Shown here: in pieces, positions 1-64,000 of the stretch | How the letters are laid out: each line of letters begins with the position of its first letter | How positions within the stretch are numbered: position 1 is the first letter of the stretch | Source: an uncultured Actinomycetes bacterium | Lineage (GTDB): Bacteria > Actinomycetota > UBA4738 > JBBDTT01 | DNA length: 64,000 bases | Direction of reading: 5' to 3' | Assembly: GCA_963742735.1 (NCBI GenBank) | Contig: CAVUMN010000004.1 | Location: 1,088,001-1,152,000 of the forward strand | The notes under the pieces: model-generated | Seen by the model: the letters and a program-made list of their open reading frames with translations, nothing else | The model's database searches: none | Told to the model about the DNA's origin: nothing | Program-made: the position numbers and the translations under genes

Positions 1-360
1 AACGACGGGTTCGAGATCGGGACCTTCGCGCCGCGGCCCACGGAGACGGGCGACCCGACCGCCCTGCGCGTCCCGTTCTTCCACTCGAACATCGACAAGG
101 ACGAGGTCCTCTTCTACCACCGGGGCCAGTTCTTCTCGCGGGCGGGGATCGGCGAGGCGTTCATCACCCATCACCCGCAGGGCCTGCACCACGGGCCGCA
201 GCAGGCCGCGATCGAGGCGAGCAAGACGAAGGAGTTCGCCGACGAGTACGCGATCATGGTCGAGGCCGACCTGCCGCTGGCCGCCACCGACGACCTGGCC
301 GGCGTGGAGATCGACGGCTACGCCACGAGCTGGGCCCGAGGCATGGGCCTGATCGACTGA
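1..360 (+). CDS. hmgA: Homogentisate 1,2-dioxygenase, C-terminal part (5' truncated by window edge)
   Basis: Frame 1 reads NDGFEIGTFAPRP...VPFFHSNIDKDEVLFYHRGQFFSR...ITHHPQGLHHGPQ...DEYAIMVE, matching HmgA cupin motifs. TGA at 358-360. Next to an FAH-family gene. Confidence 0.85.
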   Translation, partial: NDGFEIGTFAPRPTETGDPTALRVPFFHSNIDKDEVLFYHRGQFFSRAGIGEAFITHHPQGLHHGPQQAAIEASKTKEFADEYAIMVEADLPLAATDDLAGVEIDGYATSWARGMGLID

Positions 361-364
361 GGGG

Positions 365-505
365 TCAGGCCGAGCGGAGCTGGGGGTCTTCGACGCGGTC
401 GGGTCCTCGTTCGACCGTCTCGCGCAGCTCCCGGATCAGGGCGTCGAGGCGCAGCCGGCGGGCGGGGTCGAGCGCCTCGGCCGGCCGGCGATGAGGGGCG
501 CTCAT
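365..505 (-). CDS. Small hypothetical protein (46 aa)
   Basis: ATG overlaps the FAH stop (ATGA). MSAPHRRPAEALDPARRLRLDALIRELRE...; no family recognised. Confidence 0.35.
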   Translation of the reverse strand: MSAPHRRPAEALDPARRLRLDALIRELRETVERGPDRVEDPQLRSA

Positions 506-1386
506 CGCCCACCGACCGTGTTGCGCAGGACCCCGATGCCCTCGACCTCGAGCTCGACGACGTCGTCCGGGGACAGGAACCGGCCCTGGTCCAGGCCGCA
601 CCCCCCGCCGAACGTCCCCGAGCCGTACACGTCGCCCGGCCACACGTCCTCGCCGCGTGACACGTAGGCGATCATCTGCGCGAACGACCAACGGGCGTCG
701 GCGAGGTGCCCCGCACCCCACACCTCGCCGTTCACCCTGGCCAGGAGTCGCGCGGAAGCCGGATCGAACTCGTCGGCCGTGACCACGCACGGGCCGAGGG
801 ACGTCGCGAAGTCCTTGGACTTGGCCGGGCCGAGCCAGGCCGACATCTCCTTGGCCTGCAGGTCCCGGGCCGACCAGTCGTTCATGACGGTGTAGCCGAA
901 GATCAACTTTTGAGCGTCGGCCTCGGAGAGGTCGCGCCCGCGTTTGCCGACGATGCACGCCACCTCGAGCTCGAAGTCGAGCTTCTCGGTGAACGGCGGC
1001 CAGTCGAGCGTCTCCTCGGGGCCGATCACGCTGCGGTGATTGCCCTTGTAGTAGACGGGGATCTCGTACCAGGCGTCGGGGACCTCGCCTCCGCGGCGCT
1101 CGGCGCCGAGCTTCGCGTGATCCTCGAAGGCCAGGAAGTCGCGCAGCGAGCTCGGGAGGATCGGGACCAGCAGCACGGGGTCCTCGACCACGAACTCCAT
1201 GACGTCCTCGTGCTCGAAGGCGGCGCGCGCCGCGTCCAGGGTCGTCCCCCCGTTGCGGGCCACCAGCGCCTCCATCGTGGAGGGGAACGCGGGATGCCCG
1301 ACCAGGTCGGGGAGATCGACGACGTGGCCCTCGTGAAGGGCCCCAAGCCTCCGTTCCCCCTGGCGTTCGTAGGTCACCAACCGCAT
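502..1386 (-). CDS. Fumarylacetoacetate hydrolase family protein
   Basis: Motifs RDFLAFEDH, YYKGN, LDFELE, NDWSARD, KSKDF, GSGT. Confidence 0.93.
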   Translation of the reverse strand: MRLVTYERQGERRLGALHEGHVVDLPDLVGHPAFPSTMEALVARNGGTTLDAARAAFEHEDVMEFVVEDPVLLVPILPSSLRDFLAFEDHAKLGAERRGGEVPDAWYEIPVYYKGNHRSVIGPEETLDWPPFTEKLDFELEVACIVGKRGRDLSEADAQKLIFGYTVMNDWSARDLQAKEMSAWLGPAKSKDFATSLGPCVVTADEFDPASARLLARVNGEVWGAGHLADARWSFAQMIAYVSRGEDVWPGDVYGSGTFGGGCGLDQGRFLSPDDVVELEVEGIGVLRNTVGGR

Positions 1387-1510
1387 ACCGACTCCGGTAC
1401 CTCAGGGGGGGAGGGAGCCGAATCGTAGCCACCCCCGGCCCGGGTTCAAGCACCTGCGGCCAACCTGTTACGTCTGTTGTCTGTCGTTACGAACTGTTTC
1501 TCCCGTCGAA

Positions 1511-2776
1511 TTACAGGAACAGCGGATCCCACTGGTTGGCGACCGCGTTGAGGGCCGAGAGGAGTCCCTCGTTGCCCCTCGGCTCCACCCGCAGGACCGC
1601 GTCGGGGATGCGGATGGAGTGCTGGCTGCCGTCCGCGAAGCGGACCCGTCGGTCGGCGGTGGCGAGGAACACCTGGGCCCGCTGCGGCGTGTCGTCGTCG
1701 GTGTCGGGGTCGGGGACCAGGAGCTTGAAGGTCGGGGTGAACTCCTGCGACAGGTCGCCGAACACCCACGACACGACGGTCGCGCCCGGGCCGGGCTCCT
1801 CGGCGAGCTCGCCGACGCCGTCCTCCTCGCGGAGCTCGAAGGACCGGCCGGTGCCCTCACTCCACGCCAGCAGCTGGGGCAGGACCAGGTCGGCCCAGAA
1901 CCGGGGGATCCGGTCGGTCGTGTTGTCGAGCATGAATCGGATCTTGCGGATGTTCGGGTTCTCCAGGGCGGGAACCAGAAAGTTGCGGAACCCCTCCGGG
2001 TAGCACAGACCGCCGAGCGGGACCTTGAACCAGTACATGATCCCCGCGCCGTTCTGGGCGAATTCGCGGCCGTCGCGGGCCACCGCCTCCCACGACCGGG
2101 CCAGCCGGACGTGCTCGGTCTCGGTGAGGGGCGCCGCGGCCTCGGGGGCGGGGGGCGGCGCGTGCTGCTCGAGGACCTTCTCGCCGTTCAGCCGGTCCAT
2201 GCACATCCCGAGGTTCGCGTTGTACGGCTCGAACAGCTCGATCGGCGTGTCGTGGGACTTCTTGCGCCACCGGCCGTGCTCGGTCCAGGCGATGCGGGCC
2301 TTGCGGATCCAGCTGAACGCGTCCATGTACACCGCACGGCTCACCAGGATGTGCCCGGCATCGGCTATCTCCATGGCCCGGGCGGCGCGGTCGACGTGGC
2401 TCCCGAACACGTCGGACTTCCCGAGGGCGTCGGCCTCCACGCTGACCTCACCCATGTCCAGGCCGATGCGGACCTGGATGTGCGGGTGGGCGTGGAAGCG
2501 CTCCTGGATCTCGATCGCGCGCTCCACGGCCACCGATGGGCGGTCCAGGATGGCCAGCAGCCCGTCGCCCGTGGACTTCACGATGGTGCCGGCGCCGTCC
2601 CGCGTGAGGATCTCGGTGACCAGCGCGTCGTGCTCCTTGCGCAGCATCTGGAACGCCTGCTCGTCGGACGCCGCCGCCATCTGCTCCTTGAGCACCGTGG
2701 AGCCCTTCATGTCGTCGAAGAAGACGACGTGGACCTCGGTCCGCTGACCCGCGGCGGCGCCCGGCGCTTCACTCAT
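1511..2776 (-). CDS. Class III adenylate/guanylate cyclase with C-terminal domain of unknown function
   Basis: FFDDMKGST, VKSTGDGLL, RIGLDMGEV, DVFGSHVDRAAR, then a Pro/Ala linker and about 200 aa unrecognised domain. Confidence 0.85.
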   Translation of the reverse strand: MSEAPGAAAGQRTEVHVVFFDDMKGSTVLKEQMAAASDEQAFQMLRKEHDALVTEILTRDGAGTIVKSTGDGLLAILDRPSVAVERAIEIQERFHAHPHIQVRIGLDMGEVSVEADALGKSDVFGSHVDRAARAMEIADAGHILVSRAVYMDAFSWIRKARIAWTEHGRWRKKSHDTPIELFEPYNANLGMCMDRLNGEKVLEQHAPPPAPEAAAPLTETEHVRLARSWEAVARDGREFAQNGAGIMYWFKVPLGGLCYPEGFRNFLVPALENPNIRKIRFMLDNTTDRIPRFWADLVLPQLLAWSEGTGRSFELREEDGVGELAEEPGPGATVVSWVFGDLSQEFTPTFKLLVPDPDTDDDTPQRAQVFLATADRRVRFADGSQHSIRIPDAVLRVEPRGNEGLLSALNAVANQWDPLFL

Positions 2777-2779
2777 CGT

Positions 2780-4762
2780 TCAGCGCCACTCCAGGGCGAC
2801 GACCTCGACCGGCTCGGCGATGCCCTTCAGCGCCACCTCGCGCGGCTCCGAGAACGTTCGTCCCGCGCCGGCCGCCTCGGCGGTCTGCCGGCTGGTGAGG
2901 ACCTCGCCCCCGCCGGCGAGCGCCCCGATCCGGGCGGCCGCGTGGACGCCCACGCCGGTCCAGTCCTCGCCCTCGCGGGTGGCCTCGGCCAGGTGCATCC
3001 CGATGCGGACCTGCGGCGCGAACCCATGCTCGCGACGGTGCCGGTCCAGCGCCATCTGGATCTCGACCGCGCAGTCCAGGGCGGCACCGGGCTCCGCGAA
3101 GGTCACGAAGAACCCGTCGCCCATCGTGCGGACGACCTCGCCCCCGTGTTCGCCGACGAGCTTCGCGAGGGTGTCGTTGTGCCACCGAACCAGGTGCTCC
3201 CACGCCTCGTCACCGATCGCCTCCGCGAGGTTGGTGGACTGGACGATGTCGGTGAACATGAACACCCGGACCTCCCGGTCCCGCGTGCGCGTCGGGGAGA
3301 GCTCCTCCTCCAGGCGTTTGGCACGCTTGAGGTCGAGCTTGGCCCCGAGGTCCTCGAGGGCCATGCGCGCCGCCCGCGCCTCCAGCAGTCCCTGGTCCGT
3401 TCGGCCGGCGGCGCCCAGCGCCTCCGCCAGGCGAAGCCGCACCAGGGCCGTCTCGTAGGGCGCCCCGACGCCGCGCCACAGACCGGCCGCCGTCTCGAGC
3501 TCGTTCCGCGCCGTCTCGAGGTCCGCGCCGCCGAGCGCCACCACGCCCCGCGCGGCGGCCGCCGTGGCGTTCAGCGCGGTGCTCCGGTAGCGCTCCGCGA
3601 TTCCCGACAGCTCCTCCGAGGCGGCGCGGGCGCGATCCAGGTCGCCCGCCGCCACGGCCACCTCGGCCTGCACGGCGAGGAACGGCGCGCGGCGGAGCTC
3701 GGTGTGGGGCGGCGTCTCGAAGCTCGGCAGGTCGTGTGGGTGGTCGAGGGCGTCGCCGATGGTCGCGGCGGCCGAGGCGACGTCGCCGCGGGCGAGAGCC
3801 AGTCGGGCCAGGCCAACCTGCGGCGGCCACCCGAGCTGATGGGCGCGGGCCAGGGCGTCCTCGGTACCGGGCAGGTCCCCCATGCGCAGGCGCACGCCGG
3901 CGAGCTCGGACATGATCCAGCCGCGTTCGTGCTCCGACGCGTGGCCGCGGAGCTCCCCGAGGGCGGTCTCGATCTCCCGCGTCGCCTCCTCGTTGGCGCC
4001 GCGCAGCCGGAGGACCTGCGCGCGATGGACGCGGCACCGTCCTCGCGTCCCGCCGGTCTCGTGCTCGGTGTAGTTCAGGCGCATGGCCTCGCTCCACTGG
4101 TCCGCGCGCTCGAACTCGGACAGGGCCTGCCAGGAGCACATGACCCGGCAGAAGACCATCCCCGCCATGACCGGATCCGTCGCGCCGGAGCTGGCCGCGA
4201 GCACGGCCTCGTCGAGGAGGCGCAGCCCCTCGTCGACCTCCCCCTGCAGGATGAGGATCTGGCCCACGCCGAGCTTTCCCAGCATGATCGTCATCGGGTC
4301 GTCGAACTGGGTGCCGATGTCCAGGGAACGCCGGGCGTCGGCCATCGCCTCATCGAGGTTGCCGAGCACCATGTGGCTGGTCGATCGCATGGTCAGGAGC
4401 ATCGCCATGAGCGGCGAGTCGCCCGAGTCCTGGAGCATCCGCTCGCCCCGGGCCACCCACGCCTGAGCGGGGAGGAACAGGTCGCGCTCGAGCATGAGGC
4501 CTGCGACCTCGGCCGCCGCCGCCGCCGCCGCCTCGTGATCGCCCCGCCGTGCCGCGGCGTGGTGTTCGCGCTCCCACACCCTCGCGGCCTCGTCGAGGTG
4601 GCCGGTGAAGTAGGCCGCGCCGCCGAACATCGGGAGGGTCTCGGCGTCCAGGCGGTCGTCCTGCGCCAGGGGGCTCAGCGCCTCGTAGGCGGCCCTCCAG
4701 TCCTGACGCCCCATCGCCTCGCGCGCCTCGGCGAGGGCGACCTCGTCGGCAACCTGGCTCAT
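2780..4762 (-). CDS. TPR/MalT-like helical sensor fused to C-terminal class III cyclase
   Basis: Start re-called at ATG 4762 (MSQVADEVALAE). Helical repeats, then FMFTDIVQST, MGDGFF, RIGMHL, VHAAARI. Confidence 0.85.
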   Translation of the reverse strand: MSQVADEVALAEAREAMGRQDWRAAYEALSPLAQDDRLDAETLPMFGGAAYFTGHLDEAARVWEREHHAAARRGDHEAAAAAAAEVAGLMLERDLFLPAQAWVARGERMLQDSGDSPLMAMLLTMRSTSHMVLGNLDEAMADARRSLDIGTQFDDPMTIMLGKLGVGQILILQGEVDEGLRLLDEAVLAASSGATDPVMAGMVFCRVMCSWQALSEFERADQWSEAMRLNYTEHETGGTRGRCRVHRAQVLRLRGANEEATREIETALGELRGHASEHERGWIMSELAGVRLRMGDLPGTEDALARAHQLGWPPQVGLARLALARGDVASAAATIGDALDHPHDLPSFETPPHTELRRAPFLAVQAEVAVAAGDLDRARAASEELSGIAERYRSTALNATAAAARGVVALGGADLETARNELETAAGLWRGVGAPYETALVRLRLAEALGAAGRTDQGLLEARAARMALEDLGAKLDLKRAKRLEEELSPTRTRDREVRVFMFTDIVQSTNLAEAIGDEAWEHLVRWHNDTLAKLVGEHGGEVVRTMGDGFFVTFAEPGAALDCAVEIQMALDRHRREHGFAPQVRIGMHLAEATREGEDWTGVGVHAAARIGALAGGGEVLTSRQTAEAAGAGRTFSEPREVALKGIAEPVEVVALEWR

Positions 4763-4858
4763 CGTTCCAAGCCTCCCGTGGCGATTGTAGGCACGGGTCG
4801 CGTCCGGCTGAAGGGTACGATCGCACCGGCACGTCAACGAGGCAAAGGAGCCGCGGCG

Positions 4859-6343
4859 ATGGCGGACGAGTACCTGAACCACATCGGCGGGAAGTGGGTG
4901 CCGGCCTCGAACGGGGAGACGTTCGAGTCGCGGAACCCGGCGGACACCGACGACCTGGTCGGCGTGGTGGCGAAGGGCACGGCCGACGACGTCGATGCGG
5001 CGGTCCGCGCGGCGGCCGACGCGTACCCGGACTGGCTCCTCACCCCCGTACCCAAGCGCGCCGACTACGTCCTGCGCGCCGGGCTGATCCTGGAGCAGCG
5101 CAAGGAGGAGCTCTCGCGCCTGATGACGCGGGAGATGGGCAAGACCCTCCGCGAGACGCGCGCCGACGTGCAAGAGGGGATCGACTTCTGCTTCTACATG
5201 GCCGGCGAGGGACGCCGGTTCTTCGGGCAGACCATGCCGAGCGAGCTGCCCTCGAAGTTCTCGATGACGGTCCGCCATCCCATCGGCGTCATGGGCCTGA
5301 TCACGCCCTGGAACTTCCCGATCGCGATCCCGCTGTGGAAGATCGCCCCCGCGCTACTCTCCGGGTGCACCAGCGTGTTCAAGCCGGCCGAGGACACGCC
5401 GGTGCTGGCCACGATCCTGGTGCAGATCTTCGAGGAGGTCGGCCTGCCCCCCGGCGTGCTGAACCTGGTCAACGGGATCGGCGAGGAGGCCGGCGCCGCG
5501 CTGGTGAGCCATCCCGGCGTTCGCGGGATCAGCTTCACCGGCTCGCTCGAGGTGGGCCGGATGATCAACGAGCAGTGCGCGGCCGAGATGAAGCGGTGCT
5601 CGCTGGAGCTGGGATCCAAGAACTGCCTGATCGTGATGCCCGACGCCGACCTGGACCTCGCCGTCGAGGCGGGGGCGTGGGGCGCCTTCGCCACCGCCGG
5701 GCAGCGGTGCACCGCCACCTCCCGGATCGCCGTCCACGCCGACGTGAAGGACGCCTACCGCGACCGGCTGCTGGAGCGGGTGGCCACCCTCAAGCCCGGC
5801 AACGGCCTGGACGAGTCGGTGGAGCTCGCCCCGGTGATCAACGCGAAGCAGAAGGCGCGGATCCTGGAGTACATCGAGATCGGCAAGGCCGAGGGCGCCG
5901 TCCTGGTCGCCGGGGGCGAGGCCCTGAGCGGCCCGGAGTTCGACAAGGGGAACTTCGTGGCGGCGACCGTGTTCGACGACATGCGCCCGGACATGCGGAT
6001 CGCCCAGGAGGAGATCTTCGGCCCGGTGACCGGGCTGATGACCGTCCAGGACGTGGACGAGGCCATCGCCGTGGCCAACTCGACCAACTACGGCCTGTCC
6101 TGCTCGATCTACACCCACGACATCACCAACGTGTTCAAGGCCATCCAGCAGCTGGAGTTCGGCGTGGTCTACGTGAACGCGCCGACGATCGGCGCGGAGG
6201 TCCAGATCCCGTTCGGGGGGATGAAGCACACCGGCAACGGCCACCGCGAGGCCGGCCCCCAGGCCCTCGACGAGTTCACGGAGTGGAAGGCCGTGTCCGT
6301 GGACTTCTCGGGGAAGGTCCAGAAGGCCCAGATGGGCGACTGA
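4859..6343 (+). CDS. Aldehyde dehydrogenase family protein
   Basis: AAGGAG RBS then ATG 4859. Motifs ITPWNFP, FKPAE, SFTGS, LELGSKN, AGQRCTA, EEIFGPV, PFGG. Confidence 0.95.
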   Translation: MADEYLNHIGGKWVPASNGETFESRNPADTDDLVGVVAKGTADDVDAAVRAAADAYPDWLLTPVPKRADYVLRAGLILEQRKEELSRLMTREMGKTLRETRADVQEGIDFCFYMAGEGRRFFGQTMPSELPSKFSMTVRHPIGVMGLITPWNFPIAIPLWKIAPALLSGCTSVFKPAEDTPVLATILVQIFEEVGLPPGVLNLVNGIGEEAGAALVSHPGVRGISFTGSLEVGRMINEQCAAEMKRCSLELGSKNCLIVMPDADLDLAVEAGAWGAFATAGQRCTATSRIAVHADVKDAYRDRLLERVATLKPGNGLDESVELAPVINAKQKARILEYIEIGKAEGAVLVAGGEALSGPEFDKGNFVAATVFDDMRPDMRIAQEEIFGPVTGLMTVQDVDEAIAVANSTNYGLSCSIYTHDITNVFKAIQQLEFGVVYVNAPTIGAEVQIPFGGMKHTGNGHREAGPQALDEFTEWKAVSVDFSGKVQKAQMGD

Positions 6344-6353
6344 GGCTGCGCGG

Positions 6354-8996
6354 ATGGACGCGGGAACCATGCGCACCGATCTCCCCACCGGGACCGTCAC
6401 CTTCCTGTTCACCGACATCGAGGGCTCGACCAAGCTGGTCCAGCGCCTGGGGAGCGAGTTCAGGACGGTCCTCGAGCAGCACCACCGGATCCTGCGCGAG
6501 GCCATCCGCGACGCGGGAGGGCTGGACCTGCGAACCGAGGGTGACGCGTTCTTCGCGGTGTTCACCACCGCCGACGCGGCGATCGCCGCGTGCGTGGCCG
6601 CCCAGCGGGCGCTCACGGGGCAGGCGTGGCCGGAGGGAGCCGAGGTCCGCGTCCGGATGGGGGCGCACACGGGCGAAGGCGTCCTGGGCGGCGACGACTA
6701 CGTGGGCCTGGACGTGCACCGCGCGGCCCGGATCGCCTCGACCGGCCACGGGGGGCAGATCGTGATCTCCGCGACGACGGCCGCGCTCGGCGCGTCGCTG
6801 GCGCCCGGCGTGGCCCTTCGCGATCTCGGCTCGCACCGGCTGAAGGACCTCCCTGACCCCGAGCACCTCCGGCAGGTCGTCGTCCCCGGGCTGGCGGCGG
6901 ACTTCCCGCCACTGCGGACCCTGCTCGCGGCGGCCACGCTGCCCTCGTTCCCGACGAGCTTCGTGGGCCGGCTCGAGGCATCCGCCGCGCTCCGGGACCA
7001 CCTGACGACGGCCCGCCTGGTGACCCTGACGGGCCCGGGGGGGACGGGGAAGACGCGCCTGGCGGTCGAGGTCGCCCGTGAGGTCGGGGAACGGTATCCG
7101 GACGGCGTCAGCTTCGTCGATCTGGCCCCGATCACCGACGCCGCCTTGGTCGGCCCGGAGATCGCCTCGGCGCTCGGCGTAGAGGTTCCGGCGGGGACGG
7201 CCCCCGTCCAGGCGGTCGTGGAGGCGCTCGGCACCCGAGCGGTGCTGTTGCTGCTGGACAACTTCGAGCAGGTCGTGGCCGCCGCGCCCGACGTCTCGGC
7301 GCTGCTCGGCGGGGCGCCGGCCACCGGGGTGGTGGTGACGAGCCGGGAGCCACTGGGGATCCGCGGCGAGCAGGTCCTCCCGCTCTCTCCGCTGGGCCTC
7401 GGGGAGGCGGACGGGGAGGCGGTCGAGCTCTTCGTCGAGCGGGCGCGGTCGATGGACCCGTCCTTCGAGCTCGACGAGCGGTCGGCGGAGGTGGTGGCGC
7501 GCATCTGTGCCCGTCTGGACGGGATGCCGCTGGCCATCGAGCTCGCGGCAGGGCGGATCCGGACGCTGTCCCCGGAGGAGATCCTGGCCCGGCTCGATCA
7601 TTCGCTCCCGCTGCTCACCGGGGGGCCCCGCGACGCCCCCGTCCGCCAGCGGACGCTTCGGGCCACGATCGAGTGGAGCCACGATCTGCTCGAGGACGCC
7701 GAGCGCGCGATGTTCCGGCGCCTGGCGGCCTTCGCCGGGGGGTGGACGCTCGACGCGGCGCAGGCCGTCGCCGACCCCGAGGGCGAGCTCGGCGATCCGC
7801 TCGACCTCCTGGCGTCGCTCGTCCAGAAGAGCGTGGTCCGCCGGGAGCGGGGGGGCCCGGAGGGGCGGTTCGGCATGTACGAGACGATCCGCGAGCTCGC
7901 CCTCGAGCGGCTGGAGGCCTCCGGCGAGATCGCCGACGTGCAGCGCCGCCACGCCGAATGGGCGGCGGCGCTCGCGGAGCGCGCCCAACGTCCCCTGATC
8001 GGCCCCGATCGCCGGTGGTGGAAGGAGCAGCTCGCGCAGGAGCTCGACAACCTGCGTGCGGCGCTCGAGTGGTCCGTGCGGGTCGACGAGGCCGGGCCCG
8101 GCCTGCGGATCGCCGCCTCGTCCTGGCGGTTCTGGCACGCCTACGGCGCCCTGACCGAGGCCCGCCGGCGGTTCGCGGACGTCCTCGCGCTGCCCTCCGC
8201 GCGGGACGCCGGAGCGCTGCGGGCGCGGGCCCTCGCCGCGATGGGTGGTCTGGCGTACTGGCAGAGCGATCACCAGGCGACGCAGTCCGCCTACGCCGAA
8301 GCGCTGGCCATCGCGCGGACCGCCGGGGACCGCAAGCTCGAGGCCGACGCGCTGGTCGACGCGTTCTTCGGCTTCGACGCGATGGGGGACCACGAAACCT
8401 CACAGAAGCTCGCCGACGAGGCCCGGGGCATCTACGAGGAGCTCGGGGACGAGCTCGGGCTGGCCTATCTGCTGCTCCACGACGCGTTCATGGCCGTGTG
8501 GCAGGGGGACCTGGTTGGCGGCGGAGCCATCGCGGCACGGGCCACACCCGCACTTCGCGGGGCCGAGGACGAGCTCATGCTCGTCGAGGTCCTGCAGATC
8601 GAGGGGGCTGCGTCCGTGCGCGATGGTGACGTGCCGAGGGCACAGGCGCGCCTCTCCGAGTCGCTCGAGCTGCACCTACGCGCGATGGACCTCACCCACC
8701 TGGCGATGACCCTGCAGCTCTCGGGGATCGTCGCGGCGGCCCTCGGCCGGCTCGAGGACTGTTCCCGGATGATCGGCGCGTCGGAGGGCCTGGTGCGCAA
8801 GCTCGGCGTGACGCTGCCGACGGGATTCTCGGACCTCTTGCTCGCGACGTCCGTGGCGCCGGCCGTGGAGAAGCTGGGCCGGGCCGGGCACGACGCCCTT
8901 CGGTCCGAGGGCGCGGCGCGGTCGCTCGACCAGGCCATCGCCCTGGCCCGCGACATCCTGAGCGACCCCTCGCGCCAGAGCAAGGTCGCGCGGTGA
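6354..8996 (+). CDS. Class III cyclase + STAND (NB-ARC-like) NTPase + TPR protein, copy 1
   Basis: FLFTDIEGST, EGDAFF, VHRAARI; Walker A GPGGTGKT; LLDNFEQ; LDGMPLAIELAA; C-terminal TPR-like helices. Start may be 6369. Confidence 0.92.
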   Translation: MDAGTMRTDLPTGTVTFLFTDIEGSTKLVQRLGSEFRTVLEQHHRILREAIRDAGGLDLRTEGDAFFAVFTTADAAIAACVAAQRALTGQAWPEGAEVRVRMGAHTGEGVLGGDDYVGLDVHRAARIASTGHGGQIVISATTAALGASLAPGVALRDLGSHRLKDLPDPEHLRQVVVPGLAADFPPLRTLLAAATLPSFPTSFVGRLEASAALRDHLTTARLVTLTGPGGTGKTRLAVEVAREVGERYPDGVSFVDLAPITDAALVGPEIASALGVEVPAGTAPVQAVVEALGTRAVLLLLDNFEQVVAAAPDVSALLGGAPATGVVVTSREPLGIRGEQVLPLSPLGLGEADGEAVELFVERARSMDPSFELDERSAEVVARICARLDGMPLAIELAAGRIRTLSPEEILARLDHSLPLLTGGPRDAPVRQRTLRATIEWSHDLLEDAERAMFRRLAAFAGGWTLDAAQAVADPEGELGDPLDLLASLVQKSVVRRERGGPEGRFGMYETIRELALERLEASGEIADVQRRHAEWAAALAERAQRPLIGPDRRWWKEQLAQELDNLRAALEWSVRVDEAGPGLRIAASSWRFWHAYGALTEARRRFADVLALPSARDAGALRARALAAMGGLAYWQSDHQATQSAYAEALAIARTAGDRKLEADALVDAFFGFDAMGDHETSQKLADEARGIYEELGDELGLAYLLLHDAFMAVWQGDLVGGGAIAARATPALRGAEDELMLVEVLQIEGAASVRDGDVPRAQARLSESLELHLRAMDLTHLAMTLQLSGIVAAALGRLEDCSRMIGASEGLVRKLGVTLPTGFSDLLLATSVAPAVEKLGRAGHDALRSEGAARSLDQAIALARDILSDPSRQSKVAR

Positions 8997-11599
8997 ACGC
9001 GGCGGCGACCCCCCGGAGCGCGCTGCCCACCGGCACCGTCACCTTCCTGTTCACCGACATCGAGGGCTCGACCAAGCTCGTCCAGCGCCTGGGCAGCGAG
9101 TTCCGGACGGTCCTCGAGCAGCACAACCGGATCCTGCGCGACGCGATCCACGGCGCGGGCGGCGTCGACCGGGGGAGCGAGGGCGACGCCATCTTTGCCG
9201 TGTTCACGACGGCCGACGCGGCGGTCGCCGCGGCCGTCGGCGCCCAGCGTGGGCTTGCGGAGCACGGGTGGCCGGAGGGCGTGACGGTCCGGGTGAGGAT
9301 GGGGCTGCACACCGGCGAGGGGATTCCCGGCGGCGACGACTACGTGGGCATGGACGTGCATCGCGCCGCGCGCATCGCCGCGGCCGGCCACGGCGGGCAG
9401 ATCGTGGTGTCACGGACCACCGCCGCGCTGGCGGAGAGCTCGCTGCCGGAGGGCGTCACGCTCCGGGAGCTTGGGGCGTTCCGGCTGAAGGACCTCCCGG
9501 ACTCGGAGCGGTTGAGCCAGGTGGTGGTGCCCGGCCTGCCCCAGGACTTCCCGCCGCTGCGCTCGCTCGACGTGGCGACCAACCTGCCCGCGTTCCCGAC
9601 GGCGTTCGTCGGCCGCCACGACGACCTGAGCGCGCTGCGGGAGCGCCTGGAGGGAGCCCGGCTGGTGACCATCACCGGCCCGGGCGGCACGGGCAAGACC
9701 CGGCTGGCCGTCGAGGCGGCGGCGGCCGAACGCGATCGGTACACCGACGGCGTCACCTTCGTGGACCTCTCGGCGACCACCGAGCCGGCGCTCGTGTGCC
9801 ACGACATCGCGCAGGCGCTCGGGCTGCGACCGCAGGGGCGGGACCCGGTGTGGGGCGCGATCACCGAGCGCCTTCGAGATCACACCGCCCTGCTGATCCT
9901 GGACAACTTCGAGCAGGTCCTGGAGGCGGCTCCCGAGGTCGGCGGGCTGCTCTCCGGCGCCCCCGCCCTCACCGTTCTGGCCACAAGCCGCGAGGCCCTC
10001 GGGATCCGCGGCGAGCACCTCTACCCGCTGTCCCCGCTCGGCCTCCGGGAGGGCGGGGCGCCCTCCGACGCGGTGATGCTGTTCGTCGACCGGGCCCGGG
10101 CCATGGACCCCGCCTTCGAGCCCGACGAGGACACGCTCGTCACCGTCGCCGAGATCTGCGCGCGGCTCGACGGCATGCCGCTGGCGATCGAGCTGGCCGC
10201 CAGCCGTCTGCGGGCGATCTCGGTGGCGGAGCTCCTCTCGCGTCTCGACCGCCGGCTCCCGCTGCTGACCACGGGACCCCGAGACGCGCCCGACCGCCAG
10301 CGGACCCTGCGCGGCGCGATCGAGTGGAGCCACGACCTGTTGGAGGAGCCGGAGCGGGTGCTGTTCCGGCGGTGCGGGGTGTTCGCCGGCGGGTGGATCC
10401 TGTGGGTCCTCAACTCCATCGTCGATCCCGAGGGCGAGCTCGGCGACCTGCTGGACCTCACCGCGTCGCTCGTTCAGAAGAGCCTGGTGCGGCGAGATCC
10501 CGGCTCGGAGCGGTACTCGATGTACGAGACCATCCGCGAGTTCGCGCTGGAGAAGCTGGAGGAGGCCGGCGAGCTCGCGGAGGTCCGCGAGCGCATGGCC
10601 CACCAGGTCGTGTTGCTGGTCGAGGACGCCGAGCCGCATCTCATCGGCGAGGACCGGCGGGAATGGATCGAACGGCTGGGAGAGAACCACGACAACGTCC
10701 GCGCCGGGCTGGAGTGGTCGATCGAGCTGGACCAGGCCGAGGTCGGCCTGCGGATCGTGGCGGCCGTGTGGCGGTTCTGGCAGTACCGCGGCCACCTCGC
10801 GGAGGGCCGCCGATGGGCCGAGCAGGTTCTCGCGCTCCCGTCCGCCCAGGACCGGACGCGCCCCCGGGCCCGGGCCCTGCTCGCCGCCCTGGGGATCGTC
10901 TACTGGCAGGGCGACTACGACCCCATGGAGCCCTACTGCGAGGAGGCGCTGGACATCGCCCGCGAGCTCGACGACGAGTGGCTCGTCGGCGAGGCCCTCT
11001 ACAACCTGAGCTTCGTGGCCCAGATGGTGCGGGGCGACTGGGAGGCCTGCGCGCGCCTGCTGGATGAGGCCGAGGTGCACTTCACCGCCGTCGGCGACCG
11101 GGCCGCGCTGGGGCGGATCGCCATGGCCCGCTCGTTCATGGGGAACACCCGGCAGGAGTACGCGAGCACGCGCGTGTACGCGGAGCAGGCCTTGGAGTAC
11201 CTGCGGGAGACCGGCGACCAGGAGACGTACCAGCAGGCCCTGGGCAGCGTGGCCCTCGCGAACATGGAGCTCGGGGACTACGACTCCGCGTTGGACGGCA
11301 TGCGGCAGCTCCTGCGAAGGAACCTGGACTCGATGAACACCACCGGGTTCCTGATGGGCTTCTACTTCCTGTCCACGCTGGCCAACGCCCAGGGCCAGTT
11401 CGAGCGATCGGCCCGGCTGTGGGGGGCCGCGGAAGGGCTCGAGCAGCGGCTGCAGGCGCAGGTGCCCCGGACGCTGTTCAGCTATTACTCGGGGCCGAAG
11501 GAGGAGAGCCTGCCGCCGGGCGCCGTCGAGGGCCTCAAGGCCGAGGGTCGGGCGATGAGCCTCGAGGAGGCCATCGACTACGCCCAGTCGGAGGACTGA
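8993..11599 (+). CDS. Class III cyclase + STAND NTPase + TPR protein, copy 2
   Basis: Same motifs as the upstream paralogue. GTG start overlaps the upstream stop (GTGA). Confidence 0.92.
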   Translation: MNAAATPRSALPTGTVTFLFTDIEGSTKLVQRLGSEFRTVLEQHNRILRDAIHGAGGVDRGSEGDAIFAVFTTADAAVAAAVGAQRGLAEHGWPEGVTVRVRMGLHTGEGIPGGDDYVGMDVHRAARIAAAGHGGQIVVSRTTAALAESSLPEGVTLRELGAFRLKDLPDSERLSQVVVPGLPQDFPPLRSLDVATNLPAFPTAFVGRHDDLSALRERLEGARLVTITGPGGTGKTRLAVEAAAAERDRYTDGVTFVDLSATTEPALVCHDIAQALGLRPQGRDPVWGAITERLRDHTALLILDNFEQVLEAAPEVGGLLSGAPALTVLATSREALGIRGEHLYPLSPLGLREGGAPSDAVMLFVDRARAMDPAFEPDEDTLVTVAEICARLDGMPLAIELAASRLRAISVAELLSRLDRRLPLLTTGPRDAPDRQRTLRGAIEWSHDLLEEPERVLFRRCGVFAGGWILWVLNSIVDPEGELGDLLDLTASLVQKSLVRRDPGSERYSMYETIREFALEKLEEAGELAEVRERMAHQVVLLVEDAEPHLIGEDRREWIERLGENHDNVRAGLEWSIELDQAEVGLRIVAAVWRFWQYRGHLAEGRRWAEQVLALPSAQDRTRPRARALLAALGIVYWQGDYDPMEPYCEEALDIARELDDEWLVGEALYNLSFVAQMVRGDWEACARLLDEAEVHFTAVGDRAALGRIAMARSFMGNTRQEYASTRVYAEQALEYLRETGDQETYQQALGSVALANMELGDYDSALDGMRQLLRRNLDSMNTTGFLMGFYFLSTLANAQGQFERSARLWGAAEGLEQRLQAQVPRTLFSYYSGPKEESLPPGAVEGLKAEGRAMSLEEAIDYAQSED

Positions 11600-11606
11600 G
11601 CCGGCG

Positions 11607-14324
11607 GTGCGCCGCGTCCTGTCGCTGCTGAAGGTCCGTCCCGGGGAGGGACGGCTGGTCGGGCGCCTGCTCGCCCTGATGGTCGTGCTGTGGTCGGCGT
11701 TCGCGGTCGGCGGGTACGGCGTCGAGTCGCTGCTCCTGGCCCGCGTCGGCGCGGACACCCTGCCGCTCATGTACATGGCGCTCGGCGCGGTGACGTTCGC
11801 GTTCCTGGCCGGGGCCGGGAGGATCGCCCGGGCCGACCCGCGGCGGGCGGTCCCGGTGACGTACCTGGGCATGGCCGTGGCGATCGCGGCCTCGCGGCCG
11901 CTGCTCTCGTGGGACCCGTGGGGGTACCGGATCTCGTGGCTCGGGATGATGATCCTGTGGACGCTGGCCGGGCAGCTGTCCTGGTCGCTGGCCGCGGCAC
12001 TGCACGACACCCGGCAGGCCAAGCGGCTGTTCCCTCTCTACGGCGCGGGGCTCGTGGTCGGGCTGGTGATCGGGGGGTTCCTCACCGGGCCGCTCGCGTC
12101 GCTGCTCGGGGCCGAGCAGCTGGTCTTCGTGTGGGCGGGGGGGGCCGCGGTCGCCGGGGTGATGGCGCGGTGGGCGCAGGCCGCGGGACGTCCGGCCGCC
12201 GCCGCCGCGACCGGATCCGGTGATGCGTCGTCCGGGTTCGCCCAGGGGGCCTCCTCGGTGACCCACTCGTCCCTGCTCCGTTGGATGGCCGTGTCGCTGG
12301 CCCTGTTCGCACTGCTGCTGTTCATGTCCACCTTCCTGTTCGCTCGCGCCGCGACGGCGCGCTACCCCGACCCGGAGCGGCTCGCCGGGTTCCTCGGGGC
12401 GTTCAGCGGCGCGGCGACGGGCCTCGCGCTGCTGGTCTCGCTCGTCGTGGCCAACCGGCTGTACGCGCGGATCGGCACGGTCAACGCGGTGCTGGCCCTC
12501 GCGGCGCTGTGCCTGATCGGGTTCGGCGGGCTGGTGGTGACCTCATCGTTCGTCGTGGTGGCGGTGTTCCGGTTCTCCCAGATCGTGTGGGTGAACGGGG
12601 TGTGGGCGCCCGGGTGGCAGTCGCTGTTCAACGTGGTCCCGGCGGGACGGCGGCCCGCGGTTCGGGCGTTCATGGACGCGGTGCCGCTGCAGGCCGGGAC
12701 CGCGGCGGCGGGCGGGATCCTGCTCGTGGCGGAGCAGGCGCTGTCGGCGCGGGCCCTGGCCGGGCTCGGAGCGGCCGTGGCCGCGGCGGCCGTGGTGGCG
12801 ATGGTCCGGGCCCGGTCTGCCTACGTCCTCGCTTTGGCCGATGCCCTTCGCGAGGGCAACCCCGAGGTGTTCGGGGGCGTCAACGACCGCCAGGCGCAGG
12901 CGGCGCTGCGGGCCGCGCTCGACGATCCCCAGGCCGATATCCGCCGGCTGGCGGTGGGCGCGATGGCGGGGGAGGGTGGCGACGAGGGTGTGGAGCTGGT
13001 GCGGGCGCGGCTCGCCGATGCCGACGCCGGCGTGCGCCGGGAGGCCCTCGCCGCGGTGGTTCGGGATCCGCGGCAGGGCGACGCCGAGCGGGTTGCGGCG
13101 CTGCGCGACGACCCGGACGAGGGCCTCCGCGACGAGGCGGCCCGGGCCGCAGCGGAGCTCGGGTGGGACCAGGCCGAGTCCCTGCGGGCCCTCGGGTCGG
13201 ACGACCCCGACGTGCGGGCCTCCGCCGTACGTGCGCTGGTGCGCCTCGGAGAAGCGGCCGTCCCGGCGCTGCTCGAGGCCCTGGACGACGCCAACCTGGA
13301 GGCCGCCGCGCTGGAGGTCCTCGCCCGCTCGCTCCCGTGGGCCGACCCGGATCCCCTGCTGCCGTACGCCCGCGAACGGGCCCGGGCGGCGGCACGGTTC
13401 GCGGCCCTGGCCCGCGCCGTGGACGGCGACGGCGCCGGCGACGCAACGCTGCTGGGGGCCGCGCTCGAGCGGCGTTCGCGCGACCGGCTGCGGATGTCGC
13501 TGCGGGCGATGGGACGGATGCGGCCCGAGATGGCACGCCCGGCCCTCGACAACCTGTGGAGCGCGGACCTCGACCAGCGGGCCAACGCCATCGAGATCGT
13601 GGACGCGGCCGGCCACAAGGAGGTCGCGCGGCTCCTGGTGGGGATGTGGGAGTCGGGCGATGCGCCCGGCGACACCGGCGTTGCCCTCGCGGAGCTCCTG
13701 GCCGACCCGGACCCGTGGCTCCGGGCGAGCGCCGCATTCGCGGTGGCCGGCTCGCCTATCGCCGAGCGGCTCGCGCCGAACCTGCGCCGTGTGGCAGGCT
13801 CGGACGACGAGGCCTTCGTCCGGGAGGCCGCGGCGCGCGCGCTCGAGGGAGGTGCGAACCAGGTGGAGACGCTCGGGACGCTCTCGGTCATGGACCGGGC
13901 GCTGGTGCTGTGTCGCGTCCCGATGTTCGCGGAGCTCGACGGGGCGGACCTTCGCCAGGTGGCCGAGGCCGCGACGGAGCACGCCTTCGAGGACGGCGAC
14001 GTCCTGGCCCGCGAGGGCGAGGCGGGCGACGACATGCACATCGTGGTCTCCGGCGAGGTCGCGGTGATGGTGGACGGGACCGGCGCCCAGCGCGAGGTGG
14101 CCGTGCGCCATGCCGGCGAGCCGATCGGGGAGCTCGCCCTGCTCGGCGAGGACCGGCGGATGGCGACGCTGGTGGCGCGCGGGGCGGTGCGAACCCTGGG
14201 GCTCGACCGGCGACGGTTCGAGCGGATCCTCCGCGAGCGCCCCGAGGTGGCCCTCGCCGTGATCCGGGTGCTGGGCGACCGCCTCCGCGAGTCGGCCCGC
14301 GGGCCGGCCGCGGACGCCTCGTGA
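11607..14324 (+). CDS. Npt/TLC-like MFS transporter + HEAT repeats + cyclic-nucleotide-binding domain fusion
   Basis: About 12 hydrophobic segments including DTRQAKRLFPL; HEAT repeats (DPQADIRR, DADAGVRR, DDPDVRAS, DPDPWLRA); cNMP domain (REGEAGDDMHIVVSGEV...GELALLGEDRRMATLVA). Confidence 0.9.
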   Translation: MRRVLSLLKVRPGEGRLVGRLLALMVVLWSAFAVGGYGVESLLLARVGADTLPLMYMALGAVTFAFLAGAGRIARADPRRAVPVTYLGMAVAIAASRPLLSWDPWGYRISWLGMMILWTLAGQLSWSLAAALHDTRQAKRLFPLYGAGLVVGLVIGGFLTGPLASLLGAEQLVFVWAGGAAVAGVMARWAQAAGRPAAAAATGSGDASSGFAQGASSVTHSSLLRWMAVSLALFALLLFMSTFLFARAATARYPDPERLAGFLGAFSGAATGLALLVSLVVANRLYARIGTVNAVLALAALCLIGFGGLVVTSSFVVVAVFRFSQIVWVNGVWAPGWQSLFNVVPAGRRPAVRAFMDAVPLQAGTAAAGGILLVAEQALSARALAGLGAAVAAAAVVAMVRARSAYVLALADALREGNPEVFGGVNDRQAQAALRAALDDPQADIRRLAVGAMAGEGGDEGVELVRARLADADAGVRREALAAVVRDPRQGDAERVAALRDDPDEGLRDEAARAAAELGWDQAESLRALGSDDPDVRASAVRALVRLGEAAVPALLEALDDANLEAAALEVLARSLPWADPDPLLPYARERARAAARFAALARAVDGDGAGDATLLGAALERRSRDRLRMSLRAMGRMRPEMARPALDNLWSADLDQRANAIEIVDAAGHKEVARLLVGMWESGDAPGDTGVALAELLADPDPWLRASAAFAVAGSPIAERLAPNLRRVAGSDDEAFVREAAARALEGGANQVETLGTLSVMDRALVLCRVPMFAELDGADLRQVAEAATEHAFEDGDVLAREGEAGDDMHIVVSGEVAVMVDGTGAQREVAVRHAGEPIGELALLGEDRRMATLVARGAVRTLGLDRRRFERILRERPEVALAVIRVLGDRLRESARGPAADAS

Positions 14325-15472
14325 GCTCGAAGGTCGAGCTCGTTCACTACGGACAGGACGCGCCCCTCTACGACCACGGGCCCGAGCACCCCCTTCGGCC
14401 GGCCCGCGTCTTTCTCACCTACAGCCTGATCCATGGCCTCGGGCTCATCGACGGTGAGCGCGCCGTCGAGACCCCGGCCCGCGACGCCACCGACGAGGAG
14501 CTCATGCTCGTCCACTCCGCCCGGTACCTCGACGCCGTGAAGCGCGCGGGCGAGGGAGACCCCGGCCCCTGGTACGAGTTCGGCTTCGGCCCCGGCGACA
14601 ACCCGATCTTCCCGAACATGCACCCCGCGTCCGCCCGCGTGGCCGGCGCGTCGCTCATCGGCGCCCAGGCGGTGCTCTCCGGCCGCGCGGAGCACGCGTT
14701 CAACCCCAGTGGCGGGCTGCACCACGCCATGCCCGAGCGGGCCAGCGGGTTCTGCGTCTACGACGACCCGGCGATCGCCATCGCGTGGATGCTCGCGAAC
14801 GGCGCCGAGCGGATCGCGTACGTCGACGTCGACGTGCACCACGGCGACGGCCCCCAGGCGATCTTTTGGAACGACCCGCGGGTGCTGACCGTCTCGATCC
14901 ACCAGTCGGGGCGGACGCTGTTCCCGGGGACCGGCTTCCCCGACGAGACCGGCGGCCGCGACGCCGAGGGCTCCGCCGCGAACGTCGCGCTCCCGCCGTA
15001 CACGGGCGACGACGCGTGGCTGGACGCGTTCCGCACCGTGGTCCCGCCGCTCGTCCGCAGCTGGAAGCCCGACGTCCTGGTCACCCAACTGGGCTGCGAC
15101 ACGCACTTCACCGACCCGCTGGCGATGCTCGGCCTGTCCACCCGCGCGTACCGCGAGGCGGCGAAGGTCCTCCACGACCTGGCCCACGAGGCCGCCGGCG
15201 GCCGCTGGCTCGCCACCGGCGGCGGCGGGTACCAGTGGGCCCGGGTGGTCCCGCGGGCGTGGACGATCTACTTCGCGGAGATGGCCGACGCTTCGCCCCC
15301 CGACGACCTCCCGGAGTCCTGGATCGAGGAGGCCGAGGCCGAGCAGGGCGGGCCGGTCCCGACCCGACTCTCGGAAACCCCGCCCACGAAACACGGCGAC
15401 GACTCCCTGGCGGAGCGGGCGGCGCGCGATACGGTGGAGGCCGTCTTTCCCCTCCACGACCTGCCCGCCTGA
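14321..15472 (+). CDS. acuC: AcuC / class I HDAC-family deacetylase
   Basis: GTG 14321 overlaps the upstream stop. Motifs HPLRPAR, GGLHHAM, ASGFC, YVDVDVHHGDG, QLGCD, GGGGY. Confidence 0.9.
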   Translation: MSSKVELVHYGQDAPLYDHGPEHPLRPARVFLTYSLIHGLGLIDGERAVETPARDATDEELMLVHSARYLDAVKRAGEGDPGPWYEFGFGPGDNPIFPNMHPASARVAGASLIGAQAVLSGRAEHAFNPSGGLHHAMPERASGFCVYDDPAIAIAWMLANGAERIAYVDVDVHHGDGPQAIFWNDPRVLTVSIHQSGRTLFPGTGFPDETGGRDAEGSAANVALPPYTGDDAWLDAFRTVVPPLVRSWKPDVLVTQLGCDTHFTDPLAMLGLSTRAYREAAKVLHDLAHEAAGGRWLATGGGGYQWARVVPRAWTIYFAEMADASPPDDLPESWIEEAEAEQGGPVPTRLSETPPTKHGDDSLAERAARDTVEAVFPLHDLPA

Positions 15473-15490
15473 AACAGGAGCACGCCGAAA

Positions 15491-16312
15491 ATGAAGGACT
15501 GGCAGAAGGCCAACCTCGAGCTGTGGGACGAGTGGGCGCTCCTCCATGAGAGCTCGGAGTTCTACGACCTGGACGGGTTCAGGAAGGGCGGCTCGACGAT
15601 CCGTCCGTTCGAGCTCGAGGAGGTGGGGGACGTCTCCGGCAAGGAGCTCCTCCACCTGCAGTGCCACTTCGGGATGGACACGCTGTCGTGGGCGCGGCTC
15701 GGCGCGAACGTCACGGGCGTTGACTTCTCGCCGAACGCGATCGAGATCGCCGGCCGCGTCGCGAACGAGCTGGAGCTGCCCGCGCGGTTCGTGCAGTCAC
15801 GCGTCCAGGAGCTGCCGGACAACCTCGACGGGCAGTTCGACATCGTCTACACGAGCCGCGGAGTGATCGGGTGGCTCGACGACCTGACCCGGTGGGCGGA
15901 GGTGATCGCCCACTTCCTCAAGCCCGGCGGGTTCTTCTACATCCACGAGGGACACCCCACGATGTGGGCGTTCGACGACGAACGCGAGGACGCCGAGCTC
16001 CACGTGAAGTACGCGTACTTCGAACGGGACGAGCCGCTGTTCTTCCCGGTGGTCGGCTCGTACGCGGACCCCAAGGCCGAGGTGAAGGCGAACCGCAGCT
16101 TCAGCTGGTTCCACAGCCTGGGCGAGGTGGTGACGGTCCTCGCGGAGGCCGGGCTGCGGATCGAGTGGCTCCACGAGCATCCGTTCCTCAGCTGGCCGGT
16201 CTCGTTCGTGGTGCCTTCGGAGACGGAGGAGCGGACGTGGGTGCTCCACCCCTTGCACGGCGACGCCGAGATCCCCCTGTCGTTCTCGCTGAAGGCGACG
16301 AAGCCGGCGTGA
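15491..16312 (+). CDS. Class I SAM-dependent methyltransferase
   Basis: LLHLQCHFGMD, GVDFS, FDIVYTSRG, LKPGG. Confidence 0.9.
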   Translation: MKDWQKANLELWDEWALLHESSEFYDLDGFRKGGSTIRPFELEEVGDVSGKELLHLQCHFGMDTLSWARLGANVTGVDFSPNAIEIAGRVANELELPARFVQSRVQELPDNLDGQFDIVYTSRGVIGWLDDLTRWAEVIAHFLKPGGFFYIHEGHPTMWAFDDEREDAELHVKYAYFERDEPLFFPVVGSYADPKAEVKANRSFSWFHSLGEVVTVLAEAGLRIEWLHEHPFLSWPVSFVVPSETEERTWVLHPLHGDAEIPLSFSLKATKPA

Positions 16313-17043
16313 GCGGGTTCAGGGTCGTCACGCTGGCGGAGAACCCGGACACCTTCGCCCGGCGGGTCCCGCTGCTTCGGCAGGTGTGGCCCGAGTACAA
16401 CATGCACGGCGACGTCCTGAACGCCCGGTGGGGCGAGATCGACGACCGCTACCCGGAGTTCCAGTTCGTGCTCCTGGACGGCGACGGCGCGCTGGCCGGC
16501 CTCGGGAACTGCACGCCGCTTCGCTGGGACGGGACGGCGGAGGACCTCCCGGCCGGTCTGGACGACGCCCTGGACCGCTCGCTCACCGACCCGGGCTCGG
16601 CCACCGCGGCCTGCGCCATGCAGGGGGTCATCGAACCCGGACGACAGGGACGGGGGCTGGCCGCCGAGCCGGTCCGGGCCATGGCGGAGATCGCCCGGGC
16701 CGCCGGGCTCACCGACCTGATCGCGCCGGTCCGGCCGAACTGGAAGGAGCGCTATCCGCTCGCGCCGATGGACCGCTACGCGTTCTGGACGCGCGAGGAC
16801 GGGGAGCCGTTCGACCCGTGGATCCGCGTCCACGTCCGGATGGGGGCCGAGATCCTCAAGCCCGCGCCCGAGTCGGTGCGGATCACCGGCTCGGTCAAGG
16901 AGTGGGAGTCCTGGACGGGGATGACCTTCCCCGAGAGCGGCGACTACGTCTTCCCGCGCGGGCTGGCGCCGGTGCGGATCGACCGCGAGCGCGACACGGG
17001 GGAGTACTGGGAGCCGAACGTGTGGCTTCGGCACCGCCTGTGA
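16309..17043 (+). CDS. GNAT-like acetyltransferase
   Basis: GTG 16309 overlaps the upstream stop. RQGRGLA acetyl-CoA loop; LIAPVRP; DPWIRVHVRMG. Confidence 0.8.
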   Translation: MSGFRVVTLAENPDTFARRVPLLRQVWPEYNMHGDVLNARWGEIDDRYPEFQFVLLDGDGALAGLGNCTPLRWDGTAEDLPAGLDDALDRSLTDPGSATAACAMQGVIEPGRQGRGLAAEPVRAMAEIARAAGLTDLIAPVRPNWKERYPLAPMDRYAFWTREDGEPFDPWIRVHVRMGAEILKPAPESVRITGSVKEWESWTGMTFPESGDYVFPRGLAPVRIDRERDTGEYWEPNVWLRHRL

Positions 17044-17909
17044 CCCTGGTCGACCCGGCCTGGGTGGCCGCGCGCCTGGACGACCCGAACCTCGTCGTCG
17101 TCGACTTCCGGTGGCGGGAGGACGGCTCGGGCCGGGCCCGGTACGAGGCCGGCCACCTGCCGGGCGCGATCTACCTGGACTGGACGGCCGACATCGTCGA
17201 GCCGGCCGCCCGGTACGCCTTCACCCTGGCCGGGCCGAAGCGCTTCGCCCGCGCCATGGGCTCGCGGGGAATCGGCGACGACACCACGGTGGTCGCCTAC
17301 GCGGACGAGCGGGGCTCCGGCCCGTTCCGCCTGTGGTGGGCGTTCCGGGTCTACGGCCACCAGGGCGTGCGGATCCTCGACGGCGGCCTGGAGCGGTGGA
17401 TCGACGAGGACCACCCGCTCGAGCCGGGCACGCCGCCCGCCCGGCCGCCGGCCACGTGGACCTCGCGGGAGGGCCCCCTGCGCATCGCCGCGGCCGACGA
17501 CGTCGCCCGGGCGAAGGAGGACGGCGTCCCGGTGCTGGACTCGCGCCCGGCCGCGCAGTACCGGGGCGAGGCCGTGTGGTTCGAGACCGGCCAGATCCGC
17601 CCCGACGAGACCGGGGTCGCCCACACGCCCCGCGGCGACCTCCGCGCCGGCCGCGTCCCGTGGGCGGCGAGCGTCCCCTGGTACGAGCTGTACCGGAAGG
17701 ACCGCACGCTGAAGCCGCCGGAGGAGCTCCGGGAGATCTTCGAGGCCGCCGGTGCCCGTCCCGGCGAAAGGGCGATCGCCTACTGCGGCGTGGGGATCTC
17801 GGCCGCGGCCCTCGCGTACGCCCTGGACGCGGCGGGCATCGAGCCCGAGGTCTACGACGCGTCCTGGGACGAGTGGGGCCGGACCGACCGCCCCATCGCC
17901 CGTGGCTGA
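17040..17909 (+). CDS. Sulfurtransferase (two-domain rhodanese)
   Basis: GTG 17040. Motifs GHLPGA, LDGG, LDSR, YCGVG, YDASWDEW. Confidence 0.9.
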   Translation: MTLVDPAWVAARLDDPNLVVVDFRWREDGSGRARYEAGHLPGAIYLDWTADIVEPAARYAFTLAGPKRFARAMGSRGIGDDTTVVAYADERGSGPFRLWWAFRVYGHQGVRILDGGLERWIDEDHPLEPGTPPARPPATWTSREGPLRIAAADDVARAKEDGVPVLDSRPAAQYRGEAVWFETGQIRPDETGVAHTPRGDLRAGRVPWAASVPWYELYRKDRTLKPPEELREIFEAAGARPGERAIAYCGVGISAAALAYALDAAGIEPEVYDASWDEWGRTDRPIARG

Positions 17910-17931
17910 GCGGCGCGGATCTGACGGACCG

Positions 17932-19947
<2,016 letters not shown>

Positions 19948-19973
19948 GCATTGACTGTAGGAGGTGCGCGCCG

Positions 19974-20351
19974 ATGATGAGCCGCTTTCCGCTGGTCGCC
20001 ACGCTGCCGGCCGCCGACATCGACCGGGCGAAGGCCTGGTACCGGGACAAGCTGGGCCTCGAGCCCGTCGGCGAGCTCGAGCAGGGCCTGCGCTACGAGT
20101 CGGGCGGGGTCCGCTTCGAGCTGTACCCGAGCTCCTTCGCCGGCACGGCGCAGAACACGGCCGCCGGCTTCCAGGTCGACGACATCGAGGCGGTGGTCGA
20201 CGAGCTCACCGCGCGCGGCGTGGTCTTCGAGCAGTACGACTTCCCCGGCCTGAAGACGAACGAGAAGGGCATCGCCACGTTCGGGACCGAGACCGCGGCC
20301 TGGTTCAAGGACAGCGAGGGCAACATCCTGTCGGTCGGCCGGGACGCGTGA
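19974..20351 (+). CDS. VOC/glyoxalase family protein, paralogue 1
   Basis: [15 protein letters not shown]...[11 protein letters not shown]; GGAGG RBS. Confidence 0.9.
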
Positions 20352-20357
20352 CGCGGA

Positions 20358-20858
20358 TCAGGGCGAGGCGGAGAACGACCCCTTGGCGGCGATCGCCCGG
20401 CTCAGGCTCTGAGCGGGAGACGCGCCGCCCTGCTGGATCTGTTCGAAGCTCGGGCACGCGTACGTGCCGCTGATCGCGTCGCCCTCGAAGGCGGAGGTGG
20501 CCGTACAGTCCTGTCCGACGTACGTGATCCCCTCGTCGAGGTCGAACGTGACGTCCACCACCGACGGCTCGGCCGACGCCGGGGTCCACTCGAGGTCGAT
20601 GCTCAGGGAGGCCTCGGTGGTGCCGTAGGACGCCGACATCAGCGCCTCGCCGTCCTGGCCGCCGTAGTCGTTCGTGCCGAGAATGCTCAGATCGAGCTGA
20701 ACCGTCTGGCTGAGGTGGCCGCTGAGCGTCAGCTCGGCGGCGCCGCTCTCGTACGCCACCATCCCGTCGGGAGGCCCGGTGGTGTCGCCCGCGCCGCCGC
20801 CGCCGCACGCCGCCAGCGGAAGCAGCAGGAGCAGGAGGAGACGGGCGCGCGCGTGCAC
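20358..20858 (-). CDS. Putative lipoprotein
   Basis: Hydrophobic signal with lipobox LAAC. Confidence 0.7.
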   Translation of the reverse strand: MHARARLLLLLLLPLAACGGGGAGDTTGPPDGMVAYESGAAELTLSGHLSQTVQLDLSILGTNDYGGQDGEALMSASYGTTEASLSIDLEWTPASAEPSVVDVTFDLDEGITYVGQDCTATSAFEGDAISGTYACPSFEQIQQGGASPAQSLSRAIAAKGSFSASP

Positions 20859-20886
20859 GGCGTGATGCTAGCGTGCGAGTCCGGAG

Positions 20887-21279
20887 GTGATGCGCATGAT
20901 CGGCGACTACCCCATCCACGCGGTCCTTCCCGCCTCGGACATCGAGCGGGCGAAGGCCTGGTACAAGGACAAGCTCGGCCTGGAGCCCGTCGAGGAGGAT
21001 CCGGGCGGCCTTCACTACAAGGTCGGTGGCACCGACTTCAGCGTCTTCCCGACCCAGTTCGCCGGGACGGCCCAGAACACGGCGGCGGAGTGGTCCGTGG
21101 ACGACCTCGAGAAGGAGGTCGACGAGCTGACCGTCCGGGGCGTCGTCTTCGAGCAGTACGACTACGGCCCCGAGTTCAAGACGAACGAGAAGGGGATCGC
21201 GACGCTCGGGCCGTTTCTGGGCGCCTGGTTCAAGGACAGCGAGGGCAACATCATCGCCCTCAGCCAGCGCACCGGTTGA
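20887..21279 (+). CDS. VOC/glyoxalase family protein, paralogue 2
   Basis: DIERAKAWYKDKLGL...[11 protein letters not shown]. Exact start uncertain. Confidence 0.9.
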   Translation: MMRMIGDYPIHAVLPASDIERAKAWYKDKLGLEPVEEDPGGLHYKVGGTDFSVFPTQFAGTAQNTAAEWSVDDLEKEVDELTVRGVVFEQYDYGPEFKTNEKGIATLGPFLGAWFKDSEGNIIALSQRTG

Positions 21280-21376
21280 GGCGCGCCCCGGCGCTCTCTG
21301 CGGCGACCCCGATGCCTAAAAGCGCAACTTCCGCCGGCAACCCAGAGGACTAGGGTGGTCGCGGAGGTGGTGTCCA

Positions 21377-21760
21377 ATGATGGGCAACTATCCGTTCGCC
21401 ACGATGCTGCCGGCATCCGACATCGGGCGGGCCAAGAAGTGGTACGAGGAGAAGCTCGGCCTGAGCCCGACCTCGGAGGAACAGGGAGGTCTGAACTACG
21501 AGGTCGGCGGGAGCCGGTTCAGCGTCTACCCGAGCGAGTTCGCGGGGACCAACAAGGCCACCGCGGGCGGGTTCGAGGTCGACAACCTCGACAAGGTCGT
21601 CGACGAGCTCGCGTCGCGCGGCGTGAGCTTCGAGCAGTACGACCTGGAGTACCTGAAGACGAACGAGAAGGGCATCGCCGAGCAGGAAGGCTGGAAGGGC
21701 GCGTTCTTCAAGGACAGCGAGGGGAACATCATCGCCCTCGCCGAGATGGCCTCGTCCTGA
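21377..21760 (+). CDS. VOC/glyoxalase family protein, paralogue 3
   Basis: DIGRAKKWYEEKLGL...[10 protein letters not shown]. Confidence 0.9.
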   Translation: MMGNYPFATMLPASDIGRAKKWYEEKLGLSPTSEEQGGLNYEVGGSRFSVYPSEFAGTNKATAGGFEVDNLDKVVDELASRGVSFEQYDLEYLKTNEKGIAEQEGWKGAFFKDSEGNIIALAEMASS

Positions 21761-22241
21761 GCTCCTCGAACGCCGCGGCCAGCGCCGGCAGCTGGTAGTG
21801 GGCGTTCAGGCCTGAGGGGTTGGGAAGCACCCACAGCTCGGCCCCGGCCAGCGGCTCAGGCTGCGGGCCGAGCGAGGCCTTCGGACGCTCGAACGCCGTC
21901 CGGTAGGCCGTCACCCCGAGGACGGCCACACGTCGCGGACGCCGCCGCCGGATCAGGCGCTCGAGCCGCCGTGCGCCGGCGCGGAGCTCGTCCGCCGACA
22001 GCTCGTCCGCCCGCGCCGTGGTCCTGCCCACCAGGTTCGTGATCCCGATTCCCGCCGCCAGCAGCTCCCGCTGCTCGCCGGGCGCGAGCTGACGGTCCGT
22101 CAGACCGGCCCGGTGCAGCGCGGGCCAGAACCGGTTCCCGGGACGGGCGAAGTGATGGCCCGTGGCCCCCGAGACCAGGCCCGGGTTGATCCCCACGAAC
22201 AGCACGTCCAGGTCGTCGGCGATGACGTCGCGGAGGGTCAC
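21729..22241 (-). CDS. mug: G/U mismatch-specific DNA glycosylase
   Basis: GTG 22241. VLFVGINPG, HHFARPGNRFW, GITNLV, LPNPSGLNA. Confidence 0.92.
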   Translation of the reverse strand: MTLRDVIADDLDVLFVGINPGLVSGATGHHFARPGNRFWPALHRAGLTDRQLAPGEQRELLAAGIGITNLVGRTTARADELSADELRAGARRLERLIRRRRPRRVAVLGVTAYRTAFERPKASLGPQPEPLAGAELWVLPNPSGLNAHYQLPALAAAFEELRTRPSRRGR

Positions 22242-22243
22242 GC

Positions 22244-23311
22244 TCAGGCGTTCGGGTCGCCGGCCTCGATCCGGCGGTGGGCCAGGGCGAGCGCGGCCGC
22301 GTCGGTGGTGATCCCCTCGGACTCGGCGTCGTCGAACACGCGCGAGATCGTGTCGCCGATCCCGCGCAGCGCTGCGTCGAGCTGCGCCTCGTTCCATCCC
22401 AGGTCCTCGAGCCCGATCAGGTAGAGCACGCCTCCGGCGTTCATCACGAAGTCCGGGGCGTAGAGGATCCCCGCCGCGGCCAGCCGGTCGGCGTCCTCGG
22501 CCGTGGCCAGCTGGTTGTTCGCGCCGCCGGCCACGACCCGGCACCGCAGCCGCGGGATCGAGTCCGCGTTCAGGATGGCGCCCACCGCGTTGGGGGAGAA
22601 GATCTCGCACTCGGCGCCGATCGACCGGTCCGCCGGGACGGCCCCGGCTCCCAGCCGCTGCGCGGTCTCGTCCGCGCGTTCCTGGTCCACGTCGCTCACC
22701 AGCAGCTTCGCGCCGGCCTCGGCCAGGAGCTCGCTCAGCGTCCCCCCGACCCCGCCTACGCCCTGGACCAGAACGGTTCGCCCCGTCAGGTCGTCGGTGC
22801 CGAATGCGCGGGCGGCCGCGGCGCGCATCCCGTGGAACACCCCCGTGCCGGTCGCGGGCCCCGAGCTCCCCGGGCCGCCGGCGGCCAAGGTGCGTCCGTA
22901 GACGTGGGAGGTCCGTTCGCCGATCACGTCCATGTCCTCGGGCACGGTGTTCATGTCGCACGCCGTGGAGTAGATGCCGCCGAGGGACTCGACGAGCTCG
23001 CCGTAGCGGAGCATCAGCTCGCGCCGCCGCTCCGAGCCGAGGGCCGGGATCTCGGGCACCGCCAGGACGGCCTTCCCGCCGCCCCGGCCGAGCCCGGCCG
23101 CCGCGAACTTCACCGTCATCGCCTGCGAGAGCCGGAGCCCGTCGGTCACGGCGTCCTCGAACCCGGGGTACACGCGCAGACGGGTCCCGCCGCCGGCCGG
23201 GCCCAGGCGCGTGGAGTGGACCGCGAGCAGGATCCACGCGTCCAGGTCCTCGGCGCGGCGGACCACGACCTCCTCGCCGTCCCACGCGCGGAGCAGGTCC
23301 TCCAGGCTCAC
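22244..23311 (-). CDS. Glu/Leu/Phe/Val dehydrogenase
   Basis: GTG 23311. GPAGGGTR, MTVK, GGGKAV, VQGVGGVG, GGANNQL, PDFVMNAGG. Confidence 0.92.
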   Translation of the reverse strand: MSLEDLLRAWDGEEVVVRRAEDLDAWILLAVHSTRLGPAGGGTRLRVYPGFEDAVTDGLRLSQAMTVKFAAAGLGRGGGKAVLAVPEIPALGSERRRELMLRYGELVESLGGIYSTACDMNTVPEDMDVIGERTSHVYGRTLAAGGPGSSGPATGTGVFHGMRAAAARAFGTDDLTGRTVLVQGVGGVGGTLSELLAEAGAKLLVSDVDQERADETAQRLGAGAVPADRSIGAECEIFSPNAVGAILNADSIPRLRCRVVAGGANNQLATAEDADRLAAAGILYAPDFVMNAGGVLYLIGLEDLGWNEAQLDAALRGIGDTISRVFDDAESEGITTDAAALALAHRRIEAGDPNA

Positions 23312-23721
23312 CCGAGCAGCCCCAGCTGCTGGAGCAGGCCCAGCTGGTCGTAGGCGTCGTTCCAGCTGGCGATCTTGCCGTCGCGCAGGCGGATCAGAGC
23401 GATGGACTCGAAGGCGCACGGACGGCCGGTCGCCGGGACCTCCCCGGTCGCGCTGCTGAGGGGGCCGGTGTTGGTCCCCGACGCGCGGACCTCAACGGCG
23501 ATGGCGTCGGGCGTCTCGGCGTAGCCCAGGATCTCGCGTCGCAGGTCGGGGAACGAGCGAGCGGTGGCCTGCCAGTAGCCGGTGACGACGTCCAGCCCGC
23601 CGATCGGGGCGCCCCGGCTCTTGAAGGTCGCGTCCGGGGTGAACCACTGAGCCAGCGCGGGCCAGTTCCCGGCGTCCACCAGGGCCCACACGTTCACGAC
23701 CGCGTCGAGCGCCGCCCCCAT
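23308..23721 (-). CDS. SnoaL/NTF2-like ester cyclase family protein
   Basis: ATG 23721 with GGAGG RBS. SFPDL, GTNTGP, PATGR, DGKI. Confidence 0.8.
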   Translation of the reverse strand: MGAALDAVVNVWALVDAGNWPALAQWFTPDATFKSRGAPIGGLDVVTGYWQATARSFPDLRREILGYAETPDAIAVEVRASGTNTGPLSSATGEVPATGRPCAFESIALIRLRDGKIASWNDAYDQLGLLQQLGLLG

Positions 23722-23794
23722 TCGCCCTCCCTCCGCCTCCAGCCGGAACCGCGAGCCTAGCGCGGCGTGAGCGCCCTCGCAGGCCCACTCGGCA

Positions 23795-23897
23795 GATATC
23801 GCAGCCTTGCTATATCGCCGCTTCGGGCCGGCAAAACCGCAGGTCAGAGGCACCGGCGTTCCGGACAATCCGGCCCATATACCAGGAGTGCTATATC
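23795..23897. repeat. Dispersed REPIN-like inverted-repeat element, copy 1
   Basis: Arms GATATCGCAGCCTTGCTATAT and ATATACCAGGAGTGCTATATC. Homologous to 48125-48233 and 60522-60669. Confidence 0.7.
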
Positions 23898-24079
23898 CCG
23901 TGAGTGGGCCCGGAGGACTCGCGGATCCGCGGTGCCACCGCCCGCCACCCCGCCTCTCTCCAGCGACCCGGCGCGCGCCGAAGGTAGCGGATCAGCCAGA
24001 CGATCGCCGCCGCCAAACCGACCGGCAGGAAGAGGAAGGGCGGGTACAGGAACCCGATGAAGATGAAGTACCAGGACAT
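23891..24079 (-). CDS. Small membrane peptide C (62 aa)
   Basis: MSWYFIFIGFLYPPFLFLPVGLAAAIVWLIR...; starts 2 nt after the peptide B stop. Confidence 0.5.
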   Translation of the reverse strand: MSWYFIFIGFLYPPFLFLPVGLAAAIVWLIRYLRRAPGRWREAGWRAVAPRIRESSGPTHGI

Positions 24080-24081
24080 GA

Positions 24082-24225
24082 TCAGGCATCCGTGACGAAC
24101 CCCCCGCTCCACGATGGATCGCCGGACCTCTGCGCGGCCAGGAAGTACGCGCATCGAATCCAGATGATCGCGGCGAAGACCAGCGCAGGCCCGCTCGCCA
24201 CCCACAGCAGCCAGAGCACGGTCAT
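24082..24225 (-). CDS. Small membrane peptide B (47 aa)
   Basis: MTVLWLLWVASGPALVFAAIIWIRCAYFLAAQRSGDPSWSGGFVTDA; ATGA overlap with peptide A. Confidence 0.5.
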   Translation of the reverse strand: MTVLWLLWVASGPALVFAAIIWIRCAYFLAAQRSGDPSWSGGFVTDA

Positions 24226-24353
24226 CGGCGGAGCGCTCGGACGAGCAGGTTCACCGTGCCGCCGATCGCGGCGACGGCGATCATCCCCACGGCGCAGGCG
24301 ATCATCGCCAGCATGCAGAGCCAGGGTCCGAGGTAGAGAACCAGGCCTTCCAT
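24222..24353 (-). CDS. Small membrane peptide A (43 aa)
   Basis: Strong RBS (AGGAGGGAGGGAG). MEGLVLYLGPWLCMLAMIACAVGMIAVAAIGGTVNLLVRALRR. Confidence 0.55.
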   Translation of the reverse strand: MEGLVLYLGPWLCMLAMIACAVGMIAVAAIGGTVNLLVRALRR

Positions 24354-24385
24354 CGTTCTCCCTCCCTCCTCTGGTACGCTCCTCA

Positions 24386-24427
24386 TTGAGCGACCGATTA
24401 GAGCATACGCTTAAAGCAGTCGCTCAA
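24386..24427. promoter_or_regulatory. Triple palindromic operator (probable TetR sites)
   Basis: TTGAGC-gacc-GATTAG, TAGAGC-atac-GCTTAA and TAAAGC-agtc-GCTCAA at a 13-bp period. The outer 9 bp form a perfect inverted repeat. Lies between divergent genes. Confidence 0.7.
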
Positions 24428-24450
24428 GCAACTCGACGAGGGAGACCGGC

Positions 24451-25046
24451 GTGGCGGACAAGGAGCCCCGAGAGACCCGGGAGGTGATCCTGGACGCGGC
24501 CCTGCGGACCTTGCAGGAGCAGGGGTTCGCGCGGACGAGCGCCCGTGCGATCGCCCGGGCGGGCGACTTCAACCAGGCGCTGATCTTCTACCACTTCGGT
24601 TCGGTCAACGAGCTCCTGCTGGCGGCCCTGGACCACATCGGGGAGGACCGGCTGGCCCGCTACAAGGCCGCCGTCGAGGACGCCAAGACCTTCGAAGACC
24701 TCGTCGCCGTGGCCGCCCGCATCTACCGCGAGGACCTCGAGCAGGGACACATGACCGTCGTCGCCGAGATGATCGCCGGCGGGGTCGCCGACCCGGAGCT
24801 CCGTCCCGAGATCATGACCCGCACCCAGGTGTGGGTGGACTTCGTCGAGGGCGTCGTCGAACGCGTCCTGGCCGGCTCGCCGTTCGCCGGCATGCTGCCC
24901 CCCGCGACGTGGCCTTCGCCCTGGTCGCGTTCTACTGCGGCGTGAACATCTTCACCCGCCTCGAGGAGGACCACGCCCGCACCGAGGCGCTGTTCGACAT
25001 GGCCGCCAACGCCGCGCCGCTCCTGCAGCCGTTCTTTCCCGGATGA
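24451..25046 (+). CDS. TetR/AcrR family regulator (apparent 1-bp frameshift in C run near 24898-24903)
   Basis: HTH SARAIARAGDFNQALIFYHFGS. The C-terminus (PRDVAFALVAFYCG...) continues in another frame to 25046. Confidence 0.8.
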
Positions 25047-25942
25047 CCCGCCGCCTGTACCTGGACACCTCCTCGCTGATGTATCGGGCGTTCTTCGCGC
25101 TGCCCGACGCCATCAAGGACACCCAGGGCAAGCCCATCAACGCGGTGCACGGCTACCTGGACATGACGGCGCGCCTGGTGCAGTCGCGCGAGCCCGACGT
25201 GGTGGTCCACAACTACGACCACGACTGGCGCCCGGCCCCGCGCGTGAAGGCCTACGACGGCTACAAGGGCCAGCGCGCCCCCGACCCGCCCGGCCTGCCC
25301 GAACAGTTCGGCGTGCTGCGCGAGGTCCTCGACGCGATGGGCCAGACCCAGGCCGAGGCCGAGGGGTGGGAGGCCGAGGACGCGATCGGCACCCAGGTGG
25401 CGAAGGTGAAGGGCCGCGACCGCGCGGACATCGTCACCGGCGACCGCGACCTGATCCAGCTGGTCCGCGACCCCCACGTCTGCCTGTGGTTCACGCGCAA
25501 GGGCGTCACCGTGATGGACCGGTTCGACGAGGCGGGCGTGGAGGAGAAGTACGGGGTGCCGGCCAACCGGTACGTGGACTTCGCGATCCTGCGCGGCGAC
25601 CCATCGGACGCGCTGCCCGGCGTGCGCGGGATCGGGGAGAAGACCGCGCGCGCGCTGGTGAAGGCGTACCCCTCGCTCGACGCGCTGCTCGCCGACGCCG
25701 CCGCGCCGGTCCGCACCGGGGCGGTGCTGCAGCGCTCGCGAGCTCTGCGGGCCTCGCTCCGCGACGCCGCCGACTACGTGCGCACCATGCAGTTCGTCGT
25801 GCCCATCCAGACCGAACTCGACGTCCGGACGTGGGGCGCTGACCCGGACCCCGAGCGGCTCGAGGAGCTGGCCGAGCGCTACAAGCTGACGAACCCGATC
25901 CGCAGGCTGCGCGAGGCGCTGAGCGGCGTGGGCCCGGGCTAG
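25043..25942 (+). CDS. 5'-3' exonuclease (stand-alone flap endonuclease)
   Basis: LDTSSLMYRAFF, YKGQR, EAEDAIG, VTGDRDLIQLV, LRGDPSDALPGVRGIGEKTA. Confidence 0.93.
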   Translation: MTRRLYLDTSSLMYRAFFALPDAIKDTQGKPINAVHGYLDMTARLVQSREPDVVVHNYDHDWRPAPRVKAYDGYKGQRAPDPPGLPEQFGVLREVLDAMGQTQAEAEGWEAEDAIGTQVAKVKGRDRADIVTGDRDLIQLVRDPHVCLWFTRKGVTVMDRFDEAGVEEKYGVPANRYVDFAILRGDPSDALPGVRGIGEKTARALVKAYPSLDALLADAAAPVRTGAVLQRSRALRASLRDAADYVRTMQFVVPIQTELDVRTWGADPDPERLEELAERYKLTNPIRRLREALSGVGPG

Positions 25943-26700
25943 AGCATCGCCAGCCGGGCCTGGGCGGCGATGCCCAGGGTCTCGGTCTGGCCGGAGTCCA
26001 TCGACAGGATCCCGCCCACGAACCCCTGCGGGTCGGCCCACGCGCAGATCGAGCGGAAGCCGCCTCCCGAGACCGGCGCGCACGCGAAGCCGAACCCGCC
26101 GCGTCGCGAGTCCTGGATGGAGCTGGTGCGCACGGTGGAGTCGCTCACGCCGGTCCACGCGTCGCCGAGCTGGGTGAGCGCGCCCCGGTCGGACCCGGGC
26201 CTGGCGCCGTAGGCAACCAGGACGAACGACGCGGTGCCGTTCGTCCCGAAGATCGCGACCTCGCCCTCGATCCCGGCGTCGACCAGTGAGTCACGCCAGG
26301 CATCCTCCGCCGCCGAGTACGCGGGGGTGCTCAGCCGGACGGCGTCGCCGACCGACTCGGGCACCGTGTACGCGGGCCCGCGGAGCAGGACGCTCAGGAG
26401 GGCGACCACGCCGAGCCCGACGACCACCTGGCGGGGGACCAGTCCCCGGACGCGGTCGACGCCCCGGGACGGGGCGGCCGGCATGATCTCGTAGCGGATC
26501 CGGTGGGCTGGAGTGGTGGGGGCCTGGGTCGTGGAGTGGGCGTGGAGTCCGCCGCCGCTCTGGGAGAGGCAATGCCAGCAGTACCGGGCCGACGCGGTCT
26601 GCGGCGCCCCGCACGTTGCGCAGCTACGACTTCCGGTGTCGCCCCCTGCGGGCCCGGGGTGGGCCGGAAGCGTGCCGCCGGGATACGTTCCGGTCTTCAC
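25939..26700 (-). CDS. Zinc-ribbon + single-TM hypothetical protein
   Basis: CATC...CWHC, a TM helix, and a C-terminal domain with two Cys (FACAP...ICAW). Confidence 0.6.
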   Translation of the reverse strand: MKTGTYPGGTLPAHPGPAGGDTGSRSCATCGAPQTASARYCWHCLSQSGGGLHAHSTTQAPTTPAHRIRYEIMPAAPSRGVDRVRGLVPRQVVVGLGVVALLSVLLRGPAYTVPESVGDAVRLSTPAYSAAEDAWRDSLVDAGIEGEVAIFGTNGTASFVLVAYGARPGSDRGALTQLGDAWTGVSDSTVRTSSIQDSRRGGFGFACAPVSGGGFRSICAWADPQGFVGGILSMDSGQTETLGIAAQARLAML

Positions 26701-26808
26701 GGCTTCCTATGGGGCGGGCAAGGCAAGCGTATGCCCGGGTCGGAGCGATTGCTATTCACTCCTTCGGGTGTCGGCCGTTTGGCGGAGAGACTGGAGCCGG
26801 GGGGTCGC

Positions 26809-27722
26809 TCAGCCCTCGCCCTGGATCGCGTCGTGGGCGGCGATGGTGATCTGGAACGTGCCGGTCAGGTCCCGGTCGAACCCGGAGACGATGCCGACGA
26901 CGTCCTCCCGCTGCCACAGGCACACCGCCCGCAGGGCGCCGTCGCCCGGGGCGCAGAGGTAGGCCACGCCGTTGAAGTCCCGGCGCTGGATCTCCGCGGT
27001 GTCGATCGAGGCGCTCTGGGTCCCCTCGGCGAAGCCCGTCGCGAAGTTCTGGAAGTTCTGTTCGGGCGACGGCGGGTTGTCGCCCTGGAGGACGAGCACC
27101 ATGAACGAGGGCACGCCGTTGTCCCGAAGACTCCCAGTTGCACGTCCACGCCGCTGCTCCCCAGGGCCTCGTCGATGACGCTCTGGATCTGTTCGGTGAA
27201 GGTGTTCTCCAGCTGGTTGATCCCGGAGATCTCCTGCGGGATCGTGACCTTCCCGGCGAAGAGCTGCCAGAGGAAGAACGCGCCGACAACCACGACCACC
27301 AACGGGATGACCACGCGCAGGGCCTTGCGCGCGCCGGAGGGCTCCTTCTGTCCCATCCCGATCAGCAGCGGCATGCGCTTGTCGAGCTCGTTGGTCGTCT
27401 CCATCGGGGCGGGCGGCAGGCCGACGGACTCGGCCGCCGTGGCGCCGGGGCGGAACGGGTTGCCCGCGGCGGAGTACGGGCTGGGCTCGGGAGGCTTCTC
27501 CCCGGTGGCGGCGGGCTTGAAGGGGTTCCCCTCCGCGGAGTACGGGTTGGGCGCGCCGGGTTCGGCCGGCGGCGTGGACGCCGCGGGGGCTACCGCTCCG
27601 GCGAGGGGGGACAGGCACTGCCAGCAGAACTCGGCCGAGACCGGGTTGGCGGCGCCGCACTTCGGGCACGGCCGTTTCTCGGCGACGAGCGGTTCCTGGG
27701 GTGTCGGGGCGTCGGAGGACAT
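26809..27722 (-). CDS. Zinc-ribbon + TM hypothetical protein (apparent 1-bp frameshift near 27125)
   Basis: CPKC...CWQC, PY-rich repeats, TM. Adding one G joins VQLGVFG to DNGVPSFMVLV...YLCAP...VCLW, which parallels the neighbouring protein. Confidence 0.65.
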
Positions 27723-27770
27723 GCGCGTGCCCGGAGGGTACCCCGGCGACGCGCGGCCCGCCAGCAGTCC

Positions 27771-28253
27771 CTAGCGAGCGGCCAGCCAGGCCCGGAACGA
27801 CTCGGCCAGCCCCTCGCCCCCGCGCGGCGGCGGCTTCGGGTCGAGCCACGAGACGCGCTTCTTCTCGTCCTCGATCCGGACCCACTCGTAGCCGTAGGTC
27901 CGCGGGCCGGCCCAGAACGGCTCGACCCACTGCTCGCGGCGCAGCGTGGCCACCGCCGCGTACCCGTACCGCGCCCGCCCGGTCCAGAAGTCGGCCACGT
28001 CGTGGATCGGCGCGCCGGCCGTCCGCTGGCGGATCTGGCGGACGTCGGAGTACTCGCCGACCCACGTGATCTGGACGGTGGCGCGGCCGACGAACAGGCC
28101 GCCGACGAGCTGGACCCACACCGTGTCGTCCTCGAACGCGCCGTGCTTGTGCAGCGGCCCCGGCCGGTCCCGCACCTCGACGCCGTAGCCGAGCCGGGGG
28201 CTCGCGGCGTCCCCGGTCAGGTGCTCCAGGCGCCGGATCAGGACGTGGTCCAT
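27771..28253 (-). CDS. Hypothetical protein
   Basis: ATG 28253 (MDHVLIRRLEHL...). Coding-like codon usage, aromatic-rich, family not recognised. Confidence 0.65.
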   Translation of the reverse strand: MDHVLIRRLEHLTGDAASPRLGYGVEVRDRPGPLHKHGAFEDDTVWVQLVGGLFVGRATVQITWVGEYSDVRQIRQRTAGAPIHDVADFWTGRARYGYAAVATLRREQWVEPFWAGPRTYGYEWVRIEDEKKRVSWLDPKPPPRGGEGLAESFRAWLAAR

Positions 28254-28264
28254 GCGATCCGATC

Positions 28265-28702
28265 CTAGAGCGGCCGGCGCATCAGGTAGTGGGGTCCGAT
28301 GCCGGGCACGTCGAACTCGTCGCCCTCGGCGCGGAACCCCGCCCGCTCGTAGAACGGCCGGGCTCGCACGCGGGCGTTGCACCACAGCTCGGTGCCGCCG
28401 CGGGCGGCCGCGTGCTCCAGGAGCCAGGCCAGGACGGCCGCCCCGACGCCCCGGTCGCGATGCTCCGGCAGGGTGGCCATCCCTCGCAGCCGCCACGCGT
28501 TGGGGTCGCCCGAGCCCGGCGGCGGCTCGCGCGAGACGCGCCCGACCGAGACCAGCTCGCCCTCGACGAATCCGCCGGCGTGCGCGGTGTCGGGAGCGTC
28601 GTCGGCATCGAACACGACCTCGCTCGCCGGCCGCCCCGGCCGCAGGACCTCCAGGCGGATCGGCCGGGACGCCTCCGCCGTGATCGGGCGGACCTCGGTC
28701 AC
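28265..28702 (-). CDS. GNAT family N-acetyltransferase
   Basis: WRLRGMAT, RDRGVG, LWCNAR, FYERAGF. Confidence 0.9.
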   Translation of the reverse strand: MTEVRPITAEASRPIRLEVLRPGRPASEVVFDADDAPDTAHAGGFVEGELVSVGRVSREPPPGSGDPNAWRLRGMATLPEHRDRGVGAAVLAWLLEHAAARGGTELWCNARVRARPFYERAGFRAEGDEFDVPGIGPHYLMRRPL

Positions 28703-29013
28703 CGCGCGTCGCGGTGGCGGGTCCACACGTCCCACAGCACCGGGATCATCGCCAGGGCGACCCCCATCGCGTACAGGAAGTTCCAGAACAGCATCCCGTA
28801 CAGGAAGAACACGACGATGCCGGTGAAGATCCACCGCACGCCCGGTCCGAACCCGCGGACCGACCACTCGAACCGGTCGAGCTTCGGCCGCTCGGGTTGG
28901 ATCAGCGTCGTCTGCCCGTAGACGGGCGCCGGCTCCTCGCGGGGGGTCAGGCACCGGGGGCACCAGGCGAGCTCCGCCTGCAGGGGCGCGCCGCACGACC
29001 GGCAGGTCTCCAT
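28699..29013 (-). CDS. Zinc-ribbon membrane protein
   Basis: METCRSCGAP...WCPRCL followed by two TM helices. Confidence 0.7.
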   Translation of the reverse strand: METCRSCGAPLQAELAWCPRCLTPREEPAPVYGQTTLIQPERPKLDRFEWSVRGFGPGVRWIFTGIVVFFLYGMLFWNFLYAMGVALAMIPVLWDVWTRHRDAR

Positions 29014-29043
29014 GGCCGAAGTATCGCGCTCCCGCCCACTAGC

Positions 29044-29598
29044 ATGGCCGCGATGGACAGCGTGAAGGGCCAGCTGCTGATCGCCGGTCCCGCCCTGTGG
29101 GACACGAACTTCCGGCGGACCGTCGTGCTGATCGGCGACCACGACGAGAACGGCGCGCTCGGCATCATCCTGAACCGCCCGTCCGGGGCCACCGTCGGCG
29201 AGGCGGTGCCCGCGCTGTCCTCGCTGGTCGGCCCCGAGGAGCCCCTGTTCGTCGGCGGTCCGGTGCAGCCCGAGTCGGCGGTGATCCTCGGCGACTTCAC
29301 CGACCCGGAGCGCGCGGGACTGATCGCGTTCGGCACGGTCGGCTTCCTGATCGGCGACGTCGGGGTCGAGGACGCGGTGAGCCTCCGCGCGGCGCGCGTG
29401 TTCGCCGGCTACGCGGGGTGGGGGCCGGGGCAGCTCGAGCTGGAGATGCAGGAGGAGCAGGCGTGGATCCCCGAGCGCGCCACCTCCGACGACGTGTTCG
29501 GCACCGACCCGGGCCGGCTGTGGGATCGGGTCGTGCAGCGCAAGGGCAAGGAGTTCGCGTTCCTGCGAACGATGCCGTTCGACCCCTCGCTCAACTAG
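29044..29598 (+). CDS. YqgE/AlgH family protein
   Basis: DTNFRRTVVL, GALGIILNRP, GGPV, FAGYAGWGPGQLE, DPSLN. Confidence 0.93.
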   Translation: MAAMDSVKGQLLIAGPALWDTNFRRTVVLIGDHDENGALGIILNRPSGATVGEAVPALSSLVGPEEPLFVGGPVQPESAVILGDFTDPERAGLIAFGTVGFLIGDVGVEDAVSLRAARVFAGYAGWGPGQLELEMQEEQAWIPERATSDDVFGTDPGRLWDRVVQRKGKEFAFLRTMPFDPSLN

Positions 29599-29703
29599 CA
29601 ATCTCTCCCTTGACGACGGGCGTACCCTGTTCGACGGCATGCTGCGCACGAACTGCTTCCACATGAAGCTGCAGCGATCCGGCCGTTCGGCCGTGGTCGC
29701 GCC

Positions 29704-30270
29704 GTGCGCGCGCCCGGCCTGGCCGCCGGCGGAGCTCACTCGTGGGGTTCCGCCGGTGCGCGGCCGCTGAGCGCCTCCCGAGCCCGGGCCGCGGCCGGCA
29801 GCGCGCTGTTCCTCCTGCTTGCGCCGGGCGTCGTCGCGGGCGTCGTTCCCTGGTGGATCACGGGCTGGCGCGCCGGGTCATCCGCCGCGTACGTGCTTCC
29901 CCTCCGGGTGCTCGGCGGCCTCCTCCTCGTGGCCGGGGCGGGGGTCCTGCTGCAGGCGTTCGGGCGGTTCGTGATGGAGGGTGTCGGGACGCCCGCGCCG
30001 GTCGTCCCGACCCGGCGCCTGGTGGTCGGCGGGTTCTACCGGCACGTTCGCAACCCGATGTATCTCGCGGTGCTCTCGATGATCGTCGGCCAGGCGCTCC
30101 TGCTCCGGCGACCGGTGTTGTTCGCGTATGCCGCCGGGATCGCCGTGGCCTTCGTCGCGTTCGTGCGGCTGTACGAGGAGCCCACACTGGCAAGGCAGTT
30201 CGGCGAGGAGTACCAGGCCTACCGTCGCGCGGTGCCCGGGTGGTTCCCGCGCCTCCGCCCCCGGGAATGA
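29704..30270 (+). CDS. Isoprenylcysteine carboxyl/phospholipid methyltransferase family membrane protein
   Basis: GTPAP, YRHVRNPMY, YEEPTLARQFGEEY. Start uncertain. Confidence 0.85.
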   Translation: MRAPGLAAGGAHSWGSAGARPLSASRARAAAGSALFLLLAPGVVAGVVPWWITGWRAGSSAAYVLPLRVLGGLLLVAGAGVLLQAFGRFVMEGVGTPAPVVPTRRLVVGGFYRHVRNPMYLAVLSMIVGQALLLRRPVLFAYAAGIAVAFVAFVRLYEEPTLARQFGEEYQAYRRAVPGWFPRLRPRE

Positions 30271-30324
30271 CCCGCGGCGCAGGCCGGTTGTCAGACGACA
30301 CAGTCTCTTCAGGAGGTCACCCCC

Positions 30325-31266
30325 ATGCGCGCGTACGTCGTCGAGGAGTTCGGCAAGCCGGGTTCGGTGCAGGAGATCGAGGACCCCAAGCCGGAGTCGG
30401 GTGACCTGCTGGTCCGGGTCCGCGCCGCGGGCGTGAACCCCGTCGACGCGGGCGTGGTGAACGGCTACCTGGCGAGCTACGGCGAGCACCGGTTCCCGCT
30501 CGTTCCCGGGACGGAGCTCTCGGGGGAGGTCGTCGGGGCGCCGGACGGCTCGCCGTTCGCGGCCGGCGACGCCGTCTACGGCGCGCCCGACCGCGACTAC
30601 TGGGGCGAGGGCACGTTCGCCGAGCTGGTTCGGATCCCCCCGAATCAAGTCGCCGCGAAACCCGAGGCGCTCGACCACGCCGGCGCCGCGAACGTCACCG
30701 TCGCCGGCCTCACCGCGCTGGAGGGCGTCGAGGCCACCGGGCTGGGCGAGGGACAGACGCTGCTGATCGTCGGGGCGACCGGCGGGGTGGGCAGCTACGT
30801 GGTCCAGCTCGCCGCGCTCAAGGACATCCGGGTCATCGCCGTCGGGCGCGGGGCGAACGAGGACCTGGCCCGCGAGCTCGGCGCCGCGGAGTTCGTCGAC
30901 TACACCGCCGGCGACGTGACCGAGCAGGTCCTGGCGCTGCACCCCGACGGGGTCGACGCGGTCTATGACACGAACAGCGACGCCGATGGGCTGTTGAAGC
31001 TCGCCGGCGCGGTGAAGGAGGGCGGGCCGCTCGTCTCCCCGAAGGGCGCGGCGGGTGACGGGGCGGCCATCGAGGCCGCCGGCCGGCGCGGGATCAACGC
31101 GAACCGGGCCGGGATCGACCGGCTCCCCGAGCTGAACCAGCTCTTCGACGCCGGGAAGCTCCGCGTCCCGCCGGCGAAGGAGTACTCGCTGGAGCAGGCG
31201 AACGAGGCCCTCGCCGAGGTCGCTGGCGGCCACGTCCGAGGCAAGCTGGCGATCGTGTTCGGCTAG
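30325..31266 (+). CDS. NADP-dependent oxidoreductase (MDR, quinone-reductase-like)
   Basis: AAGVNPVD, GATGGVGSYVVQLA, GHVRGKL. Confidence 0.92.
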   Translation: MRAYVVEEFGKPGSVQEIEDPKPESGDLLVRVRAAGVNPVDAGVVNGYLASYGEHRFPLVPGTELSGEVVGAPDGSPFAAGDAVYGAPDRDYWGEGTFAELVRIPPNQVAAKPEALDHAGAANVTVAGLTALEGVEATGLGEGQTLLIVGATGGVGSYVVQLAALKDIRVIAVGRGANEDLARELGAAEFVDYTAGDVTEQVLALHPDGVDAVYDTNSDADGLLKLAGAVKEGGPLVSPKGAAGDGAAIEAAGRRGINANRAGIDRLPELNQLFDAGKLRVPPAKEYSLEQANEALAEVAGGHVRGKLAIVFG

Positions 31267-32558
31267 CCGAGCACGCGGTCGGTGTAGGCGTTGCGGAAGC
31301 GACCCTCGGGGTCGAGCTTGTGGCGGACGGCCTGGAAGCGGTCCCACTCGGGGTAGGCGGGCGCCAGGTCCTCCGCGGTGCGGAAGTGGAGCTTGCCCCA
31401 GTGGGGGCGGCCGCCGAGCTCCTGCATCCGGGCCTCGACCGGGCGGTAGAAGTCGTCGTACGGGACGCCCTGGAACAGGTGGCAGGCGACGTAGGCGGTG
31501 TCGCGCCCGTACGCGGTGGACAGGAACGCGTCGTCGCCCTTCGAGAACCGGAGCTCGACGGGGAACCCGACGCGGAGCTCGCGGCGGTCGATCTCCTCGC
31601 GCACCGCGTTGAACGCGTCGACGACATGCTCCCGGGGAACCGCGTACTCCATCTCGGAGAACCGGACCAGCCGGGGGCTGGTGAACACCAGGTCGCTGCG
31701 GTCGATGCGCTCGCTCGAGCCCCACCCGGCGGCGATCAGCCTCGACAGTCGCGGGACCAGCTTCGGCCGGGCCCGGCCCAGGCGGCACAGGACCCCGAGC
31801 ACGTGGTTCTCGAGCAGGATGTCGTTCACGTACCGCCCGACGCGGCTCCGGGGCTTCGCGGGCTCGTCGGTCCGGTTGTTGCGAAGCGTCTGCACCCGGT
31901 CGGTGTGCGGGAACCAGTAGAGCTCGAAGTGGTCGTTGGCCTCGACGAGCTCGTCCAGCCGCTCCAGGCACTCTCCGACCCGCATCGGCTGCTCGACCGC
32001 CCGCAGGTTGAACGCCGGCACGGTCTGCAGTGTCACCGTCGACAGGATCCCCAGCGCGCCGACCGAGATGCGCGCGGCGAGCAGCGTCTCCGCGTCGCAG
32101 TCCACGACCGATCCGTCACCGGCGACCAGCCGGATGCCGCGGACCTGCGTGGCCAGGTTGCCGTGCGCCCGCCCCGTCCCGTGGGTCGAGGTCGAGATCG
32201 CCCCGGCGACCGACTGGTACGCGATGTCGCCCAGGTTCTCCATCGCCAGCCCGCACGCCGCGAGCTCGTCGTTGAGCTTCGACAGCGAGATCCCGGCCTC
32301 CACGGTGACCAGGCCGGTCTGCGGGTCCGCCTCCAGGACGGCGTCGTGTCCGTCGAGCCGCAGCATCACGCCGTCGGTGCATGCCGCGTCGGTGAACGAG
32401 TGGCCCGCGCCGACGGCCTTCACGGTCAGCCCGTCGTTCGTGGCCTGCGTCACCGCCCGGACGATCTCCTCCTCGGACGAGACGGTGAGCCTGCGGGCCG
32501 GAGCGCACGAGGCGGTCGCGCCCCAGTTGGTCCAGGTCGCCTCGGCGGTCCTCACCAT
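31263..32558 (-). CDS. FAD-linked D-arabinono-1,4-lactone oxidase family protein
   Basis: WTNWG, GAGHSF, STHGTG, EMEY, FPVELR, GGRPHWGKLH. Confidence 0.92.
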   Translation of the reverse strand: MVRTAEATWTNWGATASCAPARRLTVSSEEEIVRAVTQATNDGLTVKAVGAGHSFTDAACTDGVMLRLDGHDAVLEADPQTGLVTVEAGISLSKLNDELAACGLAMENLGDIAYQSVAGAISTSTHGTGRAHGNLATQVRGIRLVAGDGSVVDCDAETLLAARISVGALGILSTVTLQTVPAFNLRAVEQPMRVGECLERLDELVEANDHFELYWFPHTDRVQTLRNNRTDEPAKPRSRVGRYVNDILLENHVLGVLCRLGRARPKLVPRLSRLIAAGWGSSERIDRSDLVFTSPRLVRFSEMEYAVPREHVVDAFNAVREEIDRRELRVGFPVELRFSKGDDAFLSTAYGRDTAYVACHLFQGVPYDDFYRPVEARMQELGGRPHWGKLHFRTAEDLAPAYPEWDRFQAVRHKLDPEGRFRNAYTDRVLG

Positions 32559-33544
32559 CCCCGGAGATCGACCTCCCAGGTGTCCACCACCTCGTCGCCC
32601 GCGACCACGCGCATCCGCTCGTGGTACGCGACGGTCGGGTCGACGTGCGCCGGGATCACCCGCAGCCGGTCGCCGACCTTCACCGGCGAGGACGGGACGA
32701 ACGTGAGGTGCTCATCGGCGACGAACACCACGGCATGGTCGTCCTCGAGCGCCGGCGGTCCGTGGTCCATGCCGAGCGACTTCAACCCGGTGTCCAGCAC
32801 CGCCCACCCGCTCGAGACCGAGATCACCGTGGCCAGGACGTACACGGCCTGGCGGAACGGGAGGTCGAGCTTCGCGTACTCGGTGTCCATCAGGATGTAG
32901 GAGCCGGCCTGGATCTCGGTGGCCCAGGTGTTGATGTCGTAGGTCCCGGTTCCGCCGGCGGAGACGACGTCGCCCCCGACGTCCTCGTGCGCGCGCAGCA
33001 GCGTCTGCATCGACTCCTCGACCGCGCTCACGCGAACCTGCCGGTCGGGCTGCAGGACGACGTGGCCCTCGTAGCCCATGACGCCGCGGACGCTGAGGCC
33101 CTTCGAGCGCGCGAACTCCGCGAGCCGGCCGGCCTCGTGGGGCTCCACCCCGCATCGAGGGATGAGCGCCACGTCGATGAGGACCTCCTTGACGCCCCCG
33201 GCCGCGGCCGCCTCGACGGTGGCCTCGGAGTCCACGCACACGGTCACCCGGGCGTCCTCGATGGCCCCCAGCCGCCGAGCCGCGGCGCCGACCACCTCGT
33301 TGGCGAGCAGGAGGTCGTCGCCCAGGCCGGCCGCGGCGAGCCCCTCGATCTCGCGGACGGTCGCCGCGGTGAAGCCGGTGTGTCCGGCCATCGCCTGCCG
33401 GGCGGCCAGGGCCGTCGACTTGTGCGCCTTGACGTGGGGGCGGAGCTTCGAACCGGGCAGCGCGGCGGACATCGTGGACAGGTTGCGCTCGAACGCATCC
33501 GCCTCGACCAGCAAGGCCGGCGTGGTCAGGTCGCGCAGGTCCAC
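32552..33544 (-). CDS. DSD1/alanine-racemase-fold PLP enzyme (D-threonine aldolase-like)
   Basis: TPALL, LRPHVKAHK, MGYEGH, GGTGT, QAGSY, DEH, HVDPT. Confidence 0.88.
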   Translation of the reverse strand: MDLRDLTTPALLVEADAFERNLSTMSAALPGSKLRPHVKAHKSTALAARQAMAGHTGFTAATVREIEGLAAAGLGDDLLLANEVVGAAARRLGAIEDARVTVCVDSEATVEAAAAGGVKEVLIDVALIPRCGVEPHEAGRLAEFARSKGLSVRGVMGYEGHVVLQPDRQVRVSAVEESMQTLLRAHEDVGGDVVSAGGTGTYDINTWATEIQAGSYILMDTEYAKLDLPFRQAVYVLATVISVSSGWAVLDTGLKSLGMDHGPPALEDDHAVVFVADEHLTFVPSSPVKVGDRLRVIPAHVDPTVAYHERMRVVAGDEVVDTWEVDLRGW

Positions 33545-33586
33545 GGCGGGGACGCTACCCGGATCGCGACCTCGGTGTGGAACGGG

Positions 33587-34213
33587 TCAGGGGATGCAAG
33601 CGATGCCGTTCGAGGGCGCCCAGCCGGACCGGGTCCCGTCGGCCGCGCGGACCCGAACCCGGATCCCGAAGAAGCCGGTGTTGCAGCGGTACACGAACCG
33701 CCCGGTGACGGCCTCCGTGCCCCCTGACCACCAGACCCACCGGCGGTTCTGCCAGTTGCGCGGGCTCAGGTTCTGCTGCCGCTGCACCTCGAATACCGCG
33801 CCCTCCGGCAGCGCCCCAGGGAGTCCCCACTGCAGGCGGTAGCGGATGCCCGAAGACGGCAGGAAGACCGGGTAGACGGTCAGGGTGCCCTCCTGCGCGA
33901 ACAGCCCGAGGAGGGGGAAGCTCGAGGTGTAGGTGAACGTTCCGGCCGCCGTGGGGTGCCATTCGAAGGAGCCGCCGGGCAGCATGATCCCGGAATCGAA
34001 GACGCCGAGCTCGTCGCTCACCTGGCGGGGCAGCGTCGCGTCGTTGTGCCACGTGACCGGGAGGTTCAGGTAGACGCTCTCGACCGGGTCCACCAGGCCG
34101 GCGTCGGTGATGTAGATGTCCTCGGGGTCGTGGCCGTACGCGGCGGCGGGCTGGATGGAGGCGACGAGCAGCAGCGCGAGGAGCGCGATGAGGACGCGGA
34201 CCCGTCGTCCCAT
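33587..34213 (-). CDS. Secreted hypothetical protein with cupredoxin-like and Fn3-like parts
   Basis: Signal peptide; VTWHN...FDSG...AGTFTY; canonical copper ligands not evident. Confidence 0.55.
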   Translation of the reverse strand: MGRRVRVLIALLALLLVASIQPAAAYGHDPEDIYITDAGLVDPVESVYLNLPVTWHNDATLPRQVSDELGVFDSGIMLPGGSFEWHPTAAGTFTYTSSFPLLGLFAQEGTLTVYPVFLPSSGIRYRLQWGLPGALPEGAVFEVQRQQNLSPRNWQNRRWVWWSGGTEAVTGRFVYRCNTGFFGIRVRVRAADGTRSGWAPSNGIACIP

Positions 34214-34293
34214 GCCTCCCACAGCGTACGCCGGGCCGCGAGAGTACGGCCACGGCCGGTGGGTACACCTCCGGTGCGAAAGGAGGCAACCTC

Positions 34294-34446
34294 ATGACCA
34301 CCCTCTTCCAGGCATTCATCCAGCGGCTCGTCGAGCTTCGCGACCGCGAGGACGGCATTTCCCCGGGCTCCCTCATCCTCGGGATCATCATCGGCATCGC
34401 GCTCGTCGTGTTCGGCGTCATCAAGTTCCTGATCCCCGGCGAGTAG
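34294..34446 (+). CDS. Small membrane protein, pilin-like (50 aa)
   Basis: AAGGAGG RBS. MTTLFQAFIQRLVELRDREDG then ISPGSLILGIIIGIALVVFGVIKFLIPGE. Confidence 0.65.
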   Translation: MTTLFQAFIQRLVELRDREDGISPGSLILGIIIGIALVVFGVIKFLIPGE

Positions 34447-34484
34447 GGTCGGGGATGGCGCCCGAACGCCGACAGGGGAGACCG

Positions 34485-35075
34485 ATGCGCAAGGTGATTG
34501 TCAACGCGTTCGCCACCGCCGACGGCGTCATGCAGGCGCCCGGCGGTTCGGACGAGGACAGGGAGGGGGGCTTCAAGCACGGCGGGTGGCAGGGCCCCTA
34601 CTTCGACGACGCGCAGGGAGCGGCAGTCGACGAGGCCTACAGGTCCTCCGGCGGCATGCTCCTCGGCCGCACCACCTACGAGATCTTCGCGTCCTACTGG
34701 CCGAACCCGCCGGACCCGGAGGGCAAGGAGTTCGCCCACGTGATGAACGACGCCCAGAAGTACGTCGTCTCCACGAACCTGAAGGAGCCGCTGGAGTGGC
34801 AGAACTCGACCCTGATCTCAGGTGACCTCAAAGAGGAGATCACCAAGCTCAAGGAGATGGGCGGCGGAGACCTCCAGGTCGTCGGGAGCAGCAAGCTCGG
34901 CCACTCCCTCGCCGAGCTCGGCCTGGTCGACGAGTACCTGCTGTTCATCCACCCGGTGGTCATCGGCGAGGGCAAGCGCGTGTTCGCCGACCCCGGCCCG
35001 CGCATGGGCCTGAGGCTCCTCGACCAGAAGGCGACCCCGAAGGGCGTGCTGATCCTCAGATACGCCGTGGAGTAG
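34485..35075 (+). CDS. Dihydrofolate reductase family (RibD C-terminal) protein
   Basis: MRKVIV...[31 protein letters not shown]. Confidence 0.9.
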
Positions 35076-35107
35076 TCCCGGCTCCGCGCCTCCTACACTC
35101 GGGTGTG

Positions 35108-36928
35108 ATGGCAACTCGGGACGACATCCGCAACGTGGCGATCGTGGCCCACGTCGACCACGGCAAGACGACGCTGGTCGACGCGATGCTGTGGCAGACC
35201 GGCGCGTTCCGCGAGAACGAGGACAAGGGGACGCAGATCCTCGACTCGATGGACCTCGAGCGCGAGAAGGGCATCACCATCCTCGCCAAGAACACCGAGG
35301 TCTCCTACGGCGGCGTGCGGATCAACATCGTGGACACGCCGGGCCACGCGGACTTCGGGGGAGAGGTCGAGCGCGGGCTGACGATGGTCGACGGCGTCCT
35401 GCTGCTCGTCGACGCCAGCGAGGGCCCCCTGCCCCAGACGCGGTTCGTCCTGCGCAAGGCGCTGGAGTCGAAGCTGCCGGTGATCCTGGTCATCAACAAG
35501 GTCGACCGGCCCGACGCGCGCATCAAGGAGGTCGTCGACGAGGTCTACGCGCTGTTCCTGGACCTCGACGCCGACGACTCGCAGATCGAGTTCCCCATCC
35601 TGTACGCGAACGCGCGCGCGGGGTGGGCGTCGACCGCAACGGACATCGAGAGCTCGGACCTGAAGCCGCTGTTCGAGTCGCTCATCGAACATATCCCGCC
35701 GCCGTCCTACGACCCCGACCACCCGCTGCAGGCGCTGGTCACGAACCTGGACGCGTCGCCCTACGTCGGGAGGCTCGCGCTGTGCCGGGTGATGCACGGA
35801 ACGATCAAGCGAGGCCAGCAGGTCGCCTGGTGCCGCGCCGACGGCACGATCGAGCAGGCGAAGATCACCGAGCTCTACGTGACGGAAGCGCTGGACCGTG
35901 TGGACGCCGACGAGGTGGGGCCCGGCGAGATCATGGCCGTCGCCGGCCTTGCGGAGGTCACCATCGGCGAGACGCTCGCCGACCCCGCCGACCCGCGGCC
36001 GCTCCCGGTCAGCCACTTCGACGACCCCAGCCTGTCGATGACCCTCGGCGTGAACACCGCGCCGCTGGCCGGCCAGGAGGGTTCCAAGGTCACGGCCCGG
36101 CTGGTCAAGGCGCGCCTGGACCAGGAGATCGTCGGCAACGTCTCGATCAAGGTCCTGACCACCGAGCGCCCCGACACCTGGGAGGTCCAGGGCCGGGGCG
36201 AGCTCCAGCTGGCGGTCCTCGTCGAGATGATGCGCCGCGAGGGCTTCGAGCTCACGGTGGGCAAGCCCCAGGTCGTCACGCGCGAGGTGAACGGCAAGAT
36301 CCACGAGCCGGTCGAGAGGATGACCATCGACGTCCCAGAGGACTACATGGGCGTCGTCACCCAGCTGCTCGCCCTGCGCAAGGGCCGCCTGGAGCAGATG
36401 GTCAACCACGGCACCGGCTGGGTGCGCATCGAGTACCTGGTCCCCGCGCGCGGCCTGATCGGCTTCCGCACGGAGTTCATGACGGAGACCAGAGGCACCG
36501 GCCTGCTCCACCACGTCTTCGACCGGTACGAGCCCTGGCACGGCGAGCTCCGCACGCGAGGGACCGGCTCGCTCGTCGCCGACCGGCGAGGCATGACCAC
36601 CGGCTTCGCCCTGGCCAACCTGCAGGAACGAGGCTCGATGTTCGTGGCCCCCGGCGTCGAGGTCTACGAGGGCATGATCGTGGGGGAGAACAGCCGGTCC
36701 GAGGACATGAACGTCAACCCCGCCAAGGAGAAGAAGCTCACGAACATGCGAAGCTCGACGAGCGACGAGCTGGTGCGCCTGATCCCGGCGAGGGAGCTCA
36801 GCCTCGAGCAAGCCCTGGAATTCCTGAGGGAAGACGAAGCCGTCGAGGTCACCCCGAAGTCCATCCGGCTGCGGAAGGTGATCCTCGACCAGAGCGCCCG
36901 CGCCAAGGCCTCCCGAGCCCCGGGCTAG
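35108..36928 (+). CDS. typA: Translational GTPase TypA/BipA
   Basis: [52 protein letters not shown]. Confidence 0.97.
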
Positions 36929-36962
36929 GCACTCCCTCCGAGGAGCCGTATATCGTCGGGCC

Positions 36963-39305
36963 GTGGCCCGGCTGCGGCGTTCGGTCCTGATCGCAATCAC
37001 GGTGGCGATGCTCGCCGCCGCGTGCACGTCCTCACCTCCCGACGGGCCGGTGCCGGCCGCCGGAGGAACGCTCCGCGTCGGGATGCTCACCAATCAAGAG
37101 CTCGGGTCGTGGTGCCCGTTCGTGATGTGCGGCCGGCCCTTCGACATCCAGTCGACCTCGTTCGTCGACGTGTTCAACCTGGAGCGGTGCTGCCTCATGC
37201 GGACGCTGCTGACGTACAACGGCGGGTCGGCGGGGGAGGGCGGCACCGTCCTCCGACCCGACATGGCCAAGGCGCTCCCCGAGATCTCCCCGGACGGGCT
37301 CACGTGGACCTTCCACCTCCGCGCCGGCGTCCACTACGCCCCGCCCATGCAGGACACCGAGATCGTCGCGGCCGACTTCATCCGCTCGTTCGAGCGCTCG
37401 ATGACGCCGGCCGGGCCGGCGGTCCCTTGGGCCGACGGCGGGACCATCGGTGCGTATTACAGCGATTCGTACGTGAGCAGCGTCGTCGAGGGGGCCGCCG
37501 AGTTCACCGCGGGCGAGGCCGAGCACGTCTCGGGCCTGGAGGCCCCCGACCCGCACACCCTCGTCTTCCGCCTGACCCAGCCGACCGGCGACCTCGGGCA
37601 CCGGGTGTCGCAAGCGGTGTTCGGCCCCATCCCGGCGAACCCGGCCCGGCCGGACGACCCGCTGGGCGTCGCCCAGGGCCACGACTTCGACTATGGCGAC
37701 GTCCTCGTGGCCAGCGGCCCGTACCGGTTCGCCGGAAGCGAGCTGCTCGCCCACGACGCGCCGCCCGAGGACCAGCTCCCACCGTCGGGGAACGGGTTCA
37801 CGCGGGCCGTCCTGGTCCGCAACCCGTCCTGGTCGCACCAGAACGACCCCGTGCGCGCGGCCGTCCCGGACCGGATCGAGTTCTACCCGGTGACGTCGGT
37901 CGAGGACGCGGAGGAGCACGTCCGGTCCGGTGCGCTCGACCTGGTGATGAACTTGGAGACCGACGCGCTCACGGCGAAGCGATGGCTCGACGACCAGGAG
38001 ATCCGCTCACGCGTCACGGTGGCGCCGATGGACGGGATGCACTTCCTCCACATGAACCTCGCCGTGCGTCCGTTCGACGACATCCACGTCCGCCGCGCCA
38101 TGAACCTCGCCGTGGACCGCAACGCGGTGGTGGACGTCCTGGAGTCGGACGCGGGACGCGCCGGCCAGCAGGTGCTGACGCACCTCGCCCTCGACTCCTA
38201 CGAGGACAACCTGCTCATCTCCTATGCGCCGCCCGGCGTCGAGCACACGGCGAACCTGGAAGCCGCGCGGGCGGAGATGGCGCAGTCGGCCTACGACACC
38301 GACCACGACGGGCGATGCGACATCCCGGCCTGCTCGGACATCCAGCTGATGAGCCGGGACGTGTCGGACAACGTGGCCTCGTCGCACGAGGTGGCCCGGC
38401 AGCTCCGCGCGGTCGGCGTGGACTTTCGGGTGCGGGTCGTGGACGACGAGGTCATCTTCGACGCCTACTCGAGCCCCGAGAGCGGGTTCCCGTCACGCGT
38501 CGGCGGCTGGTTCAAGGACTTCCCCAGCGCGAGCTCGTTCCTGCCGATCCAGCTGCATTCGCGCAGCATCGCCCGGGGGAACATCTCGATGGTCGGCGCG
38601 CCGCCCGCGCTGCTCCGCCGCTACGGCTTCGACGCGCGGGAGGTCCCCAACGTCGACGACCGCCTGGACGCGTGCTCGGAGCTGGTCTTCGACGCCCAGA
38701 CGCGCTGCTGGGCGCAGCTGGATCAGTACCTGTCCGAGCAGCTGGTCCCCTGGATCCCGCTGACGCAGCTCACGAACGCGTGGCTGGTGTCGGAACGCGT
38801 GCGCAGCTTCACCCTCGCCGCGTCGATCGCGCTCCCGTACCCCGCCATCGAGCGAATCCGCGTGGTGGGCGAGCCGCCGGCGCCGCCGCCCGCCGCCCCC
38901 GGGCCGGATCCGATCCCCGACATCCCCGACGGCGTCTACCGCTTCACCCTCACCACGGATGACCTCGGCCCGGACGACCCGGAGGGGACCGGCACGTTCA
39001 CGATGCTCCTGCGCGGCGGGCGGTTCTACATGCACCAGCGCGGCGACCATCCGATCTTCAATCCCGTCATGACCGGCCGGTACGAGGGCTCCGGCGACCA
39101 GGTGACGTTCACCGCCGACGCGCCCTCGGAAAACGCGGACACGTTCTCGCTGCTGACGTGGACGCTCGACGGTGACGACCTGGTGTTCGAGCTGCCGAGA
39201 TGCACGGGGCCGGCCGCCGGCGACGAGGGCTTCTGCAGCTTCCAGCGCGCGTTCTTCACCGCGCACCCGTGGGAGCGAATCGGGGAGGCGTTCGGGCCGG
39301 TCTAG
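36963..39305 (+). CDS. Family 5 ABC substrate-binding lipoprotein with extra C-terminal domain
   Basis: Lipobox AAAC; SPDGLTWTFHLR; PFDDIHVRRAMNLAVDR; Pro-rich linker plus about 130 aa tail. Confidence 0.85.
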   Translation: MARLRRSVLIAITVAMLAAACTSSPPDGPVPAAGGTLRVGMLTNQELGSWCPFVMCGRPFDIQSTSFVDVFNLERCCLMRTLLTYNGGSAGEGGTVLRPDMAKALPEISPDGLTWTFHLRAGVHYAPPMQDTEIVAADFIRSFERSMTPAGPAVPWADGGTIGAYYSDSYVSSVVEGAAEFTAGEAEHVSGLEAPDPHTLVFRLTQPTGDLGHRVSQAVFGPIPANPARPDDPLGVAQGHDFDYGDVLVASGPYRFAGSELLAHDAPPEDQLPPSGNGFTRAVLVRNPSWSHQNDPVRAAVPDRIEFYPVTSVEDAEEHVRSGALDLVMNLETDALTAKRWLDDQEIRSRVTVAPMDGMHFLHMNLAVRPFDDIHVRRAMNLAVDRNAVVDVLESDAGRAGQQVLTHLALDSYEDNLLISYAPPGVEHTANLEAARAEMAQSAYDTDHDGRCDIPACSDIQLMSRDVSDNVASSHEVARQLRAVGVDFRVRVVDDEVIFDAYSSPESGFPSRVGGWFKDFPSASSFLPIQLHSRSIARGNISMVGAPPALLRRYGFDAREVPNVDDRLDACSELVFDAQTRCWAQLDQYLSEQLVPWIPLTQLTNAWLVSERVRSFTLAASIALPYPAIERIRVVGEPPAPPPAAPGPDPIPDIPDGVYRFTLTTDDLGPDDPEGTGTFTMLLRGGRFYMHQRGDHPIFNPVMTGRYEGSGDQVTFTADAPSENADTFSLLTWTLDGDDLVFELPRCTGPAAGDEGFCSFQRAFFTAHPWERIGEAFGPV

Positions 39306-40846
39306 AGGGTGTGCAGGCTCACCCAGACGGCGTCGGGGGTGAGCGCGATCGCGTCCGGACTGAACCCCAGGCGCGTGCGCCCGGTGACCCGGGCCGACGA
39401 GGGGTCGATCCGCGCCACGGTCCCGTCCAGGCTGTTCGCCACCCACACCGAGCCGCGCCCCGCGGCGATGCCGAGCGGACCGTTGCCGACGTTCGCGATC
39501 GTGGCCGTCCGTCCGGAGGCGGGGTCGATCCGGGTCACGGAGTCGTCGTCGGTGGCGGTCACCCACACCGACCCCTCGCCGGCCGTGATCCGCGCCGGAT
39601 GTCCCTGCCGCATGGGGATCGCGCGTCGCACGGTGAAGTCCGTCGGGTCGATCTCGAAGACGCGCGCGCCCTGGCGGTCGGCCACCCACACGGCATCCTC
39701 GCCCACCGCGACGTCCACGGGGTCGGCCGCGACGGTCTCGCCCGCGGCGGCCTCGGTCAGCTGCAGCCCCGTCACGTCGTTGGTCTGCGGGTCCAGGCGG
39801 TACAGCACGCCGTCGTTCGGCGACGCGATCCACACGTGGTCGAGCCCGAACGCGACGCCCTGGACGCCGGACGCGACGTCGATCGGCACGACGGAGTTCG
39901 CCTCCCGAGGGTCGATCCGAACGACCTGGCCGTTGAGGCCGTTGGTGACCCACACCGAGCCGCCGCCGACGGCAATCCCGGTCGGGTTGGACAGGACGCC
40001 GCCCTTGGCGGGCGCGGCCGTCAGGGAGCTGGCGTCGATCGCCTGCACGGTCTTGTCGTCGAAGTTCGCCACCCACAGCGTGTCCTCGCCGAAGGCGAGC
40101 CCGGTCGGCGTGGTGCCGACGCCGACCCCGCCGGCCACCTCGCCGGTCTCGGGGTCCAGCCGGACGACGGTGTTCGGAGCGGGGGAGAACTCCGGCTCGC
40201 CGGGGCGGAACAGGATGAACGCCGCCACGACGGCCAGGGCCGTGGCGATGGCGCCGGCGATCAGCAGCACCCGCCGGCGCGACCGGGTCTCGTCCGCGTC
40301 GCGGGGCTCGCGCGTCACGTCGTCCTCGGCAGTGGTCTCGGGCACCCGGACGGCGAACAGGTGCATCTGCTGGGTGACGCCCTTCAGCTCGTGAACGCCC
40401 GCGTCGGCGAACTGCAGATCCGAGCCGGCCATCAGGTCGCGCACGGTGTTCGAGACCAGGAGCTGGCCCGGCCCGGCGGTCGACATCACCCGGGCGCCGA
40501 CGTGGACGGCGATGCCGCCGAGCCCGCGGCCCATGGTCTCCACCTCGCCCATGTGGACACCCGCGCGGATGTCGATCCCGGCGAGCTTGAGGCGATCGAT
40601 GAGCTCGATGGCGCAGTCGATCGCCTCCGAGGGCTGGTCGAACGTCGCGAAGAACCCGTCGCCCGCGGTGTCGATCTCCCGGCCGGAATGGCGCTTCAGC
40701 GTCTTGCGGACGATCGAGTGGTGGGTGGTGAGCAGCTGCCGCCACCGGCGGTCGCCGAGCTCCGTGGCCCGCTGGGTGGAACCGACGATGTCGGTGAAGA
40801 GCACCGTCGTGAGGAGGCGCTTCTTCGGCGGCACGTTCCGCGGCAT
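39302..40846 (-). CDS. Class III cyclase + TM + YVTN/Vgb-type beta-propeller
   Basis: VLFTDIVGST, DTAGDGFF, GGIAVHVGARV; TM helix; repeated G-x-VWV-x-N...RIDP blades. Confidence 0.9.
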   Translation of the reverse strand: MPRNVPPKKRLLTTVLFTDIVGSTQRATELGDRRWRQLLTTHHSIVRKTLKRHSGREIDTAGDGFFATFDQPSEAIDCAIELIDRLKLAGIDIRAGVHMGEVETMGRGLGGIAVHVGARVMSTAGPGQLLVSNTVRDLMAGSDLQFADAGVHELKGVTQQMHLFAVRVPETTAEDDVTREPRDADETRSRRRVLLIAGAIATALAVVAAFILFRPGEPEFSPAPNTVVRLDPETGEVAGGVGVGTTPTGLAFGEDTLWVANFDDKTVQAIDASSLTAAPAKGGVLSNPTGIAVGGGSVWVTNGLNGQVVRIDPREANSVVPIDVASGVQGVAFGLDHVWIASPNDGVLYRLDPQTNDVTGLQLTEAAAGETVAADPVDVAVGEDAVWVADRQGARVFEIDPTDFTVRRAIPMRQGHPARITAGEGSVWVTATDDDSVTRIDPASGRTATIANVGNGPLGIAAGRGSVWVANSLDGTVARIDPSSARVTGRTRLGFSPDAIALTPDAVWVSLHTL

Positions 40847-40849
40847 GGC

Positions 40850-41995
40850 CTAGCCGGTGTCGAACCTGGGCCGCGGGCCGCCCAGGAAGTGCTTCCCGAG
40901 GGTCGTCACCTGGTTCTGGTAGTTGGACCCGACGTCGGAGCCGTAGAGGCGGTCCGGCGGCGCGGCCATCCGCTCGAAGACGAGCTTGCAGACCGGCTGT
41001 CCCTCCTCGATGAGGAACGGCACGTCGTGCGCCCGGACCTCCAACGCCGCGGTCGAGCCCCGGTTCGCGTCCCCGGCCGTGAACCCGAACCCGGGGTCGA
41101 AGAAGCCGGCGTAGTGCGACCGAAGCTCGCCGCTGGTGGGGTCGTACGCGGCCATCTCCGCGGCGACCGTCGGCGGGACGGAGACCGCCTCTGCCGACAT
41201 CAGCAGGTAGAAGTCCCCGGGCTCCAGGACCAGGCCGTGATGCTCACGGCCGACCTCCTCCCAGTACCGCTGGGGGTCGTGGTCGGTCCGGCTCAGGTCC
41301 ACCAGCTGGCTGTACCGCTTCGCGCGGTACCCGACCGGCCCGGCGCCGCTCCCGAGGCGGAGGCTCAGAAAGAGGCCCGCCTGCCTCAAGGGCAGCTCGC
41401 CGGCATCGACCGGCGCGCCGTCGCGGAACAGCAGGGGACTGGAGGCGTGGAGCGCGCGGATGTCGTCGTCGCCGATGCGGGCGGCGCCGCGCTCCAGCCG
41501 GAGCTGGTTCAGGGAGAGCCCTGCCTGGACGCGGACGGTGAACGACAGCGGCACGACCTCCAGGAACAGCGGCCCGACGTAGCCGGCGCGGACGTCGTCG
41601 AAGGTGGAGCCGCGGTCGGTGATGACGCGGGTGAAGACGTCCAGGCGCCCGGTCGAGCTCTTCGGGTTGGCGCGGCCGCGGACGTCGTCGGGGACCCGGA
41701 GCTCCTCCATGAGGGGGATGAGGTACGGGCAGCGCGGCTCCAGGATGGCCCCCTCGTCGCGGAGGTCGAGCTCGCCGATGACCAGCTCCTGCAGCCGCTC
41801 CTCCACGGTCATGGTGCCGGGAAGGAAGGAGCACTGCAGGCGATAGGCGCGTTCCCCCAGGCGGAGGTCGAGGCTCGCGGGCTGGATGAGGTCGGGGAGG
41901 ATGGTCCACTTGGAGTGGATCCAGCCCTCGTCGACCGCGCGGCGCAGCCACCGGTCGGGAAAGACGCCCTCGTCCGACAGCCAGTCCTCGCTCAC
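40850..41995 (-). CDS. dcd: 2'-deoxycytidine 5'-triphosphate deaminase (long two-domain type)
   Basis: GTG 41995. QPASLDLRLG, ANPKSSTGRLDVFTR, HYAGFFDPGFG, LEVRAHDVPF, SNYQ. Confidence 0.9.
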   Translation of the reverse strand: MSEDWLSDEGVFPDRWLRRAVDEGWIHSKWTILPDLIQPASLDLRLGERAYRLQCSFLPGTMTVEERLQELVIGELDLRDEGAILEPRCPYLIPLMEELRVPDDVRGRANPKSSTGRLDVFTRVITDRGSTFDDVRAGYVGPLFLEVVPLSFTVRVQAGLSLNQLRLERGAARIGDDDIRALHASSPLLFRDGAPVDAGELPLRQAGLFLSLRLGSGAGPVGYRAKRYSQLVDLSRTDHDPQRYWEEVGREHHGLVLEPGDFYLLMSAEAVSVPPTVAAEMAAYDPTSGELRSHYAGFFDPGFGFTAGDANRGSTAALEVRAHDVPFLIEEGQPVCKLVFERMAAPPDRLYGSDVGSNYQNQVTTLGKHFLGGPRPRFDTG

Positions 41996-42047
41996 GCTGC
42001 CCAAGTGTATGGTCGAACCGTCGCCCCCGTGACCAGGGGAGGGTCCC

Positions 42048-42149
42048 ATGCGCAAGGTGATCGTCAACGAGTTCCTCACGCTCGACGGCGTGATGCAGGC
42101 GCCCGGTGGCTCCGACGAGGACGTGGATCGGGTCTTGCCTCGGGCGTAA
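42048..42149 (+). pseudogene. Truncated 5' fragment of a DHFR/RibD-C family gene
   Basis: [25 protein letters not shown] is near-identical to the start of 34485..35075, then diverges and stops. Confidence 0.75.
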
Positions 42150-42194
42150 CCCAGGCGTAGCTTTTTGTGGTCTCCCTGCCCAGGAGGTGCCCGC

Positions 42195-42734
42195 ATGGAC
42201 TACGCCAAGGCCGTCACCAGAGGCCGCTTCCTCCTGAAGCGATCCACCGAAGACCAGTGGGAACTCGCCGAGCTCACGCACTCGGTCATCGAAGAGAAGG
42301 GGAGGGGTTCCGCCGTCCAGTGGGCCGCGGATCTCGGCTGCACGAAGTCCCACGTCTCCAGGCTGAACGCCGTGTGGGAGCGATACGGCAAAGTTGAGCA
42401 TGCTCAACTTTCGTTCGACGAGTACTACCTCCTGGCCACCGTCCCGAAGGACGAGGCCCAAGAGCTCGCGGGCGAGGCTCACCGAACCGGCAGGAGCGTG
42501 CGAACCGTGCAGCGCAATCGCCGCGAGCAGCGGAAGGCCGCCAGGGAGGCGCTCCTCGACCGGAAGCAGCGCAAGGAACTACTTGCGGACGCAAATATCC
42601 GCAAGATTCTGGAGCGTGAGTTCCGCGACGCCCACCGGCCTGAGAAGGCGTTCGCATGGCGGCTGGCGCCTGCGCCGCATCGCTCGTTTGTGTTCCGATC
42701 GCGGTCGCCATCGTTGCTGCGTTCCTCGTCCTAG
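42195..42734 (+). CDS. Hypothetical HTH-like protein, probably 3' truncated or chimeric
   Basis: AGGAGG RBS. QWAADLGCTKSHVSRL is HTH-like. The tail after about 42640 overlaps the next ORF and looks non-native. Confidence 0.55.
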   Translation: MDYAKAVTRGRFLLKRSTEDQWELAELTHSVIEEKGRGSAVQWAADLGCTKSHVSRLNAVWERYGKVEHAQLSFDEYYLLATVPKDEAQELAGEAHRTGRSVRTVQRNRREQRKAAREALLDRKQRKELLADANIRKILEREFRDAHRPEKAFAWRLAPAPHRSFVFRSRSPSLLRSSS

Positions 42735-43300
42735 CGTTCATTCTTGAATGTGCGGGCACACCCTGCTGGGTGCGGGCGATCCAAATGGTGGCCGATGTCT
42801 TGGACCTGGGCAGTGGGAGTCCCCTCGGCGACATCTTTTGGCCGAGAGACGGGCTGAGAGATGCCCCGGATACGTACCCCGAAACGCCCGGGGTCGAGGA
42901 CCCGAGCCCGACTCCGCCTCCCGTGCCAGGTTCCGATTCCCGTTGCGGCCCACAGGCTCCGGGGTTCGAGGTGCCTGATAGTGCAATAGTCGTTCGAGGT
43001 GGAACCGCTCCGCTACCTCCACCCTGCACAGCGTTCTCCGGTTCCTTCGGCATGACTCTCTCTGAGGCGGCGCGCGGCGTTCCGCATGGCCAGATCCGTT
43101 GGGCGACAGCAGGAGCGATACGGGCGGGAGGCGGGAGCGTGATCTACGATCCGGAGTACGACCCTGTGCCCAACGCGACCAACTACCAGCACGTGACGGT
43201 GATGCTCGGTGAGGGGGGCTCTCCATTCAGCAGCCTTCAGCCGAATCCTTGGCCGAAGGATCAGCGGTGGCGGGGTGCCAACTACCCGTATGCGGGGTGA
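42656..43300 (+). CDS. Putative polymorphic-toxin C-terminal fragment (ART-like fold, inferred)
   Basis: Hydrophobic segment, Pro-rich linker, then IVVRGG...FSGS...VPHGQIR...AGAIRAGGGSV...NYQHVTV. Confidence 0.5.
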   Translation: MAAGACAASLVCVPIAVAIVAAFLVLAFILECAGTPCWVRAIQMVADVLDLGSGSPLGDIFWPRDGLRDAPDTYPETPGVEDPSPTPPPVPGSDSRCGPQAPGFEVPDSAIVVRGGTAPLPPPCTAFSGSFGMTLSEAARGVPHGQIRWATAGAIRAGGGSVIYDPEYDPVPNATNYQHVTVMLGEGGSPFSSLQPNPWPKDQRWRGANYPYAG

Positions 43301-43304
43301 AGCA

Positions 43305-43802
43305 ATGAGTTCCTCTTCATTGGCCCAGCTGTTGAACGAGATTCGAGGTCGGCTGGTCGCGGCCAGCCCGGGGCCCTGGGTGGTCGAGCGTGATAGAGGT
43401 GGCGCCTTCATTCGGACTGCGCGGTCCGGCGGTGAAAGCAGACTCTTCTTGAAGCGTGATACCGAACCAGCCGATGACGCCGATGTCGAGTTTGTTACCG
43501 CCGCTCGAAATGCTCTCCCGAGACTCGTGGATGCGCTCCGGGCGGGCAGATCCAGTGCCATCCGGGACCCAGACCTTCAGAGCCTTCGTCAGTTGGAGAC
43601 GGCGGCGACCCCGGGGCCCTGGGTGGCACACCTTGAAGACTCAGGCCCGATTGGTGGCTGCAGCATCATCTGGGTTAATGGTACGAAGGATGTGCCTGAC
43701 CTCTACGTGTGGTTGGGCAACCAGATCGCGCCGAACGCAGACATTGAGTTCATCGCGCAGTCGCGCCAAGACGTCCCGCGTCTCCTGAGCGAATTCGGGT
43801 GA
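43305..43802 (+). CDS. Protein with tandem duplicated Ead/Ea22-like module (candidate immunity protein)
   Basis: Two repeats: AASPGPW...DADVEFVTAARNALPRLV and AATPGPW...NADIEFIAQSRQDVPRLL. Confidence 0.7.
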   Translation: MSSSSLAQLLNEIRGRLVAASPGPWVVERDRGGAFIRTARSGGESRLFLKRDTEPADDADVEFVTAARNALPRLVDALRAGRSSAIRDPDLQSLRQLETAATPGPWVAHLEDSGPIGGCSIIWVNGTKDVPDLYVWLGNQIAPNADIEFIAQSRQDVPRLLSEFG

Positions 43803-43845
43803 GGATGTGCCGCTCCGGCCGCACTACTAAGGGGAGTCTTCCTCT

Positions 43846-44166
43846 ATGGCGAGTGAGTTCCACTACGGACGGTTCATTCCAATCCTCGAGGGGCTGCGAA
43901 CTCTGTTCCTGAAGCATGGCTACGTCGGACAGGTGGACATATTGGCCAAGCTCATCACGCTCGCTCATTTAGAGTCCCCAGATTTCGCCGACAGGATTCA
44001 GTTTGGGGGGGTATGGAGCAGTGCCGGGTCCGTAGCGGATGCTGTCGGCCTATACGATTCCAAAGCGAGAGACGAGGCTCAGCGGGATACAGCTGAGGCC
44101 ATGCGGCTGCTGCTCCGCTTAGCGGACGAGATTCCGAGACGGCTGAGACCGATCCGGATAGGCTGA
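43846..44166 (+). CDS. Small hypothetical protein (immunity-like)
   Basis: AAGGGGAG RBS. Helical, with VWSSAGSVAD motif. Confidence 0.55.
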   Translation: MASEFHYGRFIPILEGLRTLFLKHGYVGQVDILAKLITLAHLESPDFADRIQFGGVWSSAGSVADAVGLYDSKARDEAQRDTAEAMRLLLRLADEIPRRLRPIRIG

Positions 44167-44168
44167 CA

Positions 44169-44660
44169 ATGGCCGAAAACATGGGACAAGACCTCCTCGC
44201 GGCTGCCCGGACGGGTGATCTGGATCTAGTCGACGCGCTACTTCGCCAAGGAGCGACCACAGACTCAATTGATCAGCACGGCCACACGCCCCTCGCTCTC
44301 GCTGTGATTCAAGGGCACACGGGAGTCGTGTCGCGGTTGCTCGAAGCCGGTGCTGATGCCAATGCGGGCGACGACGCGGGAATTACCCTCTTGATGACGG
44401 CCGCCGAGTTCCCACGACCCGAGATCGTCCGAATGCTTGTTGGCGCAGGCGCAGATGTGAATGCGGTTGCCAGCGACGGGAGAACAGCTCTGCTGAACGC
44501 TATCTGGTCGGCTGATGCGACTACTCAAGTTGTCGAAGCGCTCATCCAGGCCGGCGCCGACGTGAACGTTACCGATGGGACTTACGGGCTCACGCCGCGC
44601 GAGTGGGCAGCCAAGACTGACAAACGAGAGGTCTCGCAGCTGCTCGCGGATGCTGAGTGA
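44169..44660 (+). CDS. Ankyrin repeat protein
   Basis: GHTPLALAV, GITLLMTAA, GRTALLNAI, GADVN repeats. Confidence 0.92.
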   Translation: MAENMGQDLLAAARTGDLDLVDALLRQGATTDSIDQHGHTPLALAVIQGHTGVVSRLLEAGADANAGDDAGITLLMTAAEFPRPEIVRMLVGAGADVNAVASDGRTALLNAIWSADATTQVVEALIQAGADVNVTDGTYGLTPREWAAKTDKREVSQLLADAE

Positions 44661-44750
44661 CCGAACCTACACTGGGTCCATGTACGTGTCCCCAGCAACA
44701 GTGTGGTGTCGATCGCCGGTGCAGGCGTGGGCGGGTGGGCCGTACTTCTG

Positions 44751-44966
44751 ATGGACCTCACGTTCCCATCTGCGGATCCCAGGCTCGCGAAGCTGCAGGC
44801 GGCCGCGGAAGTACTGAACCGGTTCTACTGGAACCTGTCGGTCGAGCATGCCGAGGGCGAGGTTCGCCCCCGTGGTGGCGAAATGCTGATCGCCCGGTTC
44901 ACCTCGCCCGAAGAGCTGGAGATCTTCACGGCGGGGATGGCACGCGCTTTCGGTGTTGCCTGGTGA
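44751..44966 (+). CDS. Small hypothetical protein
   Basis: MDLTFPSADPRLAKLQAAAEVLNRFYWNL...; start uncertain. Confidence 0.45.
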   Translation: MDLTFPSADPRLAKLQAAAEVLNRFYWNLSVEHAEGEVRPRGGEMLIARFTSPEELEIFTAGMARAFGVAW

Positions 44967-45183
44967 AGTAGCGGCTCTGATCGATCAGCTGGTTGGCGAG
45001 TAGACAATGACGGAGAGGTCATCCGCAACGACCTCGTCGAGGATGGCTCGCACGTCGCGCCAGTGCATGCCCCCGAGCCGGGTTCCCTGCAGCGGGTCGA
45101 TCCGTACGACGTGGGGGGCCCGTTCCCAGTCGACGGCGGTGGTAGTCGGTTCGAGGTCGATGACGAAGTGCCTCCGTGGACGC

Positions 45184-45609
45184 TCAGAAGTCGAGCCAGA
45201 GCTGCTGCAGGTGGGCCCGGTTGACGACGCCCGCCGTGTTCACGTATCCACCCTGCCCCCAGGGCCCCGGTGAGAGCAGCCAGACCATCGCGATGAAGGT
45301 CATGAACTCTCCGGGGCCGGCCGGGGTGAGCGCGGTTCCCTGCTGCTCGGCGCCGAACACGAATGGGGGCAGCGCGCAGGGCATCTGATACAGGGGCGTG
45401 GGTTCGGTCTCCGAGGGGCCGCCCTCGTAGAAGCACGGAGCCCCGCCGTTGGTCGCCTTCGATGGGAGCTCCTTCCAGATGACCGTAGCCACCAGGCCGC
45501 CCGAGCTCGGGACACGGTGGGTGCTCCCCCCCGAGAATGGCCGGCCAGTCAGGGGTGCGAAGGATGAGCGGAGGCTGACTTGGCGGTGCCTGTCGATGGA
45601 TGCTACCAC
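45184..45609 (-). CDS. Hypothetical protein or remnant
   Basis: The 3' half (PCFYEGGP...QQLWLDF) has coding-like codon usage; the start is unclear. Confidence 0.3.
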   Translation of the reverse strand: MVASIDRHRQVSLRSSFAPLTGRPFSGGSTHRVPSSGGLVATVIWKELPSKATNGGAPCFYEGGPSETEPTPLYQMPCALPPFVFGAEQQGTALTPAGPGEFMTFIAMVWLLSPGPWGQGGYVNTAGVVNRAHLQQLWLDF

Positions 45610-45703
45610 AATGAATTACACACGTGGAACTCGCTGGTTTCCTTTGGAATGCGAGTCGAGCAGATCGCGTTGTACTCGCTACGAAACTCAACAGGAGATT
45701 GAT

Positions 45704-48064
45704 GTGGCTGAACTAAAGACATCGACGCTTCCGCTGCTGCCTCTCACCACGGGAGTCGTTCTGCCCGGCATGGTGGTTACCCTCACGCTCGAGTCCCCCG
45801 AGGCTCGCGCCGCCATCCAGGCTGCCCGCGACGGGGACGGGCACATCTTGCTGGTCCCTCGCCACGAGGACGGGCGGTACGCGGCGGTCGGGACCGTGGC
45901 CCTCATCGAGTCCGAGGGGAACCTTCCCTCCGGCATGGAGGCGCTCGTCATTCGTGGCCTGCACCGCGCGGTCGTCGGGACCGGCGTGGCCGGCACAGGC
46001 GAGGCGACCTGGGTTCAGGTCACCCCCCACCCCGACCCCGAGGACCCGACGGACGAAGCCAGAAGCCTCGCGCGCGAGTACCGCGCGACCGTCGAGAACA
46101 TCGTCGAGGCTCGCGGGGTTCCGCAGATCGCCCAGTTCCTCCGCGCCATCGAGGACCCCGGCGCCATGGCCGACACCGCCGGCTACTCGCCCGACCTCAC
46201 GTTCGACCGCAAGATCGAGCTCCTGGAGACGCTCGACGTCGAGGCGCGCATCCGCAAGGCCCTCGAGTGGGCGAAGGAGTCCCTCGCCGACCTCACCCTC
46301 AAGGACAAGATCCGCGAGGACGTCGCCGAGGGCCTGAACAAGACCCAGCGCGAGTTCCTCCTGCGCCAGCAGCTCGCCGCGATCCGCAAGGAGCTCGGCG
46401 ACGGCGAGGACTCGGGCGACGTCATCGAGGAGTACCGCGCGAAGATCGAGGCCGCGAACATGCCCGAGGGCCCGCGCGCCGAGGCCGAGCGCGAGCTCGG
46501 CCGCCTGGAGCGCATGTCCGAGCAGTCGCCCGAGTACGGCTGGGTCCGCACCTACCTCGACTGGATGACCGAGCTGCCCTGGGACGTCCGCTCCGAGGAC
46601 GTCCTCGACATCCCCGAGGCCCGCCGCGTCCTGGACGAGGACCACACCGGCCTCGAGGACGTGAAGGACCGCATCGTCGAGTACCTGGCCGTCCGCAAGC
46701 TCCGCTCCGACCGCGGCCTCGGCTTGGCCCACGGCCGCGGCTCCGGGGCGATCCTGACGTTGATCGGGCCGCCGGGGGTCGGCAAGACCTCCCTCGGCGA
46801 GTCCGTCGCGCGCGCCCTCGGGCGCAAGTTCGTCCGCGTCTCCCTCGGCGGCATCCACGACGAGGCCGAGATCCGCGGGCACCGCCGCACCTACGTCGGC
46901 GCGCTCCCCGGCCGCATCGTGCGCGCCCTCAAGGAGGCCGGCACCAAGAACCCCGTCTTCATGCTCGACGAGATCGACAAGGTGGGTTCCGACTGGCGCG
47001 GCGACCCGTCGAGCGCACTGCTCGAGGTCCTGGACCCCGCGCAGAACCACTCGTTCCGCGACCACTACCTCGAGGTCGACCTGGACCTGTCCGAGGTCCT
47101 GTTCATCGCGACCGGCAACGTCGCCGAGACGATCCCCGGTCCGCTCATCGACCGGATGGAGGTCATCCGCCTCGACGGCTACACGGAGGACGAGAAGGTT
47201 GCGATCTCGCGGGATCATCTGTTGGCGCGTCAGCTCGAGCGCAACGGCCTGACCGCCGATGAGGTCGACCTGTCGGATCTGACGCTCCGTCAGATCGTGG
47301 TCGACCACACCCGCGAGGCCGGCGTCCGGAACCTGGAGCGCGAGATCGGCAAGGTCCTGCGTAAGGCCGCGACCAAGATCGCGGGCGGCGACGTGAAGCC
47401 GCCGGTGGTCGTCGAGCCCGGCGACCTCCGCGAGTACCTGGGGCGCCCGAAGTTCTTCTTCGAGGCCGCCGAGCGCACGGCCGTCCCCGGCGTGGCCACC
47501 GGCCTCGCCGTGACCGGCACGGGCGGCGACGTCCTGTTCATCGAGGCGAACGTCGCGGACGGCGAGCCGGGGCTTACGTTGACCGGTCAGCTCGGCGACG
47601 TCATGAAGGAGTCCGCCCAGATCGCGCTGTCATACGTGCGCAGCCACGCCGAGCAGCTGGGTATCGACCCGGCGGTGCTCCAGCGCCGCTTCCACGTTCA
47701 CGTCCCGGCCGGCGCCGTGCCCAAGGACGGACCGAGTGCGGGCACCGCGATGACGACCGCCCTGGCCAGCCTGCTCACGCAGCGGCCGGTGCGCTCGGTG
47801 GTCGCGATGACGGGCGAGGTCACCCTGCAGGGCCGGGTCCTGCCGATCGGCGGGGTCAAGCAGAAGGTCCTGGCCGCGCACCGCTCCGGGATCAAGGAGG
47901 TCATCCTCCCGATGCGCAACGAGGGCGACCTGGACGACGTCCCCGAGCAGATCCGCGAGGAGATGACCTTCCACCTGGCCAGCTCGATCGACGAGGTGCT
48001 GGCCTGGGCACTGGAGCCCGCGGACTCGGACTCCGCCTCCAAGCCCGCCTCGGACGCCGCGTAG
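45704..48064 (+). CDS. lon: ATP-dependent protease La
   Basis: AGGAG RBS and GTG 45704. [39 protein letters not shown]. Confidence 0.97.
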
Positions 48065-48124
48065 CCACACCGAGCCGTTCCGGCCGCCGGTTGAACCTCA
48101 GGACGGCTCCCAAGCTCCGCGGCT

Positions 48125-48233
48125 GATATCGCACTCGTGCTATTTCCGGGCCTCGGCGTCTCAGAAGGCCGTACAGATGCGACCGGAGGCCTTGTAGGCC
48201 CCCGAATCGCCGATATAGCACTGGTGCGATATC
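48125..48233. repeat. Dispersed REPIN-like inverted-repeat element, copy 2
   Basis: Arms GATATCGCACTCGTGCTATTT and ATATAGCACTGGTGCGATATC. Confidence 0.75.
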
Positions 48234-48258
48234 GCACGAAGCGACCCGACCACCCCGC

Positions 48259-48702
48259 TCAAATCTGGGCCTGCAGCTTCTCGGCGAGCTCGAACTCCGT
48301 CTCCGTCCGTTCGATCGCCCACTCGCCGGCAGTGATCTCTCCCCGATTCAGCCGCTCGCCGGCGAGTCGGATCCGCTCCGCGGCATCGGCCCTGGGATCC
48401 ACCACCTCGTCCTCAGCCGCCGCCGTCCCTTGAGCAGCAGAGACCCATCGGATCCCTCGCTGCCGCGCCATCGGCCCGATGTCCATCGCCAGCATTCGCC
48501 CGGCCGCCCACGCGTACCGCTCCAGGAAACCGACCGAGGGCATCACCTGCCCCGTTTCCGCTCGCGAGATCGCCGACTGCGTCGTCCCCATCGCGGCTGC
48601 GACCTCCGCCTGGGTCATCTTCGCCAGGCGGCGCAGGCGGGCGAGCGCTCGTCCCACCTCGAGCGGTTCGAGTCCCAGCCGCCCGCGCTCGCCGCCCATC
48701 AT
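48259..48702 (-). CDS. XRE-family HTH regulator
   Basis: MTQAEVAAAMGTTQSAISRAETG. Start approximate. Confidence 0.75.
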   Translation of the reverse strand: MMGGERGRLGLEPLEVGRALARLRRLAKMTQAEVAAAMGTTQSAISRAETGQVMPSVGFLERYAWAAGRMLAMDIGPMARQRGIRWVSAAQGTAAAEDEVVDPRADAAERIRLAGERLNRGEITAGEWAIERTETEFELAEKLQAQI

Positions 48703-48787
48703 GGGCCCGAACGTTAGCGCGCCCCACCGACACTCCAGGCGGCGGAATACCGCCGAGGATGTGGAGGTTCCATGAAGGGGGTAGACA

Positions 48788-49053
48788 TGACGCGTCCCCA
48801 TCTGTCAGGCTGGGCGGCCGTCCTGGCCGCCGAAGCGAGAGGTGAAAAACAGAACATGCGAGTTGAACCACTGAGCCGCGTGGCCGCCGAGGCCGAGCTT
48901 TGCCGCCGTCACCGCATGGAGTTCGAACGACTCCTCAAGCGGATGGGGCGGGTCGAGGCATGCCAGACGCTCGTCTCGAGGCACGCCAAGGAGTACGGCG
49001 CGCTCGTCACCGCCGCCCGGGAGCGCCTCCGCGCACGTACCGCGGTCGCCTAG
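48788..49053 (+). CDS. Small hypothetical protein
   Basis: Divergent from the XRE gene. Possible starts at 48788 or 48856. Confidence 0.4.
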
Positions 49054-49070
49054 CTACGACCACGGACACC

Positions 49071-49454
49071 CTGACGCCCCAGCAGGCGAAGCTGTTCCTG
49101 GAGCCAAACCTGGCGAGCTTCGTCACGCTCATGCCCGACGGCTCGCCCCAGGTATCGCCGGTGTGGATCGATTACCGCGACGGCCTGATCTGGGTGAACA
49201 CCGCCGAGGGCCGCCAGAAGCACCGCAACGTCCTCCGCGACCCGCGCGTGGCCGTCGAGGTCATCGACCGCAACGACCCCTACAACTGGATCGCCGTCCG
49301 CGGGACGGTCGTCGAGATCACCAAAGAGGAAGCCGAGGGCCACATCGACTTCCTCAGCAAGAAGTACACCGGCCGCGAGATCTACGCCGACCACAACCCC
49401 AACAAGCCCAGGGTCCTGATCAAGATCCGCCCGGAGCGCGTCGCCGGCTGGTAG
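49071..49454 (+). CDS. PPOX-class F420-dependent oxidoreductase (no canonical start visible)
   Basis: TLMPDGSPQVSPVW, NTAEGRQKHRNVLRDPRVAV. CTG 49071 used provisionally as start. Confidence 0.85.
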   Translation: MTPQQAKLFLEPNLASFVTLMPDGSPQVSPVWIDYRDGLIWVNTAEGRQKHRNVLRDPRVAVEVIDRNDPYNWIAVRGTVVEITKEEAEGHIDFLSKKYTGREIYADHNPNKPRVLIKIRPERVAGW

Positions 49455-49506
49455 TCGTGCCCTTGCCCCCCCACGAGGCCCTTGGCTAGGGTGGTCCCCT
49501 GGGGAG

Positions 49507-52500
49507 GTGCCCGTGGAGTACTTGGTCTTCCTCGCGGCGGCGGCGTATGCGTTCGGCCTCTGGTGGATCGGGCGGCGCATCGGATGGGCTCGCCGGAAGG
49601 TCTGGATCGGCATCGCCGTCCTGCTCCTGGTTATGGGCCTCACCCTGCTCGGTCAGCTCAACGGCCTCCTGGCCGACATGCATCCCGAGACGAAGGCTGG
49701 GCAAAACCTCTCCGCGTTGACGGGCTTCAAGCCCGACGTGGCCCGGCGTGCCATCGCGGACTGGAACGAATGGCACACGCCGGTTGCGAACCTCTTCGCT
49801 TCGCCCGCGACCGTCGTCCGTTGGTACTCGGTCATCGACACCTTCCTGTTCGTGGTCGCGTACCTGCTTGGCGGAGCGGCCCTGCTCGCGCTGGGCCAGC
49901 GCGCGGTGGCCGCGCCGGGGGAGCGTCCTCCCTTCCGCCATAGCCCCGTGATGCTGAGCCGGTGGGGCGTCTGGGCACTCCGGGCCCTCCTGGTCGCCGG
50001 CTTCGCCGACGTCTGCGAGAACATCATGCTCGTCCGGGTGGTCGCGACTCAGAACCCCGCCGGCTCGATGCTCACGCTGCTCTCGGTCTTCTGGGTGGTG
50101 AAGTGGGGATTCATCGTCGTCGCACTGTTTCTGGCCGAGCCGATGCTGATTGGAGGACTTCGGCTCGTCCTGGGCCGAAGCCAGCTGTTCCGCACGACCG
50201 TAAACCGGGTGCGGGCCCAGATCGTCGTGTTGATCGTGTACGCGCTGATCCTCAACGTATCGGACCAGGTTCCAGACCTGATCCGGCTCTGGAACACCTG
50301 GCGGGCGCTGTGGACCATCGCCGGCTGTCTCCTGTTGGCACTGGTGAGCTGGGACTGGACACGGAGGATCCTCTCGGCTCGCCAGGACCTCGACACGATC
50401 AAGGACCGGCGAAACGCGATGTGGATGATCGGCCTGGTCGTGACGGCTTTCGGTAGCGGCATGTGGAAGGTCGGCCCCCGTGGCTTGGTAATCCCGGGCG
50501 TCTTCATACTGTTCCTGGCGGCGTTCCACTCCGTAGGGAAGGGCATGCTCGATCCGGGTCCGCCACCCCCCGCCCGATACGGGACTTCGGCGCTGCCTCG
50601 CGTGCTCGCGGCCGCCTTTCCGATCGTGCTCTCGCTCGCCGCGGTCAAGGCCTACTTCGCGCACACGATCTACGACTTGAACGACGGCGGGTCGGGGTGG
50701 GCCATCGGGACCCTCGTCGGGTGGGGTCTAGGCGGCCCGCTCCTGGCAGCCGGGTTGTACCTGGGGCTGGGGCGACTCAACACGAACCCTTCGAACCCTC
50801 GCCGACTCGAAGGGCGGGCCCGGAGAGGCATCCCCAGCCTGATCGTGATCGGGGGCCTCCTCGGCGTCCTCGTCTGGGTGCGGGTGATCCAGAACCCTTG
50901 GGACGTCTCGCAGCAGCTGGGCGCGCTCACCGTGATCACGCTGTTCTTGATCCTGCTGGCGATCGCCCTGGGTCGGGTGGTCTACGTTTCCGAGCGCGTT
51001 CGCCCGCCGATGGCGTTTCGGCTGCTGAATCTCAAGAAGATCCCCGTTGTGACGATGCTTGCAGCCTGGTTCCTCATCGCCGGCAGCCTCTCGTGGGTGG
51101 ATCACGAAGAGTTCCACGACGCCCGGACCATCGACCTCAGTCTTGGCTCGCTGCCTCCGAAGCTCGGGGACGTGTGGGCGCGGTGGCGGTCCCAGAATCG
51201 GCTCGCGTTGGTGGCCCCGCCTGGCAACGACGGCACCAAGACCGCCATCCCGCTGGTGTTCGTGGCCTCCGGTGGCGGCGGCATCAAGGCTGCGGTGTGG
51301 ACGTCCTACACGCTCGACTGTTTGCTGTCCGAGCAGCCGATCAATCCCGAGCGATGCCCTCGTGACTCCGGCGAGGCGGGCCGAGGCCGCTCGATGATCG
51401 CGGGCAGCGCGATCTCCGGAGGCAGCCTCGGGCTCGTCGCGTACACCACCCAACGGTCGACCCGGACCTTCACGGGCGACTGGGTGCAGCGGGCGCTTGG
51501 ACACGACTTCGTATCCCCGTCTCTCGCCTGGCAGACGCTCGTGGAGTTCCCTCGCGCGTTCCTGGAGTTTCCGGGGCACATGGATCGTGCGGAGGTCATC
51601 GAGCGCGCGTGGGAGGCCCCCTGGTTCGGGTATGAGACCTCGGCGACCAAGGCCTGGTTCGGGAAGCATCCGGAGTCGCAGGGTCCGCTGGCTCGGGGCA
51701 TGCTCGATCGCTGGTACAAGGATCCGGCCATGCCACTACTCCTGCTCAACGGCGCCAGCGTGCAGAACGGATGCCGATTCCTGGTCTCGCCGCTCGACGG
51801 CAACGACCGCTTCAACGGAGGGAACTGCCTCGGGATTCGTCAGATCCCGGGGGTGGCCCCCGACGGCGAGACGCAGGGCCGCGACGGCGTCCAGCTCGAC
51901 AGCGTCTTTCCCGCCACCCGCAGCGTGATCGACTTCCTGTGCATGAACACGGGCTCCCCGGACGACCTGCGCCTGTCCACAGCGGCGGGCGTCTCGGCGC
52001 GGTTCCCGGCCGTGTCTCCGTCGGCGCGGTTTCGGTCGTGCCCCGGGTCGGTCGACCGCGCGGTCAATGTCGTGGATGGCGGGGTCCTGGAGGGCACCGG
52101 CGCGTCCACGGTCACCGAGCTATACCTCGCGCTCCGGTCCCGAATCGAGGCGTGGAACGCACAGCCCAACGGGAGCTGCATCGTCCCGTACTTGATCCAG
52201 ATCGAGAGCGGCTACGGCTCGCAGGTCGACGTGCCGACTCTCGACATCGCCGAGATCCCCGCGCCGCTGAAGGCGTCCCGCGGGGGCGCGGACGCGCGCG
52301 GTGCCAGCGCCCGCAACCTGGCGGCGACGTTGTTCAACGAGACCTTCCCGGGAACGACGGTCCAGGATCGGTACGCACTGCTTTACCCCCGAGCCCATCC
52401 GGACATCCAAGCGCCCCTGGGCTGGTCGCTCTCCCCGCAGTCCATCGTGGAGCTCCGGAGGCAACTGGTCGCGAATCAAAAGGAGATCAACGAGGTCGCC

Positions 52501-52569
52501 CGTTGGTTCGCGGGCGGAAGCGGCTGCGAAGAGTCCAAAACGTCGCCCGATCAGCCGGTTCTGGACTGA
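49507..52569 (+). CDS. Large multi-pass membrane protein with C-terminal patatin/cPLA2-like domain
   Basis: Many TM segments, then ASGGGGIKAA (oxyanion loop), AISGGSLG (nucleophile Ser), SARFP, VDGG. Confidence 0.85.
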   Translation: MPVEYLVFLAAAAYAFGLWWIGRRIGWARRKVWIGIAVLLLVMGLTLLGQLNGLLADMHPETKAGQNLSALTGFKPDVARRAIADWNEWHTPVANLFASPATVVRWYSVIDTFLFVVAYLLGGAALLALGQRAVAAPGERPPFRHSPVMLSRWGVWALRALLVAGFADVCENIMLVRVVATQNPAGSMLTLLSVFWVVKWGFIVVALFLAEPMLIGGLRLVLGRSQLFRTTVNRVRAQIVVLIVYALILNVSDQVPDLIRLWNTWRALWTIAGCLLLALVSWDWTRRILSARQDLDTIKDRRNAMWMIGLVVTAFGSGMWKVGPRGLVIPGVFILFLAAFHSVGKGMLDPGPPPPARYGTSALPRVLAAAFPIVLSLAAVKAYFAHTIYDLNDGGSGWAIGTLVGWGLGGPLLAAGLYLGLGRLNTNPSNPRRLEGRARRGIPSLIVIGGLLGVLVWVRVIQNPWDVSQQLGALTVITLFLILLAIALGRVVYVSERVRPPMAFRLLNLKKIPVVTMLAAWFLIAGSLSWVDHEEFHDARTIDLSLGSLPPKLGDVWARWRSQNRLALVAPPGNDGTKTAIPLVFVASGGGGIKAAVWTSYTLDCLLSEQPINPERCPRDSGEAGRGRSMIAGSAISGGSLGLVAYTTQRSTRTFTGDWVQRALGHDFVSPSLAWQTLVEFPRAFLEFPGHMDRAEVIERAWEAPWFGYETSATKAWFGKHPESQGPLARGMLDRWYKDPAMPLLLLNGASVQNGCRFLVSPLDGNDRFNGGNCLGIRQIPGVAPDGETQGRDGVQLDSVFPATRSVIDFLCMNTGSPDDLRLSTAAGVSARFPAVSPSARFRSCPGSVDRAVNVVDGGVLEGTGASTVTELYLALRSRIEAWNAQPNGSCIVPYLIQIESGYGSQVDVPTLDIAEIPAPLKASRGGADARGASARNLAATLFNETFPGTTVQDRYALLYPRAHPDIQAPLGWSLSPQSIVELRRQLVANQKEINEVARWFAGGSGCEESKTSPDQPVLD

Positions 52570-52930
52570 GCTCCCTGGAGGCTCAGGAGGTCCGCGACGC
52601 GAAGAGCCGTGACGGCATCGTCGCGCACGCAGTCGTCGCTTAGGCTCTTGGCGGATGTAACGGGGAGCAGGCCGTCTAGAACGTCAAGAGGCGCAGGCCC
52701 TCGGCGCGGTTCGCGACGACGCTCCGGCACTCCATCGATGCGATCCCCGCGGCCTCGTCGAATCGGGCCCGCGCGCCGGCCGGCGTTTCTGGGGAGGCCG
52801 GCCCAGCGGGAAGGACAGAGAGGCGCAGCGAAACGACGGGGGTGAGAAGAACGCGGGCGCGGCGGGCATTGGGGCGATCATCCTTCCTGCCGACGGCGTA
52901 GTACGAGGAACGTATTCGCGCCTGAGCGAG

Positions 52931-53284
52931 CTACTCCTGCTCGGCCTCTGAGGGCGGGCCGCCCTCGTCGTCCATGCGCTCGACCTGCTCCTCGTCGCTC
53001 TCGGGCTTCGCCTGCTCGGGGTCGGCGCCGGTCGAGGCGACACCCTCCTTCTCGAGCATCTCCTGGCGGCTTAGCCCGCCAGCCGCACCGCCGTCCCCGC
53101 CCCCCGCGCTCCGGCCGCTGGCGGGCTCCTCGCCCCCGCCCGGAGGGGTCGGGGTGTCCTCGGCCTCCGCCGCGTTCTCCTGTGCGTCCGGGTCGGCCTC
53201 GCCGGCGGACTGCTCGGTGAGCTCGCCCTCCGAGCCCGCGGGATCGCCGGATCCCTCGAACTCCTCGTCCTTGCGCTCTTCCAT
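52931..53284 (-). CDS. Acidic, disordered hypothetical protein
   Basis: AAGGGGG RBS; E/G/A/P-rich. Confidence 0.6.
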   Translation of the reverse strand: MEERKDEEFEGSGDPAGSEGELTEQSAGEADPDAQENAAEAEDTPTPPGGGEEPASGRSAGGGDGGAAGGLSRQEMLEKEGVASTGADPEQAKPESDEEQVERMDDEGGPPSEAEQE

Positions 53285-53344
53285 CGCCGGCCCCCTTCGC
53301 GTCGAGGTTGCGGGCGATGGATACCCCGCCGGCGATGCGCCTAG

Positions 53345-53821
53345 TCAGCGGCCGACGGCGCGTGCGCGCTGGTAGTGGCGGGCCACGCGGGCTCGGTTCC
53401 CGCACGTGGCCGAGCACCACACCCGGTCGGCCCGAGTCGCGACGTAGTAGTTGCCGCAGCCCGGGGCCCGGCACACGGCCAGCTTGTCGCGCGCCTCGGT
53501 CCCCAGGAGCTCAACGCCGGCGCGGGCGATCGCGCTCAGGGCGACGGTGAGGGGGGACAGGCGCCGCGTCTCCACGACGAGCGCGGGAGCATCGGGATCC
53601 CCCACATCGAGCTGGGGGAACTCCGGCACGGCCGCGGCCGCCGCGTTCAGGTCGTGCACGTCCTGGGAGCCGAACGGGGCGCCGGCGAGCGCATTCGCGA
53701 ACAGGCGCCTGAGCACGGCCCGCAGCTCGGCGAGCCCCTCCAGCGTGTCCCGATCGCGTGGAAGGCCGAAACCATCCGTGAGCGAGTCCTCGCCGTTCGC
53801 CAGATCGAGGGCCGGGTTCAT
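53345..53821 (-). CDS. ABATE/CGNR zinc-finger protein
   Basis: ALDLAN; CRAPGC...WCSATCGNRARVARH. Confidence 0.92.
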   Translation of the reverse strand: MNPALDLANGEDSLTDGFGLPRDRDTLEGLAELRAVLRRLFANALAGAPFGSQDVHDLNAAAAAVPEFPQLDVGDPDAPALVVETRRLSPLTVALSAIARAGVELLGTEARDKLAVCRAPGCGNYYVATRADRVWCSATCGNRARVARHYQRARAVGR

Positions 53822-53827
53822 CGTTGC

Positions 53828-53855
53828 TAACGCTAATCATCTACAGAAGCCGTTA
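53828..53855. promoter_or_regulatory. Candidate operator TAACG-N18-CGTTA in AT-rich divergent promoter
   Basis: Short inverted repeat immediately upstream of the CGNR gene. Confidence 0.4.
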
Positions 53856-53925
53856 CAAGGGCATGCTAATGAGAAATATGTTTGAGTTCCGTTACAACCG
53901 AGGGGCGTGGCACAATTTGCCTGCC

Positions 53926-54390
53926 ATGCTCGCCGATGGAACGCCCGCCCCCGACTTCCAGCTCCCCGACCAGGACGGCAACCCCGTCGCGCTCGAGGAC
54001 TTCCGCGGCAAGTGGCTCGTCTTCTGGTGGTTCCCCAAAGCCGCGACCGCCGGCTGAACGGTCGAGGGTACGGGGTTCCGTGATCGAGCCCCACAGTTCG
54101 CAGAGCTGGACGTCGCGATCGCCGGCGCCTCCTTCGACACGCCCGAGGAGAACAAGGCCTTCGCCACGAGCCACGGGTTCCCGTTCCAGCTGCTCTCCGA
54201 CGCCGACCGGGTCGCCGGCGGCGCGTACGAGACGCTCCGCGCGCCGGAGGAGACGATGCCCGAGTGGGCGAAGCGGCGGACCTACCTCATCGACCCCGAA
54301 GGCGTCATCCGCAAGTCCTACCGCGTGGCCGATACGACCACTCACGCCGACGACGTGCTCGAGGACCTGAAAGCGCTGATGGCTGGCTAG
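53926..54390 (+). CDS. bcp: Bcp/PrxQ peroxiredoxin, probable selenoprotein (TGA at 54055-54057 read as Sec44)
   Basis: MLADGTPAPDFQLPDQDG...WWFPKAATAG*TVEG...GASFD...FPFQLLSD...RRTYLIDPEG. The TGA replaces the peroxidatic Cys of PKAxTPGCT and the frame stays open after it. Confidence 0.88.
54059..54086 (+). promoter_or_regulatory. Bacterial SECIS-like hairpin
   Basis: Upper stem ACGG/CCGT with GGTT loop starting 16 nt after the UGA; lower stem CGGTC/GATCG. Confidence 0.65.
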
Positions 54391-54400
54391 CATTGAGGCC

Positions 54401-55276
54401 GTGAGCATCCTGGTGGCCACCGCCGACGGCCTGTTCCTGGTGAACGGCCACGTCGAGCGGGCCGGGCTCGAGGGCCGCGACGTGACCGCGCTGTCCGCGG
54501 ACGGCACGTGGGCCCTGGCAGAGGGCCGCTCGATCCTTCGCGCCAACGACGGCGAGTGGGCGATGGTCGCCTCCCTCCACGGCGACCGCGTGGGCCGATG
54601 CCTGCTCCCCGTCGGCGACCAGCCGCTCGTGGGGACCTCCGAGGCCGGCCTGTTCCGCGGCTCCGATCCGGTGACCTCGTTCGAGACCGTCGAGGGCCGC
54701 GATGCCTGGTACACGCCGTGGGGCGGCCCGCCCGACACCCGCTCGCTCTCCGCCGGGACCGACGGCGCCGTCTACGCGAACGTCCACGTGGGCGGGATCC
54801 CTCGCTCCGATGACGGCGGCGCTACCTGGATCCCGACCATCGACGTCGACGCCGACGTCCACCAGGTCCTGGCGCACCCGACCGAGGCCCGCCACGTCCT
54901 CGCCGCCACCGCGTACGGCCTGGCCGAGAGCCACGACGGGGGACGGACCTGGCTCACCCGCGCCGACGGCCTGCACGGCCGGTACCTGCGCGCGGTCGCG
55001 GTGGCGGGGGAGTGGGTCATGGTCACCGCGTCGGAGGGCCACCGCGGCCGCCACGCCGCCATCTACCGAACGCCGTACGCCGGCGGGGCGTTCGAGCGCG
55101 TTCCCCAGGTCCCCGACTTCACCGACAACGTCGACACCTTCTGGCTGGCCGCCGACGGCGACCGGGCCGCGTTCGCCGGTCCCGACGGATCCCTGTGGAG
55201 CTCCGAAGACGCCGGTGCTTCATGGCACCCCCTCGCCGGAGGCCTGGTCGCCGTCCGCGCGCTCGCCCTGGTCTGA
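54401..55276 (+). CDS. BNR/Asp-box beta-propeller protein
   Basis: RSDDGGATW, ESHDGGRTW, SSEDAGASW; WYTPWGGPP. Confidence 0.8.
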   Translation: MSILVATADGLFLVNGHVERAGLEGRDVTALSADGTWALAEGRSILRANDGEWAMVASLHGDRVGRCLLPVGDQPLVGTSEAGLFRGSDPVTSFETVEGRDAWYTPWGGPPDTRSLSAGTDGAVYANVHVGGIPRSDDGGATWIPTIDVDADVHQVLAHPTEARHVLAATAYGLAESHDGGRTWLTRADGLHGRYLRAVAVAGEWVMVTASEGHRGRHAAIYRTPYAGGAFERVPQVPDFTDNVDTFWLAADGDRAAFAGPDGSLWSSEDAGASWHPLAGGLVAVRALALV

Positions 55277-55280
55277 GGGT

Positions 55281-55844
55281 CTAGCCCGGCTCGCCTGCCC
55301 GTCGCTCCAGCATCCGCCGGAACAGCAGCCCCTGGTCGCGCGCGTCGTCCAGCGCGTTGTGGGTGAGCTCCTTGGTCGGGCGGATCCCCTCGACCATCCG
55401 GTCCTTGCGCGCCGCGAAGTAGTCGACGCCCATCATCCCCATGTAGTAGGTGCGGATGTCGACGCCGCCGACCCCGAACGGGTTCCGCCCCAGGAACGTG
55501 TGGAAGTACCAGGCCACGAACAGCCAGTCGAACGCGACCGGGTAGCCCACGAAGACCGGCTTCTCGCCCGCCTTCTCGGCGATCCACTCGGCGAAGGTCG
55601 CCATCGCCTCCTCGGGGGGCAGGCCCGTCTGCTTCAGCTGGCCGAGGTCCAGGTCGCACGTCGCCATCGCCTCGGGCACGAACGCGTCGTTCAGCGGCTG
55701 GAGCTCGACGTAGAACCCGACGGTCGGGTTCGACACCAGGCACGCCCCGATCGCCAGCATGCTGTACGCGCCGGGAGCAGGCCCCGACGCCTCGATGTCC
55801 ACGCTCACGTACGCCGGCTCTGCGCGCTCCACTCGATCGCTCAC
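55281..55844 (-). CDS. DEDDh 3'-5' exonuclease
   Basis: GTG 55844. VDIEASG, AFDW, THNALDDA. Confidence 0.88.
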   Translation of the reverse strand: MSDRVERAEPAYVSVDIEASGPAPGAYSMLAIGACLVSNPTVGFYVELQPLNDAFVPEAMATCDLDLGQLKQTGLPPEEAMATFAEWIAEKAGEKPVFVGYPVAFDWLFVAWYFHTFLGRNPFGVGGVDIRTYYMGMMGVDYFAARKDRMVEGIRPTKELTHNALDDARDQGLLFRRMLERRAGEPG

Positions 55845-56761
55845 GTCACGTCCCTCCGCCGGAAGTCGAACACGGCGGCCGTCACCAGAACCGTCGCGTA
55901 CACGAGGAGTACGACCGCGCCCTCCAAGGCGGTGATCTCGATGTGGTGGATACCGAAGCGCGCCGACGGGTCGGGTACGTCGATCTCGAGCTTGCCGGTG
56001 AACAGCGCCGCTCCGAGATTCCCCGGAAGCCACGGGCGCCACCGGGGGCGGACCGCTTCCAGGAACCGCTCCACGACCGCGAGGTAGGCCAGGAGGATTC
56101 CGAGGGACGCGGCGGTGTTCCGCGCGATCGAGGCGAGGCCCACGGCGAGCGACGCGAACAGGCCTGCGGTGGCGGCCACACGCGCCAGGTCGCCCACCGT
56201 GGTCCCGAAGAACCCGGACGGTGCTGCCGTCACCCCGCGCGTGGCGGCCACCACCCACAGCCCGCAGAGGAACAGCAGGAGGAGGGTGAACGTCGCCGCG
56301 GCGGTCGCGGTCAGCACGACCGTGGCCTTGGCGAGGAGGACCCGCGACCGCCTCGGCTCCCACGTGAGCAGGTGCCCCACCGTGTTGTGGTGCCACTCCG
56401 AGCCGATGTACGTCGTGGCCACCACCAGCGACAGCAGCACCAGCAGAACGCCGTACGCGAACAGCGGGACCTCCGCGTCCTGGCCGAGGACGAACCGGGG
56501 GTCGTCGTAGAAGTCCTCGACCTGCAGCGCCGCGAGGTACTCCGGAGAACAGCCCTCGCCTGCGTTCTCGCAGTACTGGATGAGCTCCCGGTACTCGGCC
56601 CTGGCTCTGGCCAGCTCCTCGGCCGTGGGTCCCGACCCGGAGGAGTCGACGGCGAGGCCGATCAGGATCAGCGCGCCGATCAGCCCGATGAGCACCATGA
56701 GGACCACGGCGGCCCGGCGGCTCCGCAGCCGAAGCCATTCAGCTCGGAGCAGCCGAATCAC
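55841..56761 (-). CDS. ABC transporter permease
   Basis: LRAEWLRL, GSEW, LLAK, FRRRDV. Confidence 0.88.
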   Translation of the reverse strand: MIRLLRAEWLRLRSRRAAVVLMVLIGLIGALILIGLAVDSSGSGPTAEELARARAEYRELIQYCENAGEGCSPEYLAALQVEDFYDDPRFVLGQDAEVPLFAYGVLLVLLSLVVATTYIGSEWHHNTVGHLLTWEPRRSRVLLAKATVVLTATAAATFTLLLLFLCGLWVVAATRGVTAAPSGFFGTTVGDLARVAATAGLFASLAVGLASIARNTAASLGILLAYLAVVERFLEAVRPRWRPWLPGNLGAALFTGKLEIDVPDPSARFGIHHIEITALEGAVVLLVYATVLVTAAVFDFRRRDVT

Positions 56762-57696
56762 GCCGGGGCCTCCTCCGTAGGGGCCTCGGTGAGCTCCAGG
56801 AACGCCGCCTCGAGCGAGGCCTCCTCCGTCTGGAGCCCGCTCAGGTACACCCCCGCGTCCGCGAGCGCCTTCGTGATGCGGGCCGCGTCCCTCGGCCCCG
56901 CCGCGGCGACGAGGAGGTCGTCGCCGTCGCGGCGGACCTCGAAGCCCGCGCCCCGCAACGCCTTGTCACCCACCGCCCGCTTCGCCGGGATCGACACGCG
57001 GTACTCGGCCGCGCGTCCTCGCGTCAGCACCTCGCGCACCGGCCCCGTCGCGATGAGCCGCCCCTTCGCCAGGATCGCCACCGCGTCGCAGACCTGCTGG
57101 ACCTCGTGCAGCTGATGGCTCGACAGGAAGACCGTCCGCCCCTCGTCGCCCAGCCGCCGGATCAGCTCGCGGACCTCGCGGATCCCCGCGGGGTCCAGCC
57201 CGTTCGCCGGCTCGTCCAGGATCAGCAAGGGCGGGTCCTTCAGCAGGGCCGCGGCGATGGCCACCCGCTGCTTCATCCCGAGTGAGTAGGTCTTCACGCG
57301 GTCGTCGGCCGGGCCGGTCATGTCGACGACCTCCAGGACCTCGTCGACGCGCGACGCCGGCAGCTCGCCCGCGATCGCCAGGATCTCCAGGTTCCGTCGT
57401 CCGCTCAGCCCGGGGTGTAACGCCGGGGCCTCGACGATGGCGCCGACCCGAGGAAGGGCGTCGGCGAGACCCTCGGGGACCGGCCGCCCGAACAGCCGGA
57501 CCTCGCCCTCGGTGACCCGGTGCAACCCGAGGACCATCCGGATCGTCGTCGTCTTGCCGGATCCGTTCGGGCCGAGGAACCCGAACACGCCCCCCTCAGG
57601 GACGTCCAGGTCCAACCCGTCAACGGCCGTGGTCGGCGGCTTGCGGAACCGCCGGTATCGCTTGCGCAGACCGCGCGCCTCGATGACCGAGGCCAC
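56758..57696 (-). CDS. ABC transporter ATP-binding protein
   Basis: GPNGSGKTT, YSLGMKQR, LDEP, SSH. Confidence 0.95.
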   Translation of the reverse strand: MASVIEARGLRKRYRRFRKPPTTAVDGLDLDVPEGGVFGFLGPNGSGKTTTIRMVLGLHRVTEGEVRLFGRPVPEGLADALPRVGAIVEAPALHPGLSGRRNLEILAIAGELPASRVDEVLEVVDMTGPADDRVKTYSLGMKQRVAIAAALLKDPPLLILDEPANGLDPAGIREVRELIRRLGDEGRTVFLSSHQLHEVQQVCDAVAILAKGRLIATGPVREVLTRGRAAEYRVSIPAKRAVGDKALRGAGFEVRRDGDDLLVAAAGPRDAARITKALADAGVYLSGLQTEEASLEAAFLELTEAPTEEAPA

Positions 57697-58503
57697 TCAG
57701 TCGCTCTCCGGAGCCCGGGTCGGCTTCATCGATCCGCCGGTGACGCGGCGCATGCCGAGCCGGTACAGCGGCGGGAACAGCACCCGGACGAACTGCAGCG
57801 CACCGAGCGAGCGCGGCACCGAGACCTCCGGCGCGATCCCACGCTCGACCACCCGCACGATGACCTCGCCGATCCGCTCCGGTCTCATCACCGCGCGCGC
57901 CCGCCACCCCCGCGCCGACCGATGGGGGAACAGCTCCGTCGCCACCAGCCCCGGGTTCACCGTCGTCACCAGCACCCCCCGCTGCACCGTCTCGTAGTGC
58001 AGCGACTCGCTGAAGGCGACGACCGCGTGCTTCGTCGCGCTGTACACGCTCGAGCCGGGGATCGCGTACCGCCCGGCGAGCGACGCGACGTTCACCACGT
58101 GCCCCGATCCCTGCGACAGCATCGACGGCAGGAACGCCTTCGTCCCGTACAGGACGCCCATGAAGTTCGTCCGCACGACTTTCTCCACGCGGTCGAGCGG
58201 CAGCTCCGCGAACGGCCCCCCGCCGGGGATGCCGGCGTTGTTCACCAGCACGTCGCATCGGCCGTAGCGGCCGATGACCACGTCCTTCAGCCGCGCCACC
58301 GACGCGGGCTCGGCCACGTCGCACTCCACCGGGAACGCCTCGCCGCCCCGCTCGCGGATGGCCGCGGCGAGCTTCTCCAGCCGCTCCATGCGCCGCGCCG
58401 TCGGGACGACGATCGCGCCCTTCCGGGCCAGGCCCCACGCCGTCGCCCACCCGATGCCGCTGGACGCGCCGGTGACGACCGCGACCGCGCCCCGGAGCTC
58501 CAG
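57697..58503 (-). CDS. Short-chain dehydrogenase/reductase (apparent CTG start)
   Basis: TGASSGIG lies upstream of the first ATG; NNAG; YSATK. Confidence 0.88.
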   Translation of the reverse strand: MELRGAVAVVTGASSGIGWATAWGLARKGAIVVPTARRMERLEKLAAAIRERGGEAFPVECDVAEPASVARLKDVVIGRYGRCDVLVNNAGIPGGGPFAELPLDRVEKVVRTNFMGVLYGTKAFLPSMLSQGSGHVVNVASLAGRYAIPGSSVYSATKHAVVAFSESLHYETVQRGVLVTTVNPGLVATELFPHRSARGWRARAVMRPERIGEVIVRVVERGIAPEVSVPRSLGALQFVRVLFPPLYRLGMRRVTGGSMKPTRAPESD

Positions 58504-58504
58504 C

Positions 58505-59287
58505 TCAGTGCCCTCCGTGCAGGGCCATCAGCGTCTGACCCCCGTCGGCCACGACCACCGAGCCGGTCATGAACGAGGCGGCGTCCGAGGCGAGGAACAG
58601 CGCGAGGTTCGCGATGTCCTCGACGGTGCCCCAACGGCCGAGGGGGATCATGTTCGTCACGTTCTTCGTCCACGCGGGGTCCTGGCGCGCCACCGCGTTC
58701 ATCTCCGACTCCACCCATCCCGGCGCGATCGCGTTCACCCGCACGCCGTGGGCCGCCCACTCCAGGGCGTTGGTACGCGTCAGGCTGACGAGCGCCGCCT
58801 TCGCCGCGCCGTAGTACGAGAGGCCAGGGTCCGCGATGAAGCCGGCGACGCTCGCGACGTTGATCACCGAGGCCTTGGATCCCTTCGCCTGCAGGTGGGG
58901 GGCCGCGGCCTGGGTCGCGTAGAACGCCGAGTGGAAGTTCGTTCGGAAGTACTTCTCGAACCCGGACGGCTTGAGGGTCTCGATCGTCGCGAAGAACGGC
59001 GCCGCGCCCGCGTTGTTGACCAGGATGTCGATCCCCCCGAGCTCGGCCACCGTGCGGTCGATCAGGGCCTGCACCTGTTCCTGGTCCTGGACGTCGGTGA
59101 CCACCGGCAGAGCGCGCCGGCCGAGCGCTTCGACCTCCTTGGCCACCAGGTTCAGGTCCTCCTCGCCGCGCGCCGCCAGGGCGAGGTCCGCGCCGTGCTC
59201 GGCGAAGCGCAGGGCGATGCCCTTGCCGATCCCCTTGCTGCCGCCGGTGATGATGGCGACCTTGCCTTCCAGCGACAGATCGAGCAT
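58505..59287 (-). CDS. Short-chain dehydrogenase/reductase
   Basis: TGGSKGIG, NNAG, YGAAK, NAIAPG, DGG. Confidence 0.93.
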   Translation of the reverse strand: MLDLSLEGKVAIITGGSKGIGKGIALRFAEHGADLALAARGEEDLNLVAKEVEALGRRALPVVTDVQDQEQVQALIDRTVAELGGIDILVNNAGAAPFFATIETLKPSGFEKYFRTNFHSAFYATQAAAPHLQAKGSKASVINVASVAGFIADPGLSYYGAAKAALVSLTRTNALEWAAHGVRVNAIAPGWVESEMNAVARQDPAWTKNVTNMIPLGRWGTVEDIANLALFLASDAASFMTGSVVVADGGQTLMALHGGH

Positions 59288-59314
59288 TGAAGTCCTCCCG
59301 GTAGGATCGAGGCG

Positions 59315-60115
59315 ATGGCCGGTAGCAAAGCACATGAGGACCGATGGACGCGCGGGACCTACAGCCGCCAGGAGCTGCTCGACGCGCTCCTCGCCGAGGG
59401 CATGGCCGGCGACGTCTCCCACGACCGGACCAACGTGTGGAGCAAGGTCCAGCGCATGGTCATGGGCGATCCCGACGTGACCTTCGGCCTCTCCGGGACC
59501 ACCAAGTACGACGCGCTCGAGGTCATGGAGCTGATCGATCGGTCGATCAACTTCCTCACCGAGGCCGACTCGTGGGATGGCCCGACCGTCGTCGACCCCG
59601 AGACGATCCTCGAGAGTCTCGAGGCGATGGGGGACCGGCTCGCCCTGGCCGCCGAGCGCGGCGAGGAGGTCCTGATCGCCACCGGCCACCCGGTCGGGAT
59701 GGTCCTGCTCTACATGGAGGTCGCCCGCGAGCTGGTGAAGCGCGGCGCGAAGCTGCTGCGTCCGATCGAGGGCGTCCGGTGGCGCGAGCTCGGCCGGAAC
59801 CGCGCGATCCGCTACCTCCACGGCGTCGGCGTGCTCACCGACCGCGCCTCGAGCTACCACACGCACAGCCCCGACCCGATGCAGCGGATGCTCGAGGAGG
59901 CCACGCCCGACCTGGTCCTGGCCGACCACGGCTTCGCCGGCGCCGCCATCGAGGCCGGCGTCGAGACCGTGTGCGTGACCGACGTGAACGACCCGGCGCT
60001 GGTAGTCGCGAAGCACGAGGGCCGCACGAAGGTCGTCGTGATCATGGACGACAACGTGACGCCGGAGTCCTACTGGCCCTGCTACCAGGCCATCATCAGC
60101 CGCTTCTCCAGCTGA
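59315..60115 (+). CDS. Actinobacterial 'phosphatase' family protein
   Basis: ATGHP, HTHSP, PDLVLADHGFAGAA, DVNDPAL, DDNV. Usual neighbour of the HTH_17-bS22 locus. Confidence 0.75.
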   Translation: MAGSKAHEDRWTRGTYSRQELLDALLAEGMAGDVSHDRTNVWSKVQRMVMGDPDVTFGLSGTTKYDALEVMELIDRSINFLTEADSWDGPTVVDPETILESLEAMGDRLALAAERGEEVLIATGHPVGMVLLYMEVARELVKRGAKLLRPIEGVRWRELGRNRAIRYLHGVGVLTDRASSYHTHSPDPMQRMLEEATPDLVLADHGFAGAAIEAGVETVCVTDVNDPALVVAKHEGRTKVVVIMDDNVTPESYWPCYQAIISRFSS

Positions 60116-60138
60116 GCTCCGCGGCGTAGCCTGATGAG

Positions 60139-60474
60139 GTGATCGCCCAGGGCTTGAATCCCAGCCCGTTCGAGGACTTCAACCCGTACCCGCCGGGGTT
60201 CGAGGGGTTCTTCATCGGCGTGATGATCTTCTCGCTGGTGAACCTGGTGTTCATCATCTGGGCGGTCATCGACGCGGCGATCAAGCCCGACAGCGCGTGG
60301 CGCGACGCCGACCAGAGCAAGATCGTGTGGATCCTCGTGGCGATCTTCGTCCCGATCGCCGGATCGCTGATCTACCTCCTGGTGATCCGTCCCAAGGTGA
60401 AGGCCGCGATGCTGAACCCGCCGACGCCGCCACCGATGGGCCTCCCGTCTTCGGGGATGCCGCCCCCGCCGTAA
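60139..60474 (+). CDS. Small membrane protein (DUF2516/PLDc_N-like)
   Basis: IWAVIDAA...AWRDADQSKIVW...LIYLLVIRPKV. Confidence 0.75.
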   Translation: MIAQGLNPSPFEDFNPYPPGFEGFFIGVMIFSLVNLVFIIWAVIDAAIKPDSAWRDADQSKIVWILVAIFVPIAGSLIYLLVIRPKVKAAMLNPPTPPPMGLPSSGMPPPP

Positions 60475-60521
60475 TCCGCGCCGCGTCGTTCGTGGGGCAA
60501 GCTCCGCATGCCCACTCACGA

Positions 60522-60669
60522 AATATCGCGGCTGGGCTATATCCGGCGGTTCGGGGCTCGGTGCACGGAGAGGGCTTGGGCGGGCCTGAGCGAACCCGAG
60601 CCGGGCGTGCAGGCGGTGTCTCGCGACGCGGACCGGCCGACAGGCCGGATATAGCGGCCGTGTGATATT
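60522..60669. repeat. Dispersed REPIN-like inverted-repeat element, copy 3
   Basis: Arms AATATCGCGGCTGGGCTATATCCGGC and GCCGGATATAGCGGCCGTGTGATATT. Confidence 0.7.
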
Positions 60670-60748
60670 CCGCGAGTTGGCGTTCGGAGGGTCCCGCCCA
60701 CCCGGCGCCTATCCCGCGAAACCACGTTCCGGCTACACTCGCTTCGAA

Positions 60749-60946
60749 GTGGCCAACCAATCGTTCTCTGAGGCTCGATTCGTCACCGTGACCGAGGTCG
60801 CCGATCTCATGCGCGTCTCGAAGATGACCGTCTATCGACTGATCAAACAGGGCGACCTGCCGGCCGTTCGTATCGGCCGGGGCTATCGCATACGAGAGGG
60901 GGACGTGCACCGCTACCTGGACTCGCGCTACACCGAGGCCGGCTAG
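60749..60946 (+). CDS. Excisionase-like HTH_17 DNA-binding protein (Rv0500A-type)
   Basis: FVTVTEVADLMRVSKMTVYRLIKQGDLPAVRIGRGYRI. Confidence 0.9.
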   Translation: MANQSFSEARFVTVTEVADLMRVSKMTVYRLIKQGDLPAVRIGRGYRIREGDVHRYLDSRYTEAG

Positions 60947-61015
60947 CCAACCCACGTTCTTCGACTCACGCGTTCACGGTCCGAGCGGGCCTCCGGGGAG
61001 AGCCGGAGGACCCGG

Positions 61016-61906
61016 GTGGACAGGCACGAGGAGGTCGTCCGCAGCGTCGCCGCCCGCGAGGGCGTGGTCGCGTTGCTCGGCGGCCTCGACTCCGGCAAGA
61101 CCACGCTCGGCCGCCTGATCGGCCGCGTCGCCATCACCCACGGCAGGACCGTCGCGTTCATCGACTCCGACATCTCGCAGTCCACGGTCGGCCCGCCGTC
61201 GACGATCGGGCTGAAGCTGTGCCGCGAGCCGGTCGACTTCCAGTGGGACCGAATGTTCGAGGCCGACGTCATGTACTTCGTCGGCTCGGTCACCCCGCAG
61301 GGCCACCTGCTCTCGCTCGTCTCGGGGACGGCGAGCCTGCTCCGCCAGGCGAAAGAGCTCGGCGCCGACCTGATCATCCTGGACACGAGCGGGCTCGTCT
61401 CCGGCATGTACGGCCAGGTCCTCAAGTACCACAAGCTCGAGCTGACCCGGCCCGACATCGTGATCGGGCTCGAGCGCGGCGAGGAGCTCCAGCCGCTGTT
61501 CGGCATCGTCCAGCGCTTCTTCGCCGCCGAGATCATCTCCCTGCCGGTGCACGCCGACGTCGTGCCGACGTCGGTCGACCAGCGCGCCGAGAACCGCGAG
61601 GACTCGATGCGCCGCTACTTCGCCGAGCCCCTCCAGCGGTGGCGCGTGCGCCCGACCGTGTTCATGCCGACGCTGCCGGACCTGTTCGACCTGCACGACC
61701 TGGACCATCTGCTCGTGGGGATGGCCGACGGCAAGGGCGCGTGCGTGGGCATCGGCTACCTGGAGCACTCGGCCGGCGAGGACGTGCTGCGCCTGGTGTC
61801 CCCGGCCGCCGAGGCGCCGAAAGCACTAAAGTTGGGCTCCCTCCGCCTGGACGAGGATTTCCGCCTGAAGCGGGTCGACCTGGGAGGTCTGTTCGGCACT
61901 GAATAG
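61016..61906 (+). CDS. Clp1/Grc3/Nol9-family polynucleotide 5'-OH kinase
   Basis: GGLDSGKTT, DSDISQSTVGPP, YFVGSVTP, IILDTSGLV, QRAENRE. Confidence 0.85.
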   Translation: MDRHEEVVRSVAAREGVVALLGGLDSGKTTLGRLIGRVAITHGRTVAFIDSDISQSTVGPPSTIGLKLCREPVDFQWDRMFEADVMYFVGSVTPQGHLLSLVSGTASLLRQAKELGADLIILDTSGLVSGMYGQVLKYHKLELTRPDIVIGLERGEELQPLFGIVQRFFAAEIISLPVHADVVPTSVDQRAENREDSMRRYFAEPLQRWRVRPTVFMPTLPDLFDLHDLDHLLVGMADGKGACVGIGYLEHSAGEDVLRLVSPAAEAPKALKLGSLRLDEDFRLKRVDLGGLFGTE

Positions 61907-61919
61907 GAAGGAACGCAGT

Positions 61920-62021
61920 TTGGCCTCAGTGATCAAGAAGCGGCGCAAGAAGATGCGGAAGAAGAAGCACAAGAAGCTTCTCAAGAAGACCCGCTGGCAG
62001 CGCCGCGCCGCCGGGAAGTAG
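61920..62021 (+). CDS. 30S ribosomal protein bS22 (AURKAIP1/COX24 domain)
   Basis: TTG start. MASVIKKRRKKMRKKKHKKLLKKTRWQRRAAGK. Too short for the ORF track. Confidence 0.92.
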   Translation: MASVIKKRRKKMRKKKHKKLLKKTRWQRRAAGK

Positions 62022-62595
62022 CCCGCCGCAGCGCGAGCATCCCCGCGACCACCACCATCGAGACCCCCGCGATCGGCGCGATCGGCGCCTCCTGATCGGA
62101 CACGGGCGTTGCCGCGCGCTCGGATTCAGGCAGCGCCGGCGCAGCGGCGGAAGACGCCTCCGGAAGCGACTCCGGAAGGCCGTTCTCCTGGGCCACCATC
62201 ATCTGCGTGCGGGTGAGCTGCACCCACCCGGTGTGGTCGGGGCGCTCCTCCCACTCGATCATCCACCGCAGAAGCTTGGCGTGGCCGATCCGCAGGAGTG
62301 CTCCCTGCTCGGCGTACGGATAGAACTCCAGGCGCCAGTCGCGGACGTCGTTGCTCTGCGTCCTGAAGGTCACCTCGAACTGTGGGCCGAGCTCGCCCTC
62401 CGGCGTGATCGCCGCGGGGGCCCGTCCCGTGCTCATCAGGAACGTCCAGCCGTCGTCCATGGTCAGCTGGATCGGTTCGGTCAGGCCGGGACCGTCGATC
62501 GCGACGTCCTCGACCACGACCTTCGCCTGAGCCGGGCCCGCGAGGAATCCCACGGCCAGGAGGGTCCCCATCAGCACGATCGATGCTCGCCGCAT
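61981..62595 (-). CDS. Secreted/membrane-anchored hypothetical protein
   Basis: Signal peptide (AQA), IDGPGL motif, C-terminal TM and basic tail. Overlaps the bS22 3' end. Confidence 0.65.
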   Translation of the reverse strand: MRRASIVLMGTLLAVGFLAGPAQAKVVVEDVAIDGPGLTEPIQLTMDDGWTFLMSTGRAPAAITPEGELGPQFEVTFRTQSNDVRDWRLEFYPYAEQGALLRIGHAKLLRWMIEWEERPDHTGWVQLTRTQMMVAQENGLPESLPEASSAAAPALPESERAATPVSDQEAPIAPIAGVSMVVVAGMLALRRATSRRRGAASGSS

Positions 62596-62645
62596 GCCCC
62601 CTCTACAACGCGCGCGCCGGGCGGGTTCCAACTACGATCCCGGCC

Positions 62646-63455
62646 GTGGCGCGTCCGATCGTCTTCCTCTCCGACTACGGCCTCGATGACGAGTTCGTCG
62701 GGGTCTGCCACGGGGTCATCGCCGGGATCGCCCCCGACGTTCGCGTCCTGAACCTCACCCACGGGGTGCCCTCGCAGGACGTGCTGCGCGGGGCGGTGGT
62801 CCTGGCCCAGAACGTGCAGTTCTTCCCGGACGACAGCGTGTACCTGGCGATCGTGGATCCCGGCGTGGGGAGCGCGCGCCGAGGGCTCGCCGTGCAGACC
62901 GGCGCCGGCCCGGTCCTGATCGGCCCCGACAACGGGCTGCTCTCGCTGGCGTGGGCCGAGCTGGGGGGCGCGACGTCGGCCGTCCACCTCACCGCCGAGG
63001 ACTATCGCCTGCCCCGGGTCTCCGACACCTTCCACGGCCGCGACGTGTTCGCCCCGGCCGCCGCGCACGTCGCCGAGGGCCTGGACATCCAGAAGCTCGG
63101 CGAGCCGTATCCGATCGAGGAGCTGGTGACCCTGGCCGTCCCCGCGGCCGAGGTCAAGGAGGGCGCCCTGCACGCCGGGGTGCTCGGCATCGACCGCTAC
63201 GGGAACATCGAGCTGGCCGCGCGCGACGAGGACATGACCGCGGCCGGCTTGGCCGACGCCGGCGAGCTCTCCGGCCACGGCAACGAGACCTCGTTCATGG
63301 CCCGCCGCGTGCGCACGTTCTCCGACCTGCGCCAGGGCGAGCTCGGCGTCCTGATCGACTCCCTGGGATGGGTGGCCGTCGTCCTGAACGGGGGGAGCGC
63401 GGCCGAGGCCCTCGGCGTCGAGCCGGGCGAGCGCGTCGTCCTGTCCGCGGAATAG
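62646..63455 (+). CDS. SAM hydroxide adenosyltransferase (DUF62, chlorinase/fluorinase family)
   Basis: LSDYG, VDPGVG, GPDNGLL, TFHGRDVFAP, IDRYGN. Confidence 0.93.
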   Translation: MARPIVFLSDYGLDDEFVGVCHGVIAGIAPDVRVLNLTHGVPSQDVLRGAVVLAQNVQFFPDDSVYLAIVDPGVGSARRGLAVQTGAGPVLIGPDNGLLSLAWAELGGATSAVHLTAEDYRLPRVSDTFHGRDVFAPAAAHVAEGLDIQKLGEPYPIEELVTLAVPAAEVKEGALHAGVLGIDRYGNIELAARDEDMTAAGLADAGELSGHGNETSFMARRVRTFSDLRQGELGVLIDSLGWVAVVLNGGSAAEALGVEPGERVVLSAE

Positions 63456-63515
63456 TCCGCCGGGGCATCGGGGTAAGCTGAAAGCCGTTCCCCACCGAGT
63501 CGCAGGAGCTTTGGC

Positions 63516-64000
63516 ATGGGACAGCGGGTCCTGATCACCGGCATCTCGCGCTATCTGGGCGGCCGCCTGGCGCAGGCGCTGGAGCGCGACCCCGACGTGG
63601 AGTACATCGTCGGGGTCGACCTGGACGAGCCCTCGGTCGACCTGGAGCGCACCGAGTACGTCCGCGCCGACATCCGCAACCCGCTCGTGGTCAAGGTCCT
63701 GCAGACCACCGAGGTCGACACCGTCGTCCACCTGAACATCGTCGCCACGCCGCTGCGCGCCGGCGGGCGGATGGCGATGAAGGAGATCAACGTCATCGGC
63801 ACCATGCAGCTGTTCGCGGCGTGCCAGAAGGCGCCGTCGATCCGCAAGCTCGTCATGAAGTCGAGCACCGCGATCTACGGCGCCGGCGCCCGGGACCCCG
63901 CGCTGTTCACCGAGGAGATGGCCGCCCGGTCCGCGGCGAAGACCGGTTACGCGAAGGACGCCGCCGAGGTCGAGCAGTACGCGCGCGACTTCGGCCGCCG
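63516..64000 (+). CDS. NAD-dependent epimerase/dehydratase (Rv0501-type), 3' truncated by window edge
   Basis: VLITGISRYLG, ADIRNP, KEINVIGTMQL, KSSTAIYG. Confidence 0.88.
   Translation, partial: MGQRVLITGISRYLGGRLAQALERDPDVEYIVGVDLDEPSVDLERTEYVRADIRNPLVVKVLQTTEVDTVVHLNIVATPLRAGGRMAMKEINVIGTMQLFAACQKAPSIRKLVMKSSTAIYGAGARDPALFTEEMAARSAAKTGYAKDAAEVEQYARDFGR

Follow-up and report, generated by a model that had tools for sequence, protein, structure and literature searches.

We identified, in the 64,000-nucleotide stretch of DNA analysed here (the window), a gene that is best read as encoding a peroxiredoxin with selenocysteine (Sec), specified by UGA, as its predicted catalytic residue, and we put the probability of this reading at roughly 0.93. 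Judged by its sequence and that of its relatives, the gene is a true selenoprotein gene, and it belongs to a well-supported clade within a selenoprotein family that has been known for about 20 years. The features in the window on which this reading depends are the following.

53926 to 54390, forward strand: predicted coding sequence of a Sec-containing Bcp/PrxQ-type peroxiredoxin, 154 residues with an ATG start and a TAG stop, based on translation with TGA as Sec, Pfam, and orthologue alignments.

54055 to 54057, forward strand: UGA read as Sec (U44), in the column of the Bcp cysteine, with TGA in 29 of 29 orthologue rows and TGC or TGT in distant homologues.

54072 to 54092, forward strand: SECIS-type hairpin, with arms at 54072-54078 (GGGGUUC) and 54086-54092 (GAGCCCC) and the loop CGUGAUC at 54079-54085.

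54064 to 54099, forward strand: possible lower stem of 3 bp, tentative, pairing 54064-54066 with 54097-54099 and proposed by RNAalifold only.

The original prediction had claimed that the open reading frame stops at TGA 54055-54057, that some 110 further codons of a Bcp/PrxQ fold follow it, that this TGA lies at the peroxidatic cysteine, and that the protein has no other cysteine, and each of these points is borne out. Translation table 11 ends the peroxiredoxin frame at this codon and leaves a stub of 43 residues before it. Reading through the TGA gives a protein that runs from ATG 53926 to TAG 54388-54390, in which U44 is followed by 110 codons. This protein matches the Pfam family AhpC-TSA (PF00578) with 110 bits against a cut-off of 26 (E 9.6e-32), over residues 5-130 and profile positions 2-123 of 124, and the Redoxin family with 62.6 bits. 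The start at ATG 53926 is supported, since orthologue alignments and full-length database relatives share that methionine. The closest solved proteins are Bcp-type peroxiredoxins (5enu with E 9.4e-23; 5iph, 5iiz, and 3gkk near 1e-20), which align over residues 7-151. In 5enu and 5iph, U44 is aligned to the cysteine of the PGCT motif, and the active-site motif of the window protein reads P37-K-A-A-T41-A-G-U44 (PxxxTxxU). A candidate catalytic arginine, R117, whose role is inferred from the family, is retained in 25 of 25 orthologue rows and aligns with the arginine of ERSTFLID in the same two structures. The 154-residue translation contains no cysteine.

On the NCBIfam models, the protein scores 91.8 bits on PrxQ against an equivalog cut-off of 260 and 90.3 on Bcp against 140 (NF053650, NF006960), below both cut-offs, and 44.6 bits on peroxi_PrxU (NF040737) against 270, which is likewise below. 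Because the PrxQ and Bcp models score best and yet remain under their cut-offs, we regard the window protein as a member of a divergent PrxQ-like subfamily rather than as an equivalog. NCBIfam holds no model for a Cys-free Sec-PrxQ clade.

It had also been claimed that a standard pipeline would split this gene, and the database record agrees. Among the best 120 matches in a set of 5.8 billion proteins, 104 are N-terminally truncated (about 90-117 residues), three carry W at residue 44, and 13 are forms with Cys at that residue. In 81 of the 104 truncated proteins, the first codon is the one that aligns with residue 46. The names, where given, are "peroxiredoxin Q/BCP" or "thioredoxin-dependent peroxiredoxin". 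Hundreds of public relatives are stored in this way, either as truncated fragments from which the catalytic residue is missing or with that residue replaced by Trp, and tallies of antioxidant capacity and selenium use in soil Actinomycetota are biased because of it.

The three proteins stored with Trp at residue 44 (P0002, P0003, and P0005, all from short metagenome contigs) could be taken to mean that UGA does not stand for Sec here but for Trp, as in code 4, or for Cys or Gly through near-cognate read-through. We consider this very improbable, and the three entries suggest instead that a gene caller translated TGA as Trp. Trp at the peroxidatic position would abolish peroxiredoxin catalysis. 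UGA is moreover the commonest stop codon of the source genome, ending 654 of 1163 long high-GC3 open reading frames, and of the first 20 orthologues, 13 use TGA as their own stop codon. Because it is the commonest stop, and because prfB with its usual programmed frameshift site is also encoded, UGA has not been reassigned across the genome. The genome also encodes a dedicated apparatus for Sec, which corroborates the claim that this actinobacterium uses selenocysteine: selA, selB, selD, and a tRNA-Sec are all present in an assembly of 3.08 Mb in 5 contigs that is 88.9% complete with 71% GC. The window itself spans C4:1088001-1152000 of that assembly, and the positions of these genes on its contigs (C3 and C4 below) are as follows.

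C4:787843-787933: tRNA-Sec (Rfam RF01852, 73.6 bits; ARAGORN tRNA-SeC with anticodon tca).

C4:531688-532998: selA (502 bits, cut-off 268).

C4:525782-527587: selB (286 bits, cut-off 242, model positions 2-580 of 581).

C4:1524556-1525476, forward strand: selD (391 bits), with one in-frame TGA at the usual GAG-U-ACK site.

The in-frame TGA of selD implies that selenophosphate synthetase would itself be a selenoprotein in this genome. The Sec trait extends across the order, since selA matches with E <= 1e-30 were found in 57 of 61 genomes of the same order, 55 of them above the family cut-off. The gene for release factor 2, prfB (C4:1462228-1463254, forward strand), carries its programmed +1 site near the start, and its frame shifts a second time in mid-gene at model position 216/217, near C4:1462842-1462844, where a one-base assembly indel is probably responsible. 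A Sec formate dehydrogenase was not found with one query in this 88.9% complete genome; the molybdopterin-family matches at C4:1185289, C4:775003, C4:117530, and C4:116808 are without an in-frame stop. Two further AhpC/TSA-family matches contain one in-frame TGA each, at C3:366346-366807 (forward strand) in the context HWG-U-TFC (UxxC type) and at C4:297478-297816 (reverse strand) in the context WASW-U-GC. Both have a hairpin about 17-30 nt downstream of the TGA, and both are probably additional thioredoxin-fold selenoproteins.

The distribution and conservation of the UGA were assessed by searching the read-through protein against the 61 genomes of the same order, the source genome included. 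This returned 29 orthologous matches in 28 of the 61 genomes. The source genome's copy is 99% identical to the query and the others 53-72%, and each match contains exactly one TGA, which in 29 of 29 rows stands at residue 44. One extra orthologue fragment begins past residue 44. The full-length matches at or below 41% identity have no in-frame stop, and some weaker partial matches (E about 1e-10 or worse) have a TGA of their own. By family, the gene occurs in 2 of 2 genomes of f1, 6 of 9 of f6, 10 of 15 of f7, and 10 of 14 of f8, and in none of the 21 genomes of f2-f5. A class-level draw of 151 genomes, which contained families of one order only, held the gene in 22 genomes, each with one TGA, and in 0 of 116 genomes of f5. 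Unpublished genomes contribute six of the 29 rows, namely L025 (G031), L031 (G027), L032 (G006), L033 (G052), L034 (G049), and L039 (G030), and the remaining 23 rows, from published genomes, agree in having TGA at residue 44. The 61-genome tallies of the gene and of selA also cover the unpublished G014 and G039, and the 151-genome draw covers the six unpublished genomes named above.

Beyond these orthologues, the column pairs Cys with TGA in the way that the proposed Sec reading had implied, with TGA in every orthologue row and Cys at residue 44 in distant homologues and database relatives. Searches with tblastn over loci L041-L092 listed 52 alignments that span residue 44, of which 37 have TGC or TGT and 15 have TGA. 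The latter comprise 10 orthologue rows, a clade of four loci (L059, L060, L065, and L066), and Bacillus sp. SG-1 (L089). The contig search for related loci gave a single close orthologue (L051, on the same contig as L027) together with Cys homologues and the clade of four. That clade is a second group of Sec-PrxQ, from uncultured bacteria and a Neomarinimicrobiota MAG, separate in the tree described below and with Cys at +5 (PG-U-TKEAC-GFRD). The Bacillus locus is an AhpC-like gene with TGA at the aligned peroxidatic column.

Immediately past the UGA lies the SECIS-type hairpin, whose helix begins 14 nt and whose loop begins 21 nt downstream, with a helix of 7 bp and a loop of 7 nt. On the 29-row alignment, 202 of 203 helix cells are paired (99.5%), against a maximum of 67.5% in slid controls. 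Five of the seven pairs are invariant across the 29 rows, and the changes consist of one compensatory G-C to A-U exchange (L026), one mismatch (L024), and nine one-sided compatible changes at the U-G pair, so that covariation support for this helix is thin. The loop consensus among orthologues is CGUGAYC, which places a G in a small apical loop. Both the RNAalifold consensus and the single-sequence minimum free energy structure contain the helix. Taken alone, the sequence past the UGA has no folding advantage over shuffles (z 0.23 over 61 nt and -0.98 over 36 nt), and support for a SECIS is for this reason comparative rather than thermodynamic. An Rfam scan of 53800-54500, run to E 10, found no SECIS family, its three matches all being at chance level. 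Conservation of the helix is partly at the protein level, because it overlaps the conserved peptide GFRDRAP, and the possible lower stem is inseparable from protein constraint because it falls within conserved Glu and Phe codons.

A hairpin had in fact been foreseen at this place, though in another register. The proposed ACGG-GGTT-CCGT (54070-54081) is present as sequence, and a conserved hairpin does exist, but it is that of 54072-54092. The inner two G-C pairs of the proposed structure persist among orthologues, its outer pairs are found in 15 of 29 and 2 of 29 rows, and with 64.7% of cells paired over the 29 rows it does not rise above the slid controls and was rejected.

Codon usage across the hairpin speaks to constraint on the RNA. 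In the full-length rows (n=25) the synonymous sites there are frozen, with ACG for T45 in 23 of 23, GGG for G50 in 24 of 24, CGT for R52 in 25 of 25, and CGA for R54 in 25 of 25, whereas comparably conserved residues elsewhere in the gene use 2 to 6 codons (six for R105, three for R117, and four for G5). Outside the hairpin, synonymous sites vary freely among orthologues. The five codons originally described as atypical are indeed all rare in the confident open reading frames of the genome (GGT 7.1%, CGT 7.0%, GAT 12.2%, CGA 8.8%, and CCA 4.5%), but only CGT and CGA are frozen, and GGT, GAT, and CCA vary among orthologues. We regard the frozen rare CGT and CGA codons, each making up less than 9% of Arg codons, as the strongest evidence that selection would be acting on the RNA as well as on the protein.

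These patterns also bear on whether the gene might be a pseudogene, that is, an ordinary Cys-peroxiredoxin in which TGC or TGT has mutated to a nonsense TGA. The 43-residue stub that table 11 yields ahead of the TGA is what such a gene would leave, and the genome holds a Cys paralogue of the window peroxiredoxin (C4:143643-144056, 40% identity). Against this, the TGA is retained in all 29 rows down to 53% identity, the 110 downstream codons are open and conserved with synonymous sites that are free outside the hairpin, and the Sec machinery is encoded in full; we consider a pseudogene extremely improbable.

Assemblies from other samples carry the same codon. The shares of sampled words in soil-metagenome runs were small (0.04-0.08, for contigs only), and contigs from four soil runs, each of a different study and one made from an RNA library, cover 53944-54240 at about 94-96% identity. 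In three of the four, 54055-54057 is flanked by at least 31 letters to the left and to the right; in the fourth, which also covers it, one flank is 15 letters long. All four are identical to the window at 54055-54057 and throughout 54072-54092, and they differ from it at flanking synonymous and replacement sites. They represent assemblies of close relatives rather than reads from the source sample, and the contig from the RNA library is no measure of expression. The assembly has at least one probable indel (the mid-gene break in prfB), which might lead one to suspect that a single-base mistake in sequencing or assembly turned a Cys codon into TGA. The likelihood of this is vanishingly small, given that 27 other genomes and the contigs of the four soil runs have TGA at this codon, and that the hairpin and frozen codons would be senseless for a Cys codon.

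The surroundings of the gene in the window lend no operon argument, because neighbours are not shared across orthologue loci. A conserved operon was considered and rejected: the upstream ABATE/zf-CGNR gene is common only to a genome of the same genus, and the downstream gene occurs in 0 of the 19 other orthologue loci searched (L022-L040). The ABATE/zf-CGNR regulator gene (53345-53821, reverse strand) is divergent from the peroxiredoxin gene. The intergenic stretch between them (53822-53925) is AT-rich for this genome and contains two direct copies of CCGTTACAA, at 53850-53858 and 53889-53897, 39 nt apart, and this pair may represent a possible operator. Further upstream, an open reading frame at 49507-52569 (forward strand) encodes 1020 residues with a hydrophobic N-terminal half and has no Pfam match at E <= 0.001.

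The 13 Cys-forms among the best database matches allow the Sec clade to be placed among its relatives. Nine of them are full-length at 51-64% identity (P0004 and P0006-P0013), and in five of these nine closest forms the Cys at residue 44 is the only cysteine. We built a quick maximum-likelihood tree of 76 rows, with SH-aLRT support only, the Sec residue masked in Sec rows, and midpoint rooting. In this tree, 28 Sec rows form a single group (support 90) that has three Cys rows nested inside it (P0004; P0006 with P0007). The Cys-forms P0008-P0013 lie just outside the group, and the marine-type Sec clade (the four loci noted above) is placed elsewhere. The well-supported branches cannot be reconciled with fewer than two changes between Cys and Sec, and under midpoint rooting these may have run in either direction.

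We propose that the window protein is very probably a thiol-peroxidase of the Bcp/PrxQ branch in which Sec replaces the peroxidatic Cys, decoded by means of SelB and the hairpin and working through a 1-Cys-type cycle with Sec. From what is established for bacterial Sec decoding, SelB-GTP carrying Sec-tRNA(Sec) would bind the hairpin at 54072-54092 and deliver Sec to the UGA at 54055-54057, such that termination by release factor 2 would be avoided. T41 and R117 would position U44, whose selenolate would then attack the peroxide and pass to a selenenic acid, and an external thiol reductant, perhaps thioredoxin or a similar protein, would reduce the oxidised enzyme. Recycling by an external thiol, as in a 1-Cys-type cycle, is indicated because the protein is free of cysteine. 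It has none at the resolving position +5, and 24 of 25 full-length orthologue rows are likewise Cys-free. The window protein also has Ala where chain u83487 (5iox) has a Cys that is replaced by Ser in the variant u83498 (5iph), and which we take to be the resolving Cys.

A broader evolutionary scenario can be put forward only tentatively, at distinctly less than even odds. The clade might be a Cys-free '1-Sec' PrxQ, with Sec as its sole redox-active residue, that descended from a single-Cys PrxQ lineage and that four families within an order of soil Actinomycetota have retained. The Sec trait would then owe its maintenance to SelD and thioredoxin-fold peroxidases and not to FdhA, and occasional reversions to Cys (P0004; P0006 and P0007) would mark a local loss of advantage.

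Knowledge of the mechanism of Sec decoding, and of the families that use Sec, is unchanged by this finding. Its importance lies mainly in annotation, with the modest mechanistic point of a Sec enzyme without any cysteine. The Cys-free Sec-PrxQ clade, with its sharply conserved SECIS, is a possible model in which to study how SelB recognises its SECIS in Gram-positives of high GC, and it could let Sec and Cys be compared inside one orthologous group.

The literature on selenocysteine with PrxQ or Bcp yielded nothing specific to Sec-PrxQ in Actinomycetota among the matches listed, the supplementary lists of the surveys lying outside its scope, and the literature on selenocysteine with Acidimicrobiia yielded, among others, a 2026 Actinomarina preprint with no mention of peroxiredoxin. 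Sec-peroxiredoxins as such are well represented in surveys. A 2026 review names Prx (PF00578, TxxU; motif PxxxTxxU) among the selenoprotein families (PMC13188914). In the Sargasso Sea, 43 Prx selenoproteins were counted under COG1225, as the second most abundant family there, in a study that also gave the criterion for a bacterial SECIS, a stem-loop closely following the UGA whose small apical loop contains a G (PMC1088965). A 2006 survey reported 12 Prx selenoproteins and pointed to a wealth of selenoprotein families in the phylum Actinobacteria (PMC1794560), and a 2016 survey reported 91 in 78 organisms (PMC5029168).

As far as these surveys describe them, the known Sec-Prx of COG1225/PF00578 share with the window protein the fold family, the PxxxTxxU motif, a peroxidatic UGA, and a downstream SECIS whose apical loop includes a G. 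The window clade differs in coming from a soil Actinomycetota order and in being almost uniformly Cys-free, although the supplementary lists of the surveys may already include members. The window clade is also without the resolving Cys that stands at +5 in the marine Sec clade and in most Cys homologues. Cys-type Bcp/PrxQ proteins (5enu; 5iph, 5iiz, and 3gkk) have the motifs PK..T.GCT.EG..FR and R.T(F/Y)LID in common with the window protein, which differs from them in its predicted Sec, rather than Cys, at the peroxidatic site. PrxU of Eubacterium acidaminophilum was reportedly shown experimentally to be a Sec-peroxiredoxin by Sohling et al. in 2001, a study that the 2026 review cites (PMC13188914). 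Both PrxU and, by prediction, the window protein have a UGA-decoded Sec at the peroxidatic position, but they belong to different branches of the peroxiredoxins, the window protein scoring higher on the PrxQ and Bcp models.
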